Source of the DNA: Nitrosopumilaceae archaeon
GTDB taxonomy: Archaea > Thermoproteota > Nitrososphaeria > Nitrososphaerales > Nitrosopumilaceae
Assembly (NCBI GenBank): GCA_965214835.1
Contig: CBDCCK010000002.1
Location: forward strand, 1,824,001 to 1,888,000
DNA: 64,000 nt
Reading direction: 5' to 3'
Numbering within the stretch: position 1 is the stretch's first letter; every line of letters begins with the position of its first letter. The notes below the pieces were generated by a model, which was not told where the DNA came from, made no database searches, and saw only the letters and a list, made by a program, of their open reading frames with translations. Position numbers and translations under genes: made by a program. Positions 1 to 64,000 of this stretch are shown here, piece after piece.

Positions 1-7
1 AAATGAC

Positions 8-95
8 GTTGGCGTTGGCAAGCCCACCGAGCTGATGCCTCGGCGAGTGGCCCCTACACGGGCCGTTCATGCGGGTTCAACTCCCGTCGCCAACG
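8..95 (+). tRNA. Degenerate copy of atypical long-variable-arm tRNA(GAU); 7-nt deletion in D-arm
   Basis: Same as 2707-2801 except loss of 7 nt in the D-arm and 3 loop substitutions. Acceptor GTTGGCG/CGCCAAC, anticodon stem CCGAG/CTCGG with loop CTGATGC, T-loop TTCAACT. Confidence 0.7.
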
Positions 96-103
96 CTATA
101 ATC

Positions 104-1737
104 GTATGTGGTCACCTACCCCTAGATTATTTTGGCCACCTCATCCATGATGGACTTGCCCTGCAGCTTCCATGTCGACACGCATGTATTGAGCCATCCA
201 TGCCTTTCCGTCCAGACCAGGCCGCCCTTGATCTGGCCGTTTATCTTGAATTGAAGTACGACGGGGCGCAGTGCCCGCTCTGCACCATTGTTGGTCGGCT
301 CGACACCCTCGTATTCCAGAAACGCAAACATGCACGGCAGGGCCCTGTGCATCCTCTTGAGAAGGGGCTCCAGCGGGCCGCCCCACGCACCAACGTATCC
401 GAACAGCATGTTCTGCATGTTGGTCTCAAACCGCCGGCGCAGCTCCGGCGAGTGCCGCCCCATCAGTCCGCCGGCACTGCTTATCCCCGTCCTCTCCTCG
501 AGCTCCCGGAGATCCTCCCCGGACAGCTTGTCCCAGCCCTCAAGACACTCCCTGGCATCCTTGAACAGCTGCTGCATCTGCCGGTACAGGACTCCTGCAA
601 ACAGCAGGGCACCCTTTTTCTGCGAGCCATACAGGAGGAACCGCAGCTCGTGCGCCCAGCACCGCTGGAGCCTTCCCAGCAGCCCGAACCTCTTGTATGC
701 GGGATATCCGTCCGATGTGACGACGCCCCCGTACCCGCCCATGTACTGGTCCAGGATCCGGGCGCTCCTGGTGTCTGCATATATCATGAACACGCCCACC
801 GCCGACAGCATGGCCCACGCCCATCCCAGCCTGCCTGCCAGGTTGATCCCCGTCTCGTCTATGCAGACCGTCTTTGAGCTTCTTACCTCCTCTGCGATGG
901 CCTCGGCAGGCGCCTTTGCGGCGTCGCAGACGCGTCCTATGCTGTTGATTGCAGTTGACTTTGACATGTGCACGCCCAGGATATCTGACATTATACCCGG
1001 GATCCTGTTGTGTGGGACGCCCTCACTGCGCAGCTTTGTGACGGCTGTGACCACGCTCGTGTCATAGCTGCCGCGTCGGGGCAGGCCGTCGGGGGCAGTA
1101 TGCATGGTGCCGCATTTCGGGCACACTGCCCTCTGTGTCTCGTGGCGCGTCTCGGTGTACTTTATCTTGAATCCTATCATGTCGCGCACCTGCGGCTTTT
1201 TCATGATCTCTGTGGTGGTGCCGCACTTGCACTCCGGCGCCCGTCCACCCGGAAAGCAGTGTTTCTGTACCCTGGGGGCCGGTGGGTGCGCGATACGCCC
1301 TTGTGGCCCTTCTGGCCGCCGGGCTTTTTTCTGTCCTCCCCGGTGCCGTCATCCCCAGCTGCAGCATCGGGCCGGGCCCTCTCCTTTCTCCTCTGCGCCT
1401 TTTGCCTCTTCCACTCCAGCGAGTCTGCCGACGGGGGCGAGTTCTCGTTCTCGTAGTACCGGAGCCGGTTGTCCTGCTCCCTGATGGTCTTGTCGCGCTT
1501 TTCAAGTGTCTTGTTTAGCCTTTCAATGGTCCTGCCCTGCTCCTCAATGATATTGTCACGCTCCTTGAGGTCCTTTTTTAGATTCCTTATCGTCTCCGTG
1601 GGCGATGCTGTAGATGCCTTGATCTCGTAGCATGCGGAGAGCTGACCTTTCACAATGCCTAGTCTACGCGATCATAGTATAAGGATCAGCACCGTCAGTA
1701 ATGTTTACCCTATTGTGAGGGGTAGGTGACCTCATAC
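104..1737 (-). mobile_element. IS66-family element
   Basis: TIRs GTATGTGGTCACCTACCC / GGGTAGGTGACCTCATAC; no matching TSD; paralog at 43139-44831. Confidence 0.9.
122..1653 (-). pseudogene. IS66 transposase split into two ORFs (1201-1653, 122-1204)
   Basis: NSPPSAD, KKPGGQKGHKG, IDETG, SDGY, QRCWAH and PTNNGAERALR motifs; frameshift near 1260. Confidence 0.85.
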
Positions 1738-2078
1738 GAACCCTACATTGCGAAGCTCCTTGATCTGCATTGCAGAGAGAAATGCGTACTTTTGCAGCCT
1801 GGTCATGCCCTCAACATAGTCATGCATTCCGATCAGAAATGCAGGAAGTTCCGAACACTCAATCATGCGCGACACCCGATCCCATACCCGTATGTTCCTC
1901 CACGGCTGAATTAAATGGTTTCATCTGGATTATCCGTCCCTTCATAACCAAGTATTGTAAGACTGCGGGGTATTTATTGCCGTTTTTCATCCTGTCTTCG
2001 CAGATGTAACCCGGCTCGTGGCCGTGCTGACGGTGACGTGCGGATCTACCTGCAGTCCAGACCGCGCTTTAAATCCGC

Positions 2079-2501
2079 ATGAAGAACTTCAAAGCACTGA
2101 TGATCGAGATACTGCTGTCAATTGCAGGGGGAATCATAGTTGTCATAATAGTGGATGTCGCTCGTGCAGCAATCAGGAAAATAAAAAGAGGCGGGGAGAT
2201 ATCCGATCTCCGAAGGTCTTTCAAGCAAATTAAGGTGCGCATAAAGCCTGTTCCGGGTGACAGTGGCAAGCTGTTTGGGAATAACGAATGGTTTGAACGC
2301 TTCCAGTCTGAGCTGCAGGGTGTCATAGTAGAGGTGACGCATTCTGAGAATCTAAGAACCGATCAACATCGAAAGTTGGTGCGCATGATAGACAAGAGGC
2401 TGTACGTGCTTGAGAATTTTCCATATGACCGGCCACCGGCGGAAGTCTATGGACAATTCTTTGCAGACCTGAAAGGACTCCGGTGGCTGGGCCTGGAATA
2501 G
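2079..2501 (+). CDS. Hypothetical protein with N-terminal membrane anchor
   Basis: 140 aa ATG ORF with hydrophobic N-terminal helix; lies between the two tRNA copies. Confidence 0.65.
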   Translation: MKNFKALMIEILLSIAGGIIVVIIVDVARAAIRKIKRGGEISDLRRSFKQIKVRIKPVPGDSGKLFGNNEWFERFQSELQGVIVEVTHSENLRTDQHRKLVRMIDKRLYVLENFPYDRPPAEVYGQFFADLKGLRWLGLE

Positions 2502-2675
2502 TGCCGCGTGCGGCGGTTCTGCATGTCATGTTCGTGATGCGTCAGGTTACATCCCGCTCACGGGTTCAGACGGCATTGCAGCCGAGAAAACCCGTACAGC
2601 CCGGACGGCGTTGAGTCTGTCAGTCCGTACTACAATGCCGTCCCTTAACTGTTCCCCGAAATCCCACTTTTGTAA

Positions 2676-2686
2676 TCTAATATACA
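2676..2686 (+). promoter_or_regulatory. Putative archaeal TATA box for the tRNA
   Basis: AT-rich CTAATATACA about 25 nt upstream of 2707. Confidence 0.35.
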
Positions 2687-2706
2687 ATGCAGGCCCAAAA
2701 AATGAC

Positions 2707-2801
2707 GTTGGCGTTGGGCATTGGCAAGCCCACCGAGCTGATACCTCGGCGAGTGGCCCCGAGACGGGCCGTTCATGCGGGTTCAACTCCCGTCGCCAAC
2801 G
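2707..2801 (+). tRNA. Atypical class II tRNA: anticodon GAU (Ile), 9-bp variable arm, G73
   Basis: Full cloverleaf folded by hand: 7-bp acceptor, D-stem GGGC/GCCC with loop ATTGGCAA, anticodon arm CCGAG-CTGATAC-CTCGG, V-stem GAGTGGCCC/GGGCCGTTC, T-arm GCGGG-TTCAACT-CCCGT. Confidence 0.85.
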
Positions 2802-2848
2802 CTATAATCTATCCAGACATTCTATAAAAAAGTAGGGATCTGACAGTT

Positions 2849-4347
2849 GTACGAGGTCACGTTCCTAAACCAGTTTCATGACCTCGTCTGCTACGGATCT
2901 GCCCCTTGCCCTCCATGTCAGTATGCACGTCATAAACCACGACCACCTCCTCATCCAGAGTTCCCCTCCCTTGATCTGCCCGCTTATCTTGCGGAAGACG
3001 ACGGCGTAACGGAGGGCACGCTCTGCGGCGTTGTTTGTGGGATGCACGTTGTCGTGCTCCAGGAACGTAAACAGGTGCGGCAGCGAGCTTGTCAGTCTGC
3101 GCAGTACCGGGCCCAGGACGGGGTCGTCCGTGCTTTCCCGGTACCCGAACAGTATGTTGCGCAGCCAGGACTCGAACCTTCTGCGCAGATCCTTGCCCCT
3201 GTCCTTCCTCCTTGCCCTGACGGCGCTGCGGTACAGCTGCCGAAGCTGCTCGTACAGTATTCCCGCAAACAGCGGGGCGCCCTGCTTTTGCGCCGCGTAT
3301 TTTGATACGCGCAGCTCGTGCGACCAGCACAGCTGGTGTCTGTCCTCCCCGTTGAACCTGTCATACACCGAATATTTGTCAGATGTCACTATTCTGCCAT
3401 ACTTGTCCATGTGCCTGTCCAGGAACAGTGCGCCCCTGCTCGTATTGTACTTGACAAACACGCCGTTGTCCGTCTCGGCAGTCCATGTCCATATGCGACT
3501 GCCGTTCATGTTGGCCGCAGTCTCGTCTATTCTGACGTTGGATGATCTCTTGATGCCGCCCAGGATCGCGCCTGACGGCTTTTGCATAGAGTCGCATACC
3601 CCTCCGATCATGTTGATTACGGTAGATTTGGCGATGCTCCTGCCGGTAAAATCCTTGAGCGTGTCTGCCACGGACTGCAGCGGCATGTGCCTTGCGCGCA
3701 AGGCAGACACAAGGGAGATCATGTGCTTGCCGTACCTGCCCCTCCTTGGGAGTCCGTCGTCTGCTGATATCATAATGCCGCACAGTCTGCATGTGGCACG
3801 CTCGGTTATGTGTCGCGTCTCTGTCATCCGGACCGGTTCAAAGTCGATGATGTTCCGTATCAGGGCAGTTATGTCCATGGCCCTCCCGCACATGCACACC
3901 GGCGAGCACGTCCCGTCGTTGTCCTGGAACGTGTGAAGCACCGTCTTCTGGGGGTCGTGTCTTCTGGATGTCCCCTTGTGGCCCCTCTGGCCTCCCGGCT
4001 TTTTGCCGGTGCCACTGTTGCTACCGTTGCCACGGTTACTGGCCCTCTCCCTTTTCCGCTGCGCCTTTTGCCTCTTGTACTCTAGTGATTCTGCAGACGG
4101 TGGCGAGTTCTCGTTCTCGTAGTACCGGAGCCGCCTGCCTTGCTCCTCGATTATCCTGTTCGCTGCCTTTTGGTTATTTTCTAGCGTGCTTATTCTGTCT
4201 GTGAATGATACAATTGTGGCCTCTAGTTCGCGGTATGTGGGTCGACGGCCTTTCATGTTGATGCTATACAGGCATCGTATTTGATCAGCATGATCGCAAT
4301 ATGTTAAGCAGGTTGTCAAAACACGTCAAAACTAGGTGACCTCGTAC
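2849..4347 (-). mobile_element. IS66-family element, intact
   Basis: TIRs GTACGAGGTCAC / GTGACCTCGTAC; 8-bp TSD TGACAGTT at 2841-2848 and 4348-4355. Confidence 0.95.
2865..4256 (-). CDS. IS66 transposase (single ORF)
   Basis: NSPPSAES, KKPGGQRGHKG, IDET, HQLCWSH and PTNNAAERALR motifs; likely start MKGRRPTY. Confidence 0.92.
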   Translation of the reverse strand: MKGRRPTYRELEATIVSFTDRISTLENNQKAANRIIEEQGRRLRYYENENSPPSAESLEYKRQKAQRKRERASNRGNGSNSGTGKKPGGQRGHKGTSRRHDPQKTVLHTFQDNDGTCSPVCMCGRAMDITALIRNIIDFEPVRMTETRHITERATCRLCGIMISADDGLPRRGRYGKHMISLVSALRARHMPLQSVADTLKDFTGRSIAKSTVINMIGGVCDSMQKPSGAILGGIKRSSNVRIDETAANMNGSRIWTWTAETDNGVFVKYNTSRGALFLDRHMDKYGRIVTSDKYSVYDRFNGEDRHQLCWSHELRVSKYAAQKQGAPLFAGILYEQLRQLYRSAVRARRKDRGKDLRRRFESWLRNILFGYRESTDDPVLGPVLRRLTSSLPHLFTFLEHDNVHPTNNAAERALRYAVVFRKISGQIKGGELWMRRWSWFMTCILTWRARGRSVADEVMKLV

Positions 4348-4399
4348 TGACAGTTTACAGCTGACACCGGATGCTGCCGCATCCCTGCGCGGCATATCG

Positions 4400-4680
4400 G
4401 TTTCCGTCGTGCATGGTTTGAGCCTGACGGCAGAGACTAGCCGCGCGTACGGGTTGATCTCGAATCCCGCCGTCCTGCATCCTGCAAGGTCCGCCTCCAC
4501 CAGCGTCGTGCCCACCCCTGCAAAGGGGTCAAGTATGGTATCTGCGTCCCCTGCAAACCTGGTGATTGCATCCGCCGCAAAGTGCTTGGAGAATCCTGCC
4601 ACCCATCCAGTCCAGCGGTGCACCGGCTCGTCCCTGTTGGCGGCAAAGGCGGGATCGCAGAATCCTGCCGCGCCGTGCAC
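4400..4680 (-). pseudogene. DNA methyltransferase (N4/N6) N-terminal fragment
   Basis: PVHRW..W.AGFS, ILDPFAGVGTTLVEA and GFEINP motifs; truncated. Confidence 0.75.
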
Positions 4681-4812
4681 CTGTCCTGCAAGCCTGGCCC
4701 CATGCCATGTACTGGCGCACTGTGCTTAAAATCCTTTCAGCGGAATGACTACAAACCCGTTGTTTCATGCAAGGTGTGATCACGGTATCCATTGGTGTAT
4801 GACATATTTCAG

Positions 4813-4943
4813 TCATGGTGCAACACAGTCCAGTAAAAACACGTCATGTGCAAGCACAAACAGCAGAGGAGGAACTGCAAGAGCCCACAACCCTAATTGC
4901 ATGCGATGTAGCGCGTCTTGGGTCGCCTTTTGCATTTTCATAT
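4813..4943 (-). CDS. Possible small membrane peptide
   Basis: MKMQKATQDALHRMQLGLWALAVPPLLFVLA; single hydrophobic helix; start approximate. Confidence 0.3.
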
Positions 4944-5063
4944 CATCGATTAGATGATCCCTGTTGGCCTTTGAGATTGCCGGAAATGACGTATTCTGAT
5001 CCGTATTCACGCATGCTGGCAGGTTTGCCATTCCACTTTGTTGAATGAAAAATTAATTTTGGC

Positions 5064-5162
5064 CTATTCAGAGCCCTGATACTTGTCACTGTTTGGATCC
5101 ATTTGTTGTGAGTGGTTGTCCAGATCGGCCTTGTCTCCCTTGCCCTTGTATTTTTTACCCAT
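5064..5162 (-). CDS. 32-aa small protein MGKKYKGKGDKADLDNHSQQMDPNSDKYQGSE
   Basis: ATG ORF with TTATAAA TATA-like box upstream on the minus strand. Confidence 0.5.
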   Translation of the reverse strand: MGKKYKGKGDKADLDNHSQQMDPNSDKYQGSE

Positions 5163-5325
5163 GGTGTTTGTTCGTGTGAATGGTTTATAAGGATTCCATG
5201 GCGAATGCGCGAGGACGATAAGAACTGATGACTCTGGATCGCGCAATGCCGTGCTCCCGGCACTGCTTGGCGGGGATCCTGTGAGCCATTCCTCGCTTAA
5301 ATTCTACGGCGCATCATGTCGGCAT

Positions 5326-5577
5326 ATGTCACTTGGAAGGCTTGCCGCAACGGCCCGTACCGTCAGCGGCAAGGCAGACCGCAGCTGGAAAATACTCGTT
5401 TACAGATTTGGCTACCTGAGGGTGGTGGCACTCGTAATCGTGGCCCTGTATGTGGCGCTTCTCTTGTCCCTCGGCCTTATCTGGGAACCTGCCGCTGAGC
5501 GGTACCTGATGGCCGCAAGCTACGGGATGGTTGTTTTTGCCGTCTGCATCGCGTGGTCACACCTTCTCAAATCATAA
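5326..5577 (+). CDS. Small 2-TM membrane protein, paralog A
   Basis: Two hydrophobic helices; shares promoter region and N-terminus (SLGRLAA.ARTV) with 5677-5958. Confidence 0.6.
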   Translation: MSLGRLAATARTVSGKADRSWKILVYRFGYLRVVALVIVALYVALLLSLGLIWEPAAERYLMAASYGMVVFAVCIAWSHLLKS

Positions 5578-5676
5578 TGCGATGGGATCCAGGGCTCAAG
5601 ACTGCACAGGCCGCGCTTCCGGCCCGACAAAGAATCAGACCACGGATCATTCCCCGCTTAAATGCAAAGGCACATC

Positions 5677-5958
5677 ATGTTGGCATTGTCACTTGGAAGG
5701 CTTGCCGCAATGGCCCGCACCGTCCGCGACAGGGCGTGCGGCACATGGTATATGTCGTTTGACAGGTTTCTCGTCCTGATAGCGGTGATGTTTAGAGCCC
5801 TTGCCCTGTCCACAATGTCCTTCTCGTCCCTGGTTCTGTCCTATGAGCCGCCGTGCAACTCCTGGTATGTGCATTGCGCGGCCGTGGCATACGGGATGAT
5901 TCTTGCCATCATCTGCGTTGCGGCGGCAGTCGCCATCAAATCACCCCTCCCGAAATAA
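5677..5958 (+). CDS. Small 2-TM membrane protein, paralog B
   Basis: Tandem paralog; conserved EP and YGM motifs. Confidence 0.55.
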   Translation: MLALSLGRLAAMARTVRDRACGTWYMSFDRFLVLIAVMFRALALSTMSFSSLVLSYEPPCNSWYVHCAAVAYGMILAIICVAAAVAIKSPLPK

Positions 5959-6131
5959 CAGTGTATTATATGAAAAGTCGATCCGCTAGTCATCTGTGTC
6001 CCTCCATCCATTTTGGGTCTTTTTTTCTGATCGCATCGGTGGCCTCCCTGGCATAGAAGGCCCATAGTGGCGTCTCGTAACTGTCGATGCCCAGCGACCA
6101 GTACAGCCTTCCTCGTTATAGCCGATACATG

Positions 6132-7216
6132 AGAAGCAATCCGTAATTAAATTACGAGTGGCAGGTTGCAGTTGTTTTCTGCCGTGTTTTTCAGGCCACA
6201 GCGGCTATCCGTTCCAGTATCCTCAGGTTGACCAGCCCGCACACGATACTGTTGGCCAGATCGTACTTTCTGAGCCTGTTTCTGTACTTGTAGCTCATTA
6301 TCTTGAATGTCTTGACCCTGCGTATGCCATTCTCCACGTACACCCGTATCTTTGAGTGTGTTCTGTTGTACTCTTTTTCATCGTCGGTCAGCTTGCCGCC
6401 AGGACTCTTCTTGATTGGAAGTATAACCTTCGTCCCTGCATCGATGTGCTGCGCACCCTGGTATCCGCGATCCATATAGTGCCGCAGCTCCTCGCCGTCC
6501 TCCTCACCGCTCCAGAACGTGGGGTGCTTCATCTGGTATATCTTGACGTCGTTTACGCGCCCCGGCGAGTGCGGGGTCTTGTGCACTATGGCACCGTGTA
6601 TGTTGACCGTATACTGGACCTTGGCCGTGTGCGTGCCTGCCTTGCCCGAATAGTGCGACTTTTCCATGTCCTTTCTCTTGGGCCTGTTTGTGGGCTGCTC
6701 GGAGGCGTCAGTCAGGCACACCATCCCCGGGAAGATCTCGGCCAGCTCCTCGACTGAGGAGATCCTCTTGGAGTCCTTGTAGATCTTCTCGGGGATCGGC
6801 AGGCATTGTTTTAGCAGGGGCTCAGTCAGGCTTATGGAGCGCGAGACCGACGCCTGTCCTATACCGAACATGGCGCCAGCCACGTCCTGGGAGACGTACG
6901 TCCTGTAGTAGAACAAGACCAGCAGTACGCGGTTCCTCAGATCCAGGGCAAAGGGCCTGCCTGCGCCTATATCCCGCACACGGTCGGGCCTTGAGAGCCT
7001 CTTCTTCTCGGTATCTGGAAATTTCTTTTGCACCTCGGTACACAGCTGGTCAAACTCTGCCTCGGTCATTCCTGCAAACATCCGGAACGTCCGTGGGTTT
7101 TTTGTCAGTCTATCGATCAAACACATGATTTGTACATGGTTTTACAGGTATTTTGATCCGTCAGGCATAGATTAGTGCCCAAGTGGGTCAAAATCTGCTA
7201 ATTAAGAATCGCTTCT
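6132..7216 (-). mobile_element. IS5-family element, intact
   Basis: TIRs AGAAGCAATCCGTAATT / AATTAAGAATCGCTTCT; 3-bp TSD ATG; near-identical copy at 41035-42119. Confidence 0.92.
6191..7126 (-). CDS. IS5-family transposase (HTH + DDE_Tnp_4-like)
   Basis: GAGRPF.L, DASEQ, YSGK, DRGYQG and RVYVENGI motifs. Confidence 0.92.
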   Translation of the reverse strand: MCLIDRLTKNPRTFRMFAGMTEAEFDQLCTEVQKKFPDTEKKRLSRPDRVRDIGAGRPFALDLRNRVLLVLFYYRTYVSQDVAGAMFGIGQASVSRSISLTEPLLKQCLPIPEKIYKDSKRISSVEELAEIFPGMVCLTDASEQPTNRPKRKDMEKSHYSGKAGTHTAKVQYTVNIHGAIVHKTPHSPGRVNDVKIYQMKHPTFWSGEEDGEELRHYMDRGYQGAQHIDAGTKVILPIKKSPGGKLTDDEKEYNRTHSKIRVYVENGIRRVKTFKIMSYKYRNRLRKYDLANSIVCGLVNLRILERIAAVA

Positions 7217-7474
7217 ATGGAGACAGGCTCTCGTGGTTCCATATCTCCCCCTCGATGCTCCGGTGGGGGCGCTCCAGCTTGCCGCTGGCCTGCGGGTGGT
7301 AGGACTCGGAGTTTATCAGCCCGATTCCGCAGTAGAGCAGCTCCTCCTAAGGTAGTGAACCTCCACCCCGGAAACCCCGATCGAGTATGATCTGCTCCTA
7401 TAGTCAGATGCGGCTTCCAGGGCGCGAGCTGTTACGCGACATGCCAAGATTTCCTTTTACATGCACGTGAGGCA

Positions 7475-8194
7475 TCATTTACTCTTGGCGCTGTCACGAT
7501 ACCACGGATCATATCCCAGCCTGTCCAGCATGTGTTCCCACGATTGGAATTCCCCCTCGTACTGCGATACGGTAAATTCAGAGTGCTCCTCAATGTCTTC
7601 TTTTGTGGGGGTGCGACCGACATCCAGTTTTACGCGCTCAAACTCTACTATCATGGATATCTTGTTTGGCGGATCCACCGTCTTTGCAAGCCTGACTAGT
7701 ACGTCGATGCCGGTTCCAAACTCCTCCTCAATGTCAATCCTTGTAGCTCCTGTAGGCAGAAAATATTCGTGGCCGCCTGGGACGTGTTCTGATTCTTTTC
7801 TTACGATGCCTCGTCCAAGATCCCTCAGCATGTACGCACGGCGCTTGCTAAAGTATGACAAATCTGGATCATCATGTCCTCCGTTGTATGACGCACGAAG
7901 CCTTGCCTTGTATTCTATGTTTCTTGGGTTTCTTCGCACCCTGTAATTACAACAGTTGCAGTACCATCCAATCGACTCTTCAGTGGCCGGACTGCCGTCT
8001 TTGAGGCGTGCACCCCTGTAATCAATCCACACATCGCACATCTGGCAGTGCCCCTGTCCAGCGTTGTACCTGCCTCCTTGTGGCGGCTTTTTTACCCTGA
8101 ATTTTTTGCATGCCCCCTTGCATATCCTCTTTGATTTCACGGAATACGGTTGATCGTGTGAATATATGAGAATTTGTTCAAGTACTGCAACCAC
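7475..8194 (-). CDS. Thaumarchaeal-type Cys-rich Zn-finger fused to homing-endonuclease-associated-type repeat
   Basis: CKGAC, GRY..GQ..CQMCD.WI and CNCC.YR.R..PRN; C-terminal GRTPT....Y...F.SW...L motif. Confidence 0.65.
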   Translation of the reverse strand: MVAVLEQILIYSHDQPYSVKSKRICKGACKKFRVKKPPQGGRYNAGQGHCQMCDVWIDYRGARLKDGSPATEESIGWYCNCCNYRVRRNPRNIEYKARLRASYNGGHDDPDLSYFSKRRAYMLRDLGRGIVRKESEHVPGGHEYFLPTGATRIDIEEEFGTGIDVLVRLAKTVDPPNKISMIVEFERVKLDVGRTPTKEDIEEHSEFTVSQYEGEFQSWEHMLDRLGYDPWYRDSAKSK

Positions 8195-8318
8195 TGGTTT
8201 GATGCTGCAACCACAACTGTTGGGTACACAAGATCATCTGTTTTTACGCGTTCAGGCACGGCCGTATGACAACTGTCAAATCAGGCAGTTTTAATAAACA
8301 CGGCCCGTATCAGACATC

Positions 8319-9248
8319 GTGGCAATAGAGCGGCTGGGATGCGAGGAGATCGACCCCAGTCTCATATTCAGGAGCCGCTCGGAGGCAAGACAGCAAAAGG
8401 TAGATGTGGATGTGGGAGAGCTTGCCGCAAGCATAAGGTCGCAGGGCCTGTTGGAGCCAATACACTTAGTAGAGATCGAAGGGGGCAAAAGCTACGAGCT
8501 GATAGACGGCCAGAGGCGGTACCTGGCATTCTTGATGCTCGGGAAAGACAGCCCCCAAAGGTTCTCAAGGATTCCAAGCTTTGTATACAAGAACACCATG
8601 GAGGACTGGGAAAAAAAGACAATGTCGCTACATGCAAACCTCTCCCGGGCCCCGCTTACAGACAGCGATAAGATAAACGCGACTACCGTAGTCTACAATC
8701 ACTTTAACAGCATAAGAAAGACGGCAGAGGCCACCGGGTTCTCAGAGTCTGCTATCAGGAGACACGTGCACGCTGCACGCCTGCCAGAGGAGCTAAGGGA
8801 CAGAGTGGAAGAGGGCCACATCTCCGTCAGTACAGCCCTAGAGACGGCGGATCTGTACGGATACGATCCGGGAGATCCCAAAAAGGCAGACATGGCAGGC
8901 ATGCTATCTGTGGCCGAGGCCATGCAAAAGCTTGCAGTAAGGCAGAAAAGACACGTCAGGGAGATAAGGCAGGAACACCCAGATAGGGACATGCACGACA
9001 TAATCTCGGATGTAAAGTCCAAAAGACGCACCAAGTACGACATTACGGTTACGGTTGAATCCGACACCATGGAGAGGATCGACGCCTACAGGGAGAGAAA
9101 CAGGACTAGGACGACTCTAACTGCCGCGGCGGATCTCATACAGGACGGTTGGCCTCAAACGAGATGTGATCATGCTGCACGACACCCGGCGGCTGGCAGG
9201 GCCCAGAGCTCAGCATGGGGACTAGGACGCACGGCCAAAGGTTCATGA
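8319..9248 (+). CDS. ParB/Srx-family protein (true 3' end may be ~9169 if 1-nt indel)
   Basis: LAASIRSQGLLEPI, YELIDGQRRYLA, then an HTH. Confidence 0.85.
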   Translation: MAIERLGCEEIDPSLIFRSRSEARQQKVDVDVGELAASIRSQGLLEPIHLVEIEGGKSYELIDGQRRYLAFLMLGKDSPQRFSRIPSFVYKNTMEDWEKKTMSLHANLSRAPLTDSDKINATTVVYNHFNSIRKTAEATGFSESAIRRHVHAARLPEELRDRVEEGHISVSTALETADLYGYDPGDPKKADMAGMLSVAEAMQKLAVRQKRHVREIRQEHPDRDMHDIISDVKSKRRTKYDITVTVESDTMERIDAYRERNRTRTTLTAAADLIQDGWPQTRCDHAARHPAAGRAQSSAWGLGRTAKGS

Positions 9249-10039
9249 CTTTGGTGGAGGCGGCACCTGCAATGCGGGATCTTGCATAGGCGACCTGGTA
9301 CTCCCTTAAAGTCCCGACTGGCAGGCTGGGGGTACATGCAGACCATACGCCGATAATAGAGTATGTCAGAAAGGCAGATCAAGGCATGTCGTGACCGACT
9401 ATGCGCGGATGGCAGGGAGTGGTGCTGGCTTGCCATACGGGAGATCGGCACGGGTGCGGTCGCAAGCCCAATGGATGTCCGGTGAGGGCACGCAGAGGCC
9501 CAGTTCACGAGCTCTATAAACACAGCAAGTCCAAAGCCTCGCATGAGATATGATGGGCAGCCGTCCCTACGAGGTAAAAAGGACGTACAAGTATGTCGTC
9601 AGCTTTTATCCGCAGATAAGGAACACAAAGAACCCAGATGCCGTCCTGTTTCGGCTGACCCTGACAAAGAATGAGCTCAAAAAACCTGCAAAGATCTCCA
9701 CATGACCTGCTCTGGAAGAATAGGATGCATCATGCCGATAAGGCCACCATCTTCTAATGCTGACAAGCATTGTGCAGAATACGAGGATGGAATGAAGGCT
9801 TTGCGCAGTACGGGTCAGGAAACACCACGTACGGCCACAAGATAGGATCATGCATCAACCTACATAAACCGGAGGAAAAACGAATGTTCTTTGACAGGTT
9901 TACAGAAAGCGGCGCGTCCGTATACCTAATCGGAGTAACCAACCTGTACACACAGCAAAAATTGCAACATAATTTTGACATATCGTGCCTATTTCGATAA
10001 GAAAATATCCCAATTTTCAACTGTGCACACTGCCTGTGG

Positions 10040-10154
10040 GTTTTTTGTCAACTTCTCGACTAACCTCATGGTTTGTACCGACTCGGTATTTTGATCCGTC
10101 AGGTACAGATTTGTGCCCAAATGGGCCAAAACTTGTCAATTGCGAATCGCTTCT
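10040..10154 (-). mobile_element. Non-autonomous end of the AGAAGC IS5 family
   Basis: Similar to 7100-7216, ending GAATCGCTTCT. Confidence 0.7.
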
Positions 10155-10170
10155 CAGGCAAAGTCCACAC

Positions 10171-10644
10171 CTAGATCAAATCCCTCCATATTCCCGTAAA
10201 CTCGTCGCTGGGTACGACCGTCACTATCCTGATCTCCCCCAACGGCACAGGATCACCTGCCCTGTCATAATATCTGTAGGTGGCCTCAGACTCTGGCAAA
10301 AAGACAACCTGCCCTGATTCTCCAGGCAGCAGCACCTCCGTCTCCAGCTCCAGTCCGTCAATGTAGAGCCGGTGTGCGAGATCGTCGTCGTTGGTAACCG
10401 TCAGCACATACCAAAAGCCTGTCCTTGAGATGAGCGTGGGGTTTACCCCCTTGACCCCCTTTGTCGCAACTATTGCCAGCTCCCCGCCTATCTTTTGAAA
10501 CGAGACGTGCTGCACGACCCTTTCTGGGTAAAAGATCTCCGCCTGCCTGACGCTGCCCTGGCCTATAAACACCACCAATATGGCCAGTCCGATCACTCCT
10601 GCCACCAGTCCTGCAGCAATGATGCCCCTGTCGGTCTTTTTCAT
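10171..10644 (-). CDS. Membrane-anchored cupredoxin-like protein
   Basis: N-terminal TM; NPTL, N.D...H.LYID, L.PGES and YRYYD (Cys ligand absent). Confidence 0.7.
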   Translation of the reverse strand: MKKTDRGIIAAGLVAGVIGLAILVVFIGQGSVRQAEIFYPERVVQHVSFQKIGGELAIVATKGVKGVNPTLISRTGFWYVLTVTNDDDLAHRLYIDGLELETEVLLPGESGQVVFLPESEATYRYYDRAGDPVPLGEIRIVTVVPSDEFTGIWRDLI

Positions 10645-11006
10645 GTCGGTGCGCCGGATCCTGATTGGCGCTCTGGCCTTTTATACCTCGTGTACAGAGC
10701 CGGATGCCTGCCGATCCCACAGCATCAGAACCCTGGCCGCGGGGATCCCATGCTGCAACCCACTGCAAGCCACACCAACACCACGGCAGCGTCTTACCTT
10801 GTCTGCACTGTCATCTGCCACGGTGGAAGGTGCGGTCTTGCCCAGTATGTGTCGGCGGCCGTCTTGGCCCGTCCTCCGGTCCGCGGCGTGTCCCGGTCTT
10901 GTACTTGTGTGGTGGCCCGCTGTTCCTGGTGCGGTCATGCCAGAACCCCGGAAATGGCTGGGGGCGTAGAGGCAAGCCGGGCCTCACCACTAAAAGACAT
11001 TATACA

Positions 11007-11897
11007 TCATGCCGAAAATCGGCATACCTCTATCCAGCCACTTTTTCTGGTCTTGAAATAGCGGTTCTTACCAGTCCTGTTTTTTTCCATCCCCTTCATT
11101 TCATAATGGCCGGTAACAACCCCGTCAATCCTCCTCACATGTGCCTTGATGCCTGCAACGTTGTACCTTGTAATCTGTGCCAAATCAAAGTCTGCAGAGA
11201 TGATATGAAACACCTGGTCCGCAATGCCGGCACGGCTCTTTTGAACATCGCTGCCCGGCAGCAGGTATTCCAGAATGACCTGGCTGCTCTGATCCACCGT
11301 GCCGAACCTCTTGATCATGCCCCATAACTTTTCTGCTGCCAGATAGTACGATATGCCCTCTAGTATGATCAACGTCTGCCGGTTCCTCCTCCACCCGGCC
11401 TCGGCCAGCCCCCTCATCACCGTATTGGGCCTTGAAATGTCCGCCGTAATGCAGCAGATGCGTCTGCCCAGCGACGGATCAGTCCTCTTAATCAGGCCTG
11501 ACTTTGCCCCCATGTTCTCAAAATCCACCTCAAAAACCCTCGTTTTTTGCGATGACTGGCAGACCTCAAGCGACAGGGGATCCATGCCTGCACCTAGGAT
11601 TACCACCTGCTCTGCGCCTTTTTCAACGGTCTCCCTGGTCAGCCTCAGGATGCAGTCCTTTCTGTTCTTGATTACCTCCCCGTAGTGCGGCCATACCTGG
11701 TTGCATCTTGATAACAGCCCCCTGCCTGGGCCGAGCTCTAAGTCTTTTAGATATTTTTTGGCAAGCGCACCCCTGTGTATTTTTCCGTCCGCCCACAGCA
11801 GTGCCAGTGCGGAGGTAGAGGAGATCCCGTGATGCTGCACTGGAAGCAATTCTGACGATCCATATAAGAATTCTTTGAGTTCTAGCCTGTTGAACAC
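11007..11897 (-). CDS. SAM-dependent methyltransferase (leucine carboxyl methyltransferase-like); start possibly ~11840
   Basis: QVVILGAGMD, FEVDF, ADI and ILEGISYYL motifs. Confidence 0.85.
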   Translation of the reverse strand: MFNRLELKEFLYGSSELLPVQHHGISSTSALALLWADGKIHRGALAKKYLKDLELGPGRGLLSRCNQVWPHYGEVIKNRKDCILRLTRETVEKGAEQVVILGAGMDPLSLEVCQSSQKTRVFEVDFENMGAKSGLIKRTDPSLGRRICCITADISRPNTVMRGLAEAGWRRNRQTLIILEGISYYLAAEKLWGMIKRFGTVDQSSQVILEYLLPGSDVQKSRAGIADQVFHIISADFDLAQITRYNVAGIKAHVRRIDGVVTGHYEMKGMEKNRTGKNRYFKTRKSGWIEVCRFSA

Positions 11898-13350
11898 ATG
11901 ATAAAAACGCCCCCGCCGTAGCCAGGGTGATGGATCAACCCCTCGTTATGCATGTGCTTCGCGCACTATTTGTTGAATGGGGATATCCGAGCTGCTGTGT
12001 TCCTGTGCTACGCGCACTGATGGATGAATGCAGCTTCTGATCTGTCAAACCATATCCAAAAGGAGGTGAAAGAAAAGGATTGAGAAGCATAGGAATAGAC
12101 ATTGGAAAGAGAAAATGCGCAGTGTGCGTCATCGACGCCAAGGGACACGTGCTAGAGGAGGGCTCGTATAACAACACGTACAAGGAGGCATCAAAGCTTG
12201 CTGCACGACTGAAAAAAGAGTACAAAAAGTGCCAGGCCGCGTGCGAGTCAACGGGCAACATGTGGCTAAAGACGTTCAGGGCGTTTGAGGATCAGCATAT
12301 CCCCATACTGCTTGCAAACACCCTCAAGATGAAGATAGTATCAGAGACCAGCGCAAAGACTGACCCGATAGACGCAAGGAAGATAGCCGACACGCTCAGG
12401 GCCGGAATGATACCACGATGCTACGTGGCATCAGCAGAGCTGAGGGATGTCAGGGAGCTGATGGGGTACAGGATACGGATGGTACAGGAGAGGACCGCAG
12501 TCATAAACGGGCTGCACAGCTTGGCTTGACAAGTACGATATAGCCATAGATGCATCCACGATGTACTCCAAGAAGGCCATACGGAAGATCTCCGATACCA
12601 GGCTGAACATGCCAAACGATGACAGGATACTGGCAAGCTGCACTAGGAGGATTGTACACGTCACAGAGGAGATAGGCCAGGCAGGGGAGGACATAGGAAG
12701 ACAGGCAGGATCGAACGAGGATGCCAAGCTGCTGTTGAGCATGACGGGAATAGACACCTTTGCTGCAATGCTGCTGATAGCAGAGATCGGTGACATAACC
12801 AGGTTTCCATCGCCGAACCAGCTTGTGTCCTGGGCCGGCATGTGTCCCCGGGTGTACCAGTCGGGGGATCGCGAGTACCACGGCCACATGAAAAAGGATG
12901 CAAACCGCAGGATCAACTGGCTGATGATCCAGATAGTCAACGTCGCCGTACAGCACGACGACAGGATGAGGGAGTTCTACGAGAGGGTCCGCAAAAGGAA
13001 CGGCAACAACCACGTCATAGCGATAACGCATGTTGCAAACAAGATGCTCAGGATAATCTGGCACATGCTGACGACAAAGACTGCGTATTCATCGCGCAAT
13101 GCTGCCCTGTACGACAAGAAGATCAAGAGGGTGACAGAACTGGCGGGAACGGCATAGGATTGCCACCTTCCATCCCCCACCCACCCACCCAATGATCCGC
13201 CCGCACCCTGGCAGGTGCGACAGGACTGGCTCGTGCGTATTGCTAGCGTTAGCTATAAAGCACAGCCCGGCCGACTAGGCACGGATCAGAAGACGAAAGG
13301 AACGTTGCCATGTTACTGGCGGGCGTTTTACCATGGATGCATAACCCTTC
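11885..13350 (+). mobile_element. IS110-family element with non-coding ends
   Basis: No TIRs; left end repeated in inverted orientation at 45276-45350; boundaries approximate. Confidence 0.8.
12080..13157 (+). pseudogene. IS110 DEDD recombinase, +1 frameshift at ~12524
   Basis: GIDIGK, CESTG, KTDPIDA, AEIGDITRF and YQSG motifs. Confidence 0.88.
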
Positions 13351-13539
13351 CTAAAATTTGAAACTTGACCAAAAATCACCCAAATTATCAACGGATCCTG
13401 ACCGAAAAAGTAATGGAATATGAGGATGCCACGTATGGTACTTGACACACACGGACAATGCCAAGTACGTAGAGAGGGGGGCAGGCCTAGTAGTCAAGTA
13501 CGACCCAGGCTGGGAGAATGATCTGAAGAATGCCAACCG

Positions 13540-14681
13540 TAGTATCTAGCTGAGATAATCGCTCATCTTGCAGATCTTGATCTCGCTCCTGCGCAGCATG
13601 ACGCGTATGGACTTCTGCAACTCGCCAGCGGTCTTGTAAAGGCAGTTTACAGTCGCCTTTTTGAACCCGCACCACTGCCCCTCTATCTTGTTCAGCTCCG
13701 GCGTGTACGGCGGCAGGAACCTTAGCATCACGTCGACATTCCATTCTGCCAGCTGCTCCCTGACCAGTGCTGCCCTGTGATACGATGCGTTGTCGACAAA
13801 CAGCAGCACCCTGCCGTACTTGCGGCGCGGCACCTTGAGAAACCTGATGAACGTGTACCTGTCGGCCTTTTTGTAAAAGCGGCAGTCAAGTCCGTTTGCC
13901 GACAGGGCCCCGATCGAATAGAACCTCTCCTTTGACAGGTTGGACGGCGCATAGACCGGGCCTTCCCACGGGATACCAGCTGTTCTTGACGTTCCACCCA
14001 AGGATGAACGAGGCCTCGTCCCCTGTCATTATCGTGTGCCCCCTCTTTGAATGGTGCCTTACGTGCCACCTAGCTTTTTTTTGAACTCCTCTTTCTCGGA
14101 TTCTGAGGCTGATTTGGGGTGTTTTGGGCGGGGGGGCTTTCTGCATGAAAAGCCCAGGCATGTGCAGTGTCTTGTATATGCTGGAGACGGCATAGTCTAC
14201 CTTGTATTTCTTTTTGATGTGCACTGCAAGCAGCGGTGCGGTCCACACCTCCGACTCGAATCCGCAGCTGCGCGGGCCCGCAATCAGGTCGGCGCACACC
14301 TGCTTGAGATTCCCTGCATCCGGCCACATCCTGGTGCCGGGCCTCTTGATGTCGTACCTGCCCTGTATGCCAAGCTGCATGGCCCGTATCAGCCAGTCGC
14401 GTATCGTAGAGTACCCCCGGCCAAGCTGCCTGGCTATCTGGCGTATCGAGTCGCCTTTTTTGCGCCGTATGTAGGCCATCAGCCTGGCTGCAGCCTTGGA
14501 GTCGGTCTCGTTTTTGTGCCTCTCAAGGAGGGACGGGGCCGAGACGTTGGGAAGAAACCTGCCCCCTATTGGTATCATCGAGTCGTCTGGTTTCATGCGT
14601 ATTGCCTCACTGTGTAGTATCTAGTTCCACTGGTGAAAATTTCTTGTCCTTTTTGTGATTGGTTACTACGCATAGTTACTA
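13540..14681 (-). mobile_element. IS630-family element (frameshifted transposase 13546-14596)
   Basis: TA-bounded ends TAGTATCTA / TAGTTACTA; DEAS, DNASYH and LPPYTPELN motifs; A8 slippery run; paralog at 52257-53493. Confidence 0.88.
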
Positions 14682-14772
14682 AGCCTTGCGGGAGTCATGA
14701 GCGCATCCTGCATGACCCGCACTCTGCCTCCCAAAATGAAACCATATTATTACGGCAGGGGTATCGGCAGGA

Positions 14773-15240
14773 ATGAGCCAGAAAAGCCCCGACGAGTCCG
14801 GGGCGGAGATGATTGTCAGAACCCTGCCCTCTGATGCCAATCCCGCTGGCAACGTGTTTGGGGGGGAGATACTCAGGCAGATTGATCTGGTGGCCGGACT
14901 GGTAGGTCAAAGGCATTCTCAGAAAAACACCGTGACTGCGAGCATGGATAAGGTGAGCTTTCTAAAGCCCGTATATGTCGGCAATGCCCTGATTCTAAAC
15001 GCAAGGCTGACATACGTGCACAGATCATCGATGGAGGTCGAGATCAGGGTGGAGGCCGAAGACATGGAAAAGGCAACTAGGACTGTCACCGGCACCGCAT
15101 ATGTTACGCTGGTGGCACTGGATCTTGACGGAAAACCCACACCCGTGCCCGGACTTGCCCTCAAAACGGATGAGGACAGGCAAAAGTTCGAGGAGGGCAG
15201 GGCAAGGATGGACAGGCGCATCGCCGAACGAGAATCCTGA
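14773..15240 (+). CDS. Acyl-CoA thioesterase (hotdog fold)
   Basis: PSDANPAGNVFGG.IL..ID, VTAS.D...F.KPV.VG and SSMEV motifs. Confidence 0.92.
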   Translation: MSQKSPDESGAEMIVRTLPSDANPAGNVFGGEILRQIDLVAGLVGQRHSQKNTVTASMDKVSFLKPVYVGNALILNARLTYVHRSSMEVEIRVEAEDMEKATRTVTGTAYVTLVALDLDGKPTPVPGLALKTDEDRQKFEEGRARMDRRIAERES

Positions 15241-15537
15241 TCCCGGCATTCTGCGCCGCGCCGCATCCCCCGTTTGACCCGCAGCCCCCTGACTGTCTCG
15301 AGGCAGTGCCGGGGCGCGTTTACAGGAATGAATGCGAGAAAGCCAAGGGCGCACTGCCGGCCAATCATGGCGGCCGGTTCCGCACCTGCTCTGCCCCGGG
15401 GAACGGCATCGGCACCCGGAATCGGGGCCCCTGCGATGCTCCGGTGGGGGGAAAGGCCGGGACAAACCCCGGATGGCGCAGTCAGATCCGGCCTGTGACT
15501 CGGAGGTGTCCAGAGACAGTCTGCCACCTCGGGCATA

Positions 15538-16824
15538 TCACGGCGACAGCCTGTCTGGATCCCTCGGGTACAGCACGACCTCCCTTACGTTGTCAATGCC
15601 GACCAGCGTGGTCATCACCCTGTCAAGTCCCAGCCCCCAGCCCGAGTGCGGCGGCATGCCCCAGTCAAACGCCCTGAGGTGATCCCCGAACTGGGCCGGA
15701 TCCAGGTTCTGCTCCTTCAGCCTTGACTTTAGGACCTCCGGATCGTGCAGCCTGGTCCCGCCAGATGACAGCTCGAGGTATCCAAACTGCAGGTCAAATG
15801 ATCTGGACAGTGTCGGGTCGTCGTCCTTCTCCCTGATGTAAAACGGCTTTAGTTTTTGCGGCCAGTCGGTTAGGAAGAAAAACCCCGGATGCCTTTGGCC
15901 GACCAGCCTCAGGTGCGAGTCCATCAGGTCATCCCCGAACTCCAGCCTTTGATCCATGGAGTTGAGCTCATCGACCAGTCGGGAGTACGTTATCCGCTCA
16001 AACGGCGCGTTTGGGGCCCTGATTTGGTGCCCTATTGCCTCCTGCTCGGCCCGGCAGTTTTCTGCAACGTGCCTGTAGACCTTTACCATGAGCGACTCTA
16101 AGACGTCCATGACGTCCGTATAGTCCATGAATGCCGCCTCTATATCCACGCTGGTAAACTCGGTCAGGTGCCTGCCGGTATGGGAGTTCTCTGCCCTGTA
16201 AAACGAGGATATCTCAAAGACCCTCTCGAGGCCCATGGTCATCTGCTCCTTGTATAGTTGCGGGCTCTGTGCCAGGTATGCCGTCCTTCCAAAGTATTCC
16301 AGCGAGAACAGGTTGGCCCCGCCCTCGCTTGCACTGCCGATGATTTTTGGGGTGTTGATCTCGATGAATTTCTTGTCTGCCAGCGTCCTCCTGAGCGACT
16401 GCAGCACGTGGTGCCTCAGCTTGAAGATAGACGCCGTTTTTTCATTCCGCATGTCCAGCGCCCTGGAGTTGAGCCTGTTGTCGATGCTGCTCTCCAGCCT
16501 GCCGATGGGATCAATCGGGAGCGGATGCACTGCCCTTGCCAGGATCTCAACCTCGTCTGCCCTGATCTCAAAATCAAAGTCACGCGCCCTTGTCTCCTGA
16601 ACGTCCCCGGCTATCTGCACGACGCTTTGCCTGTTGACCCCCTCGACCCTCTGGCCCAGCTCCCCCCTTGCGATAACCTGGATTATTCCCGTGACGTCCC
16701 TGACGGTCAGAAACGTCATTTTCCCCATCTTGCGAAGGTCCTCTATCCACCCGCATATGGTGACCTGCCTTCCGATAAGATCGGGGGTCAGCTCACCGAT
16801 GTCATGTGACTTGCCAAACATCAT
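15538..16824 (-). CDS. aspS: Aspartate--tRNA ligase (archaeal, probably non-discriminating)
   Basis: OB-fold; LAQSPQLYK, YRAE.S.T.RHLTEF and GMPPHSGWGLGLDR motifs. Confidence 0.95.
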   Translation of the reverse strand: MMFGKSHDIGELTPDLIGRQVTICGWIEDLRKMGKMTFLTVRDVTGIIQVIARGELGQRVEGVNRQSVVQIAGDVQETRARDFDFEIRADEVEILARAVHPLPIDPIGRLESSIDNRLNSRALDMRNEKTASIFKLRHHVLQSLRRTLADKKFIEINTPKIIGSASEGGANLFSLEYFGRTAYLAQSPQLYKEQMTMGLERVFEISSFYRAENSHTGRHLTEFTSVDIEAAFMDYTDVMDVLESLMVKVYRHVAENCRAEQEAIGHQIRAPNAPFERITYSRLVDELNSMDQRLEFGDDLMDSHLRLVGQRHPGFFFLTDWPQKLKPFYIREKDDDPTLSRSFDLQFGYLELSSGGTRLHDPEVLKSRLKEQNLDPAQFGDHLRAFDWGMPPHSGWGLGLDRVMTTLVGIDNVREVVLYPRDPDRLSP

Positions 16825-17339
16825 TGCCCCCTGACCTCCTCAAACTCAATATCGATCTCCAGATCCCTTGCATTTTTTACTATTTGCTTTACCTTGTCTA
16901 GGTCAACTGGAAACTTGGGCGTCCATCTGCCCAGCACGACTGCCTTTGTCTTTTGGATCCCGCCCGGTGCCCAGACCGAGTTGATTGACAGGATTTTTGT
17001 CGGAAAGAGCAGATCCTCGATGAACCTTTTGTCTCCCTCCTCTGACTCTACGAGCCAGATCTTGCCTGGGAACTGATCCTGAATCAGGCGGTACAGCGTC
17101 CTGCTCTGCCGGATTGTCAGGATGTCGTTTTTTTCAAGGTGGATCACGTAATTGCCATCCACCTCCCTGCACTTTTTCAAGGAAAAGCCGTCGATCTCCG
17201 GGTTTTCCTTTGCCAGCCTTGCCAGAATAAAGGCCGCATCGATGTCTGCCCTGGTAAGCGCTCCTGACTCTACCTTTGACTCGCACTGCGGACACAACAC
17301 CGCGTTTTTTGCATCAAACCCGCATATTGGCAGCATCAT
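16821..17339 (-). CDS. NusA-like KH-domain protein with N-terminal Cys motif
   Basis: MMLPICGFDAKNAVLCPQCE start; overlaps the aspS start (ATGA). Confidence 0.8.
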   Translation of the reverse strand: MMLPICGFDAKNAVLCPQCESKVESGALTRADIDAAFILARLAKENPEIDGFSLKKCREVDGNYVIHLEKNDILTIRQSRTLYRLIQDQFPGKIWLVESEEGDKRFIEDLLFPTKILSINSVWAPGGIQKTKAVVLGRWTPKFPVDLDKVKQIVKNARDLEIDIEFEEVRGQ

Positions 17340-17399
17340 TGGAATCGATTTATCCCTCCGATTCTGCGGCATATATCCCTTGGTACAAAACCAGCCAAG

Positions 17400-18207
17400 T
17401 GAAAAGTACCCCGATCTGGCATCAGGGAATGGGGCTTGGACTCCCTGAGATAATCTGTCATACACTCCTGAAATACCGGGCATTGTCATGACGTTTTGCA
17501 CTCCGGGCCCCTCGCTGAGCAGCGCCCTGGCAATCATCCACTCGTTGAAGCTCATCATATAGTAAAAGCACAGCATCCTGGCTGCCAGGTCGACGGTCCG
17601 GGTCTTGGCCCTGCACTCCTCTACCCTAGCGTATCCGGTCTCGATTCCCCATCTTGAGGAGTACGACTCGATCCTGATTCCGGGCCGGTTCGTTGCAAAC
17701 CCGATGAACTTTTTCTCCGGCTTTTCCTCCTCTGCCGCGTCTGTCTTGTTTCCATTCCCGGACTTTTTTCTCTTCGTTATTACCATGAAATACGCAGCCG
17801 AGTTGGTATTGTTCCCGATTATATTTTTGGATACTGCGGGCCTGTCCCTGTGTGCAAACTCGTTTAGCACTGCGACTATATTGCCCGTGTTCCTGCACGG
17901 CATCAGGAACCTGACATTCCTTTTCTGTAGCATGGCAATCACCTCGACTGAGAAGAACTCGCGGTCAAGCAGCAGGAGGCGCACCTTGATGCCGGCCCGC
18001 TCAAGCCGGTCAAGGATCAAACCGGCAGATTCAGGCACGGAATCGAGCCTTTTTACGTGCAGCACGCCCAGTGTCAGGCCCAGCCCGTCGTCGACGCACT
18101 GTACGGTGACGTACCGCTCGGCATATGTCGTCCCGTCCTTTTTCTTCTGGCGCGACAGGTTCTCGTCGGGCCTTCTGTCATAGCGGGAGATCTTGTGCAT
18201 GTCTATT
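17400..18207 (-). pseudogene. ISH3-like transposase C-terminal remnant
   Basis: LLLDREFFSVEVI, FATN and YSSRWGIETGY motifs; cut by a MITE at 18208. Confidence 0.75.
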
Positions 18208-18287
18208 AGCCTTTATGCGTAATCGGTTCAGATCTAGGATTATTACGAACAAATTCATCTCATTCAGATCGATTACGCATAAAGCCT
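18208..18287. mobile_element. 80-bp MITE with ends of the IS5 at 47058
   Basis: TIRs AGCCTTTATGCGTAATCG / CGATTACGCATAAAGCCT; TSD ATT; copy at 51445-51524. Confidence 0.85.
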
Positions 18288-18322
18288 ATTATTGAAATTC
18301 CAATAAAGCGGATAGAATAGTA

Positions 18323-18415
18323 GTACGGGGTCACCTACCCTCATCAGCCAGGCACGAATCAGCATGCATGATTGTGATTTTCGTGCCTAGATAGCAGGGG
18401 GACGTGACCACATAC
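18323..18415. mobile_element. 93-bp IS66-derived MITE
   Basis: GTACGGGGTCACC...GTGACCACATAC; copies at 44840 and 53088. Confidence 0.85.
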
Positions 18416-18559
18416 GTTTTCAGTTATAGGCACTACGCATCATCAGGAAGTCTAGAGTACGGATCAAAAAGCCCCCGATCCGGGCCGAGTACGGCTGCAG
18501 GTCAATCGGAACTGCACGTATCCTAAACTTAATGAGGGTGCAAACGGAGGCAGTATACG

Positions 18560-19525
18560 ATGCAGGATGGAGTAAAAACCGCGCTGGTTACAGGTGGCAT
18601 GGGATTCATCGGAAGGTCTCTAGTCGACAAGTTAATCTCGGAGGGAAAAGAAACCCACGTTCTTGACAAGACTGCCGACGGGGCCCTCCTAAAAAGATGG
18701 AGTAGAGCCCAGGAATTTAGATTTTTTAAGGCCGATCTACTGGATGCGGAGTCTTTTGGGACGCTGCCGCGGTATGATGCGGTCTACCACCTGGCTGCAA
18801 ATCCAGAAGTGAATCCATCCAAATCAAAGCCAGTAGATCACTTTAACCAAAACATTGCAGCCACGTTTAACCTTCTTGAAAGGCTAAAAAACGCAAAGCC
18901 CAATATCCTGGCTTTCACATCCACCTCCACAGTTTATGGCGAGGCCAGCCAGATTCCGACCCCCGAGAACTACTCCCCACTGGAGCCAATCTCAGTATAC
19001 GGATCCTCGAAGCTGGCCTGTGAGGCACTGATAAGCTCCTATGCCCACATGTTTGATTTTAAGGCGGTCATCTTCAGGCTGGCAAACATAATTGGGCCAA
19101 ACAGCACGCACGGGATAATATCCGACTTTGTCAAGAGACTGCAAGGCGATCCCTCCTCCCTTGACATACTGGGCGACGGAGAACAGAACAAATCGTATCT
19201 ATATGTGGATGACTGCATCTCGGCAATACAGCTTGCCTTGAAGAAGGCCCGGAAAAAGGTTGAGGTCTTTAACGTGGGATCAGAGGACAGGATCAGGGCA
19301 AAAGACATTGCAAGGCTGGTCTTGGACGAGATGAATCTAAAAAAGACCAAAATTAATTACGCGGGCGGAGCTGACGGCGGCAGGGGGTGGAAGGGGGATG
19401 TGAAAGACATGATGCTTGATATCGAAAAGCTGAGATCCATCGGATGGAATCCCGAGCACTCTAGTAAAAAGGGAGTCAAGCTAACGGCCGGACTAATCCT
19501 CAAGGGCGGCAGGCAAGATGTATGA
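18560..19525 (+). CDS. NAD-dependent epimerase/dehydratase (UDP-glucose 4-epimerase-like)
   Basis: TGGMGFIG, HLAA, STSTVYG and YGSSK motifs. Confidence 0.92.
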   Translation: MQDGVKTALVTGGMGFIGRSLVDKLISEGKETHVLDKTADGALLKRWSRAQEFRFFKADLLDAESFGTLPRYDAVYHLAANPEVNPSKSKPVDHFNQNIAATFNLLERLKNAKPNILAFTSTSTVYGEASQIPTPENYSPLEPISVYGSSKLACEALISSYAHMFDFKAVIFRLANIIGPNSTHGIISDFVKRLQGDPSSLDILGDGEQNKSYLYVDDCISAIQLALKKARKKVEVFNVGSEDRIRAKDIARLVLDEMNLKKTKINYAGGADGGRGWKGDVKDMMLDIEKLRSIGWNPEHSSKKGVKLTAGLILKGGRQDV

Positions 19526-19800
19526 GGCCGCCTGCCCCTAGACTATTCTGGATGCCTCAGCAACGGCGGACCTGGTTCTGCGGCCTCCACATCGACATGC
19601 ATGTCACGGGCCGCGAGATCTTGCTCGCCGGAGCAGGCCTCCCCTGATCCGGCCGCTTATCTTGCGGCGTAGCACGACGCCGCGCAGGAACCGCTCTGAG
19701 GCGCTGCCGGCGGGCCTGATGCCCTTGCATGATGGCGCTGTTCAACGAGTGGATGATTGCCAAGGCACTGCGATGACCGGGGTGCAAAACGTCACGGCAA
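19520..19800 (-). mobile_element. Decayed IS66 right end
   Basis: GTATGAGGCCGCCTGCCCCTAG end plus degenerate C-terminal transposase sequence. Confidence 0.6.
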
Positions 19801-19896
19801 TACCGGTATTCAAGGATGGTATGACGGTTTATCTCAGGGAGCAGGCTCCCCTCCCCGGCCTCAGATCCGGAATACGTTTCACTTGTACTGCCTCTG

Positions 19897-20033
19897 AGAG
19901 ATGATCCGAAATTAAAAGCCGTACGAATTTTTCAAGTAATTTCACAGATAATTTGTATTTTGTTGATATTTTGAATTGTTTTATGCAAATTCGTTCACAA
20001 ATAATCAGAGTCTGCTAATTTCGAATCAACTCT
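19897..20033. mobile_element. 137-bp MITE (AGAGATGATCC family)
   Basis: TIRs AGAGATGATCCGAAATTA / TAATTTCGAATCAACTCT; TSD CTG; copies at 30750 and 35347. Confidence 0.85.
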
Positions 20034-20130
20034 CTGTTATGTCCTGGCCGCATCCTGCGGCGCCTCCCCGGCCTCAGATCCGGGATACGTTTCACTTGGC
20101 TGTGCTTTTGGGAAGACTGCCCGGCGCGGA

Positions 20131-21288
20131 TCACCGATCCCAGCCAAGGTCACGCCCCAAAAGCTCATACAGCCGCTCGTTGTGAGGACGGAAATAGTCA
20201 ACTAGCATCCTGCGCGTGTCGCGCCTCATCGGCGGATAGCTGCCCGCGTTGAGCCTGAAGGGATCGCCCGGCGCGGGCTTGTACCTCCCCATCCAAGGCA
20301 AGTCCGGCAGGGCGCCTACACCCACCTCAAACGGCTCGAGTCCCAGAAACCCAAAGACCCTGTCAAGCGTACCCTGTCTGTCGTCCTCCAGCTCCCCGGT
20401 CGTCAGGATCAGCAGCCGGTTCCTGTCAAAGCACTCATACCAGCGGATCAGCTGTTCTGCATAGCGACCCGTGCCAAGATAGGAATTGTAGAGGTCATGC
20501 CCGTCGGATCTGGTATCTGATGCCGCCTTTTCCCGCTCGTACGATGCCCTGCTGCCCTCTGCGACTATTGCGTCCTCAAATGTCAGCGACTCGCGCCCCT
20601 TTTTGAGCCGCATGTTGTACTCTGAATAGGCGCGGTCGACGGGGTTGCGCAGTATGGCCAGCAGCCTGACGTTGGGAATCGTGGCCCTGACCCGGCCCGG
20701 CACGTCCGGGAGGAACATGTAAGGGGGGGTGGCCTCGCCGGTCAGCATCTTGCGGCCTGTCTTCCATGCGTGATAGCGCTTGTGCAGTACGGTCGGAAAG
20801 TGGGCGCGGTACCACTGCATGCCGTACATGTAGGTCGTCGTGCTGGCAAAGTATCCTATCTCCTTGACCCGCGCCGGAAGCACGTTCGGATGCGTGCACA
20901 TCAGGCCGTACAGCGACGTGGTACCCGACTTGGTTGCCCCTATGATGAGAAAGTCCGGCAGGGTACGGAGGAAGGACGTAATGGCGCTTGTCCCGCTCCC
21001 TTTCAGAATCATGTGTACCATCGGGTGCTTTGCGAGATTTATAAAATCCGTCCGCTGGACGCGTCTTGAACGGCCGCAAACCGGACACGTGATCTGGTAG
21101 CTGTGCAGTCGGCAATCGGCAAGCAGCAGATCACTGGCCTTGCTTTTTATCCTGCGTAAGAGGTGTTTGAAGGATGCTGGGCTTGGTGTAGTTGTGTGGA
21201 ATCCAGAAAGTATCTTGTCCCCCTCTTTATCTGGCATGATACTCCTCCCTGCTTCTTCATCTATGACCGTTTCGCCCGGAGGCGGCAT
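20131..21288 (-). CDS. PAPS-dependent sulfotransferase (heparan-sulfate sulfotransferase-like); start uncertain
   Basis: PDFLIIGATKSGTTSL (5'-PSB), LRNPVDRAYS (3'-PB) and FRPHNERLYELLG motifs. Confidence 0.88.
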   Translation of the reverse strand: MPPPGETVIDEEAGRSIMPDKEGDKILSGFHTTTPSPASFKHLLRRIKSKASDLLLADCRLHSYQITCPVCGRSRRVQRTDFINLAKHPMVHMILKGSGTSAITSFLRTLPDFLIIGATKSGTTSLYGLMCTHPNVLPARVKEIGYFASTTTYMYGMQWYRAHFPTVLHKRYHAWKTGRKMLTGEATPPYMFLPDVPGRVRATIPNVRLLAILRNPVDRAYSEYNMRLKKGRESLTFEDAIVAEGSRASYEREKAASDTRSDGHDLYNSYLGTGRYAEQLIRWYECFDRNRLLILTTGELEDDRQGTLDRVFGFLGLEPFEVGVGALPDLPWMGRYKPAPGDPFRLNAGSYPPMRRDTRRMLVDYFRPHNERLYELLGRDLGWDR

Positions 21289-21375
21289 CTTGCGCCCAGA
21301 TGCCTGCGTTGGTGTCTCTAGGATTTCTTCGAACCTGCCGTGCCCGGCATTTGTGTGCCTTTTCCCGTCTGAATG

Positions 21376-21527
21376 GGGTTGTCGCCTAATTCACCTCAGG
21401 CTGCCTCCACCGGCACGCCAATCCCTGCGGCACACTCCATCCTGTTTAGCACCTCAAAGTTCCATCCTATGGCCTTGCACAGACCGAACCTCCTGCGGGT
21501 GGCTGCCTTTCTGAACCTGCACATCTG
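21376..21527 (-). mobile_element. IS end/transposase C-terminal remnant; same end as the GGGGTTGTCGCCTAATT MITEs
   Basis: End sequence plus RRFG..KAIGWNFEVLNR-type tail. Confidence 0.55.
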
Positions 21528-21663
21528 CAGTGGCGCGGGGTCAGAAAGGCAACTACAGGCTGGCCGTATCAGACCGCCGACGAGGTGCAAAAATCCATAC
21601 GCACCAATGCTGTGCAGGGGCGAGATGAAGGTGGCAGAGATGAGCAGCTGGCTGACGTAGGCA

Positions 21664-24234
21664 CTACTCATACTTGACATCCCCGTGCGCCGTGCCGCCG
21701 TTTCCGCTGTCCGAGGAGTCCGACAGGTCGCCTTCGAACTCAAGGTGCATCAGAAGCGCATCATTGTAGGCTCCCATATACGCACAATCGCCGGTAAGCG
21801 CGTCGACGGCACCGTCGCCTCCGGCATCTGACACGGTAGCCATCTCCACGTGGCATTCATGCACGTCTGATACATGGTCGGCAGGCAGCCGTGCCGAGTA
21901 TATCATGACATCATCCAGCACGGTATCATGCGCATGCCCCCTGCCGGTGCTGCTGGCGCCTATCGCAAGCGGATAATCGTTTGTGACGGATCCCTCCAGG
22001 AATGCGTTGTGCCGGCGTATGTTATCGAGCTGTCCGTCCACGTACACATCCAGTCCATTCCTTTCTCTGGAACCGTCATAGGTGAACACGACGTGGTGCC
22101 AGCGGCCATCGGCCACGCCGGAGAACGTGTTGATGGTTATCTGGCTTTTCGTCTCGTCTGTCATCCGGAGTGAGAGCCCGCCGCCGGGGTGGCTCCACAC
22201 AGTGATACCCTGCTGCCGGGCCGCCTCGGCCTTTGATATGATCGACGAGCCAGGTTCTCCAGAGCCGGTCATCTTGATCCAGAACGCGATGCTGAACGGA
22301 TCGGCTCCGCCAAGATCGAGGCCGGGCACGGTGGCAAACGTAACGTATGCGGTACCGTCAAGATGGATGGCCCGACCGGGCGGACTGTACGCGGACAGGG
22401 AGGTCCACTCGGGCGGGTTCCACTCCGTCACATCCACGCTGTGGCCGGCATACTCGTAAACCGCTGATGGTATCGGGGTGTCCGGTTTTGGGGGATTATG
22501 AAACTCGGCCATCCTGCTACCGCCATAGTATATCTCAACATACCGCTTCAGATCTGTTTCCTGGGGTGCCGTCGCATTGCCGACACCATGGTGGGCCCCC
22601 AGCAAGTATCGATTATGTTCCATCCTGTCTACAAATTCTATCATTACGATCTCTTTGGTTTTTTCCGGGTATGTGTTGCTAGCAAAGTTATCTGCCATGC
22701 CGGAATCGGTAAGATTGTAGATGCTTGATAGCCACGATTTGTTAATATTCCGCATGATTATTTGCGCGTCAGAATCCACATAGTTTCGTAGCGCAAAGGA
22801 TACCGCTTCAGGATACGCAGATGTCGCATCCCAGTGCACAAGCACGCCAGATGTGGACAGGCCGAGCGCCGTGGCGGCAAGTACGGCTGCCAACAGTAGC
22901 ACGCGTTGCCCCCTCGAATCCCACCTTCTTGCGTACACTCTTTCTATTCCTCCGCCGAGCAGTGCGGCGGCGGCAACACACATTGCAGTCCACAGCATGC
23001 CTAGGTGGAACCACGATACGTATCCAATTGATCCGAAGAACAGCAGGACTGGTGCTATCCACAGCATCAGAAACCTGTTACGCATGGCGGCCGCAAAGAC
23101 AAGCCCTGCTACACCCAGCGATATCAGGACTGGATCTATCTCGAACAGCCATATCGTGCCCATCAGCAGGATCGCAGGATGGGTCAATATGTCCGGATCT
23201 TGGCCCTGTACTAGGGATATCGGTATGTATTGTTGCAGCGAGTCCAGCATGTGTTGGCCGGATCTGTCTGTCTGCCACAGGACGCCTCTTATCCACTGAT
23301 CGAACTCACCCTCCAGCGCCGCAGACGCGGGCCATGCTGCCGCAATCAGGATCATGGATACAAGCCACAGCAGCATCCATCCCGGCCTTTTGCCGGCCGA
23401 CCAGACCAAAGCAAGAACCAGCGGGATCATCACAAGCGAGGGGATCTTGACAAGCATGGCACATCCCATACAGACGCCCGACAGGAGAACCAGCAGGTGG
23501 GCCTTGTCCGGGGCTGGCTGCAGCGGCGCCCTCCCCCCTGTGACGGAATTGCTCTTTGGATCTGGGCCGCATGCGTACATGGCAAGCAGAACGGAGGACA
23601 GGACAAACGGGAGTAGAATCGAGTCCAGCAGAACCATCCTGAGCGTCAACGATACGGGCATTGCCGCAAACAGGACGGCTGCGATCGGTGCTGCCCTGCG
23701 CCCAAAGCCCCTCTCGACTATCTTGTAGATCAGAAAGGTGTCCAAGACAGCAAGCAGGCCCATGAGGATGCGCGGTGCCCCGTAAAGCATCCCAATCGAG
23801 GACGCATCCTCCGATGTGACAAAGGAGTCAGGATATCCGGTGACATGCATGAATCCGGCCAGTATCGTCCAGCCAAGAAACGGATGGTCGTGAGTGTTCA
23901 ACAGTATCTTGTGATCTGAGACATCCAAGGCCCGGTCTATGTAGGTCGACTCATCCACGTACCAAGGCGGGAAACCCGCCGGGTTCCACAGGTGCGTATA
24001 TGCAGAAAGCGCCAGTATTGCAACAAGCATGAGGAGCGGTCCGCGTCCTGACAGGTGCCCGTGCCAAAAGTGACACGTCCGAGAGGGGGAGGGGCTGTCG
24101 CCTAATTTGCCTCCTTGGCTCAATCTACACGTTTTCCTGAACCTCCACTCCAGCACTCCTAGGCTCGGATGAGATCGTATGGTTTTCAGAAATTCCGATG
24201 AATTAGGCGACAACCCCCGTCCGAGGCCAAGCAT
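21664..24234 (-). CDS. GT-C (PMT/ArnT-like) glycosyltransferase fused to C-terminal LamG/ConA-like domain, copy 1
   Basis: DES.Y and DHPFLG loop, many TM helices; FSIAFWIK, DGRWHHVVFTYD, YVDG and LDDVMIY motifs. Confidence 0.88.
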   Translation of the reverse strand: MLGLGRGLSPNSSEFLKTIRSHPSLGVLEWRFRKTCRLSQGGKLGDSPSPSRTCHFWHGHLSGRGPLLMLVAILALSAYTHLWNPAGFPPWYVDESTYIDRALDVSDHKILLNTHDHPFLGWTILAGFMHVTGYPDSFVTSEDASSIGMLYGAPRILMGLLAVLDTFLIYKIVERGFGRRAAPIAAVLFAAMPVSLTLRMVLLDSILLPFVLSSVLLAMYACGPDPKSNSVTGGRAPLQPAPDKAHLLVLLSGVCMGCAMLVKIPSLVMIPLVLALVWSAGKRPGWMLLWLVSMILIAAAWPASAALEGEFDQWIRGVLWQTDRSGQHMLDSLQQYIPISLVQGQDPDILTHPAILLMGTIWLFEIDPVLISLGVAGLVFAAAMRNRFLMLWIAPVLLFFGSIGYVSWFHLGMLWTAMCVAAAALLGGGIERVYARRWDSRGQRVLLLAAVLAATALGLSTSGVLVHWDATSAYPEAVSFALRNYVDSDAQIIMRNINKSWLSSIYNLTDSGMADNFASNTYPEKTKEIVMIEFVDRMEHNRYLLGAHHGVGNATAPQETDLKRYVEIYYGGSRMAEFHNPPKPDTPIPSAVYEYAGHSVDVTEWNPPEWTSLSAYSPPGRAIHLDGTAYVTFATVPGLDLGGADPFSIAFWIKMTGSGEPGSSIISKAEAARQQGITVWSHPGGGLSLRMTDETKSQITINTFSGVADGRWHHVVFTYDGSRERNGLDVYVDGQLDNIRRHNAFLEGSVTNDYPLAIGASSTGRGHAHDTVLDDVMIYSARLPADHVSDVHECHVEMATVSDAGGDGAVDALTGDCAYMGAYNDALLMHLEFEGDLSDSSDSGNGGTAHGDVKYE
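24084..24217. mobile_element. MITE inside the 5' end of GT-C copy 1
   Basis: TIRs GGGGCTGTCGCCTAATT / AATTAGGCGACAACCCC; 8-bp TSD CGTCCGAG. Confidence 0.85.
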
Positions 24235-24293
24235 GAGCTAGCCCCGCCCATCATCCAAATAACGGTTTGGTAACAGATAGTTTGTTGGTATGT

Positions 24294-24430
24294 GGGGGAG
24301 GGGTTGGTAGCCTAATTCATCGGAATTCCTGAAAAACATTGAGATGCCAGGCGGATCAGGCGTGCAAAAGGGCAGAAATTCAGAAAAATGTGCAGATTGA
24401 GTCAAGTCGACGGAATTAGGCGACAACCCC
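24294..24430. mobile_element. MITE, same family
   Basis: GGGGTTGGTAGCCTAATT...AATTAGGCGACAACCCC. Confidence 0.75.
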
Positions 24431-24503
24431 CATACCACCCAATAAATGCACTTGCGGTGATAGCGCCACCACTAATGGCCGGTTCCAATTATCATAGATC
24501 CTA

Positions 24504-25601
24504 TAGTGACGATTAAAAGTCTTTGAGGTCAAAAAAAACCAACAGCAACACATTTTGATCGCCATGTTCCATGCATTGCATGGATACTGAACTGGCCGAG
24601 GAGCTCAGAGCGGCATCAAAGACAGAAAAGGATCCCCAAGTCATGTTCAGGATAGCAGCAGTCAACGCAATCTGTGTACGTGGTGAGGACGTAGGCAGCA
24701 CGGCAAAACTTCTCATGCGTACCCCCGACTGCATACGGCAGTGGATCAGCCGCTTTGAGGAGGGGGGCATTGATGCCCTCCGGGATCACTCCCGCAGCTG
24801 AAGGCCGCCCAAGGTAAAGCCCGAGATCATCTCCGAGATCATCGATGATGCCCACGATGGCGTGATCACACCCAGGATTCTGGCCGTCGAAATACGCGAC
24901 AGAACCGGCGTGCAGTACCACCTGTCCTCTGCCAGGAGGCTGATGAGGGAGCAGGACATGTCGCCCAAGACGCCGGAGCTTGTGCACAAGAGCAGGGCAG
25001 ACGTCGATACCATACGCAGGTGGTAGCGCAACGCAAAAAGGCATATTTCACGCCTGGAAAGGGAGGGTTTTACCACCGTAATCCAGGATGAGTCGATCTT
25101 CGTAGACGCCCCGATCGTCGGGCGCAAGTACTGGTCTGCAGTAGGAACGCCGATCACGGTTACATACAGGGGGCGCCGCCGCAGGACTGTGGCCTACGGC
25201 GCAATTGCCACGGACGGACGCCGCTTCTTCCGGACATACGATAAATTTGACGGCCCGACATTCCTCAGGTATTTCAAGGAGCTCCGCAGTCACTTTGGAA
25301 AGGTCCTGGTAATAATGGACGGCGCGTCTGCACATACCACCCGGGATGTAAAAAAGTTCGTGGCAGACAATCCAGACACCTTGAGGGTCAGGTATATGCC
25401 GGTTGCCACCCCGGAGCTCAGCGGCATGGAGGAATACTGGCACCGGGCAAAGCGGGACGCCCTCGTCTCCGAGTACTATGCAACATTCGAGGAGATGAGA
25501 CATGCGCTGTCAGAATACCTGAGGACTACCAGATTCGCGGATGATATTATGTCGTATATCGGGTCGGATCCGGGTTGATCAAAAACTTATGGTCGTCACT
25601 A
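24504..25601 (+). mobile_element. IS630-family element, transposase with internal stops
   Basis: TIRs TAGTGACG / CGTCACTA; TA TSD; QDES, MDGAS.H and TPELS motifs. Confidence 0.88.
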
Positions 25602-25711
25602 TAGGCATGGATTAAAGAGACATAATTTGCCGCCGATAAAGGGCCCGGGCGTTTTAACATAGATGGTTACACACGGATCCGTATACATGAGGTTTCGATC
25701 CGAGGGCAGGC

Positions 25712-26821
25712 TCAACCCCTCCGCTGTCTGGTCCTTGAGATCAGCATGCGGTACATTAACAAGCGTGTGAGACGGCGCACGGGCCGGCTCGCAAACACAA
25801 CCCCCAGCACCCGGGCTGCAAGCCTTCCAGCCGCGCCATCATGCGTACCGTACACGAACGAGGTCAGGATGTGATCGGTGTGACGGCACGCCGTCATGAC
25901 AACCATCCTGCGTCCGATTCTCCTGCTGGCCTCGGCATATCTCCGTGGAAAGATGGGTATGTAGGCCAGTTCCCGGATTAACAAGCGTCCGATTCTCCTG
26001 CTGGCCTCGGCATATCTCCCCTGCTCCGGCCCGCTCAGCCTGTTGACTGTGAGCTCTAGTATCTTGCACCTCATGTTGTGCCTCTCTCTCGGGCTTGGCC
26101 GTCCCTGCCCATCGTGCTGCCTGTACCCATATATGATCCCCGGAACGTGGTGGAACCTGTACCCGTGATTTATGGTCAGCCTCATACAGAACTCCTGATC
26201 CTCGCCCCGGTCAAGGCTATCGTCAAAGCCCCCGACATCCTCAAGAATTGACCTGTGAAGGATGGAGACGCACATTTGTCCAAAGGACATGCTGAATATT
26301 GAAGCACCCTGCTCCATCGCGTCCATGGAGTTGTCCATGTAGTATGATACCGTCTTGCCGTTTGGCTTCCCGTCGGATCCCAGCATCTGGAGATCAAAAA
26401 ACGGTATTGTTTTGGTAATCGACGAGGAGTCGAGCCCCTCGGCTGCCCCGACAAGCCTCTCCACTGCGTCAGGATACATTATATCATCAGAGTCCAGGAC
26501 GGCAAGCCACTTCCCGGTCATGTGGGCTATCCCCGTGTTGTAGGCAGCCGCGCGTCCCGCGTGCTCTGTGTTGACTATCCTGATCCTGTCAGAGTACCGC
26601 TCCAGTATCTTGGCCGATCCGTCCGTGGAGCCGTCGTTTACTGCTATGACCTCGATGTTGCCGTATGTCTGTGCCAGTGCGGACTCTATGGACTGCATCA
26701 GGTACCTTTCCCCGTTGTAGACCCGGATTAGTAGCGACACCTTGCCGCTCTTGCCGATCCGTGCTACGCCACCTCCCTCCAGTAATTCTTTCTTTGATTC
26801 CATGCTAGACAGTGTTGTCAC
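25712..26821 (-). CDS. GT2 family glycosyltransferase
   Basis: YNGERYL..SIES, VNDGSTD, LDSDD, GGFD and ED motifs. Confidence 0.9.
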   Translation of the reverse strand: MTTLSSMESKKELLEGGGVARIGKSGKVSLLIRVYNGERYLMQSIESALAQTYGNIEVIAVNDGSTDGSAKILERYSDRIRIVNTEHAGRAAAYNTGIAHMTGKWLAVLDSDDIMYPDAVERLVGAAEGLDSSSITKTIPFFDLQMLGSDGKPNGKTVSYYMDNSMDAMEQGASIFSMSFGQMCVSILHRSILEDVGGFDDSLDRGEDQEFCMRLTINHGYRFHHVPGIIYGYRQHDGQGRPSPRERHNMRCKILELTVNRLSGPEQGRYAEASRRIGRLLIRELAYIPIFPRRYAEASRRIGRRMVVMTACRHTDHILTSFVYGTHDGAAGRLAARVLGVVFASRPVRRLTRLLMYRMLISRTRQRRG

Positions 26822-27178
26822 TCTGCCTCGTGTTACAGATATCTGTTTAGGTCAGTCCAGTAGTTGAAGATGTATCCCGTTTCTAAGTGTCTGATCGTTT
26901 TGAACCGATGGACATGATTTTTTGTCCGACCGATCTATAAGCAGCGGTGCCTTCGTCTATCATGATGGGAAAGCAGGGCAGACAGCAGCAGCAACAGCAG
27001 AAACATCTCCGGACAGGGTACGGCGAGGCAGGATTCAAGTCCTTGGTCACCGCAATAGACATGCTGGGAATCAAGTACTCCCCAAGGCACAACGCCATGT
27101 GTGGGCGTGGAAGACGCCTCCGGCCTGATTGCTTCCATGTCAGAGCGTTCTGCATGTGCAAACTATACCGTCCAAAAG

Positions 27179-27260
27179 GTACAACATCAGGTCCTATTTA
27201 TACTGGCAAGCAAACACTTCCTAGATCCCTAGGCGGTTTAAATGGGACCTGATGTTGTAC
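27179..27260. mobile_element. 82-bp MITE with ends of the GTACAAC IS66 family
   Basis: GTACAACATCAGGTCC / GGACCTGATGTTGTAC. Confidence 0.85.
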
Positions 27261-27359
27261 CCAATTTGTGCCTGATTGATAGGGGCAGGCGACCACATAT
27301 CCCCGCGCTCATGAGCAAGTTCTTTAAGGTTTTAAATTGCCAGCATTGGAAGAATTCGC

Positions 27360-27569
27360 ATGGGTGGAAAAATAATTACATATGATCTCAAGAAAGTAAA
27401 GGAAGGATATGTTGCACGTTGTATGGTCAGCGATAAAGTCACCGCATTTGGAAGTACCAAAGAGGAGGCAGGTGACAATTTAGTGAAATCTGTAAAAGAT
27501 TATTTGAAAATATTTCCAGAGAAGGAAGACGAAATCTTCAATACACCTATAAAGGAAGTTATCCTCTAA
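27360..27569 (+). CDS. HicB-like antitoxin (short)
   Basis: EGYVARC....TAFGSTKEEA..NL motif; AT-rich. Confidence 0.75.
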   Translation: MGGKIITYDLKKVKEGYVARCMVSDKVTAFGSTKEEAGDNLVKSVKDYLKIFPEKEDEIFNTPIKEVIL

Positions 27570-27581
27570 AAGATTACTTGA

Positions 27582-27842
27582 ATGCTCAAAGGTATTAACA
27601 CTGATGATACTATAGATGCACTCAAAATGTTGGGGTTTAGTGTACATAATCCGGATGGTGCTACTACCATTTTTTGCATCCACACAATAGCACAGGAAGA
27701 AGTTTGGATCCCAAAAACAGATCAGGGATTCTTATGCGACGTACTTGAAGATATTTTTGATCCAATAAAACTGAGATTTGTATTCTTTCATTCTGTTTAT
27801 ATGAATACACCGCATAAAAGAAATCCTGGCGATCAGTACTAG
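27582..27842 (+). CDS. Divergent HicA-like protein
   Basis: I.ALK.LGF..., V.IP pattern; adjacent to HicB; GSH histidine not evident. Confidence 0.5.
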   Translation: MLKGINTDDTIDALKMLGFSVHNPDGATTIFCIHTIAQEEVWIPKTDQGFLCDVLEDIFDPIKLRFVFFHSVYMNTPHKRNPGDQY

Positions 27843-28003
27843 TTTTTGGCCTAGAATGGTAGCAGGCCCAGTGGCGCGGGGTCAGAAAGGCAACTACAGG
27901 CTGGCCGTATCAGACCGCCGACGAGATGCAAAAATCCATACGCGCCATGCTGTGCAGGGGCGAGATGAAGGTGGTAGAGATGACCAGCTGGCTGACGTAG
28001 GCG

Positions 28004-30574
28004 TTACGCATACTTGACACCCCCGTGCGCCGTGCCGCCGTTTCCGTTGTCCGAGGAGTCCGACAGGTCGCCCTCAAATTCAAGGTGCATCAGAAGCGCA
28101 TCATTGTATGCTCCCATATACGCACAATCGCCGGTAAGCGCGTCGATGACGCCGTCGCCTCCGGCGTCTGACACGGTAGCCATCTCCACGTGGCATTCAT
28201 GCACGTCTGACACATAGTCGGCAGGCAGCCGTGTCGAGTATACCATGATATCGTCCAGTGTAACGTCCTGCACAGCCTTCCCTTCGGTGCTGCCAGCGCC
28301 TATCACAAGCGGATGATCGCTTGCAATGGAGCCCGCCAGTGATGAGCTGTGCCGACGCAGGTTGTCTATCCGTCCGTCCACGTATACGTCGAGTCCGTTC
28401 CTGTACCCGGAGCCGTCGTAGGTGAACACAATATGGTGCCAGCGGCCGTCAGTTACGCCGGAGAACGTGTTGACGGTGATCTGGGTTTTCTCACCGTCTG
28501 TCAACCGGAGCGAGATCCCGCCGCCAGGTTTAGCCCACATGACAATGCCCGGGTGCAGATCTTTCCCGGCCTTTGACATGATCGACGAGCCCGGCTCTCT
28601 GGGGTCGGTCATCTTGATCCAAAAGGTGATGCTGAACGGATTGGCTCCGTCAAGATCTAGACCGGGTGCATCGGCAAGCGTGACGTATGCGGTGCCGTCA
28701 AGGTGGAGGGCCCGGCCGGTGGGGCCGTACGTAGACAGGGAGGACCACTCGGGTGGATGCCACTCGGTCACATCCACACTATGACCGGTATACTCGTAAA
28801 CCGCTGATGGTATAGGGGTGTCCGGTTTTGGGGGACCGTGAAATTCGGCCACTCTAGTGCCACTGTCGTATATCTCCAGATGCCGCTGATGTACATCTGC
28901 TTCCGGAGGCACAGTATTGACGATGCCGTAATGGGTTTCCAACAAGTGCCGAGCCTGCTCGATTCTGTTGATAGATTCTATCATTACGATCCTTTTAGTT
29001 TTTACAGGATGTATGTGCTTAGGGAGATCATCTGCCGTGCCAGAACCGGTAAGATTGTAGACGTTTGACAACAGCGATTCAGTAACCCCACGCATGATTA
29101 TGTCTGTATCAGAATCCGCATAGTTTTGCAGCGTAAAAGACACCGCTTCAGAGTACGCAGATGTAGAGTCCCAGTGTACAAGCACTCCCGACGTAGAAAG
29201 GCCAAGCGATGCGGCCACAAGTACGGCCACCAGCAGCAGTGTGCACTGCCTATCTGGGCCCCGCCTTCCCGCAGACGCCCTTTCGATTCTGCCACTGATC
29301 AGTGCAGCAGTGGCGATGCACATCGCAGTCCACAGCATTCCCAGGTGAAACCACTCTACATATCCAATTAATCCGAAGAACAGCAGGACGGGTACTGCCC
29401 ACAGCATCAGAAACCTGCTACGTATAGCGGCCGCAAAGACTAGACCTATTGCACCCAGTGATATCATGATTGGATCCACTCGAAACAGGGATATGGTGGC
29501 CATCAGCAGGATCGCAGGATGGGTCAATATGTCAGGATCATGACCCTGCACTAGAGCCACTGAAGTGTATTGTTGCAATACGTTCAGCATATTCTGACCG
29601 TATCTGTCTGTCTGCCACAGGACGCCTTTTATCCACTGATCGAACTCACCCTCCAGCGCCGCAGACGCGGGCCATGCTGCCGCAATCAGGATCACGGGCA
29701 CAAGCCACAGCAGCATCCGCCCCGGCCTTTTGCCGGCCGACCAGACCAAAGCAAGAACCAGCGGGATCATGACAAGCGAGGGGATCTTGACAAGCATGGC
29801 ACATCCCATACAGACGCCCGACAGGAGAACCAGCAGGTGGGCCTTGTCCGGGGCTGGCTGCAGCGGCGCCCTCCCCCCTGTGACGGAATTGCTCTTTGGA
29901 TCTGGGCCGCATGCGTACATGGCAAGCAGAACGGAGGACAGGACAAACGGGAGTAGAATCGAGTCCAGCAGAACCATCCTGAGCGTCAACGATACGGGCA
30001 TTGCCGCAAACAGGACGGCTGCGATCGGTGCTGCCCTGCGCCCAAAGCCCCTCTCGACTATCTTGTAGATCAGAAAGGTGTCCAAGACAGCAAGCAGGCC
30101 CATGAGGATGCGCGGTGCCCCGTAAAGCATCCCAATCGAGGACGCATCCTCCGATGTGACAAAGGAGTCAGGATATCCGGTGACATGCATGAATCCGGCC
30201 AGTATCGTCCAGCCAAGAAACGGATGGTCGTGCTTGTCGGACAATATCTTGTAATTCATGGCATCCAGAGCCTGCTCTATATAGACAGACTCGTCTACAT
30301 TCCAGGGCGGGAAACCCGCCGGGTTCCACAGGTGTGTATATGCAGAAAGCACCAGTATTGCAACAAGCATGAGGAGCGGTCCGCGTCCTGACAGGTGCCC
30401 GTGCCAAAAGTGACACGTCCGAGAGGGGGAGGGGCTGTCGCCTAATTTGTCTCCTTGGCTCAATCTACACGTTTTCCTGAACCTCCACTCCAGCACTCCT
30501 AGGCTCGGATGACATCGTATGGTTTTCAGAAATTCCGATGAATTAGGCGACAACCCCCGTCCGAGGCCAAGCAT
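28004..30574 (-). CDS. GT-C + LamG glycosyltransferase, copy 2
   Basis: 856 aa paralog of 21664-24234 with the same MITE at 30424-30557. Confidence 0.88.
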   Translation of the reverse strand: MLGLGRGLSPNSSEFLKTIRCHPSLGVLEWRFRKTCRLSQGDKLGDSPSPSRTCHFWHGHLSGRGPLLMLVAILVLSAYTHLWNPAGFPPWNVDESVYIEQALDAMNYKILSDKHDHPFLGWTILAGFMHVTGYPDSFVTSEDASSIGMLYGAPRILMGLLAVLDTFLIYKIVERGFGRRAAPIAAVLFAAMPVSLTLRMVLLDSILLPFVLSSVLLAMYACGPDPKSNSVTGGRAPLQPAPDKAHLLVLLSGVCMGCAMLVKIPSLVMIPLVLALVWSAGKRPGRMLLWLVPVILIAAAWPASAALEGEFDQWIKGVLWQTDRYGQNMLNVLQQYTSVALVQGHDPDILTHPAILLMATISLFRVDPIMISLGAIGLVFAAAIRSRFLMLWAVPVLLFFGLIGYVEWFHLGMLWTAMCIATAALISGRIERASAGRRGPDRQCTLLLVAVLVAASLGLSTSGVLVHWDSTSAYSEAVSFTLQNYADSDTDIIMRGVTESLLSNVYNLTGSGTADDLPKHIHPVKTKRIVMIESINRIEQARHLLETHYGIVNTVPPEADVHQRHLEIYDSGTRVAEFHGPPKPDTPIPSAVYEYTGHSVDVTEWHPPEWSSLSTYGPTGRALHLDGTAYVTLADAPGLDLDGANPFSITFWIKMTDPREPGSSIMSKAGKDLHPGIVMWAKPGGGISLRLTDGEKTQITVNTFSGVTDGRWHHIVFTYDGSGYRNGLDVYVDGRIDNLRRHSSSLAGSIASDHPLVIGAGSTEGKAVQDVTLDDIMVYSTRLPADYVSDVHECHVEMATVSDAGGDGVIDALTGDCAYMGAYNDALLMHLEFEGDLSDSSDNGNGGTAHGGVKYA

Positions 30575-30621
30575 GAGCTAGCCCCGCCCATCATCCAAAT
30601 AACGGTTTGGTAACAGATAGT

Positions 30622-30713
30622 GTACGAGTTTACCCCTCAGGAGACAAGACTGGCCCGAACCTTCATGATCGTGCCTGCCACGCCGTATTCCTCGAGATGG
30701 GGTAAACTCATAC
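30622..30713. mobile_element. 92-bp MITE
   Basis: TIRs GTACGAGTTTACCCC / GGGGTAAACTCATAC; TSD ACAGATAGT; empty site visible in copy 1 near 24275. Confidence 0.88.
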
Positions 30714-30749
30714 ACAGATAGTTCGTTGGTATGTGGTCACGCCCCTCTG

Positions 30750-31013
30750 AGAGATGATCCGAAATTAGAAACCGTACGAATTTTTCAAGTAATTTCACAG
30801 ATAATCTGCATCTTGTTGATATTTTGAGTTGTTTTATGCAAATTCGTTTACAAATAATCCAGTACTTCCCAAGTGTACTTTTACAGGCACGGCAATTACG
30901 TAATTTGCAGAAGACCTTATGCGTAAACAAAATTAGCGGCTATGTCGTGCCGGGTCTGCAGAAGCACACCTAGGAAGTACTGAATCAGAGTCTACTAATT
31001 TTGAATCAACTCT
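30750..31013. mobile_element. AGAGATGATCC MITE containing a nested 123-bp CAGTAC MITE (30860-30982)
   Basis: Outer TSD CTG; inner TIRs CAGTACTTCC / GGAAGTACTG with TSD AATC. Confidence 0.85.
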
Positions 31014-31336
31014 CTGGTGCGCCCTGCACTAGATGCGTGGCGACGGGAGTTGTTGCACGGCTAGGTGGTCTGGTTCAACTCCCTTGATCCCTGCACATGT
31101 TGATCGGATCAGGCGGTGGATCAAAGGGCAAAGACGCCAGGGGGTGCCGGGCGTGCCACCGTACTGCCGTGCCATGACCGGGGCTTCCATCCGGCGTGGC
31201 TTCCCTGATCACGGCAGGGCGCTGCACGGCAGTGCTTGAGCGCGTAAAAACAGCTAGTATTTCGTGCCTAAAATCAGGGTTGTGCAACAGACTACCGCTA
31301 CGCACGGCTTATTAACCAAACCGAGCAACCACCTCC

Positions 31337-32422
31337 ATGCGGCTGCTCTTTGTCACAACAGGCCCAGACTTTGCGCCGAGCTCGTACTCAAAATGGACGC
31401 ACCAGGACGCGCTCATAAAAAACCTAGAGAAACGCAACATTGAGTGCAAGAGGGTCGTACGCGAGGTGTATCTGGGAAACATCATCATGAGGCTTCCTGT
31501 ACTGAACACGCCAAAGAGAAGGCGCTTTGAACGCCTGCTCGACGAATTCAAACCCGACGCCGTAGTGCTGGACACTCCAAATGATCTGGGACCGGTTGCC
31601 GCCAGCAAAAAAATACCGGTGATGGTGTATTTCTGGGATATCTGGTTGCACCGAGAAATGGCAAGGCGGGACGGGATGGTTTATCACAGCATGCATCTTG
31701 CGGCACGGATTCGTATGATGAATCACTGCATGAAAAAGGCAGCAGTCATACTTGCAGAGACTGATTCCATAGCGAGCGCCATAAAAAGGCATTGTTCACA
31801 GAGCAGCGTGGTAGCATTCCCGTACTCGAGCATAGATACGGACTTTTGGAGAGATAGCGCATGCGGGAGCTCCGTGGTACTGAGGCACCCGTGCGTGGGC
31901 CTGCTACAGCATGCCGGCGAGTGGTCCAAGACAATGGAGATGCTCACCCTGCCAGAGGTCGTCAAGGCGCTCCCCCACGTGATGTTCTATTGGGCCGGCG
32001 ACGGGCGGTACCGCGACAGGATACTGGAGGTGATGGCCGGATACGACAACTTTGAGTGGCTGGGCCCGTTGGAAGATCCCGACAGGGTCAGGGAATACCT
32101 TGCCTCGATCGACATCTACGGCCTGGTCAGCGGCATTGACATGTCGCCGTACTCACTGAAACAGGCCATGTCCATGGAGCGGCCCGTCATTGCAACGGAC
32201 ACCGGCGGCGTCTCAGAGACGATGCAGGATGGAGTGACGGGGTTCCTGGTAGGACGGGGAGACCACAGGGGGTGGATAGAGAGGATCACGCTGCTGCTGG
32301 ACGACACAGAAAAGGCGCGTGATATGGGAAGGCTGGGACGAAGGTTCGTACGGGACAACTGGGACAACAGAGTGGCCACTGAGAGGTTCATCAACATAGC
32401 CAATGACGTCATGTCAAGATGA
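31337..32422 (+). CDS. GT4 family glycosyltransferase
   Basis: AMSMERPVIATDTGGVSE and DGVTGFLV motifs. Confidence 0.9.
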   Translation: MRLLFVTTGPDFAPSSYSKWTHQDALIKNLEKRNIECKRVVREVYLGNIIMRLPVLNTPKRRRFERLLDEFKPDAVVLDTPNDLGPVAASKKIPVMVYFWDIWLHREMARRDGMVYHSMHLAARIRMMNHCMKKAAVILAETDSIASAIKRHCSQSSVVAFPYSSIDTDFWRDSACGSSVVLRHPCVGLLQHAGEWSKTMEMLTLPEVVKALPHVMFYWAGDGRYRDRILEVMAGYDNFEWLGPLEDPDRVREYLASIDIYGLVSGIDMSPYSLKQAMSMERPVIATDTGGVSETMQDGVTGFLVGRGDHRGWIERITLLLDDTEKARDMGRLGRRFVRDNWDNRVATERFINIANDVMSR

Positions 32423-32429
32423 CCATACT

Positions 32430-32812
32430 TGACCTTATACGTAATCGACCGTAGTGCGTGCAGTTGAAAATGGAATATTTTTTTGGTGAAATAGGCACGA
32501 TGTGTCAAAATCGCATTCCATTTTTTTATGTATTGACTACGGATCGAAAAATTCCGACGGCGGGCCGGCCATACATGCAAGGCTGACGGCATCACATGAC
32601 ATGCATAAGGGCAGTAGTGCGCACATCAAAAAATGGATCATGATTTTGCCACATCGTGCCTGTTTTGACACAAAAGTGTTTGATTTTCAACTGTGCGCAC
32701 TAAGGTTTGATCAAATATCTTAGACGTTGTGAGGCGCCGTCATGCGCGTGCCGGCCCTTTGCAGAAGAGGTACCGGGGGCATCGCCGATAATTTCGTTTA
32801 CGCATAAGGTCT
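32430..32812. mobile_element. ~380-bp non-autonomous IS5-type element
   Basis: GACCTTATACGTAATCG...TTACGCATAAGGTC ends; internal segments recur near 9980, 34255 and 53600. Confidence 0.65.
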
Positions 32813-33027
32813 GTTGATATATGCGCGGACTGTTCTCAAGATCGCTGCACTGTTTGGACTTTTGTTTGTGCAGTGAAACCACGGGAACGCGCCGCAGTTG
32901 ATCCGTCTGCGTCTGCCAGTTTCACCAAGACGGTCTGGATTCCCTAGCTTTCTGCATGGCTGGGGTACTTTTTACTTATCTGGCGGCGGAAGAAAAGATA
33001 TTATGCCAAGATCTACCCTGAAACGTC

Positions 33028-34137
33028 ATGAGGGTGTGTATCTTTGGCTCCTACATCAGATCCACCAACGACATTCCGTCAGGAAGCACCGGCGATCTGA
33101 TAAAAGAGATCTGCAGGTCGCAGGGCTTTAAAACGGTAGAGTGCTATGAAGATTATCACTCCTTCGGCTCGGCCATAAAGGCATACATCCGGCTGTTTCT
33201 AAAGCACAGGAAGATCGATTATGATGTAATGATAATCCCGTTTAAGGGTGGGGCGCGCCCATTCATGATTCCCTTTGCCAGACTGATTTCCAAAGGACCA
33301 GTAGTATGTTTTTGTCCGTTGTCGATCTACGACACGCTGGTGAACGTCCGCAAAAAGATCCCCAAAAACTCGCTTAGAGCTAGGTTCGTCCACTTTGCGG
33401 AAAAGACCGCCTGCAGGTGGTCGGATCTTGTAATAACGGAAAGCACCTTTCAGATCGAGTGCCTTGTCAGGGAATACGGCCTGCCGAGGGAGAAGTTCCG
33501 TCGGCTCTGGCCTGCCGCATACGAGCCGCTCTTCAGACCCCTGCCGTTCAAGAAGCGGACGGACGAGTTCGTTGTGCTGTATTTCGGAGGGTTCATTCCC
33601 ACGTACGGCACCCGGGTCATAGCGGAGGCGGCCGACTGCCTGCGCGGCGAAAAGGGAATAACGTTCGTCTTCTGCGGCGGCGGCCAGGACGAATCCGAGG
33701 TAAGGCGGTACGCCGAGGATGCCGGCCTTTCCAACGTAAGATTCCTGGGAACGCTTCCTGCCCTGTCACTTGTACGGAAGATAAATGACAGCGACGTGTG
33801 TGTGGGGTTGTTTGGCACAAGTGACAAGTGCAAGGGATCCATGTCCAACAGGATCAACCAGATCCTAGCGTCGGCCAAACCACTGGTCACCATAAGCACG
33901 CCTACTACACGCGAGGCCGGCCTGGCCGACAGGGAGAACTGCATGCTGGTACAGTCCGACTCGCCCGGAGAGCTGGCCCAGTGCATCTTGCAGCTGCGGG
34001 ACGACTGCGACCTCCGGAGGCGCGTGGCCATGCAGGGGCGGCGGCACTACGCTGAAAGGCTGTCGATTGATCGGTCGGGCAGGCAGCTGGGCCGGTACAT
34101 AAGGGATGCATGCGGTAAGGAAGGACGTCCGGACTAA
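33028..34137 (+). CDS. GT4 family glycosyltransferase
   Basis: VLYFGGFIPTYG, NVRFLG and DVCVGLFG motifs. Confidence 0.88.
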   Translation: MRVCIFGSYIRSTNDIPSGSTGDLIKEICRSQGFKTVECYEDYHSFGSAIKAYIRLFLKHRKIDYDVMIIPFKGGARPFMIPFARLISKGPVVCFCPLSIYDTLVNVRKKIPKNSLRARFVHFAEKTACRWSDLVITESTFQIECLVREYGLPREKFRRLWPAAYEPLFRPLPFKKRTDEFVVLYFGGFIPTYGTRVIAEAADCLRGEKGITFVFCGGGQDESEVRRYAEDAGLSNVRFLGTLPALSLVRKINDSDVCVGLFGTSDKCKGSMSNRINQILASAKPLVTISTPTTREAGLADRENCMLVQSDSPGELAQCILQLRDDCDLRRRVAMQGRRHYAERLSIDRSGRQLGRYIRDACGKEGRPD

Positions 34138-34341
34138 ACGGTGATCCAAAATCAGAGACCGCGCAAATGTATGAGACGTTATTGTAATATATGAAAAGTC
34201 GGTCCGCTAGTCATCTGTAGTGCCAACATCAAAAAATGGAATATAATTTTGACATGTCATGCCTATTTCGCCAAAAAAATATTCGATTTTCAACTGCATG
34301 CACTGCTGTGGACTGCAGAGCCAAAAAAAAAACAGGCAGAC

Positions 34342-35324
34342 TCAGATCAGCTCCCGCATCAGGTTTACAAGCGACTCCGCGGCCCTGTCGTTTGTGAGGT
34401 TCTCCATGGTGTGCCTTTTGCCGCGAGACGCTATCTGCGCCCACCTAGGATTATCGGGATCTGCCAGGTATTCCTCGAACCTTTTTTTGTAGTTTTTAGA
34501 GTCGATAAACACTGCGCTCTCCCCGTCCCGGAATCCGAGGTACCCGCCGTGGCTTTCCTCTGAGAACTCCATGAACGTCAGGCATCCGGCAGCCGTGGAC
34601 TCGTAGTATTTGATGGTGGGAAAGTACCTCGTTGCGGTTATGGTTGCCCTGTACCCTGACAGGTGTGTTATAAAGTCCGGATGCCCGGCGTGCACGTACT
34701 GGATGGTGCCCGGCACGACCCCGGCATAGTCGACGTACGGCAGATCCCTGCATGTCCTCCTCAGCGTATAGGGGTTTTGGACAGGGTCGTTTGCGTTCCC
34801 CTTCCAGAGCGTCCCGGTGAGCAGAATGCGATCCCTTATCCGGTCTGCGAATGCGGGCAGGTATGGAAGGTCTGGCTCGACGCCATAGGTTATCATCCTG
34901 TACCCAAAGTCCCTTGGAAGGTACTTGTAAAAATAACTGGCAGGTATGAAGTTAAAGTAATAGTCCACCCGTATTTTTCATGGAACCCGATTAGATCAAA
35001 CGTTTTGATGTGGTGTGGGTCGTGCGTGTGGGCAATTACCGGGATGCCAAGATTCCGGGCGCCGTTTAGCTGCGGCGTGCTGATCTCGCTGTTCGTACAC
35101 AGTATGACGTCGTACTTTCCCCTGATCTTTGCCGTATCAAACACATGCTCTGCGGGAAAATAGCTCATCTGAAGGTCCCTGTTTCTCCGCAGCGCCTCAA
35201 AGAAGAAATAGTACCTGTTGTTGATGGAGTTGCTTTTGCTATAGTACCTCCACGACGGCTTGTAGATAAAGGCCACCCTGATCTGGTTTTCTTGCTTCAT
35301 ACGGAAACCAGTTCCGCGCCTCAT
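34342..35324 (-). pseudogene. Glycosyltransferase family 1/CgeB-like gene split by a 1-nt indel near 34968
   Basis: KYYESTAAGCLTF, LGFRDGESAVFID and IASRGKRH; the two ORFs join at a G-run (possible assembly error). Confidence 0.75.
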
Positions 35325-35346
35325 TAGTATCCTTCTGCATCCTCAG

Positions 35347-35480
35347 AGAGGTGATCCGAAATTAGACCGTACGGATTTTCTAGGCGGTTTTGCAGATAGT
35401 TTTGTTCTGCTGGCAGTGTCTTGAGATGTCTTGTGCAATCATCGACAAACAATCCGAACTGCTGATTTCAAATCATCTCT
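35347..35480. mobile_element. AGAGATGATCC-family MITE
   Basis: AGAGGTGATCCGAAATTA...TGATTTCAAATCATCTCT. Confidence 0.78.
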
Positions 35481-36013
35481 CATAGCCTGAGATGTTCTCC
35501 TCAAAGCCCTGTGGCTGGCAGATCTCCTTTATCACCTCTCTGTGCTGCCCGACGGAGTGCCGTTAATCGTTCTGGCATAGGAGCCAAGGGGACACACCCT
35601 CATTACGTTCAGAGCGGATCTTGGGATGGTATCTTTTCTACGACCCGTGAAAACATAGTCAATTCATAAAAAACGAACAATTTTGACAGCTGCTTTTGAT
35701 CCAAACATTAAGATCATGCAAACCATCGCACACGCATGGGAAAACAGACAGAATTCGTGGCGTCAAGGGACAAATTCGTGGCAAGCAAAGCACTCACGCC
35801 TTTGCAGTACAACTTCAGGTCCTTTTTATACTGACGGTCAAACATTTTTGGGTAGCATCTTATGATCAGATGCCCCTGCGAACATGGCTGAACATCAGAC
35901 ATTTGTGATCAGACATTGCAGGTTTGGAATTTACGGGAGCGACATAATATCGGCATCTTGGTCAAAGAATTTCGATGGAAATCTTTTTTGATCTTGCCTG
36001 TTTGATGTAACAC

Positions 36014-37724
36014 ATGGACTCCAAATCTACGCCTGCACACCATATGGATCCTGCAAAGGCACTTGTCATGATCAAGGAGCGGGATGAGAAGATCTCCGAG
36101 CTGGAAAAAGAACTCTCTATTGTCAAGAAGGAGAATGCTGATGTCAAGAAGGAGAACTCCGAGCTCCGGGCAAAGCTTGCCCTGTATGAGAGTCCCAACA
36201 TGCCCACGTCCACGCCGTCATTATATAGTGACGATTAAAAGTTCTTGAGCACATACGGGTGTGAATTACGCAGGAAGACGCCTTTTGATGATCAAAGACT
36301 TTCAATCGTCACCATACAATAAGGCCAGAAGAAAGTTCAGGGAGAAAAGGGGCGAGGATCCCGGCGGCAGTCCCGGCGATGCGGCCAGGGGCAAGAAACG
36401 CGGCCCTCCGTGCGGACACCATGGCATATCGCACGGCAACCGGCCATCCATGACATTAAGGTACGATCTTGATTTCAAAATATGCCCAAAGTGCAACGTC
36501 CAGTTACGGATGCTCAAGCCGATCCACAAGCTTGTCAACGACCTGGATGACTCCATGCGCATGCTCACTGCCAATGCCATCATCCAAAACGCGGTGTGTC
36601 CACAGTGCAATACCGTGTATGTAGCGGCCACCCCGTTTCTAAGCGGCACGTCACTTGGGCCCGTCTCACTCTCTCTAATCATGATGTTCTTTGAGAAGGG
36701 AAACACCGACGAGGACATTGCAGAATACTTTCAGTGTATGTTTGGATTCAAGATGGCCCCAAACACGGTGACTGCCGCCCGGCACGCAGTGGCAGAGGCA
36801 CTCCGGCAAAACATGATACAACGCATACAGTCATTCATTGCGAGTCGGCCGTGGATACAGATGGACGAGACCGGCTTTAAGCGCGGCGATGGACATACGG
36901 GATACGTCTGGGTGCTCAACTGTGCGGGGGCGTGCTTTGTGGTCTTTGCAGATTCCCGATCCTCTGAGGTCCTGCGCACGTACTTTGGATGGCTGGATCC
37001 TAGGATTCCCATAGTCGTAGACGGGCTGGCCCAGTACAAGCTGTTCTTTGTGATAATCCAGAGGTGTTGGAGGCACCTTCTGGCGTATGCAGAAAAGCTT
37101 GCAGTAAAGACGCCCGAAGGCGATGACGAGAAAAGGTACGACTTGCTGCTTGAATTTTACAGGAAGATAAATGAAATCAAGACGCTTGCGCCGCTTACAT
37201 ACATGGAGCTTTCCAGGGAGGCATACAAAATAATCATTACATATGAGGACGATCACGTGCGCACACACCTGCTAAACGCCATATCTGACATGTTTACGTG
37301 TCTAGCGCATCCGGGAATGCCGCCGCACAACAACGATACGGAGCGGTGCATACGCGACGGGATCATACCCCAGCGCAATGCGCGCCACAAGATCGTAACT
37401 GACGGTGGAAGAAAGACGGCTTCTGCACTGCTGACGTTCTCGATGACATGTCGCAAGCAAAACATACATCCTGCCGGTGGACTCTTGGAATACCTGCGGA
37501 ATCCTGACTGGGATGTCTTTGCAGAAGCAGGCGATAATAATGATGATATGCGCCTGTCCTCGTTTGTCAATACGGACGGTACAAGATACAGCGTCTTTGA
37601 GTGTCCCGGGCCGCCGCCGGCGTGGCGGCCTGTCGCCGATGATGACGCAGGCAGCAGAGGAGGAGCGGTACGCCGGGACCGGACGGCCGTCGTATCAGCA
37701 GCAGCAGCTCCTATAACAACATGA
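36014..37724 (+). pseudogene. IS66 transposase interrupted by a MITE
   Basis: MDETG, QRCWRH and PHNNDTERCIR motifs; collinear with 54038-55618. Confidence 0.88.
36226..36314. mobile_element. 89-bp IS630-derived MITE
   Basis: Ends TAGTGACGATT as in the IS630 at 24504; TA TSD; copy at 57643-57731. Confidence 0.85.
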
Positions 37725-37924
37725 TCCGTCTGGCGCCTACGGGACGGCGTAACCCGTAGCTTCATATCCGAAGATCTGACCGTGTAGGCAAGTCTGCCAA
37801 TTGACAACGCCTTGCAAGTGTAACAATTTCTGACTGCATGGCAAGTGCCGTATGCCAATCTGTTGTATGCACGGCGTCAGTCAGTCTTGCATGTACAAAG
37901 GATGTGTCAGTAACAGTGTATCTA

Positions 37925-39018
37925 TACTGATGGTCATTGAAAATTTCGCCTGATCACACATCTTGTAAAGGTTTATAGCTCCCCACCATGTCACTCCCGG
38001 CATGAACAAGACGAAAACCCTCACGGATGCCATGCGTGTCGAAAAGGATCTCAAGATTCACACCAGAATCCTGGCGGTGCGCTCCGTGCTGCTTGGCAAC
38101 ACCACCGCACAGACCGCAGAGATTGCCAACGTGACACAGCGTACAGTACAGATGTGGGTTGAAAGGTTCGAGCTTGACGGCATTGACGGCCTCCGTGACT
38201 CCCCTGACAGGGGCAAAAAGCCAAAGGTTCCGGTCGGCAGGATAAAAAAGATCGCCACGAGGCTGCGCAGGATGGAAAAGCTCACCCCGAAGAAGCTGTG
38301 CAACTGGGTACGCCACAGGCTGCATGTCACATACAGCGTGGGAAGCATCAGGAGGATCCTGCGCGCGATGGGGTTTTCGCTAAAGACATCAACTACCAAG
38401 CTGGCAGATGCTGCCGACGCAAAAGCTGTAAGACGGTGGCAAAGAGAGGCAAAAACTGCGATAAAGCTTGCAAAAAGGCGCGGATTTAGGATAACCGTAC
38501 AGGACGAATCGATATTCGTCAGTACGGGAAGGGACGGCAAAAAGTTCTGGTCGCCCGTGGGGGACAGGATCGAGGTGGAACGATCCGGCAGAAGGGAGCG
38601 CGTCGTGGTATACGGGACGATTGCAGACGACGGAACCAGGCTGATGCGCACGTACGACAGGTTCAACAGCGCAAACTTTGTGCATTATCTTAAACAGGCG
38701 CACAAAAAGTGGGGAAAGGTCCTGATGGTGATGGACAACGCAGCACAGCACAAGACCAAAAAGGTCCGCAGATACCTAAAGAAAAATCCCGACGTTGTCT
38801 TGCTGTACCTGCCGGTAGCTAGGCCGGAGCTGAGCGCCATAGAGGCAGTCTGGAAGGATGCCAAGTACAGGCTGGTCACGTCTGCCTTTTACGACACGGT
38901 GGATCACCTCAAAAAGGCCGTCTCGGAATACTTTAGGACGTGTTCCATCAGGGTTGACATCTACAAGTATCTTGAGCGCAGCTTGTAAGGGAGGCGAAAT
39001 TTTCAATGGTCATCAGTA
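37925..39018 (+). mobile_element. IS630-family element, intact
   Basis: Long TIRs TACTGATGGTCATTGAAAATTTCGCCT; TA TSD. Confidence 0.93.
38002..38988 (+). CDS. IS630 transposase
   Basis: HTHs; QDES, MDNAAQH and RPELSAIE motifs. Confidence 0.93.
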   Translation: MNKTKTLTDAMRVEKDLKIHTRILAVRSVLLGNTTAQTAEIANVTQRTVQMWVERFELDGIDGLRDSPDRGKKPKVPVGRIKKIATRLRRMEKLTPKKLCNWVRHRLHVTYSVGSIRRILRAMGFSLKTSTTKLADAADAKAVRRWQREAKTAIKLAKRRGFRITVQDESIFVSTGRDGKKFWSPVGDRIEVERSGRRERVVVYGTIADDGTRLMRTYDRFNSANFVHYLKQAHKKWGKVLMVMDNAAQHKTKKVRRYLKKNPDVVLLYLPVARPELSAIEAVWKDAKYRLVTSAFYDTVDHLKKAVSEYFRTCSIRVDIYKYLERSL

Positions 39019-39206
39019 TAGTCTGTCACAACAAATGATGCGAAATGATCAAAAAGTTCTTGGAAAAAAGTTGGCTTGTCAGTATAAAAAGAACCTGATG
39101 TTGTACACTGCCGTGAGTCGGTTACTTTTGGGAAGACTGAGGATACGGATAAGATTTCATATAGCGTCTACTGACTGTTGAAACCGGATATGCCAATTTA
39201 GGCAGA

Positions 39207-39695
39207 TCATGTACCTTGCTGTGGTTTATTGTCTTTTATTGATATGGCCAGACCGTTTGGAACACTATAGAACGGACTACCGTTTTGATCATAGGCATTA
39301 TCAAATCTAATTATTTCATCGATGGTTAGTTTAACTTTTACTTCTTGCCCTGTTCGTAAAATTCTATAGATGTTCCAAGGTTCGTGATTCTTATCTATGT
39401 GTACCTTGTATTTATTGTGAGATTTTTGTTTTTCTACATCATTAAGTAATTCTAGGCTAGGGGTTCCTCGTAAATGAGGTGGAGCATAAACAGACCATTT
39501 CGGCGAAGTTATGTCAAAACTCACTTTTTTAGGATTGTTAGGATCTCGCATTATTTTTGCCAGAAAAATTCTACCTTTGACTCGCACACCATCATCTAGA
39601 TCATACTCATTCCAGTCCTCCTCTTCAACTTTGAACTCCATTTCTTCATAATCACTTGGCAATGGGGAAGAGTTGTCAGGATTAGATTGCGACAT
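39207..39695 (-). CDS. Hypothetical protein with internally duplicated E.WN.Y domain
   Basis: EEDWNEYDLDDG..VK and HEPWNIY....G..VKVK; D.NG.P.Y; AT-rich. Confidence 0.8.
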   Translation of the reverse strand: MSQSNPDNSSPLPSDYEEMEFKVEEEDWNEYDLDDGVRVKGRIFLAKIMRDPNNPKKVSFDITSPKWSVYAPPHLRGTPSLELLNDVEKQKSHNKYKVHIDKNHEPWNIYRILRTGQEVKVKLTIDEIIRFDNAYDQNGSPFYSVPNGLAISIKDNKPQQGT

Positions 39696-39705
39696 TAAAA
39701 ATAAC

Positions 39706-39906
39706 CTAAGTAGTATTAATCGAGTTTAGCATTAAAATGTTTCCGTTGCTTGTAGATGCAGATGTATCTGATTCTGTAACTATCGATACTGTTGAGGATT
39801 CTATTTGCGTAGTTTCTTCAGAAGTTTGTTTTTGAGTTTTGTCTATTATGTGCGTTTTTACATCATACGTCTGATCATTTGATCTACTTACGCTAATTTT
39901 TTGCAT
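39706..39906 (-). CDS. Small Ser/Thr-rich hypothetical protein
   Basis: 66 aa, 10 bp upstream of 39695, same strand. Confidence 0.5.
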   Translation of the reverse strand: MQKISVSRSNDQTYDVKTHIIDKTQKQTSEETTQIESSTVSIVTESDTSASTSNGNILMLNSINTT

Positions 39907-39951
39907 GTATAATGTACATGAAAATTTAATTAAAAACCTATCGGTCTATCC

Positions 39952-41034
39952 GGGGTTGTCCAATTTTTTTCCGCAGGCTGCCAATTTGCCCCCGATGTAG
40001 GCAGTCTCAGACGGCAATATAGAGCACTTGGCGGCCCCGGACAGCCAGAACGGCGCATACAGCAACGCAAATATCCATGCAGGCCATACCTTACGGTAGT
40101 GTTGCGGTCCAACAGTACGGATTCTGATAAAAATTATACCGTAAGGTTGTAGCACAACACGCGAGCGAACAGCTCTACAGTGATGGTTCCGTCCAGCTTT
40201 GCACGCAGGACGGATCCAGCCCTTTCCTTCATTACCGAGAACAGGGACTCTGCCTGACTCCTCTTGTGATAGGCCTGCCAGAACTCGTCTGGCCTGTCAC
40301 GCAGCCACCGCAGCATCTTGGCCCGGGCGCTGAACCCGCGTGGCTTCTCATGCCCCTTTGCCGGCTTTATGACAGGTCCGCGGCCGCTCTTTGCAATCAA
40401 CTCGCAGTTTTTGTACGAGTCGTATGCCGAATCCAGCGCCACGATTCCGTATCCGCCCTTTGGGATGCGGCTCATCATGCGGGCAAACTCCGGCGAGTCC
40501 CCCGACGTGCCCGGCGTGGCCTCAAATGACAGTATCTTGCCCCCGATTGCAGCAATTGCGTGCAGTTTTGCAAAGTCGTGTCCGGTCACCTCCCCATGTT
40601 TTGCGTGGCTCCAGCTCTTGTACTTGCGGAGGCCGAATCCCGTCGAGTCGCCGTGCAGGTCCGCTATGCGCTCGCCTTCGGACATGGCCAGTACGACCTC
40701 GTCCATAAAGTCCTTGCCCATTCTCCAGAGCATGGTCATCCTGTTGTGCAGCGTCGACTTGGAGAGCGTACGACTCAGGCCGCATCTCCTGAGATCGTCC
40801 GGGTTTGACTCCAGGTGCGTGACCATCCTCCTGTAGGACAAGCGATTCTCGATTCTGAGGATCGCAATGCGTATGGCAGACCACGCAAGGCCGGCATCGA
40901 TTCCCGTTTCGGCGGCCATCTTCTTGGCCACCCTGCGTACGATCTTTCCCAGGTTCCTCCTTGTCCTCTTCTTGCGGGAGCTCTCCTGCCTGCGCTTTTG
41001 CTCGTAAAGGCGGTTATAGTCCGTGTCCTTCCTG
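39952..41034 (-). mobile_element. IS5-family (ISH1-like) element, 5' end removed by the adjacent IS5
   Basis: End GGGGTTGTCC; DSTG, KLH, LDSAYDS and YHKRSQAES motifs in ORF 40134-41042. Confidence 0.85.
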
Positions 41035-42119
41035 AGAAGCAATCCGTAATTAAATTACGAGTGGCAGGTTGCAGTTGTTTTCTGCCGTGTTTTTCAGGCC
41101 ACAGCGGCTATCCGTTCCAGTATCCTCAGGTTGACCAGCCCGCACACGATACTGTTGGCCAGATCGTACTTTCTGAGCCTGTTTCTGTACTTGTAGCTCA
41201 TTATCTTGAATGTCTTGACCCTGCGTATGCCATTCTCCACGTACACCCGTATCTTTGAGTGTGTTCTGTTGTACTCTTTTTCATCGTCGGTCAGCTTGCC
41301 GCCAGGACTCTTCTTGATTGGAAGTATAACCTTCGTCCCTGCATCGATGTGCTGCGCACCCTGGTATCCGCGATCCATATAGTGCCGCAGCTCCTCGCCG
41401 TCCTCCTCACCGCTCCAGAACGTGGGATGCTTCATCTGGTATATCTTGACGTCGTTTACGCGCCCCGGCGAGTGCGGGGTCTTGTGCACTATGGCACCGT
41501 GTATGTTGACCGTATACTGGACCTTGGCCGTGTGCGTGCCTGCCTTGCCCGAATAGTGCGACTTTTCCATGTCCTTTCTCTTGGGCCTGTTTGTGGGCTG
41601 CTCGGAGGCGTCAGTCAGGCACACCATCCCCGGGAAGATCTCGGCCAGCTCCTCGACTGAGGAGATCCTCTTGGAGTCCTTGTAAATCTTCTCGGGGATC
41701 GGCAGGCATTGTTTTAGCAGGGGCTCAGTCAGGCTTATGGAGCGCGAGACCGACGCCTGTCCTATACCGAACATGGCGCCAGCCACGTCCTGGGAGACGT
41801 ACGTCCTGTAGTAGAACAAGACCAGCAGTACGCGGTTCCTCAGATCCAGGGCAAAGGGCCTGCCTGCGCCTATATCCCGCACACGGTCGGGCCTTGAGAG
41901 CCTCTTCTTCTCGGTATCTGGAAATTTCTTTTGCACCTCGGTACACAGCTGGTCAAACTCTGCCTCGGTCATTCCTGCAAACATCCGGAACGTCCGTGGG
42001 TTTTTTGTCAGTCTATCGATCAAACACATGATTTGTACATGGTTTTACAGGTATTTTGATCCGTCAGGCATAGATTAGTGCCCAAGTGGGTCAAAATCTG
42101 CTAATTAAGAATCGCTTCT
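41035..42119 (-). mobile_element. IS5-family element (transposase 41094-42029)
   Basis: Near-identical to 6132-7216; flanks do not match as a TSD. Confidence 0.92.
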
Positions 42120-43138
42120 CTTGCTCGCAAGTCTGCCCTATCAAGTGTCCCCTTTGTCTCAGCCACAAGATACAGTGTGTTGTCTGATTCATCCGAACCC
42201 TCCTTGACTATTGCCCAATCTGGGTGGTATTCCCCTATAGGCGTGTCTACTGCGAACCACCTTGGTATCTTTATGAACAACCTGAGTCCGGTAATGCTCT
42301 TTAGAACCGTCGCAAACTTTTTTTCTACTTCCGACTCACATATGACCTCCCCGTATATCGTGTTGTCTGCCTTTATGGTCATGTCATCATACGCCTCAAT
42401 TTCGTCCTCGAAAAGTTTCATGTCGTAACTATCGCCGGTTTTGGTATATTGTATCCCGTTTACAAGAAAGTCTGCCATGCTCTCCCGGATTATTATGGTG
42501 CAGGATGTCAGGAACCCATGTGGATTCTTAAATACCAGATTCAGCTTGTCTATTCCTGATAGAATCCTTACCACAGTCCTTCTTGTGAGATTGGTTTCTT
42601 CTGCAATGCGTTCTACCATATTTGGCACCGGAAACACGTTGTTGATTGGTTCCAGTTTTGAATTTGTAAACTTGGTAACCACCCCACGTCCATTCTCAAT
42701 ATCAAGATCCACCTTGTCTACCCTGATCCCTATTTTTTTCTCTGACATGCCACAGTTGATTTCTTCAACACATTTCTTTATGAGATCATCGGTGTCCACC
42801 CTGACCGAGTATAGTGTACGCGTTGATACCCTGTCCCATAATGCCTTGAACGCCGGACACAACTCGTGCCGGTCGGCCAGATGGAACGTCTTTCTTCTTC
42901 TCCCATCATCCGGCTTTGGTGCTACCATCAGGTCTCCATACTCATCAACATATTCCTGCTGTAATTTTGAGACGTACTCCATAGCTTTCGTTTGCAATGA
43001 TCGTCAGCCGGTGTTGCTGGTCGGTAACCCTTCCGCCTGACTGATCCACCGGAAGCCTCATTCCCCTTCCTATCTCCTGCCTCTTTTTTATCATGGAGGC
43101 AGTCCTGTTGAGCGTGCATATGTTGAACACGTTTGGAT
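42120..43138 (-). pseudogene. Type III restriction enzyme Res subunit, C-terminal fragment
   Basis: NICTL, RQEIGRGMRL (helicase VI) and YHPDWAI...VAETKG (PD-D/ExK); cut by IS on both sides. Confidence 0.85.
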
Positions 43139-44831
43139 GTATGAGGTCACCTACCCCCTAGATTATTTTGGCTACCTCAGCCACAATGGACTTGCCCTGC
43201 AGCTTCCACGTCGACGTGCATGTGTTGAACCATCCATACCTGTTCATCCAGACCAGGCCGCCCTTGATCTGACCGCTTATCTTGTCCTGCAGTACGACGG
43301 GGCGCAGCACCCGCTCTGCGTTATTGTTGGTGGGCTCTACGCCCTCGTATTCCAGGAACGCAAACAGGCCCGGCAGGGCATTGTACATCCTCTTGACAAG
43401 AGATTTCAGCGATTCGTCCTGCGTATCCCTGTATCCGAACAGAACGTTGCGCATCATGGTCTCAAACAGCGGGGCGCAGCTCCGACGAGTGCCTGCCCAT
43501 CAGCCCGTCGGCCGCCCTTATCCCCGTCCTCTCCTCAAGATCCAAGAGCTTCTCCCTAGACAGCTCGTCCCGTCCTTTGAGGCACGCCTTGGCGTCCTTG
43601 AACAGCTGCTGTCCCTGCCGGTATAGGACTCCTGCAAACAGGGGGGCGTCCTTTTTCTGCCAGCCATACAGGAGGGCTCGCAGCTCGTGCGCCCAGCACC
43701 TCTGGTGCCTTCCCCCCGGATCGAACCTCTTGTATGCAGGATATCCGTCCGATGTGACGACGCCCTCGTACCCGTTCATGTACTGGTCCAGGACCCGGGC
43801 CGCCCTTGTATCACTGTATGTCATGAATATGCCCGCTGCCGATAGTGTGGTCCACACCCATCCCAGCCTGCCTGCCAGGTTGATCCCCGTCTCGTCTATG
43901 CAGGCGGTCTTTGAGCTTTTTACCTCCTCTGCGATGGCCTCGGCAGGCGCCTTTGCGGCGTCGCAGACGCGTCCTATGCTGTTGATTGCAGTTGATTTTG
44001 ACATGTCCACGCCCAGGATATCTGACATTATGCCCGGGATCCTGCCGTATGGGACGCCCTCGCTGCGCAGCTTGGTGACGGCTGTGACTATACTCGTGTC
44101 GTAGTTGCCGCATCTGGGCAGGTCGCTGGGGGCAGTGTGACATGTGCCGCATCTCGGGCATACTGCCCTCTGTATCTCGTGGCGCGTTTCGGTGGCCTCG
44201 ATCTTAAACCCCATCATGTCGCGCACCTGAGGCTTTTTCATGATCTCTGTGGTGGTGCCGCACTTGCACTCCGGCGCCCGTCCACCCGGAAAGTCGTGCC
44301 TTTGCACCCTGGTGGGCCGGTGGATGTGTGATACGCCCTTGTGGCCCTTCTGGCCGCCGGGCTTTTTCCTGTCCTTGGCTCCGTCCTCCCCGGCTGCAGC
44401 ATCGGACCTGGCCCTCTCCTTTCTCCTCTGCGCCTTTTGCTCCTTGCACGCCAGCGAGTCCGCCGACGGGGGCGAGTTCTCGTAGTATCGGAGCCTGTTG
44501 CCCTGCTCCTTGATGGTCTTGTTTAGCTTTTCAATGGTCTTGTTTAGCTTTTCAATGGCCTTGTTTAGCTTTTCAATGGTCCTGCCCTGCTCCTTGTTGA
44601 TCCTGCTTAGTTCCTTGTTGATCCTGCCCTGCTCTTCAATGATATTGTCACGCTCCTTGAGGTCCTTTTTTTAGATTCCTTAGCGTCTCCGTGGGTGATA
44701 CTGTAGATGCCTCGATCTTGCAGCATGTGAGGAGCTGACCTTTCATAATACCTAGTCTACACGATCATAGTATATGGATCGGTGTCGTCAGGAATATTTA
44801 ACATAATGTGGGGGGTTAGGTGACCTCATAC
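43139..44831 (-). mobile_element. IS66 element, frameshifted transposase
   Basis: TIRs GTATGAGGTCACC / GGTGACCTCATAC; 21-bp tandem repeats near 44515-44580. Confidence 0.9.
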
Positions 44832-44839
44832 GTTTTTTT

Positions 44840-44932
44840 GTATGTGGTCACGTCCCCCCGTTGGCCAGGCGTGAAAATCATAACCATACATGCCAATTCG
44901 TGCCTGATTGGTAGGGGTAGGTGACCTCGTAC
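44840..44932. mobile_element. 93-bp IS66 MITE
   Basis: 8-bp TSD GTTTTTTT. Confidence 0.9.
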
Positions 44933-44940
44933 GTTTTTTT

Positions 44941-45274
44941 TAATACCGCATTGGCCACGGCGTACTCTTCGACTATCTTCTTGAGCGATTCGATCTCCTT
45001 TTGCTGCCGCTCCTCGGTTGACTTGTGGCCCCTGCCCGACAGTGAGGCGCGTCCTGCCTGCAAAAAGCGCTCCCTCCACTGATAAAACGTCCTAGGGGAG
45101 AGGTTGTGACGGCGGCACAGCTCCGCCGTCTCGATGTTGGTGCTCAGGTGCCCCCATGACTATCCCTATCTTGTCCTGTGCACTCCATGTTTTCTTGCCC
45201 ATGTCTGTGATTCGACCTCCTGACTCAAAAAGTGTGCGAAAAAAAGCGTTCCTATTCTAGCGGGGTTCGCACCA
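44941..45274 (-). mobile_element. IS3-like orfA remnant
   Basis: AELCRRHNLSPRTFYQWRERFLQAG...LKK; TGG terminus. Confidence 0.7.
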
Positions 45275-45275
45275 A

Positions 45276-45350
45276 AGCACATGCATAACGAGGGGTTGAT
45301 CCATCGCCCTGACTACGGTGGGGGTGTTTTTATCATGTGTTTAACAAACT
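45276..45350 (-). repeat. Solo left end of the IS110 element
   Basis: Reverse complement matches 11885-11958. Confidence 0.8.
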
Positions 45351-45354
45351 ACTC

Positions 45355-45473
45355 TTCACTACACCGGAAGTACCGCATCAAATTATCCCAGGCTCGAAAC
45401 AATTCAGATGAGGACGTCTGCAGATCCGCATGTCGCCTCCACCTCCACGAGTCGGTTGCTTCTGGGAAGACTG
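45355..45473. mobile_element. CAGTCTTCCC-family MITE (left end decayed)
   Basis: Similar to 49841-49961. Confidence 0.75.
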
Positions 45474-45516
45474 ATGGAACCACCTAATTTAAGTACCCAT
45501 TCGGTATCGCATAGAC

Positions 45517-45912
45517 ATGGATAGCACTGTCAGAGAAACATCAATCAAGATATTAGAATCATTGAAAAAAACTTTGGAAAAAGGCAATTTGAGTAATGCT
45601 CATAATTTTGGCACTATTCTCACTGAAATTTCGGTTATGCTGGATTCGAAGGTGGGAGTCTTTATTGGCGAAATCGTCGAGTCTTCTTTCCTACAGTTAT
45701 TTAGAGAAGCATCCACGTATGAGATTAACAGTGAGGAACATACCAAAGAAATACAAGCGTTGAATTCATGTGTGAATGATTTGATAAGTGCGATCAGATC
45801 CGGTGAAAACAACAATATTTATTCTGCTCTGCTTGAACTCAGGTTTTATGCAACAAAAAGTCAATATGATATGCCTAGTAAATACAAGCGTCGTCCTACT
45901 CGGTTTAGGTGA
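45517..45912 (+). CDS. Hypothetical helical protein, gene 1 of PIN operon
   Basis: 131 aa, AT-rich, GTGA overlap with the next gene. Confidence 0.75.
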   Translation: MDSTVRETSIKILESLKKTLEKGNLSNAHNFGTILTEISVMLDSKVGVFIGEIVESSFLQLFREASTYEINSEEHTKEIQALNSCVNDLISAIRSGENNNIYSALLELRFYATKSQYDMPSKYKRRPTRFR

Positions 45913-46385
45913 AAATGGTGGTTTCTAAGAACTGGGATAAAAAAGAGCAAGAAATTGAGCAAGAACAACATGAACTCCATTCGATATTAAAACGCGATCA
46001 GAAAAACATGTTAGATACAACAGGATATGAGAACTTTAGCAGTTATGATGTTGAACGTTCTTCAATACTGAGGAAACAATACACCGATGAGACAGAGCAG
46101 GCACGACTTGTTGCATACGTACAATTCTTACTAGAGCGGGAAGAAAGCCAAGCAGAAGAAATTTCGAAAATGCAAAAAGAAATCTCGGAGCTGCAGAAGA
46201 GTCATAGGCGTATGCATCTTGATGACCTGCTTGAACAAAACGAGATCAGCAGAAAAGCGTTGGAATCCATTCTTGGCAACGAATCCGATGATGTGGACAC
46301 AACATCCCTTGATGGGCTACTGAAGGATTATGTAGATCCAGAACAAAATTCACAAGAGTTGGTAAGATCTGTCAGGGATAACTGA
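45909..46385 (+). CDS. Acidic coiled-coil protein, putative antitoxin
   Basis: C-terminal S.ELVRSVRD resembles VapB tails; directly upstream of PIN. Confidence 0.65.
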   Translation: MKMVVSKNWDKKEQEIEQEQHELHSILKRDQKNMLDTTGYENFSSYDVERSSILRKQYTDETEQARLVAYVQFLLEREESQAEEISKMQKEISELQKSHRRMHLDDLLEQNEISRKALESILGNESDDVDTTSLDGLLKDYVDPEQNSQELVRSVRDN

Positions 46386-46392
46386 TAACAGG

Positions 46393-47046
46393 TTGGTTTA
46401 CTACGATACCAATGTTTGGGTATCCTACATGCTAGGTGACAAAGACGCCTATTATGCCCACTGCAAGCCTTTGGTTGAGAATGTAGAAAACAGGAAAAAA
46501 ATCGCCGTCGTTTCATATTTGGTAATCATTGAAGTCATACATGTATTGAGACAAAGAATCACTGAGAAAAGCAAGTTTGTCGGTGATGGGAGAATAGAGC
46601 GCGATGGAATCATTGCCAGAGCAAATGCCCTTGTAGTCGAGTTTATATCCATTATAGACACATTGTCCAAAGAACAGAAAATAATAATAGCAAGATCAGG
46701 CCAAAAAATCCACGAACATCACCACACAGTCATGAAAAAAATGGTGGGTTATTTTGGACATGTCAGAACTGTAAGCGTGTGCCCTAATTGTAAAAAAAGG
46801 TGGGTTGGCAGAGAAAGCCAGAACAATTGCCCGTCATGCAAAAGCGGCCACAGGTTGCTAAGCAAATATCAGTACAAGGCATTGGGCCACGCAGACATGG
46901 AACATGCATATCTTGCCAGATGCAGCTCCGTTCCATTATTCTACTCCACGGACAAGTCATTTGGTGATTTGAGAAACGATTCTGACTTTGGCCAAACAAT
47001 TTTTAAAATAATTCCAAATCCCTCAATACGTGGTCATTTCTCATGA
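46393..47046 (+). CDS. PIN-domain (VapC-like) nuclease with Zn-ribbon insertion
   Basis: YYDTNVW, S.LV..E, AD.EH.YLA and STDKSF; CPNC...CPSC insert. Confidence 0.85.
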   Translation: MVYYDTNVWVSYMLGDKDAYYAHCKPLVENVENRKKIAVVSYLVIIEVIHVLRQRITEKSKFVGDGRIERDGIIARANALVVEFISIIDTLSKEQKIIIARSGQKIHEHHHTVMKKMVGYFGHVRTVSVCPNCKKRWVGRESQNNCPSCKSGHRLLSKYQYKALGHADMEHAYLARCSSVPLFYSTDKSFGDLRNDSDFGQTIFKIIPNPSIRGHFS

Positions 47047-47057
47047 TTATCCTCAGT

Positions 47058-48531
47058 AGACTTTATGCGTAATCGACCGGGATTGAAAACTCCGCGGGGT
47101 TTTCCGGGCGTGGATGCATCGATCAGATCAAGCTACCGCATGCGGATATATCATGACGCGCGCAAGAATCGGCCCGTGCCAAAAAGACGTGCGCAACCTT
47201 GCAGCACGGTGATGTGCCCCGCTGACAAGTCAGAAAAAAGGCGGCCCGTACCGCCGCACGTCATATGTCAAGCAGATGGCGGTACTTTTTCTTTTCTAGT
47301 ATCGTCTTGAGGTTCTCAAGACCCGTAATTACCCGCATGAAATAGTTTAGATCCTTGGCAGTTCCGCCAAACGGTACCGTCAGGATGGCATATTTCTTGA
47401 ACTTCCCTATGTGGTGCTCCACCTTGACGCGGACCCTGCTGATCTGCTTGCGGCGCCTCTTCTGCGTTTTGGTGAGCTCCCCGTCTCTGGGCTTCTTGGG
47501 AGGCTGCCTGTGTATGGCGCCCGGAAGCATCTTTTGGATGCCCTCAAAGCCCAGGTCACTGTAAACTGTAAATGCACTTTCAGGATCGTCGGCGTTTTCT
47601 GCCTTCATTGCTTTTGTGTGCCTTCAAGTCCGGGACACCTCCTGCGTTCATCAGGCCCTTGTCGTTGACGCTGCCGTCTGCAGTCTCGCTGCAGTCCAGC
47701 GCAAGGCTGTCCAGGTTCGTGGTGACCAGCGTGTTGTACATGTGCCTCTTTTTCCTTCCCGTGTACCGTGTCTTTCTTGCGGTCTTGTCCCCGGGCCTGA
47801 CTACGGGAGTCAGGGTTCCGTCAGTCAGGATCGTCATTTTTGGGATCAGCTCCTCTATCCTGCCTGCCGGGGTCTTGCGGATGACGCCCGCTATCTTTTC
47901 GGCAGTAGGCAGTATCTTGCGCAGTATCACGATACAGTACTGGAGGTACCTGGATATGGTGGACTGGTCGACGTCAAATGTTGCGGCCAGGTGGTGCTGC
48001 GTCGCACTGGTCCTCAGGCTCATGAGCTCTGCAAGCAGCGCGTGCCTGATGTGCAGCTTGCACCGGTTTCCGGCATCGCCGCTCCTTGCGTCATCCTCCC
48101 AGGACAGGGGCCTGTCCTTATCGGCCATGACCGCCTCTGTAAAGCGCTCCAGTATTATCTTAAATGACTTCTTTGTGCATCCAGTGACGCTGCCAAGGCG
48201 CACCGGGTCGTCGACTATGCCGTCTGCAAGCTCGATTGCGTGCATCCGCAGTGCCCGGCCGCCGCGCACGATTCTTTCTGTCTTGTTTTCCTCGGACTGC
48301 CACAGCGAGTCCTCAAACGCAAGCCTGTTCCTTGGATGCTCGTTTTGCTTGGAGAACGGGCATGTTTTGTTCTACCAGACTCTTGTTTTGCTCTTGCAGT
48401 GTTTGGACAAGCTCGACATCTGAACCCATACCATCAGAGAACCATTGCTGATCTTTATGGTTGTAGGTATGCAAACCATGATCTGTTGTGTTGTATTTTT
48501 AGATCAGATTTGCCAATTACGCATAAAGTCT
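47058..48531 (-). mobile_element. IS5-family element, transposase in two frames
   Basis: TIRs AGACTTTATGCGTAAT / ATTACGCATAAAGTCT; DGT, YTGRKK, DLGFEG and RVKVEH motifs. Confidence 0.88.
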
Positions 48532-48668
48532 AATAGTCTGCAGTTATGTTATCGAATTTGAGCCACATCTCATCGACGGCCTCCCGGGTTGGTATGTCCA
48601 TATTCTTGTACATCTAGGTAACCGGTTGTTTTTTTATAAGTTCCGGTTTTCACAGCTAAGTTGTATTA

Positions 48669-48747
48669 TAGCAACGAGCAGAAATAATTGAGGTTTTTTA
48701 CGTGTAGTTATGACCTATTTTGACTCAAAGACTTCTGCCCGTTGCTA
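48669..48747. mobile_element. 79-bp TA-flanked MITE truncating GT-C copy 3
   Basis: TIRs TAGCAACGAGCAGAA / TTCTGCCCGTTGCTA. Confidence 0.75.
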
Positions 48748-49564
48748 TATTGACCGTCCCTGTCGGTCTGCCACAGGACGCCGTTTACCCATCCGTCAAA
48801 ATCACCCATCAGCGCAGCAGACGCCGGCCATGCTGCCGCAATCAGGATTACGGGCACAAGCCACAACAGCATCCGCCCCGGCCTCCTGCCTGCAGACCAG
48901 ACCAAGACGAGGATCAGCGGGATCATCACAAGCGAGGGGATCTTGACAAGCAAGGCGCATCCCATGCAGACGCCCGACAGGAGGACCAGCATGCTGGTCT
49001 TGTCCGGGGCTTGCGGCGGCGGCACTCCCTTGGACGGGCCGCGTGCATACATGGCAAGCAGAACAGAGGACAGGACGAACGGGAGAAGGATCGAGTCCAG
49101 CAGAACCAGCCTGAGCGTCAGCGATACGGGCATTGCCGCAAACAGAACCGCCGCAATCGGTGCGGCTCTGCGCCCGAACCACCCCTCCGTTATCTTGTAT
49201 ACCAGAAAGGTGTCCAGGACCGCAAGCAGGCCCATGAGGATGCGCGGGCCCCATAAAGCATCCCGAGCAAGGACGCATCCTCCGGCGTTGCAACAGAGTC
49301 GGGGTATCCGATGACATGAAAGAATCCGGCCAGTATCGTCCAGCCAAGGAACGGGTGGTCGTGCTTGTCTGACAATATCTTATGATCCATGGCATCCAAG
49401 GCACGATCTATGTAGATCGGCTCATCTCCGTGCCACGGCGGAAATCCCGCCGGGTTCCACAGGTGCGTATATGCAGAAAGCACCAGTATTGCAACAAGCA
49501 GGAGGAGCGGCCCGTGCCCTGACAGGCGCCCCGTGTGAAGAGCGAGGTATCCGAGGCCAAGCAT
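48748..49564 (-). pseudogene. GT-C paralog 3, frameshifted and truncated, no N-terminal MITE
   Basis: Aligns to the N-terminal third of the 856-aa proteins. Confidence 0.88.
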
Positions 49565-49714
49565 GTGTTATCCTTACCCGCCAGTCAAATAACGGTTTAG
49601 CCAGCTTCGGAGTTAGGACACTGCATTCAGTCTTCCCAGTAGCCCACAAAACGGCTTCAAACGATGTTTCACATGGAAATTAGTTCCGCCCCTCATTAGT
49701 AATCCTTCTCCATC

Positions 49715-49961
49715 CAGTCTTCCCAGAAGTACGTGATTCATGACTGTGCAGATGGTGGCGGGCGAATCTGCAGGCATCATAATTTGATTTGTTTTAAATC
49801 CGAGGCCGTTTTCCGGGTTACTTCTGGGAAGACTGATACACAGTCTTCCCAAAAGTACCACATCAAATTATCCCAGGCTCGAAGCAATTCAAACGAGGCT
49901 GCCTGCATACCCGCTTGCCACCTCCTGCGCCGCCACGAGTCGGTTGCTTCTGGGAAGACTG
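49715..49961. mobile_element. Two tandem 121-bp CAGTCTTCCC MITEs (49715-49835, 49841-49961)
   Basis: TIRs CAGTCTTCCCA.AAG / CTTCTGGGAAGACTG; 5-bp spacer. Confidence 0.85.
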
Positions 49962-50032
49962 GTAAATGAGGAGATGATTATGTCAGAATCAGCAAAATCC
50001 TTAATGAAAGTTTTAAAAAAGACCCGATCCGT

Positions 50033-50737
50033 ATGATGTGTGAGAAGATGGCAGAGGAAATAGTATACCTATCCATTGACTTGAAAAATTTGTTAGGTCG
50101 CTCTTTGAACGACATCGAAGAGAAATTCGCACCGCCAACAATATACTTCCAAGGAGCAATAGATATTCCATTGCCATGTCCAAGAGTTTCAGTTATTGGT
50201 ACAAGAGAACCAACAGAAGAAGGGCTTAATGCAGCAGAGCACGTTGTTGAAACTCTTGTAAAAAATAACGTCATCATTGTAAGTGGACTTGCAAAAGGAA
50301 TTGATTCGGCAGCACACAAAGCTGCCATCAAGAATGGGGGCAGAACAATTGCAGTTATTGGAACGCCATTAAACAAAGTATATCCAAAAGAAAATGCAGA
50401 ACTGCAAGAAGAACTTATGGAGAACCATCTAGTAATATCACAATATCCTGTAGGTTACAAAACTACTCCCAAAGACTTTGTATTTAGAAATCGTACAATG
50501 GCATTAATCTCTGATGCTTCTGTAATTGTGGAAGCAGGGGATGGGAGTGGAACATTATACCAAGGATGGGAGACATTGAGATTGGGAAGACCATTGTTCA
50601 TTTGTAAATCTGCGGTTCACAACTCAAAATTAGAATGGCCAAAGGAGATGATAAAACATGGTGCCGTAGAGCTTGATGAGACTACAGACATCTTAGAAAT
50701 TCTTCCGTCAAATGTTAAAATGCCAGAATTGTTTTAG
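50033..50737 (+). CDS. DprA/SMF-family protein (Rossmann domain only)
   Basis: VIGTRE, IVSGLAKGID..AH, YPKEN, F..RNRTM and VEAG.GSGT motifs. Confidence 0.92.
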   Translation: MMCEKMAEEIVYLSIDLKNLLGRSLNDIEEKFAPPTIYFQGAIDIPLPCPRVSVIGTREPTEEGLNAAEHVVETLVKNNVIIVSGLAKGIDSAAHKAAIKNGGRTIAVIGTPLNKVYPKENAELQEELMENHLVISQYPVGYKTTPKDFVFRNRTMALISDASVIVEAGDGSGTLYQGWETLRLGRPLFICKSAVHNSKLEWPKEMIKHGAVELDETTDILEILPSNVKMPELF

Positions 50738-50748
50738 TAATAGTCACA

Positions 50749-51396
50749 ATGGACATATCTGAGATAGACTTTGGTTCCTTACTGAGTTATTCTGTCCGTG
50801 GTACATCAAAAAAAGCTGAGGAGTCCAAATCAGCTATGAGGAATCTTAAACGAGATAATGTTTTGAGTTCAGATATCCTAACATCAGAATATGTTGTACA
50901 AGCAATGAGAAAAGAAATTGATGGTTGCCCATTTGTGGATTTTTTCAATTCTAATACAATTCTTGTACCCATTCCAAAAAGTTCATTGCCAGTAGCAGGA
51001 ATGCTTTGGGTACCAGAACGCATTACAACAGCACTTGTCAACAATGGATTAGGCAGATCATCTGAATCATGTTTGGAACGAGTTACTGAAGTGGCAAGAT
51101 CATCGGGTCAAAGGATTGGTTCTAGAAGGCCAAGTCCGTCAGAGCATTATGAATCGATGAGGGTTAGAGAATTGTTATTTGAACCTGAAGAAATAGTTGT
51201 AGTTGATGATGTTGTTACTAGGGGTGCTACATTTCTTGGTGCAGTAAATAGACTTGCGGAAGCATTTCCAGATACAAAAATCCGGGCATTTGCTGTAATG
51301 AGATCAATATATGATGATGACAGTTTTGTAGATATTGTTGATCCACGCGTAGGAAAAATTACTATGTCTAACGATACTCCACACAGAGAACCATAA
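50749..51396 (+). CDS. Type I phosphoribosyltransferase (ComF-like)
   Basis: LVPIP.S and IVVVDDVVTRGAT PRPP-binding loop. Confidence 0.9.
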   Translation: MDISEIDFGSLLSYSVRGTSKKAEESKSAMRNLKRDNVLSSDILTSEYVVQAMRKEIDGCPFVDFFNSNTILVPIPKSSLPVAGMLWVPERITTALVNNGLGRSSESCLERVTEVARSSGQRIGSRRPSPSEHYESMRVRELLFEPEEIVVVDDVVTRGATFLGAVNRLAEAFPDTKIRAFAVMRSIYDDDSFVDIVDPRVGKITMSNDTPHREP

Positions 51397-51444
51397 TTTT
51401 GAAAAAAAGATTCACAGATCCATCACCATTCATGCAATATCACC

Positions 51445-51524
51445 AAGCTTTACGCGTAATCGGTTCAGATCTAGGATCATGACGAACAAATTCATCTCAT
51501 TCAGGCCAATTACGCATAAAGTCT
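51445..51524. mobile_element. 80-bp IS5-type MITE
   Basis: Copy of 18208-18287. Confidence 0.85.
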
Positions 51525-51581
51525 ATAGGGGCAAAGGTCAACATAAATTACGAGTACTCTAACAAGAAAAAACACCTGATT

Positions 51582-51719
51582 ATGGAAATCAGAAGTGATG
51601 ACTTTAAGATATGTACCCCAAAAAAAGTACCAGACAAGCCACACTTTTGGAGCAGGAAGCAGATATGGTTGGTTCACTACAAGAAAGAGGGAGAGCCCGA
51701 CATTAGGAAGCTGAAATGA
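51582..51719 (+). CDS. 45-aa basic protein (not in ORF track)
   Basis: MEIRSDDFKICTPKKVPDKPHFWSRKQIWLVHYKKEGEPDIRKLK; ATGA overlap with 51716. Confidence 0.55.
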   Translation: MEIRSDDFKICTPKKVPDKPHFWSRKQIWLVHYKKEGEPDIRKLK

Positions 51720-52144
51720 AGCACGAGTTAGTAGAATTCAACACCATAAGGCAGGAATACAGCGAGTATGAAACTGAGAACGGTCTGAGGATGAAGGTGA
51801 TGCCAACAGTTATCCGCATAGTCAACGAGGATGGTGCAAATGGGGTAGGGAAAAGCAAGGTAACGGCTGTTACTGTAGCAGTGGTAGTAGCACCTCAGGG
51901 TTTTAACAGGTCCGGCCTAAAAGAGCGCACGGGCCCCACAACCAATGCAGACGAAACATGCGAGCTTTCCTTTAAACTTGTCAAGAAGGCCTTCAACATA
52001 TATGAGACAAAAAAGTTCATCATCGTGGTAGGAATCAAGCTAACCAAAGTGTATGGCACAGACAAAGTAAACAATATTGGCGAGCCAATACTACACTATG
52101 AGCATAAGAATTTGCTCAATATGATAGAAAAGCCTGATCTGTAA
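51716..52144 (+). CDS. Hypothetical protein, apparent homolog of 39207-39695
   Basis: EF....EYSEYE.ENG..MK; second repeat FNIYE; N..GEP. Confidence 0.75.
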   Translation: MKHELVEFNTIRQEYSEYETENGLRMKVMPTVIRIVNEDGANGVGKSKVTAVTVAVVVAPQGFNRSGLKERTGPTTNADETCELSFKLVKKAFNIYETKKFIIVVGIKLTKVYGTDKVNNIGEPILHYEHKNLLNMIEKPDL

Positions 52145-52256
52145 AACGTAAGAGACGTTATATCAAATCTTATCTGTGGCGGACGCCATATTATCCGTGT
52201 TGGGCCCAAGAGCCGAAATAACTTTGCCACATACGAGGGCGTGTATGATCTGGACT

Positions 52257-53493
52257 AGTAACTATGCGTAGTAACCAATCACAAAAAGGACAAGAAATTT
52301 TCACCAAAGGATCTAAGATCCGGTACAACGTAACAATACGCATGAAACCAGACGACTCAATGATTCCAATAGGGGGCAAGTTTCTTCCCAACGTCTCGGC
52401 CCCGTCCCTCCTTAAGAGGTACAAAAATGAGACCGACTCCAAGGCCGCAGCCAGGCTGATGGCCTACATACGGCGCAAAAAAGGCGACTCGATACGCCAG
52501 ATAGCCGAGCATCTCGGCCGGGGATACTCTACGATACGCGACTGGCTGATACGGGCCATGCAGCTTGGCATACAGGGCAGGTACGACATCAAGAGGCCCG
52601 GCACCAAGATGTGGCTGGATGCAGGGCAGCTCAAGCAGGTGCGCGCCGACCTGATTGCGGGCCCGCGCAGCTGCGGATTAGAGTCGGAGGTGTGGACCGC
52701 ACCGCTGCTTGCAGTGCACATCAAAAAGAAATACAAGGTAGACTATGCCGTCTCCAGCGTATACAAGATACTGCACATGCCTGGGCTTTTCATGCAGGAG
52801 GCCGCGCCCAAAACACCCAAAATCAGCCTCAGAATCCGAGAAAGAGGAGTTCAAAAAAAAGCTAGGTGGTACGTGAGGTACCATTCAAAGAGGGGGTACA
52901 CTAATGATAGGGGACGAGTCCTCGTTCATCCAGGGATGGAACGTCAAGAACAGCTGGTATATCGCGGGAAGGCCGGTCTACGCGCCGTCCAACCTGTCAA
53001 AGGAGAGGTTCTATTCGATCGGGGCCCTGTCGGCAAACGGACTTGACTGCCGCTTTTACAAAAAGGCCAACAAGTACACGTTCATCAGTATGTGGTCACG
53101 TCCCCCTACTAGCTAGGCATGAAGATCACAATCATTCATGCTAATTCGTGCCTGATTGATAGAGATAGGTGACCACATACGTTCATCAGGTTTCTCAAGG
53201 TGCTGCGCCGCAAGTACGGCAAGGTGCTGCTGTTTGTCGACAACGCATCGTATCACAAGTCAGCAGAACTCAGTAGAAAGATGGCCAAGTGGAACGGGGA
53301 CGTGGTGCTAAAGTACCTGCCGCCGTACATGCCGGAGCTTAACAACTCGGAGGGGCAGTGGCGCGAGTTCAAAAAGGCGACTTCAAACTGCCTTTACAAG
53401 ACCGTCAAGGAGATGCAGAGATCACTGCGCAGTATGACGCGCAGGGGCGAGATAAAGGTGGTAAAGATGAACAAATGGCTGACGTAGATACTA
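52257..53493 (+). mobile_element. IS630 element interrupted by an IS66 MITE
   Basis: Paralog of 13540-14681. Confidence 0.88.
53088..53180. mobile_element. 93-bp IS66 MITE
   Basis: 8-bp TSD GTTCATCA. Confidence 0.92.
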
Positions 53494-53774
53494 CGTACAG
53501 AGCGCATTGCAACGCCACACGATGCCGCACGACATTGTAGTTTTTACCAGCTGGAATGATCCGTAGATATACGATATACGGACTCTGCCGCCCATGTACA
53601 CGTCATGTGATGCCGTCAGCCTTGCATGTGTGGCCGACCACCGTCGGAATGTTTCGATCCGGTCGATTACGCATAAGGTCTACTATTTCAGTCCGGAGAA
53701 GATCCAGGTTTCATGTCCCGAAGATTGCATAGAACCGCGGAATGAAATATTCATATGAAACATGTTTATTATAC

Positions 53775-55825
53775 GTACAACTTCAGGTCCTATTTAAAGC
53801 GCCTAGGGAACTTTTTGCCCGGAACTTTTTGATCCTTCCGCATCCGTTGTGACAGACCCGTTGCATCACTACACATCCTTTGTACATGCCAGGACCGACG
53901 CCATGCAGGCAACACATTGACGAGTGGCATCTGCAGGCAGTCAGGAGCCGTTGCACTCGATGCCGTTGACTGGCAGATTCAGTCGGATCCTTCGATATGA
54001 GGCTACGGGTTACGCCGTCCCGTAGGCGCCAGACGGATCATGATATCATCGGGGCTACGGGTACGACGGCCGTCTGGTTCCGGCGTACCGCCCCCTTGCC
54101 TGCACCCGGCCACACCGGCGGCGGCCCGGGACACTCAAAGACGCTGTATCTTGTACCGTCCGGATCTACAAGCGAGGACAGGCGTGGTGCGTCATCCTTG
54201 GCCCTGGCAAAGATGTCCCACTCCGGATCCCGCAGGTACTCCAGGAGCGCCCTGGCAGGATGTATGCCCTGCTTGCGGCACGTCATCGAAAACGTCGACA
54301 TCACGGAAAATGTCTCCCTTCCCCCGTCGGTCACGATCTTGTGGCGCGCATTGCGCTGTGGTATGATCCCGTCGCGTATGCACCGCTCGGTGTCGTTGTT
54401 GTGCGGCGGCATTCCCGGATGCGCCGCAGACGTAAGCATGTACGGTATGGCGTTTAGCAGGTGCGTGCGCACGCGCTTGTCCACGTATGTGCTGATTATT
54501 TCGTAGGCCTGCCTGGAAAGCTCCATGCATGTAAACGGTGCAAGCGTCCTGATTTCTTTTATCGTCCTGTAAAGTTCAAGCAGCAAATTATACCGTACCT
54601 CATCATCCCCACCCATCCTGACTGCAAGCTGCTCGGCATATGCCAGAAGGTGCCTCCAGCACCTCTGGATTATCTCAAAGTACACCTTGTACTGGGCCAG
54701 CCCGTCGACGACTATTGGAACCCTGGGATCCAGCCATCCAAAGTATGTATGCAGGACATCGGAGGACCGGGACGGTGCAAAGACCACAAAGCACGCCCCC
54801 GTACAGTTGAGCACCCAGACGTACCCCGTGTGCCCGTCGCCGCGCTTAAAGCCGGTCTCGTCCATCTGTATCCACGGCCGGGCAGCAATGAACGACTGTA
54901 TGCGCTGTATCATGTTTTGCTGGAGCGCATTTGCCATTGCGCGCCGCGCACCTGTCACGGTATTTGGGGCCATCCTGAACCCGAACAGGACCCGAAAGTA
55001 CTCTGCAATGTCCTCGTCGGTGTTTCCCTTCTCGGAGAACGTCGTGATTATGGAAAGCGAGAAGGGCCCGAGCGACGTTCCGCCCAGGAACGGGGTGGCC
55101 GCAACTACCTCGCCGTTGCATTTGGGACACACGGCATTCTGGATGATGGCATTGGCAGCACGCATGCGCATGGAGTCGTCCAGGTCGTTTACAAGCTTGT
55201 TGAGCGGCTTGAGCATCCTCAGCTGGACGTCGCACTTTGGGCACGCCTTGGAGTCAAGATCGTACCTCAATGTCCTAGACGGCCGGTTGCAGTGCGATAC
55301 GCCCCGGTGTCCGCACGGGGGGCCGCGCTTTTTGCCCCTGGCCGTGTCACCCGGACTGCCCCCCGGATCCTCGCCCCTTCGCTCCCTGAACTTCTTTCTG
55401 GCGCCATTATATAATGACGGCGTGGATGTGGGCATGTTGGGACTCTCGTACAGGGCAAGCCTTGCCTGAAGCCTGGTGCTCTCCTTTTTGGTGTCGGAGT
55501 TCTCCTTTTTGATGTCGGAGAGTTCCTTTTCCAGCCCGGAGATCTCATCCCGCTCCATGATCATGACAAGTGCCTTTCCAGGATCCGTACAGCGTGCAGG
55601 CGCGGCTTTGGAGTCCATGTGTACACCAAGCAGGCAAGATCAAAAAAGATTCCCGTTGAAATTCTTTGACCCGGATACTAATACTGGCACCCTTTCAGAA
55701 ATTTCATGCCTGCGATGTCTGGTCACAGATGTTTTATGCCCAGCCATGACTGCAAGGACATCTGATCATAAGATGCTGCCCAGGAAATGCCTGCCTGTCA
55801 GTATAAAAAGGACCTGAAGTTGTAC
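53775..55825 (-). mobile_element. IS66 element (GTACAAC ends)
   Basis: TIRs GTACAACTTCAGGTCC / GGACCTGAAGTTGTAC. Confidence 0.92.
54038..55618 (-). CDS. IS66 transposase
   Basis: Intact 526 aa; MDETG, QRCWRH and NNDTER motifs. Confidence 0.92.
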   Translation of the reverse strand: MDSKAAPARCTDPGKALVMIMERDEISGLEKELSDIKKENSDTKKESTRLQARLALYESPNMPTSTPSLYNGARKKFRERRGEDPGGSPGDTARGKKRGPPCGHRGVSHCNRPSRTLRYDLDSKACPKCDVQLRMLKPLNKLVNDLDDSMRMRAANAIIQNAVCPKCNGEVVAATPFLGGTSLGPFSLSIITTFSEKGNTDEDIAEYFRVLFGFRMAPNTVTGARRAMANALQQNMIQRIQSFIAARPWIQMDETGFKRGDGHTGYVWVLNCTGACFVVFAPSRSSDVLHTYFGWLDPRVPIVVDGLAQYKVYFEIIQRCWRHLLAYAEQLAVRMGGDDEVRYNLLLELYRTIKEIRTLAPFTCMELSRQAYEIISTYVDKRVRTHLLNAIPYMLTSAAHPGMPPHNNDTERCIRDGIIPQRNARHKIVTDGGRETFSVMSTFSMTCRKQGIHPARALLEYLRDPEWDIFARAKDDAPRLSSLVDPDGTRYSVFECPGPPPVWPGAGKGAVRRNQTAVVPVAPMIS

Positions 55826-56928
55826 ATTTAAGATAATACTGGAGCGCTTTACAGAGGCAGTCATGGCCGACGGGGACAGGCCCCTGTTCTGGGAGGATGA
55901 CGCAAGCCGCAGTGATGCCGGAAACTGGTGCAAGCTGCACATCAGGCACGCGCTGCTTGCAGAGCTCATGAGCCTGATGACCAGTGCGACGCAGCACCAC
56001 CTGGCCGCAACATTTGACGTCGACCAGTCCACGATATCTAGGTACCTCCAGTACTGTATCATGATACTGCGCAAGATACTACCTACTGCCGAAAAGATGG
56101 CAGACGTCATCCGCAAGACCCCTGCAGACAGGATAGAGGAGCTGATCCCAAAGACAATCCTGGTTGACGGGATCCTGACTCCCGTAGTCAGGTCCGGGGA
56201 CAAGACCGCAAGAAAGACCCGGTACACGGGAAGAAAAGAGGCACATGTACAACACGCTGGTCACCACTAACCTGGACGGCATCGCGCTAGACTGCAGCGA
56301 GACTGCAGACGGCAGCGTCAACGACAAGGGCCTGATGAATGCGGGATGTGGCCCGGACTTGAAGGCACACAAGAGCAATGAAGGCAGAAAACGCAGACGA
56401 TCCTGAAAGTGCGTTTACAGTTTACAGCGACCTGGCCTTTGAGGGCATCCAAAAGATGCTTCCGGGCGCCATACACAGGCAGCCTCCCAAGAAGCCCAGA
56501 GACGGGGAGCTTGCCGCGACGCAGAAGAGGCGCCGCAAGCAGATCAGCAGGGTCCGCGTCAAGGTGGAGCACCACATAGGGAAGTTCAAGAAATATGCCA
56601 TCCTGACCACGCCGTTTGGCGGAACCGCCAGGGATCTAAACTATTTCATGCAGGTAATTACGGGTCTTGAGAACCTCAAAACGGTATTGAAAATGAAAAA
56701 GTATCGCCATCTGCTTAACATATGACGTGCGGCGGTACGGGCCGCCTTTCTTATGACTTGACAACAGGGCACATCACCGTGCTATATCGTTGCACACGTC
56801 TTTTTGGCACGGGCCAATTCTTGCGCGCGTCATGACATATTTGTATGCGATAACTTGATCTGATCAACACATCAACTCTTGGAAAATCCTGCGGAACTTT
56901 TAGTCACGATCGATTACGCATAAAGTCT
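55826..56928 (+). mobile_element. 5'-truncated IS5 element (paralog of 47058-48531)
   Basis: Aligns to 47058-48165; right TIR intact. Confidence 0.88.
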
Positions 56929-56966
56929 AATAGACTTAAAAAGGATTCACACGTACATTCAATAAT

Positions 56967-57665
56967 TTGTCTTCTGATAGGGGCAAGCCCCAACCAATAG
57001 AATCTCAGTTAATGACAATAAGCGGTCCTTCAAGAATTTTCACTGTAATTCCACTTGATGATGATTTTACGACAATTCAATTTGATGGCGATATGACAAA
57101 CTGGTTTAAGAACAATGAACCAAGAAGTATTGAAAAACCTTCAATTAGATTAGCTCAAAATGCAATTCGTTATTTCTGTGATGATGGTGAGCTCAAACCC
57201 AATGGCATAGTTAGCAATCTGGCCCACATCTCCTTTGTGGCGAGCATATGCCCTGAGTCAGTATTTGTGAAGAATAACTTGGACTGCCATTCAAAAAGAA
57301 GGATGATGGCTATCGAGGTAGAATCCTTATTCCTAGCTGGCATGATAAAATACATCAGATCTGTATTTGATAAAATTGGATATAGTGGAAAGATAAATGT
57401 TGAGTATTCTTATCACAATGTTCAAGACTATAATTTTATTTCTAACAATTCTCTGAATCCAGGTTCTATGAGGACCCGCACTATTCAAACATCAGACTTT
57501 ACAATTAAACGTAAAATATCCCTGCCTTCACTAAACGAACAATCACTGATCACTTCAATTTTACAAGAAATAACTACTAAATGTGCTCGGCCTGAAGAAC
57601 AGGTCTATTTTAACAATTATGTGAGGACGGCAATAGACAGCGTAATGGAGATTGAAAATCTTTGA
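56967..57665 (+). CDS. AT-rich hypothetical ORF, probably truncated at both ends
   Basis: TTG start next to the IS end; stop codon lies inside MITE 57643-57731. Confidence 0.55.
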   Translation: MSSDRGKPQPIESQLMTISGPSRIFTVIPLDDDFTTIQFDGDMTNWFKNNEPRSIEKPSIRLAQNAIRYFCDDGELKPNGIVSNLAHISFVASICPESVFVKNNLDCHSKRRMMAIEVESLFLAGMIKYIRSVFDKIGYSGKINVEYSYHNVQDYNFISNNSLNPGSMRTRTIQTSDFTIKRKISLPSLNEQSLITSILQEITTKCARPEEQVYFNNYVRTAIDSVMEIENL

Positions 57666-57731
57666 TCACCAAAAAATCCCTTCTTGCGTAGTTCATACTC
57701 ACACGAGCTCAAGAACTCTTAATCGTCACTA
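57643..57731. mobile_element. 89-bp IS630-derived MITE
   Basis: Inverted, diverged copy of 36226-36314. Confidence 0.8.
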
Positions 57732-57809
57732 TGGGTTCCTCAATAGTAGACGAAAATGTGCCCCATCCCCAACCCCCTGCAGGCAGCATAAAAGAATCCC
57801 GTCCGAAGA

Positions 57810-58383
57810 GGGGTTGTCCAAAAAATTTCCGCAAAATGACCGCCAAGATTATAGATCATGGGCACACGGCACCGAAAACGATCTTGATCAGCCGGGCCCG
57901 GACATCATGATGAGCAACGACATGAAGAACACGGACTACTGCCGGCCCTGCGAGCAGAAGCGCAGGTAGGAGAGCAGGATGGCCACGCACCTGGATGCAA
58001 ACCCGGACGATCTCAAGCGGTGCGGCCTGAGATCGTCCGGGTTTGCATCCAGGTGCGTGGCCATGGTCCTGTAGGACAGGCGATTCTCGATCCTGAGGAT
58101 CGCAATGCGTATGGCAGACCACGCAAGTCGGGCGTCGATTCCCGTCTCGGCCGCCATCTTCCCGGCCGTCCTGCGTACGATCTTTCTCAGATTCTTCATC
58201 ATCCTCTTCTTGCGGGAGCTCTCCTGCCTGCGCTTTTGCTCGTAGAGGCGGTTGTAGTCTGTGTTCTTTCTGTCGTTGCTCATTGGAATATCCAGGATCG
58301 GCTGATCAAGATCGCTTTCGGTGCCGTGCGCCCATGATCCATAAGCCTAGCAGTCATTTTGCGGAAATTTTTTGGACAACCCC
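57810..58383. mobile_element. Fold-back element made of two inverted left ends of the ISH1-like IS5
   Basis: GGGGTTGTCCAAAAAATTTCCGCAAAATGAC at both ends; MSND.KNTDY N-terminus on both strands. Confidence 0.8.
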
Positions 58384-58684
58384 TGCAAATCCGCTATTTT
58401 TAATAATCTGACTCGATTTAACCATGATATCAGAATGAACGTCTTATGCGTCTCCATGCGGCAGGGCATCCATGCCAGAGCCTTGGTGATCATTGGGGGG
58501 GGGGGTTCCCGACGGCGGGGCAGGGATCGAGGCGGAACGGCTCGGGTCTTGGCGGCTGTGATGGATTTGTATGCGGTCATGACCCTGGCGGCACAGGGGC
58601 CTGTCCGTACGGAATCTGTACCCGTACGGCATGCGGCCGGACATTCTTGCTGGATGCAGGCAACTACGGACGGTACGGCGGGGG

Positions 58685-61600
58685 ATGCATATGCACATGA
58701 GGCACCGCGCCCGTACTGAATCCGTGGCATGCGGCCTGCCGCATCTGCGGCACACGCCATGCCGGGCCTCTGCAGGGCCCCTCCTCCCGTACCTGGTGCT
58801 CATCGCAGCTGCCGTCTCATGCTTGGCCGTCGCTGGTGGCCTGCAGGAGGCATATGCACAGAGCTCGGTCGAGGTGTCCCCGGTTGGGGATTTGGAAAAC
58901 AATAACTCCAGGCTGCTTGACGGCGCCACCGGCGTGGACGTCTTTACGATAGGCGACAGGACCTACGCCGTAGTGGCCGCCCGCGACGACGACGGCATCC
59001 AGATTGTAGATATCACCAACCCTGCCAGTCCGACTGCCGCCGGGAATCTGGGTGATGATAACTCCAGGCTGCTTGACGGCGCCCACGGCGTGGCCGTCTT
59101 TACGATAGGCGACAGGACCTACGCCGTAGTGGCCGCCCGCTTCAGCGACGGCATCCAGATTGTAGATATCACCAACCCTGCCAGTCCGGCTGCCGCCGGG
59201 AATCTGGCAGACACTGAGGGCGACAACGAGCTGCTGCTTGACGGCGCCCGCGGCGTGGACACCTTCACGATAGGCGGCAAGACCTATGCCGCAGTGGCCT
59301 CCTTCATCGACGACGGCATCCAGATTGTAGACGTCTCCAACCCTGCCAGTCCGGCTGCCGCCGGGAATCTGGGGAATACCGGCTCCCTGGAGCTTGACGG
59401 CGCCACCGGCGTGGACGTCTTTACGAAAGGCGGCAAGACCTATGCTGCAGTGGCCTCATGGCTTGATGACGGCATCCAGATTGTAGATGTCTCCAACCCT
59501 GCCAGTCCGACTGCCGCCGGGAATCTGGGAGACCGGGGTATCCGGGAGCTTGACGGCGCCATCGGCGTGGCCGCCTTCCAGAGGGGCAGCAAGGCATTTC
59601 TGGCAGTCGCCTCCGTTGATGACGACGGCCTTGAGATTGTAGACGTCACCAGTCCTCACGGTCCGACTGCCGCCGGAAGGCTGGATGATGATGGTTCCCG
59701 CCTGCTTGACGGCGCCTACGGCGTGGACGTCTTTACGATAGGCAGCAGGACCTATGCTGCAGCGGCCTCCTCCGTCGACGACGGCATCCAGATCATACAC
59801 GTCTCCGATCCTACCGCTGCCCACACCGTTGGCAAGCTGGGAGATAATAACTCCCTGGAGCTTGACGGCGCCACCGACGTGGACGTCTTCACGATAGGCG
59901 GCGGCACCTACGCGGCAGTAGTGTCCCAAAACGACGACGGCCTCCAGATGGTAATTATCGGCAAGCAGGGAGCTCCGGAGTTTGCATCGGCTACACTAGA
60001 CGACAACACGGGCACCATGACGATCACCTTCAGCGAGGTCATAGACGTCTCGGATACGGACCTCTCAAAGATATACGTCAGTGATGCAGGCCAGACCAAC
60101 GGGGTGTCTATGAGCGGGGCCACCTTTGATGATGCGGTGCCGGACTCGGAGACGATATCGATTACCCTTACACGGGCACAGCTGGACGGCATAGCCGCAA
60201 TGAGGGTCCCGCAGCTTGACATCGCGGCGGGAGCGGTGGAGGATCATGCCGGACATCACATAGGCACCGCACGCGACAAAACAGTCACGACGGCCAGCCC
60301 GGACAGCCCGATCCCCGCCGGAAGGCTGCCTGATGGTGCGGGGTTGTATCTTGAAAAGTCACGCGGCGTGGATACCTTTACAATAGGAAGCAACGCCTAC
60401 GCCGTCGCCGTCTCCAGCACCGAGGACGGCCTCCAGATCGTGGATATCACCAATCCCGCCCGCCTGACTCCCGCCGGAAATATGAGGGATGCACACAACA
60501 GCCTGCTTGACGGCGCCCGCGCCGTGGACACCTTCACGAAAGGCAGCAAGACCTACGCCACAGTGGCCTCGCATGCCGAGGACGGCATCCAGATTGTCGA
60601 CGTCTCCAATCCGGCCAGCCCGAAGCCCACCGGCAATATGGGCGTTTATGCCTCTTCCCGCCTGCTTGACGGCGCCAACGGCGTGAGCAACTTTAAGATC
60701 GACGGCGGCACCTACGCGGCAGTCACCTCCCAGTACGACGGCGGCCTCCAGATCATAGATGTCACCAAGCCCAACAATCCGGCAGAGTCCGGGAGGCTGG
60801 AGGATAGCACCTCGCGGCTGCTTGAGGATACCTCCTCTGTGGACACCTTCAGGAGGGGCGGCTCCACATATGCAGTAGTGGCCTCGTGGGGGGATGACGG
60901 CCTTGAGATCATAGACGTCAGCAACCCGTCCAGTCCTGCAGAGACGGGACGGCTGGCAGACGACAATGACGTGCTGCTCAGGGGAATCCGCGCCGTGGAT
61001 GCATTCGAGGCGGGAGGCTCTGCATACGTGGCAGTGGCGTCACATCCTGAAAACGGCCTCCAGATCGTGGACGTCTCGGATCCCGCCAGTCCGTCACCTG
61101 CCGGAAAGCTGGCAGACGGCGGCGACCGGCTGCTTGGCGGGGCCAGCGGCGTGGAGATATTCGTGGTGGACCAGGCAATCTACGCCGCAGTGGCCTCCCA
61201 GTCTGACGACGGCCTCCAGATCGTGGACGTCTCGGATCCGGACAATCCCGCAGAGGCCGGATCCCTGAGGGACGGCCCGGGACTCTCGCTTGACGCGGCC
61301 CGAGATCTGTCCGTGTTCACCCGCAACGGGGATACGTACGCCGTGGTGGCCTCTGACACGGAGGGCCTCCAGACAGTAAAGCTTGCAGAGGCCCCCAACA
61401 GCCCGCCGGTGGCGCCTGACGAGACGGCTTCCACTGCAGAGGACACGCCTGTAACCATAACGCCTGCCATATCGGATCCCGACACATCGGACACCCCGGT
61501 GATATCAGCAGTGGTGGATCCGCCCAACGGGACTGCAACCCATGACGATGATACGATAACCTACACGCCAGATCAGGACTATGAGGGTACGGACACGTTC

Positions 61601-64000
61601 GAATATACCGTAAGTGACGGCACCGGCACCACACAGGGCACGGTAACGGTAACAGTCACGCGCGACAACAACGATCCCGTTCTGGGTACCATAGGAGACC
61701 AGACGGCTACTCCGGATGTTCAATTAACCATAACGCCGACTGTAACTGACGCCGATCCTACCGATACGCACACGTATTCCATAACGCGCGGCACGCTGCC
61801 GGCAGCCGCCGCATTCACTGCATCTGACGGCACCCTCGTCTGGACGCCCGTATCGGCTGATGCCGGGCAGACTCACGAGGTTACAATAACGGTAAATGAT
61901 GGCCGCAGCGGTACCGACTCGGAGACATTTGACATAGTTGTGCCCGCCGCAATCACGCTCACCCCGGTCGGGAGTCTGGACGACAGCCCGCAACTGCTAC
62001 TTCACGGCGCCTTTGGCGTGGACGTATTCACGATAGGCAGCAACACCTACGCGGTCGTCGCCTCCGAATACGATGACGGCATCCAGCTAGTTGACATCAC
62101 CAACCCTGCCAGTCCTGCAGCCGCCGGCAGTCTGAACGATACGGGTTCCACGGTGCTTGACGGCCCCCAGGGCGTGGACGTCTTTACGATAGGCAGCAAC
62201 ACCTATGCGGCAGTGGCCTCCTTCGTCGATGGCGGCATCCAGATCATAGACATCACCAACCCTGCCAGTCCTGCAGCCGCCGGCAATCTGACCGATACGG
62301 GTTCCAGTGTGCTTGACGGCGCCCGCGATGTGGACGTCTTTACGATAGGCAGCAACACCTACGCGGCCGTCGTCTCCCTCGACGAAGACGGCATCCAGCT
62401 AGTGGACATCACCAATCCTGCCAGTCCTGCAGCCGCCGGCAGCCTGGACGATACGGGTTCCACGGTGCTTGGCGGCGCCCGCGGTGTGGATGTATTCACG
62501 ATAGGCAGCAACACCTATGCGGCAGTGGCCGCCGAATACGAAGACGGCATACAACTAGTGGATGTCACCAACCCTGCCAGTCCTGTAGCCGCCGGCAGCC
62601 TGAAAGAAGGTCAAGGTGGCTCTCAGGACCTTGACGGTTCATATGCTGTGGACACCTTCACGATAGGCAGCAACACCTACGCAGCAGTGGTTGGCGAAGC
62701 AGATAACGGCCTCCAGATTGTAGACATCACCAATCCTGCCAGTCTCACGGCCACGGGAAGTATAGGGGATACCGGCACCACGCGGCTTAAAAGTCCACGC
62801 GGCGTGGATGTATTCACGATAGACAGCAGTACTTATGCAATCGTTGCATCCGCCCATAACAACGGCATCCAGCTAGTTGACATCACCAATCCTGCCAGTC
62901 CTATCCAAGCCGGGAATCTGGGGGATACGGGCTCCTTGGAGCTCCTCAGTCCACGCGGCGTGGCCGTCTTTACAATTGGACAAGACGTCTACGCGGCAGT
63001 TGCCGCCTTTGGCGACCACGGCCTCCAGCTGGTGAGGCTGGGCGGGGAGGCAGAGACGCCCAACAGTCTGCCGGTGGCACCTGACGAGACGGCAACCACC
63101 GCAGAGGATACGCCCATTACCATAACGCCTACAATATCGGATCCGGACACATCGGATACCCCGATGATATCGGCAGTAGAGAACCCGCCAAACGGGTCTG
63201 TTATACATGATGATACCACCATAACTTATACGCCTGATCAGGGCTATACGGGCACCGATACGTTCGGATATACGGTAACTGATGGCACCGACTCTGTACA
63301 AGGCACGGTAACGGTAACCGTCACACGCGACAACAACACCTCAAAGGCAATATCTGACCTGCTAAGCATCTACCACGCAAGGCCAGACCTGCAGGCAGCA
63401 TACCCGGAGGCCGGCTCCGGCGACGATATGACGAGACTACTCAGATGGGCATGGCAGTACGGAATTGTTGACTATCCTGCAGACCCCAACGGCCCACACG
63501 CAGTCCTGGGTCCGCACGCGCACACCTATGCACTGCTCTCCATATACGACGCAAGGCCCGACCTGCAGGCAGCATACCCGGAGGTCGTGGCAGGCGATCG
63601 TGACGCACTGACTGTCTGGGCGCGCGACTGGGGAATCAACGACTATCCGGATGATCCCGTGGGTCCTGCCGCAGTCCTGGGTCCGCACGCGCACACCTAT
63701 GCACTGCTCTCCATATACGACGCAAGGCCCGACCTGCAGGCAGCATACCCGGAGGTCGTGGCAGGCGATCGTGACGCACTGACTGTCTGGGCGCGCGACT
63801 GGGGAATCAACGACTATCCGGATGATCCCGTGGGTCCTGCCGCAGTCCTGGGTCCGCACGCGCACACCTATGCACTGCTCTCCATATACGACGCAAGGCC
63901 CGACCTGCAGGCAGCATACCCGGAGGTCGTGGCAGGCGATCGTGACGCACTGACTGTCTGGGCGCGCGACTGGGGAATCAACGACTATCCGGATGATCCC
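58685..64000 (+). CDS. Giant secreted/surface protein (>1770 aa, runs off window): three 7-repeat LVIVD propellers, Ig/cadherin-like domains, 57-aa tandem repeats
   Basis: Frame open wherever translated; signal-like LLPYLVLIAAAV..EAYAQ; repeats DGIQIVDITNPASP; TAEDTPVTI and YTPDQDYEGTDTFEYTVSDG. Start could be 58631-58697. Confidence 0.9.
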   Translation, partial: MHMHMRHRARTESVACGLPHLRHTPCRASAGPLLPYLVLIAAAVSCLAVAGGLQEAYAQSSVEVSPVGDLENNNSRLLDGATGVDVFTIGDRTYAVVAARDDDGIQIVDITNPASPTAAGNLGDDNSRLLDGAHGVAVFTIGDRTYAVVAARFSDGIQIVDITNPASPAAAGNLADTEGDNELLLDGARGVDTFTIGGKTYAAVASFIDDGIQIVDVSNPASPAAAGNLGNTGSLELDGATGVDVFTKGGKTYAAVASWLDDGIQIVDVSNPASPTAAGNLGDRGIRELDGAIGVAAFQRGSKAFLAVASVDDDGLEIVDVTSPHGPTAAGRLDDDGSRLLDGAYGVDVFTIGSRTYAAAASSVDDGIQIIHVSDPTAAHTVGKLGDNNSLELDGATDVDVFTIGGGTYAAVVSQNDDGLQMVIIGKQGAPEFASATLDDNTGTMTITFSEVIDVSDTDLSKIYVSDAGQTNGVSMSGATFDDAVPDSETISITLTRAQLDGIAAMRVPQLDIAAGAVEDHAGHHIGTARDKTVTTASPDSPIPAGRLPDGAGLYLEKSRGVDTFTIGSNAYAVAVSSTEDGLQIVDITNPARLTPAGNMRDAHNSLLDGARAVDTFTKGSKTYATVASHAEDGIQIVDVSNPASPKPTGNMGVYASSRLLDGANGVSNFKIDGGTYAAVTSQYDGGLQIIDVTKPNNPAESGRLEDSTSRLLEDTSSVDTFRRGGSTYAVVASWGDDGLEIIDVSNPSSPAETGRLADDNDVLLRGIRAVDAFEAGGSAYVAVASHPENGLQIVDVSDPASPSPAGKLADGGDRLLGGASGVEIFVVDQAIYAAVASQSDDGLQIVDVSDPDNPAEAGSLRDGPGLSLDAARDLSVFTRNGDTYAVVASDTEGLQTVKLAEAPNSPPVAPDETASTAEDTPVTITPAISDPDTSDTPVISAVVDPPNGTATHDDDTITYTPDQDYEGTDTFEYTVSDGTGTTQGTVTVTVTRDNNDPVLGTIGDQTATPDVQLTITPTVTDADPTDTHTYSITRGTLPAAAAFTASDGTLVWTPVSADAGQTHEVTITVNDGRSGTDSETFDIVVPAAITLTPVGSLDDSPQLLLHGAFGVDVFTIGSNTYAVVASEYDDGIQLVDITNPASPAAAGSLNDTGSTVLDGPQGVDVFTIGSNTYAAVASFVDGGIQIIDITNPASPAAAGNLTDTGSSVLDGARDVDVFTIGSNTYAAVVSLDEDGIQLVDITNPASPAAAGSLDDTGSTVLGGARGVDVFTIGSNTYAAVAAEYEDGIQLVDVTNPASPVAAGSLKEGQGGSQDLDGSYAVDTFTIGSNTYAAVVGEADNGLQIVDITNPASLTATGSIGDTGTTRLKSPRGVDVFTIDSSTYAIVASAHNNGIQLVDITNPASPIQAGNLGDTGSLELLSPRGVAVFTIGQDVYAAVAAFGDHGLQLVRLGGEAETPNSLPVAPDETATTAEDTPITITPTISDPDTSDTPMISAVENPPNGSVIHDDTTITYTPDQGYTGTDTFGYTVTDGTDSVQGTVTVTVTRDNNTSKAISDLLSIYHARPDLQAAYPEAGSGDDMTRLLRWAWQYGIVDYPADPNGPHAVLGPHAHTYALLSIYDARPDLQAAYPEVVAGDRDALTVWARDWGINDYPDDPVGPAAVLGPHAHTYALLSIYDARPDLQAAYPEVVAGDRDALTVWARDWGINDYPDDPVGPAAVLGPHAHTYALLSIYDARPDLQAAYPEVVAGDRDALTVWARDWGINDYPDDP
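63500..64000 (+). repeat. Perfect 171-bp (57-aa) tandem repeats
   Basis: Units start at 63500, 63671 and 63842; diverged unit at ~63330-63499. Confidence 0.95.

Follow-up and report, generated by a model that had tools for sequence, protein, structure and literature searches.

A 95-nt gene in the 64,000-nt stretch of Nitrosopumilaceae DNA analysed here (the window) is very probably a functional accessory tRNA gene, and sequence comparison places it in a lineage-specific family of the Nitrosopumilaceae. Its isoleucine anticodon, GAU, sits on a body whose variable arm is long and whose discriminator is G73. Alignment of the copies indicates that the tRNA body is kept by selection, and that the copies differ in their anticodon loop (GAU, GAA, CAG and UAG). 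The features of the locus are collected in Table 1.

Table 1. Features of the accessory tRNA locus and its surroundings (window coordinates).
Feature	Position	Strand	Basis or remark
Damaged GAU paralogue (loop CTGATGC), 7 nt of the D arm missing	8..95	+	ARAGORN, Rfam 30.6 bits, alignment
Second IS66-family transposase, frameshifted	104..1653	-	Pfam 1.2e-29, tblastn, alignment
140-aa ORF with N-terminal hydrophobic segment	2079..2501	+	no known family
TATA-like promoter box TAATCTAATATAC, -34..-22	2673..2685	+	alignments; kept in every close copy
Accessory tRNA gene of class II shape, anticodon GAU, G73	2707..2801	+	ARAGORN, Rfam, MFE, family covariation
Anticodon GAT within loop CTGATAC	2740..2742	+	sequence, ARAGORN position 34
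27-nt variable region	2750..2776	+	sequence, MFE fold
Conserved ~42-nt trailer CTATAATCTATCCAGACATTCTATAAAAAAGTAGGGATCTGA	2802..2843	+	alignments
IS66-family element end (GTACGAGGTCAC...) and transposase gene	2849..4319	-	Pfam, copy alignments, contig breaks

Results

Structure of the tRNA gene

The sequence forms a 7/4/5/5-bp cloverleaf and does not encode CCA. ARAGORN reported a tRNA-Ile(gat) spanning 2707-2802 and put the anticodon at position 34 of the gene. The Rfam tRNA model (RF00005) matched over model positions 1-71 with 48.1 bits (E 2e-8) in an E-value scan of 4 kb that placed a 24-nt insertion in the variable region, and gave 48.1 bits again in a whole-genome scan, above the gathering cut-off of 29 bits; a scan of the whole window at the gathering threshold with default filters returned 0 matches, the gene being missed because of the filters. 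In the minimum free energy (MFE) fold (-46.9 kcal/mol, z = -3.14), the sequence forms a five-arm cloverleaf whose variable stem has 9 bp; 0 of 200 shuffles matched this energy.

The acceptor stem, GTTGGCG/CGCCAAC, is followed by U8 and U9. The D arm has a 4-bp stem, GGGC/GCCC, and an 8-nt loop, ATTGGCAA; the anticodon loop, with U33 and A37, closes on the stem CCGAG/CTCGG. In the variable arm, 2751-2759 pair with 2766-2774 around a 6-nt loop, leaving one unpaired base on the 5′ side and two on the 3′ side, and the T arm, GCGGG-TTCAACT-CCCGT, precedes the acceptor 3′ strand and G73 at 2801. The core nucleotides of a tRNA are all there (U8, A14, G18G19, U33, purine 37, T54-Psi55-C56, A58 and G53-C61), and the atypical features are U9, U15/U48 and a D stem of 4 bp despite the class II body. 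The structural details of the original prediction, namely the 95-nt cloverleaf, the GAT triplet, the 27-nt variable region with its 9-bp stem, G73 and the TATA-like box, were all confirmed by the sequence, ARAGORN, Rfam and the MFE fold. AT-rich boxes also lie at the same distance upstream of canonical tRNA genes in this genome.

Near-identical copies with swapped anticodons

A blastn search of the gene's own genome (G000) returned five close copies and a weak sixth. ARAGORN assigned the five the anticodons gat, gat, gat, gaa and cag, and the diverged sixth cag; two of the three GAU copies are damaged. A sequence pattern that runs from the anticodon arm into the beginning of the variable arm occurred in 2 of 61 genomes (five times in G000 and once in its congener G002), and a model built on the family (R1) scored 95.6-118 bits at six loci only among 101 genomes, five in G000 and one in G002, with 65 bits for the diverged copy. 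The G002 copy, also GAU, is identical to the window's gene at 95 of 95 nt and has diverged flanks; this identity could come from recent transfer or conversion instead of selection. A copy in a further genome, G101, has anticodon UAG and likewise a 9-bp variable stem (locus L069), built of different letters. All close copies have a 7-nt anticodon loop with U33 and a purine at position 37, which is that of the canonical counterpart for GAU (A37), GAA (G37) and UAG (G37). The variable-arm loops (CGAGAC, CTAGCC, CCATAC) do not conserve an 'AG' in the family.

Divergence is distributed very unevenly along the unit. Among five intact close copies, pairwise divergence was 0.383 in the upstream flank, 0.116 in the promoter box, 0.013 in the stems, 0 in the D loop, 0.086 in the T loop, 0.386 in the anticodon loop, 0.25 in the variable-arm loop and 0.20 in the trailer, so that the stems lie 30-fold below the flank. 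Ten positions of the tRNA vary: four of the seven anticodon-loop sites (positions 32, 34, 36 and 37), three of the six variable-loop sites and three of the other 82 (anticodon loop versus the rest, Fisher p = 4.6e-4). Across a family alignment of 14 sequences, 13 of them distinct and one a genuine tRNA-Leu, 97.7% of cells pair and 19 of 30 pairs are changed on both sides, which 0 of 500 shuffles equalled, with the reservation that the alignment was fitted to the model and so favours pairing. Compensatory changes occur in all five helices, including five of the nine pairs of the variable stem. The low divergence of the stems (1.3%) against that of the anticodon loop (39%) and flank (38%), together with the covariation in the helices, argues for a selected RNA and not a relic. 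A gene with no conserved homologues would have counted against the original prediction; genome searches and the covarying pairs show that such homologues exist.

The unit and its surroundings

Each family copy is a unit of ~220 bp with its own TATA-like promoter, a 7/5 long-arm G73 tRNA and a trailer. Downstream of the window's gene, an IS66-family element is inserted at a distance of ~47 nt; its transposase gene (2865-4319) is intact and encodes 484 aa (Pfam DDE_Tnp_IS66, 2.6e-35). In copies without this element the trailer runs on differently, and assembly contigs break at 2847-2849. The frameshifted transposase (ORFs 122-1204 and 1201-1653) is inserted 8 nt past the damaged tRNA copy, and the two transposases of the window share 39.9% protein identity (tblastn). 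We considered that the tRNA might be part of an IS66 element and rejected this, because the ends of the IS lie outside the conserved unit and at differing distances from the tRNA; the tRNA unit is thus separate from the element. The genome contains 59 IS66-like loci, and four accessory tRNA loci have an IS66-like transposase gene at most 1.5 kb downstream. Another copy (c1090k) sits inside a 1.39-kb insertion missing from the congeners G001 and G004; this insertion is complex and without clean boundaries, and gave no sign of MITE- or SINE-like mobility. The variants of the paralogues, and also the IS junction, were seen again in DNA contigs from two studies.

The 140-aa ORF is found upstream of three family copies: the window's gene, the copy at G000:C2:2887k and the G101 copy, the latter two having anticodons CAG and UAG, respectively. 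It had no match in Pfam, PADLOC or PHROGs, and its Atlas matches were all below threshold. PADLOC gave no recurring match among the neighbours of family copies, and no recurrent defence, toxin or transferase gene was found beside them. Nor did any of 31 window ORFs (8 + 23) within 1-30.6 kb contain a PIN domain. The suggestion that the RNA is a decoy for a nearby PIN toxin is therefore not supported. Viral contigs gave 0 matches to the T-arm/acceptor pattern.

A wider family and its ancestry

Related G73 long-arm tRNAs, mostly GAA or GAU, are present in Nitrosarchaeum and Nitrosopumilus genomes. A scan of genome contigs returned 10 loci, six with family members and four unrelated; in a scan of metagenomes, ARAGORN placed a tRNA over the match in four of 13 loci (two family members and two ordinary tRNA-Arg). 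Altogether we count 23 distinct long-arm accessory loci in nine genomes and two metagenome contigs, mutually related and found with models built from the family, in which copies with a serine anticodon would have been counted as ordinary tRNA-Ser. Their anticodons are GAA (8), GAU (7), CAG (3) and UAG, GAG, UAU, GGA and GUG (1 each). Wherever the acceptor stem could be drawn, position 73 is G. A35 is found in 21 of the 23 loci, and since it is nearly always kept, the codons read would be of the form N-U-N. In a Nitrosarchaeum-type group, the loop CTGAA(A/G)A is kept by six GAA loci whose anticodon stems come in five different sequences, so that here the anticodon loop itself is conserved.

The family probably descended from a gene of the tRNA-Leu(CAG) type, as sequence similarities suggest. 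The genuine tRNA-Leu(CAG) of the same genome (G000:C2:1091389-1091473) has in common with the family a long arm and the first 8 nt of the trailer (CTATAATC), and YTATAAT-like trailers also follow tRNA-Leu(CAG) in congeners. Its CAG anticodon recurs in two family members, and one family copy lies 1 kb away. Nitrosarchaeum-type members and true tRNA-Leu have the T arm GTGGGTTCAA.TCCCAC in common, and likewise the D loop GGTCAA, and leucine anticodons are retained in 5 of the 23 loci. Other features differ: tRNA-Leu(CAG) has acceptor GCGGGAG and A73 in place of GTTGGCG and G73, a 3-bp D stem with a 13-nt loop, and a variable arm of 3 bp, in contrast to the 9 bp of the family. It scored 29 bits on the family model R1, and the family scored 28-37 bits on the leucine model.

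Identity elements

A canonical class I tRNA-Ile(GAU) with A73 is encoded elsewhere in the genome (G000:C2:1373052-1373126, 67.6 bits). The window's gene has the GAU anticodon and A37 of archaeal tRNA-Ile(GAU) and lacks its class I variable region and A73. The idea of a chimeric tRNA with mismatched identity therefore stands in so far as an extra tRNA gene joins an isoleucine anticodon to a class II body with G73 in a genome that already has the canonical decoder; the serine or leucine insertion proposed along with it is taken up below at lower strength.

tRNA-Sec has an extended acceptor/T branch, a 6-7-bp D stem and anticodon UCA. These features, some of which are also given in PMC5389517, are absent from the gene (7/5 branch, 4-bp D stem, GAU).

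The gene has the long arm and G73 of tRNA-Ser without a serine anticodon (NGA or GCU). All genuine tRNA-Ser examined in this genome and its relatives carry G73, and all eight aligned genuine tRNA-Leu carry A73. The unpaired bases of the variable arm, one 5′ and two 3′, are those of genuine tRNA-Ser; tRNA-Leu has three on the 3′ side. At the same time, the acceptor pairs U2-A71 and U3-A70, the 4-bp D stem, U9 and U15/U48 differ from genuine tRNA-Ser, and the gene has A30-U40, not G30-C40. On a local leucine model (R2) it scored 32.5 bits, versus 105.7-112.9 for true tRNA-Leu, and on a local serine model (R3) 26.6 bits, versus 105.6 for true tRNA-Ser; both values lie below the cross-scores of true tRNA-Ser on the leucine model (63.7) and true tRNA-Leu on the serine model (61-73). 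Passages of PMC9976931 describe G73 as a strong element for SerRS of both the archaeal and the bacterial type, G30-C40 as a second serine element, and the change of A73 to G73 as a switch from leucine to serine identity in several contexts; they also state that the LeuRS of Haloferax depends on A73 and on a specific sequence of the arm loop. The genome encodes a single bacterial-type serS and a single leuS, and thus no dedicated extra synthetase. G73 and the long arm, read from the sequence, favour SerRS as the charging enzyme.

Discussion

The above results suggest how the tRNA might work. It would be transcribed from its own promoter and then processed like any tRNA. Charging would occur regardless of the anticodon, most likely by the single bacterial-type SerRS through G73 and the long arm, and less likely by LeuRS. 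On the ribosome, the product would compete weakly with canonical tRNA-Ile(GAU) at AUC and AUU codons. By analogy with nev-tRNAs in vitro and, in E. coli, with some allo-tRNAs, what results may be ambiguous decoding at a low level. As a whole, we hold this account of a SerRS-charged, weakly competing accessory tRNA only tentatively and would stop short of calling it probable. In 523 long ORFs, AUY makes up 4.1% of codons, UUY 3.5% and CUG 3.7%; since these target codons are common and not rare, efficient insertion of serine would be very harmful, which argues against efficient mistranslation. Moreover, a hydrophobic cargo (leucine), or simply descent from a leucine tRNA, would account better than serine for the confinement to N-A-N anticodons.

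A possible, if somewhat unlikely, alternative is a selected tRNA-shaped RNA that acts outside decoding, as a non-ribosomal aminoacyl donor, a regulator, or a decoy or substrate of a tRNA-binding protein, with a triplet devoid of coding meaning. Within the genus, the anticodon loop has diverged as much as the flank while the stems have hardly changed, which also fits an anticodon of no importance. Low scores on both isotype models, the atypical core, the cost of decoding at abundant codons and the 140-aa ORF adjoining three copies point the same way. Against this, the loop of every close copy still has 7 nt, U33 and purine 37, A35 persists in nearly all loci of the wider family, GAA is kept over five anticodon stems in the Nitrosarchaeum-type group, and the neighbourhoods contain neither a recurrent defence, toxin or transferase gene nor, in the window ORFs searched, a PIN domain.

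Alternatively, LeuRS might charge the family through its long arm, in which case the CAG and UAG copies would be extra leucine tRNAs and the GAU and GAA copies would cause tolerated Ile-to-Leu and Phe-to-Leu substitutions. The likely tRNA-Leu(CAG) ancestry (the trailer, and the T arm and D loop of the sister group), the prevalence of N-A-N anticodons for hydrophobic codons, the leucine anticodons of both the c2887k and G101 copies, and a leucine-model score slightly above the serine-model score in four of five intact copies are all in line with this proposal, as are nev-tRNA(Ile) and nev-tRNA(Gly), which take only leucine according to PMC3333845. We nevertheless regard it as unlikely: G73 replaces the A73 of genuine tRNA-Leu in all members whose acceptor could be drawn, the family does not keep the arm-loop 'AG', the arm leaves two unpaired 3′ bases instead of three, and the Haloferax enzyme depends on A73 and the arm-loop sequence (PMC9976931, in the part cited above).

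It is very unlikely that the anticodon itself sets identity, such that the GAU copy is a substrate of IleRS and the GAA copy of PheRS, each being a harmless redundant isoacceptor. The GAU/A37 and GAA/G37 loops do agree with the canonical CTGATAA and CTGAAGA at six of seven positions, GAA and GAU turn up on a number of unrelated acceptor stems, and the common codons would then pose no problem. However, A73 and not G73 is found in this genome's canonical tRNAs for Ile, Phe and Leu, four anticodons occur on one body, and we know of no class II tRNA that is a substrate of IleRS or PheRS.

A decaying functionless repeat, spread with mobile DNA such as IS66-like elements or by segmental duplication, would explain why two of five close copies are damaged, why copies lie in IS-rich regions with transposases close downstream of some, why one copy is part of an insertion missing from congeners, and why the close family was found in three genomes only. 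We consider it highly improbable, given the 30-fold lower divergence of the stems than of the flanks, the gathering of variable sites in two loops, compensatory changes in every helix, the conserved promoter box, at least one intact copy per genome, and IS ends that lie outside the unit, 8 and ~47 nt from the tRNA, and belong to IS66 lineages just ~40% identical.

We give hardly any credence to the long arm being a non-canonical intron whose splicing would yield an ordinary class I tRNA-Ile: thaumarchaeal tRNA genes often have such introns (as stated in part of PMC8450103), and the 87-nt tRNA-Arg(CCU) of this genome may be a case, but here the arm is an unbroken 9-bp hairpin without bulges, splicing would leave G73 and A30-U40 in the product, GAA, CAG and UAG occur on the same body, and the genome already has a canonical tRNA-Ile(GAU). 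A search for a bulge-helix-bulge motif that would excise the arm found only weak candidates, which clashed with the T stem, lacked an inner helix, had an outer helix no longer than 2 bp and were no better than those of genuine tRNA-Ser and tRNA-Leu; this is weak evidence because the scan did not cleanly recover its positive controls.

The closest analogues are the nev-tRNAs of nematodes and the allo-tRNAs of bacteria. As described in parts of PMC3333845 and PMC4033280, nev-tRNAs have a canonical 7/5 class II fold like this family, are multi-copy and lineage-specific, derive from tRNA-Leu and carry anticodons that are neither Leu nor Ser, Ile among them. The window's tRNA resembles them in its class II body and in its anticodon, neither Leu nor Ser, and its trailer and the T and D arms of the sister group suggest a similar leucine ancestry. 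Nev-tRNAs, in contrast, are eukaryotic, have mainly UAU and CCC anticodons for rare codons (PMC4033280, in part) and were shown to be charged with leucine, whereas the archaeal family has G73, a 9-bp arm, GAU, GAA, CAG and UAG anticodons at common codons, and an anticodon that differs between near-identical paralogues. Allo-tRNAs, in the corresponding portion of Mukai et al. (PMC5389517), have a long arm and highly diverse non-serine anticodons, as in this family, and an anticodon-independent identity, Ser or Ala. They are bacterial and have 8/4 or 9/3 acceptor/T branches with a tRNA-Sec-like D arm, in contrast to the standard 7/5 branch, 4-bp D stem and 8-nt D loop found here.

Unlike in the yeast CUG clade, the canonical decoders are all there and we see no sign of reassignment. 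The tRNA-Ser(CAG) of those yeasts is a class II tRNA of serine-type identity, derived from tRNA-Ser, which reads a leucine codon with ambiguous charging and underlies fixed or stochastic codon reassignment. Our literature searches brought up no archaeal report of long-arm tRNAs with a mismatched anticodon, and a 2014 review table (PMC4033280) enters no body/anticodon-mismatched long-arm tRNAs for Archaea. The family thus provides an archaeal case of a mismatched long-arm tRNA with a fully canonical 7/5 fold, and adds clear evidence of selection on the tRNA body.

A broader proposal, that ammonia-oxidising archaea maintain a serine-accepting tRNA family at N-U-N codons whose anticodon-swapping amounts to evolvable and possibly conditional ambiguous decoding, seems to us rather unlikely. 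Paralogues that are nearly identical, and whose differences are almost confined to the anticodon loop, are a natural series for studying tRNA identity in Nitrosopumilaceae. If charged and used, the family would be a regulated source of mistranslation at common codons in abundant marine nitrifiers; if it acts outside translation, it would point to a tRNA-dependent function not yet known. Either way, it will mislead automatic tRNA annotation and screens for codon reassignment in these genomes.

Results

The original description of the tRNA at window 2707-2801 (w2707) held in every detail when set against ARAGORN, Rfam, folding and direct reading. ARAGORN places a tRNA-Ile(gat) at window 2707-2802, and the Rfam tRNA model scores 2707-2801 at 48.1 bits (E 2e-8), treating the variable arm as an insertion of 24 nt; the whole-genome Rfam scan returned the same 48.1 bits. 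A scan of the whole window at the gathering threshold with default filters gave 0 matches, indicating that these filters overlook w2707. At minimum energy the sequence folds into a cloverleaf of five arms (-46.9 kcal/mol, z = -3.14), a stability that 0 of 200 shuffles matched. Read directly, the gene comprises the acceptor stem GTTGGCG/CGCCAAC, the D arm GGGC-ATTGGCAA-GCCC, the anticodon arm CCGAG-CTGATAC-CTCGG, a variable region of 27 nt that holds a 9-bp stem, the T arm GCGGG-TTCAACT-CCCGT and G73, with CCA not encoded; a TATA-like box (TAATCTAATATAC) lies at -34 to -22.

In the source genome G000 (3.22 Mb, 2 contigs), blastn revealed five close copies plus a sixth, weaker match (see table). 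The close copies are built as units of ~220 bp: all have a common promoter box, a conserved leader that ends in AATGAC, the tRNA itself and a trailer of 42 nt that is likewise conserved. G000 also carries a normal set of tRNA genes, among them a class I, A73 tRNA-Ile(GAU) (67.6 bits), canonical tRNA-Phe(GAA) and A73 tRNA-Leu genes. Copy c1090k lies 1 kb from the genuine tRNA-Leu(CAG), within a 1.39-kb insertion missing in congeners G001 and G004. Two short repeat segments adjoining c1090k, with dozens of 80-93%-identical copies in the Nitrosopumilus MAG G101 and in congener G002, look like a miniature mobile element.

Accessory tRNA genes and associated features (C2, contig of G000)
Feature	Location	Anticodon	Remarks
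w2707	window 2707-2801 (+)	GAU	intact
w8	window 8-96	GAU	ARAGORN tRNA-Ile(gat); w2707 gene without 7 nt of D arm
c182k	C2:182875	GAU	one-base deletion and mismatches, D arm and acceptor
c1090k	C2:1090321 (-)	GAA	intact
c2887k	C2:2887467 (-)	CAG	intact
c914k	C2:914323	CAG	88 nt, diverged; acceptor and T stems with compensatory changes
Three more long-arm G73 tRNA genes	C2:381279-381363 (-), 2806142-2806225 (+), 702318-702405 (+)	UAU (86 nt), GAA (85 nt), one with 6-nt anticodon loop	other acceptor stems
IS66-family elements	window 104-1653, 2849-4319; C2:702464-704082, 914644-916152		immediately 3' of four accessory tRNA genes, convergent
140-aa ORF	window 2079-2501 (+)		upstream of w2707
Homologue of 140-aa ORF	C2:2887775-2888095		76% identical
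Repeat segments	L003:6564-6944 (C2)		about 240 and 140 bp
Second-family unit	C2:66617-66687 (-)	AAG	
Second-family unit	C2:2234423-2234493 (+)	GAA	
Second-family unit	C2:2756709-2756779 (+)	AAG	
Second-family unit	C2:3019690-3019760 (+)	GAG	
tRNA-Arg	C2:148333-148419 (-)	CCU	87 nt, G73, 16-nt variable region
Convergent accessory pair	G103:C1:853364-855406 (L067/L075)	GAA, GAU	1.9 kb apart
Zinc-ribbon-like ORF	window 7475-8194		HNH-associated repeat
Paralogous 856-aa genes	window 21664-24234 (-), 28004-30574 (-)		PMT-type glycosyltransferase and Laminin_G_3 domains

Pairwise divergence among five intact close copies was 0.383 in the upstream flank, 0.116 in the promoter box, 0.013 in the stems, 0 in the D loop, 0.086 in the T loop, 0.25 in the variable-arm loop, 0.386 in the anticodon loop and 0.20 in the trailer. 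The 10 variable positions comprise 4 of 7 anticodon-loop, 3 of 6 arm-loop and 3 of 82 other sites; for the anticodon loop, Fisher's test gives p = 4.6e-4. Gene conversion by itself does not account for identical stems that flank a divergent loop of 7 nt. In an alignment of 14 sequences fitted to the model (13 of them distinct and one from a genuine tRNA-Leu), 97.7% of cells pair and both partners changed in 19 of 30 pairs, 5 of the 9 arm pairs among them; neither shuffles nor slid registers came near this covariation. Within the Nitrosarchaeum-type group the anticodon itself is conserved, the loop CTGAA(A/G)A recurring in six GAA loci across five anticodon-stem sequences. Low stem divergence, variation concentrated in loops, covariation and the conserved GAA loop together indicate that the accessory gene encodes a functional RNA of tRNA architecture rather than a relic.

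The predicted homologues, conserved, covarying and with variant anticodons, do exist in related genomes and metagenomes. The anticodon-arm and arm-base pattern occurs in 2 of 61 related genomes (five times in G000, once in G002), and only these six loci among 101 genomes reached 95.6-118 bits with R1, a covariance model of the family. In the G002 copy all 95 nt and the trailer match w2707; upstream of it, the flank is as divergent as in the paralogues. Scanning one genome per species for the T arm and acceptor end returned 10 loci, six of them family members: one in G101 (UAG, with the close copies' promoter and trailer), the G002 record, and four in Nitrosarchaeum/Nitrosopumilus relatives, where acceptor stem GTTGGCG and G73 recur, arms measure 5-7 bp and the anticodons are GAA (three) or GGA (one). 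The other four are unrelated (class I tRNA-Arg, tRNA-Glu, one locus without a tRNA). A metagenome scan (13 loci) added two GAA members, and the T-arm/acceptor pattern found no family member in a viral collection.

Searches of four complete genomes with R1, and of two of those with a Ser model, yielded further G73 long-arm tRNAs with other acceptor stems and GAA or GAU, the sole exception being a CAG copy whose acceptor stem is unpaired. All six class II-length matches read in genomes G102 and G103 that were not canonical Ser or Leu were of the accessory type, one 101-nt match per genome being excluded. The total is 23 distinct loci (GAU 7, GAA 8, CAG 3, and UAG, GAG, UAU, GGA and GUG 1 each), 21 of them with A35, in a census of mutually related loci that were retrieved with family-derived queries and that is blind to serine-anticodon copies, which look like ordinary tRNA-Ser. 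Between the convergent pair in G103 lie a 71-aa CxxC...CxxC zinc-ribbon ORF and a 255-aa ORF; one window ORF starts with a similar motif.

We rejected the reading of w2707 as part of the adjoining IS66-like elements. The two window copies are separated from the IS ends beyond them (GTAYGWGGTCAC...) by 8 nt and about 47 nt; downstream of IS-free copies the sequence differs from these ends and is similar among the copies. The four elements represent three lineages, whose protein identities to the window's intact copy are about 40%, 43% and 97%, and the window's two transposases share only about 40% identity. Four accessory loci have an IS66-like gene no more than 1.5 kb downstream, G000 containing 59 IS66-like loci; such proximity could stem from a target preference or from islands rich in IS elements. 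The suggestion of a decoy for a nearby PIN toxin was not supported, there being no PIN domain in the 31 window ORFs scanned (1-30.6 kb), and no recurrent defence or toxin gene was found beside accessory copies. The 140-aa ORF belongs to no known family; its N terminus has a hydrophobic segment and its C terminus the motif YGQFF..L..LRWL. Homologues are likewise upstream of c2887k and of the G101 copy (77%), and a 33%-identical one is convergent to the G002 copy.

G000 also holds a second accessory family, of 72-nt class I tRNAs (GGGCCCCTAGTATAATGG...). About 55 nt upstream of each gene is a degenerate copy of the tRNA 5' half, whose anticodon-arm copy carries the full gene's anticodon in 4 of 4 units, with a TATA-like GGATTATAG after it. 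The long tRNA-Arg(CCU) may be a genuine gene with a non-canonical intron. Both 856-aa genes of the window lie within a glycosylation and sulfotransferase cluster.

Discussion

A Leu-type origin of the family is likely, given that the first 8 nt of the accessory trailer (CTATAATC) are those of the genuine tRNA-Leu(CAG) trailer (similar in two congeners), that c1090k lies near that gene, and that T-arm and D-loop motifs of true tRNA-Leu recur in the Nitrosarchaeum-type members. G73 is present in all members whose acceptor stem can be drawn, as in all genuine Ser tRNAs examined, all genuine Leu tRNAs having A73; the arm spacing is also Ser-like (one unpaired base 5', two 3'). According to PMC9976931, changing A73 to G73 turns Leu identity into Ser in several systems, and G73, then G30-C40, are strong elements for archaeal and bacterial-type SerRS. 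G000 encodes one bacterial-type serS and one leuS. Against serine count the A30-U40 pair of w2707 in place of G30-C40, its unusual D arm and acceptor stem, and its very low scores on both local isotype models (32.5 bits for Leu and 26.6 bits for Ser, against 106-113 for true members).

We tentatively propose that the accessory gene's own promoter would drive transcription, that the matured tRNA would be serylated irrespective of its anticodon, and that the seryl-tRNA would compete weakly at AUC/AUU. Rivals to this scheme draw support from the commonness of the target codons (AUY 4.1%, UUY 3.5% and CUG 3.7% of codons), from the restriction to N-A-N anticodons, which would suit a hydrophobic cargo better than serine, and from an anticodon loop that within the genus drifts as fast as the flank. 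Rather unlikely, but the foremost of these, is a non-decoding role. Charging with Leu is less probable: the family's likely ancestry favours it, and the requirement of Haloferax LeuRS for A73 and a specific arm loop (PMC9976931) counts against it. Cognate charging directed by the anticodon is improbable on a body with G73 that carries four anticodons, and a relic, which damaged copies might suggest, is more improbable still for a gene with such conserved stems. An intron-bearing tRNA-Ile is scarcely credible: the arm is an unbroken hairpin, G73 would persist after splicing, splicing leaves four anticodons on one body unaccounted for, and bulge-helix-bulge scans, whose controls were not cleanly recovered, gave nothing above the level of true Ser/Leu tRNAs.

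Literature searches found no archaeal report; such genes may be among the isotype mismatches given in supplements to the tRNAscan-SE 2.0 paper. The family would most resemble nev-tRNAs (PMC3333845, PMC4033280) and allo-tRNAs (PMC5389517) in its predicted working. It belongs to neither, differing from them as a set in being archaeal, with a 7/5 branch (acceptor/T-stem bp), G73 and common target codons, and in switching anticodons between near-identical paralogues.
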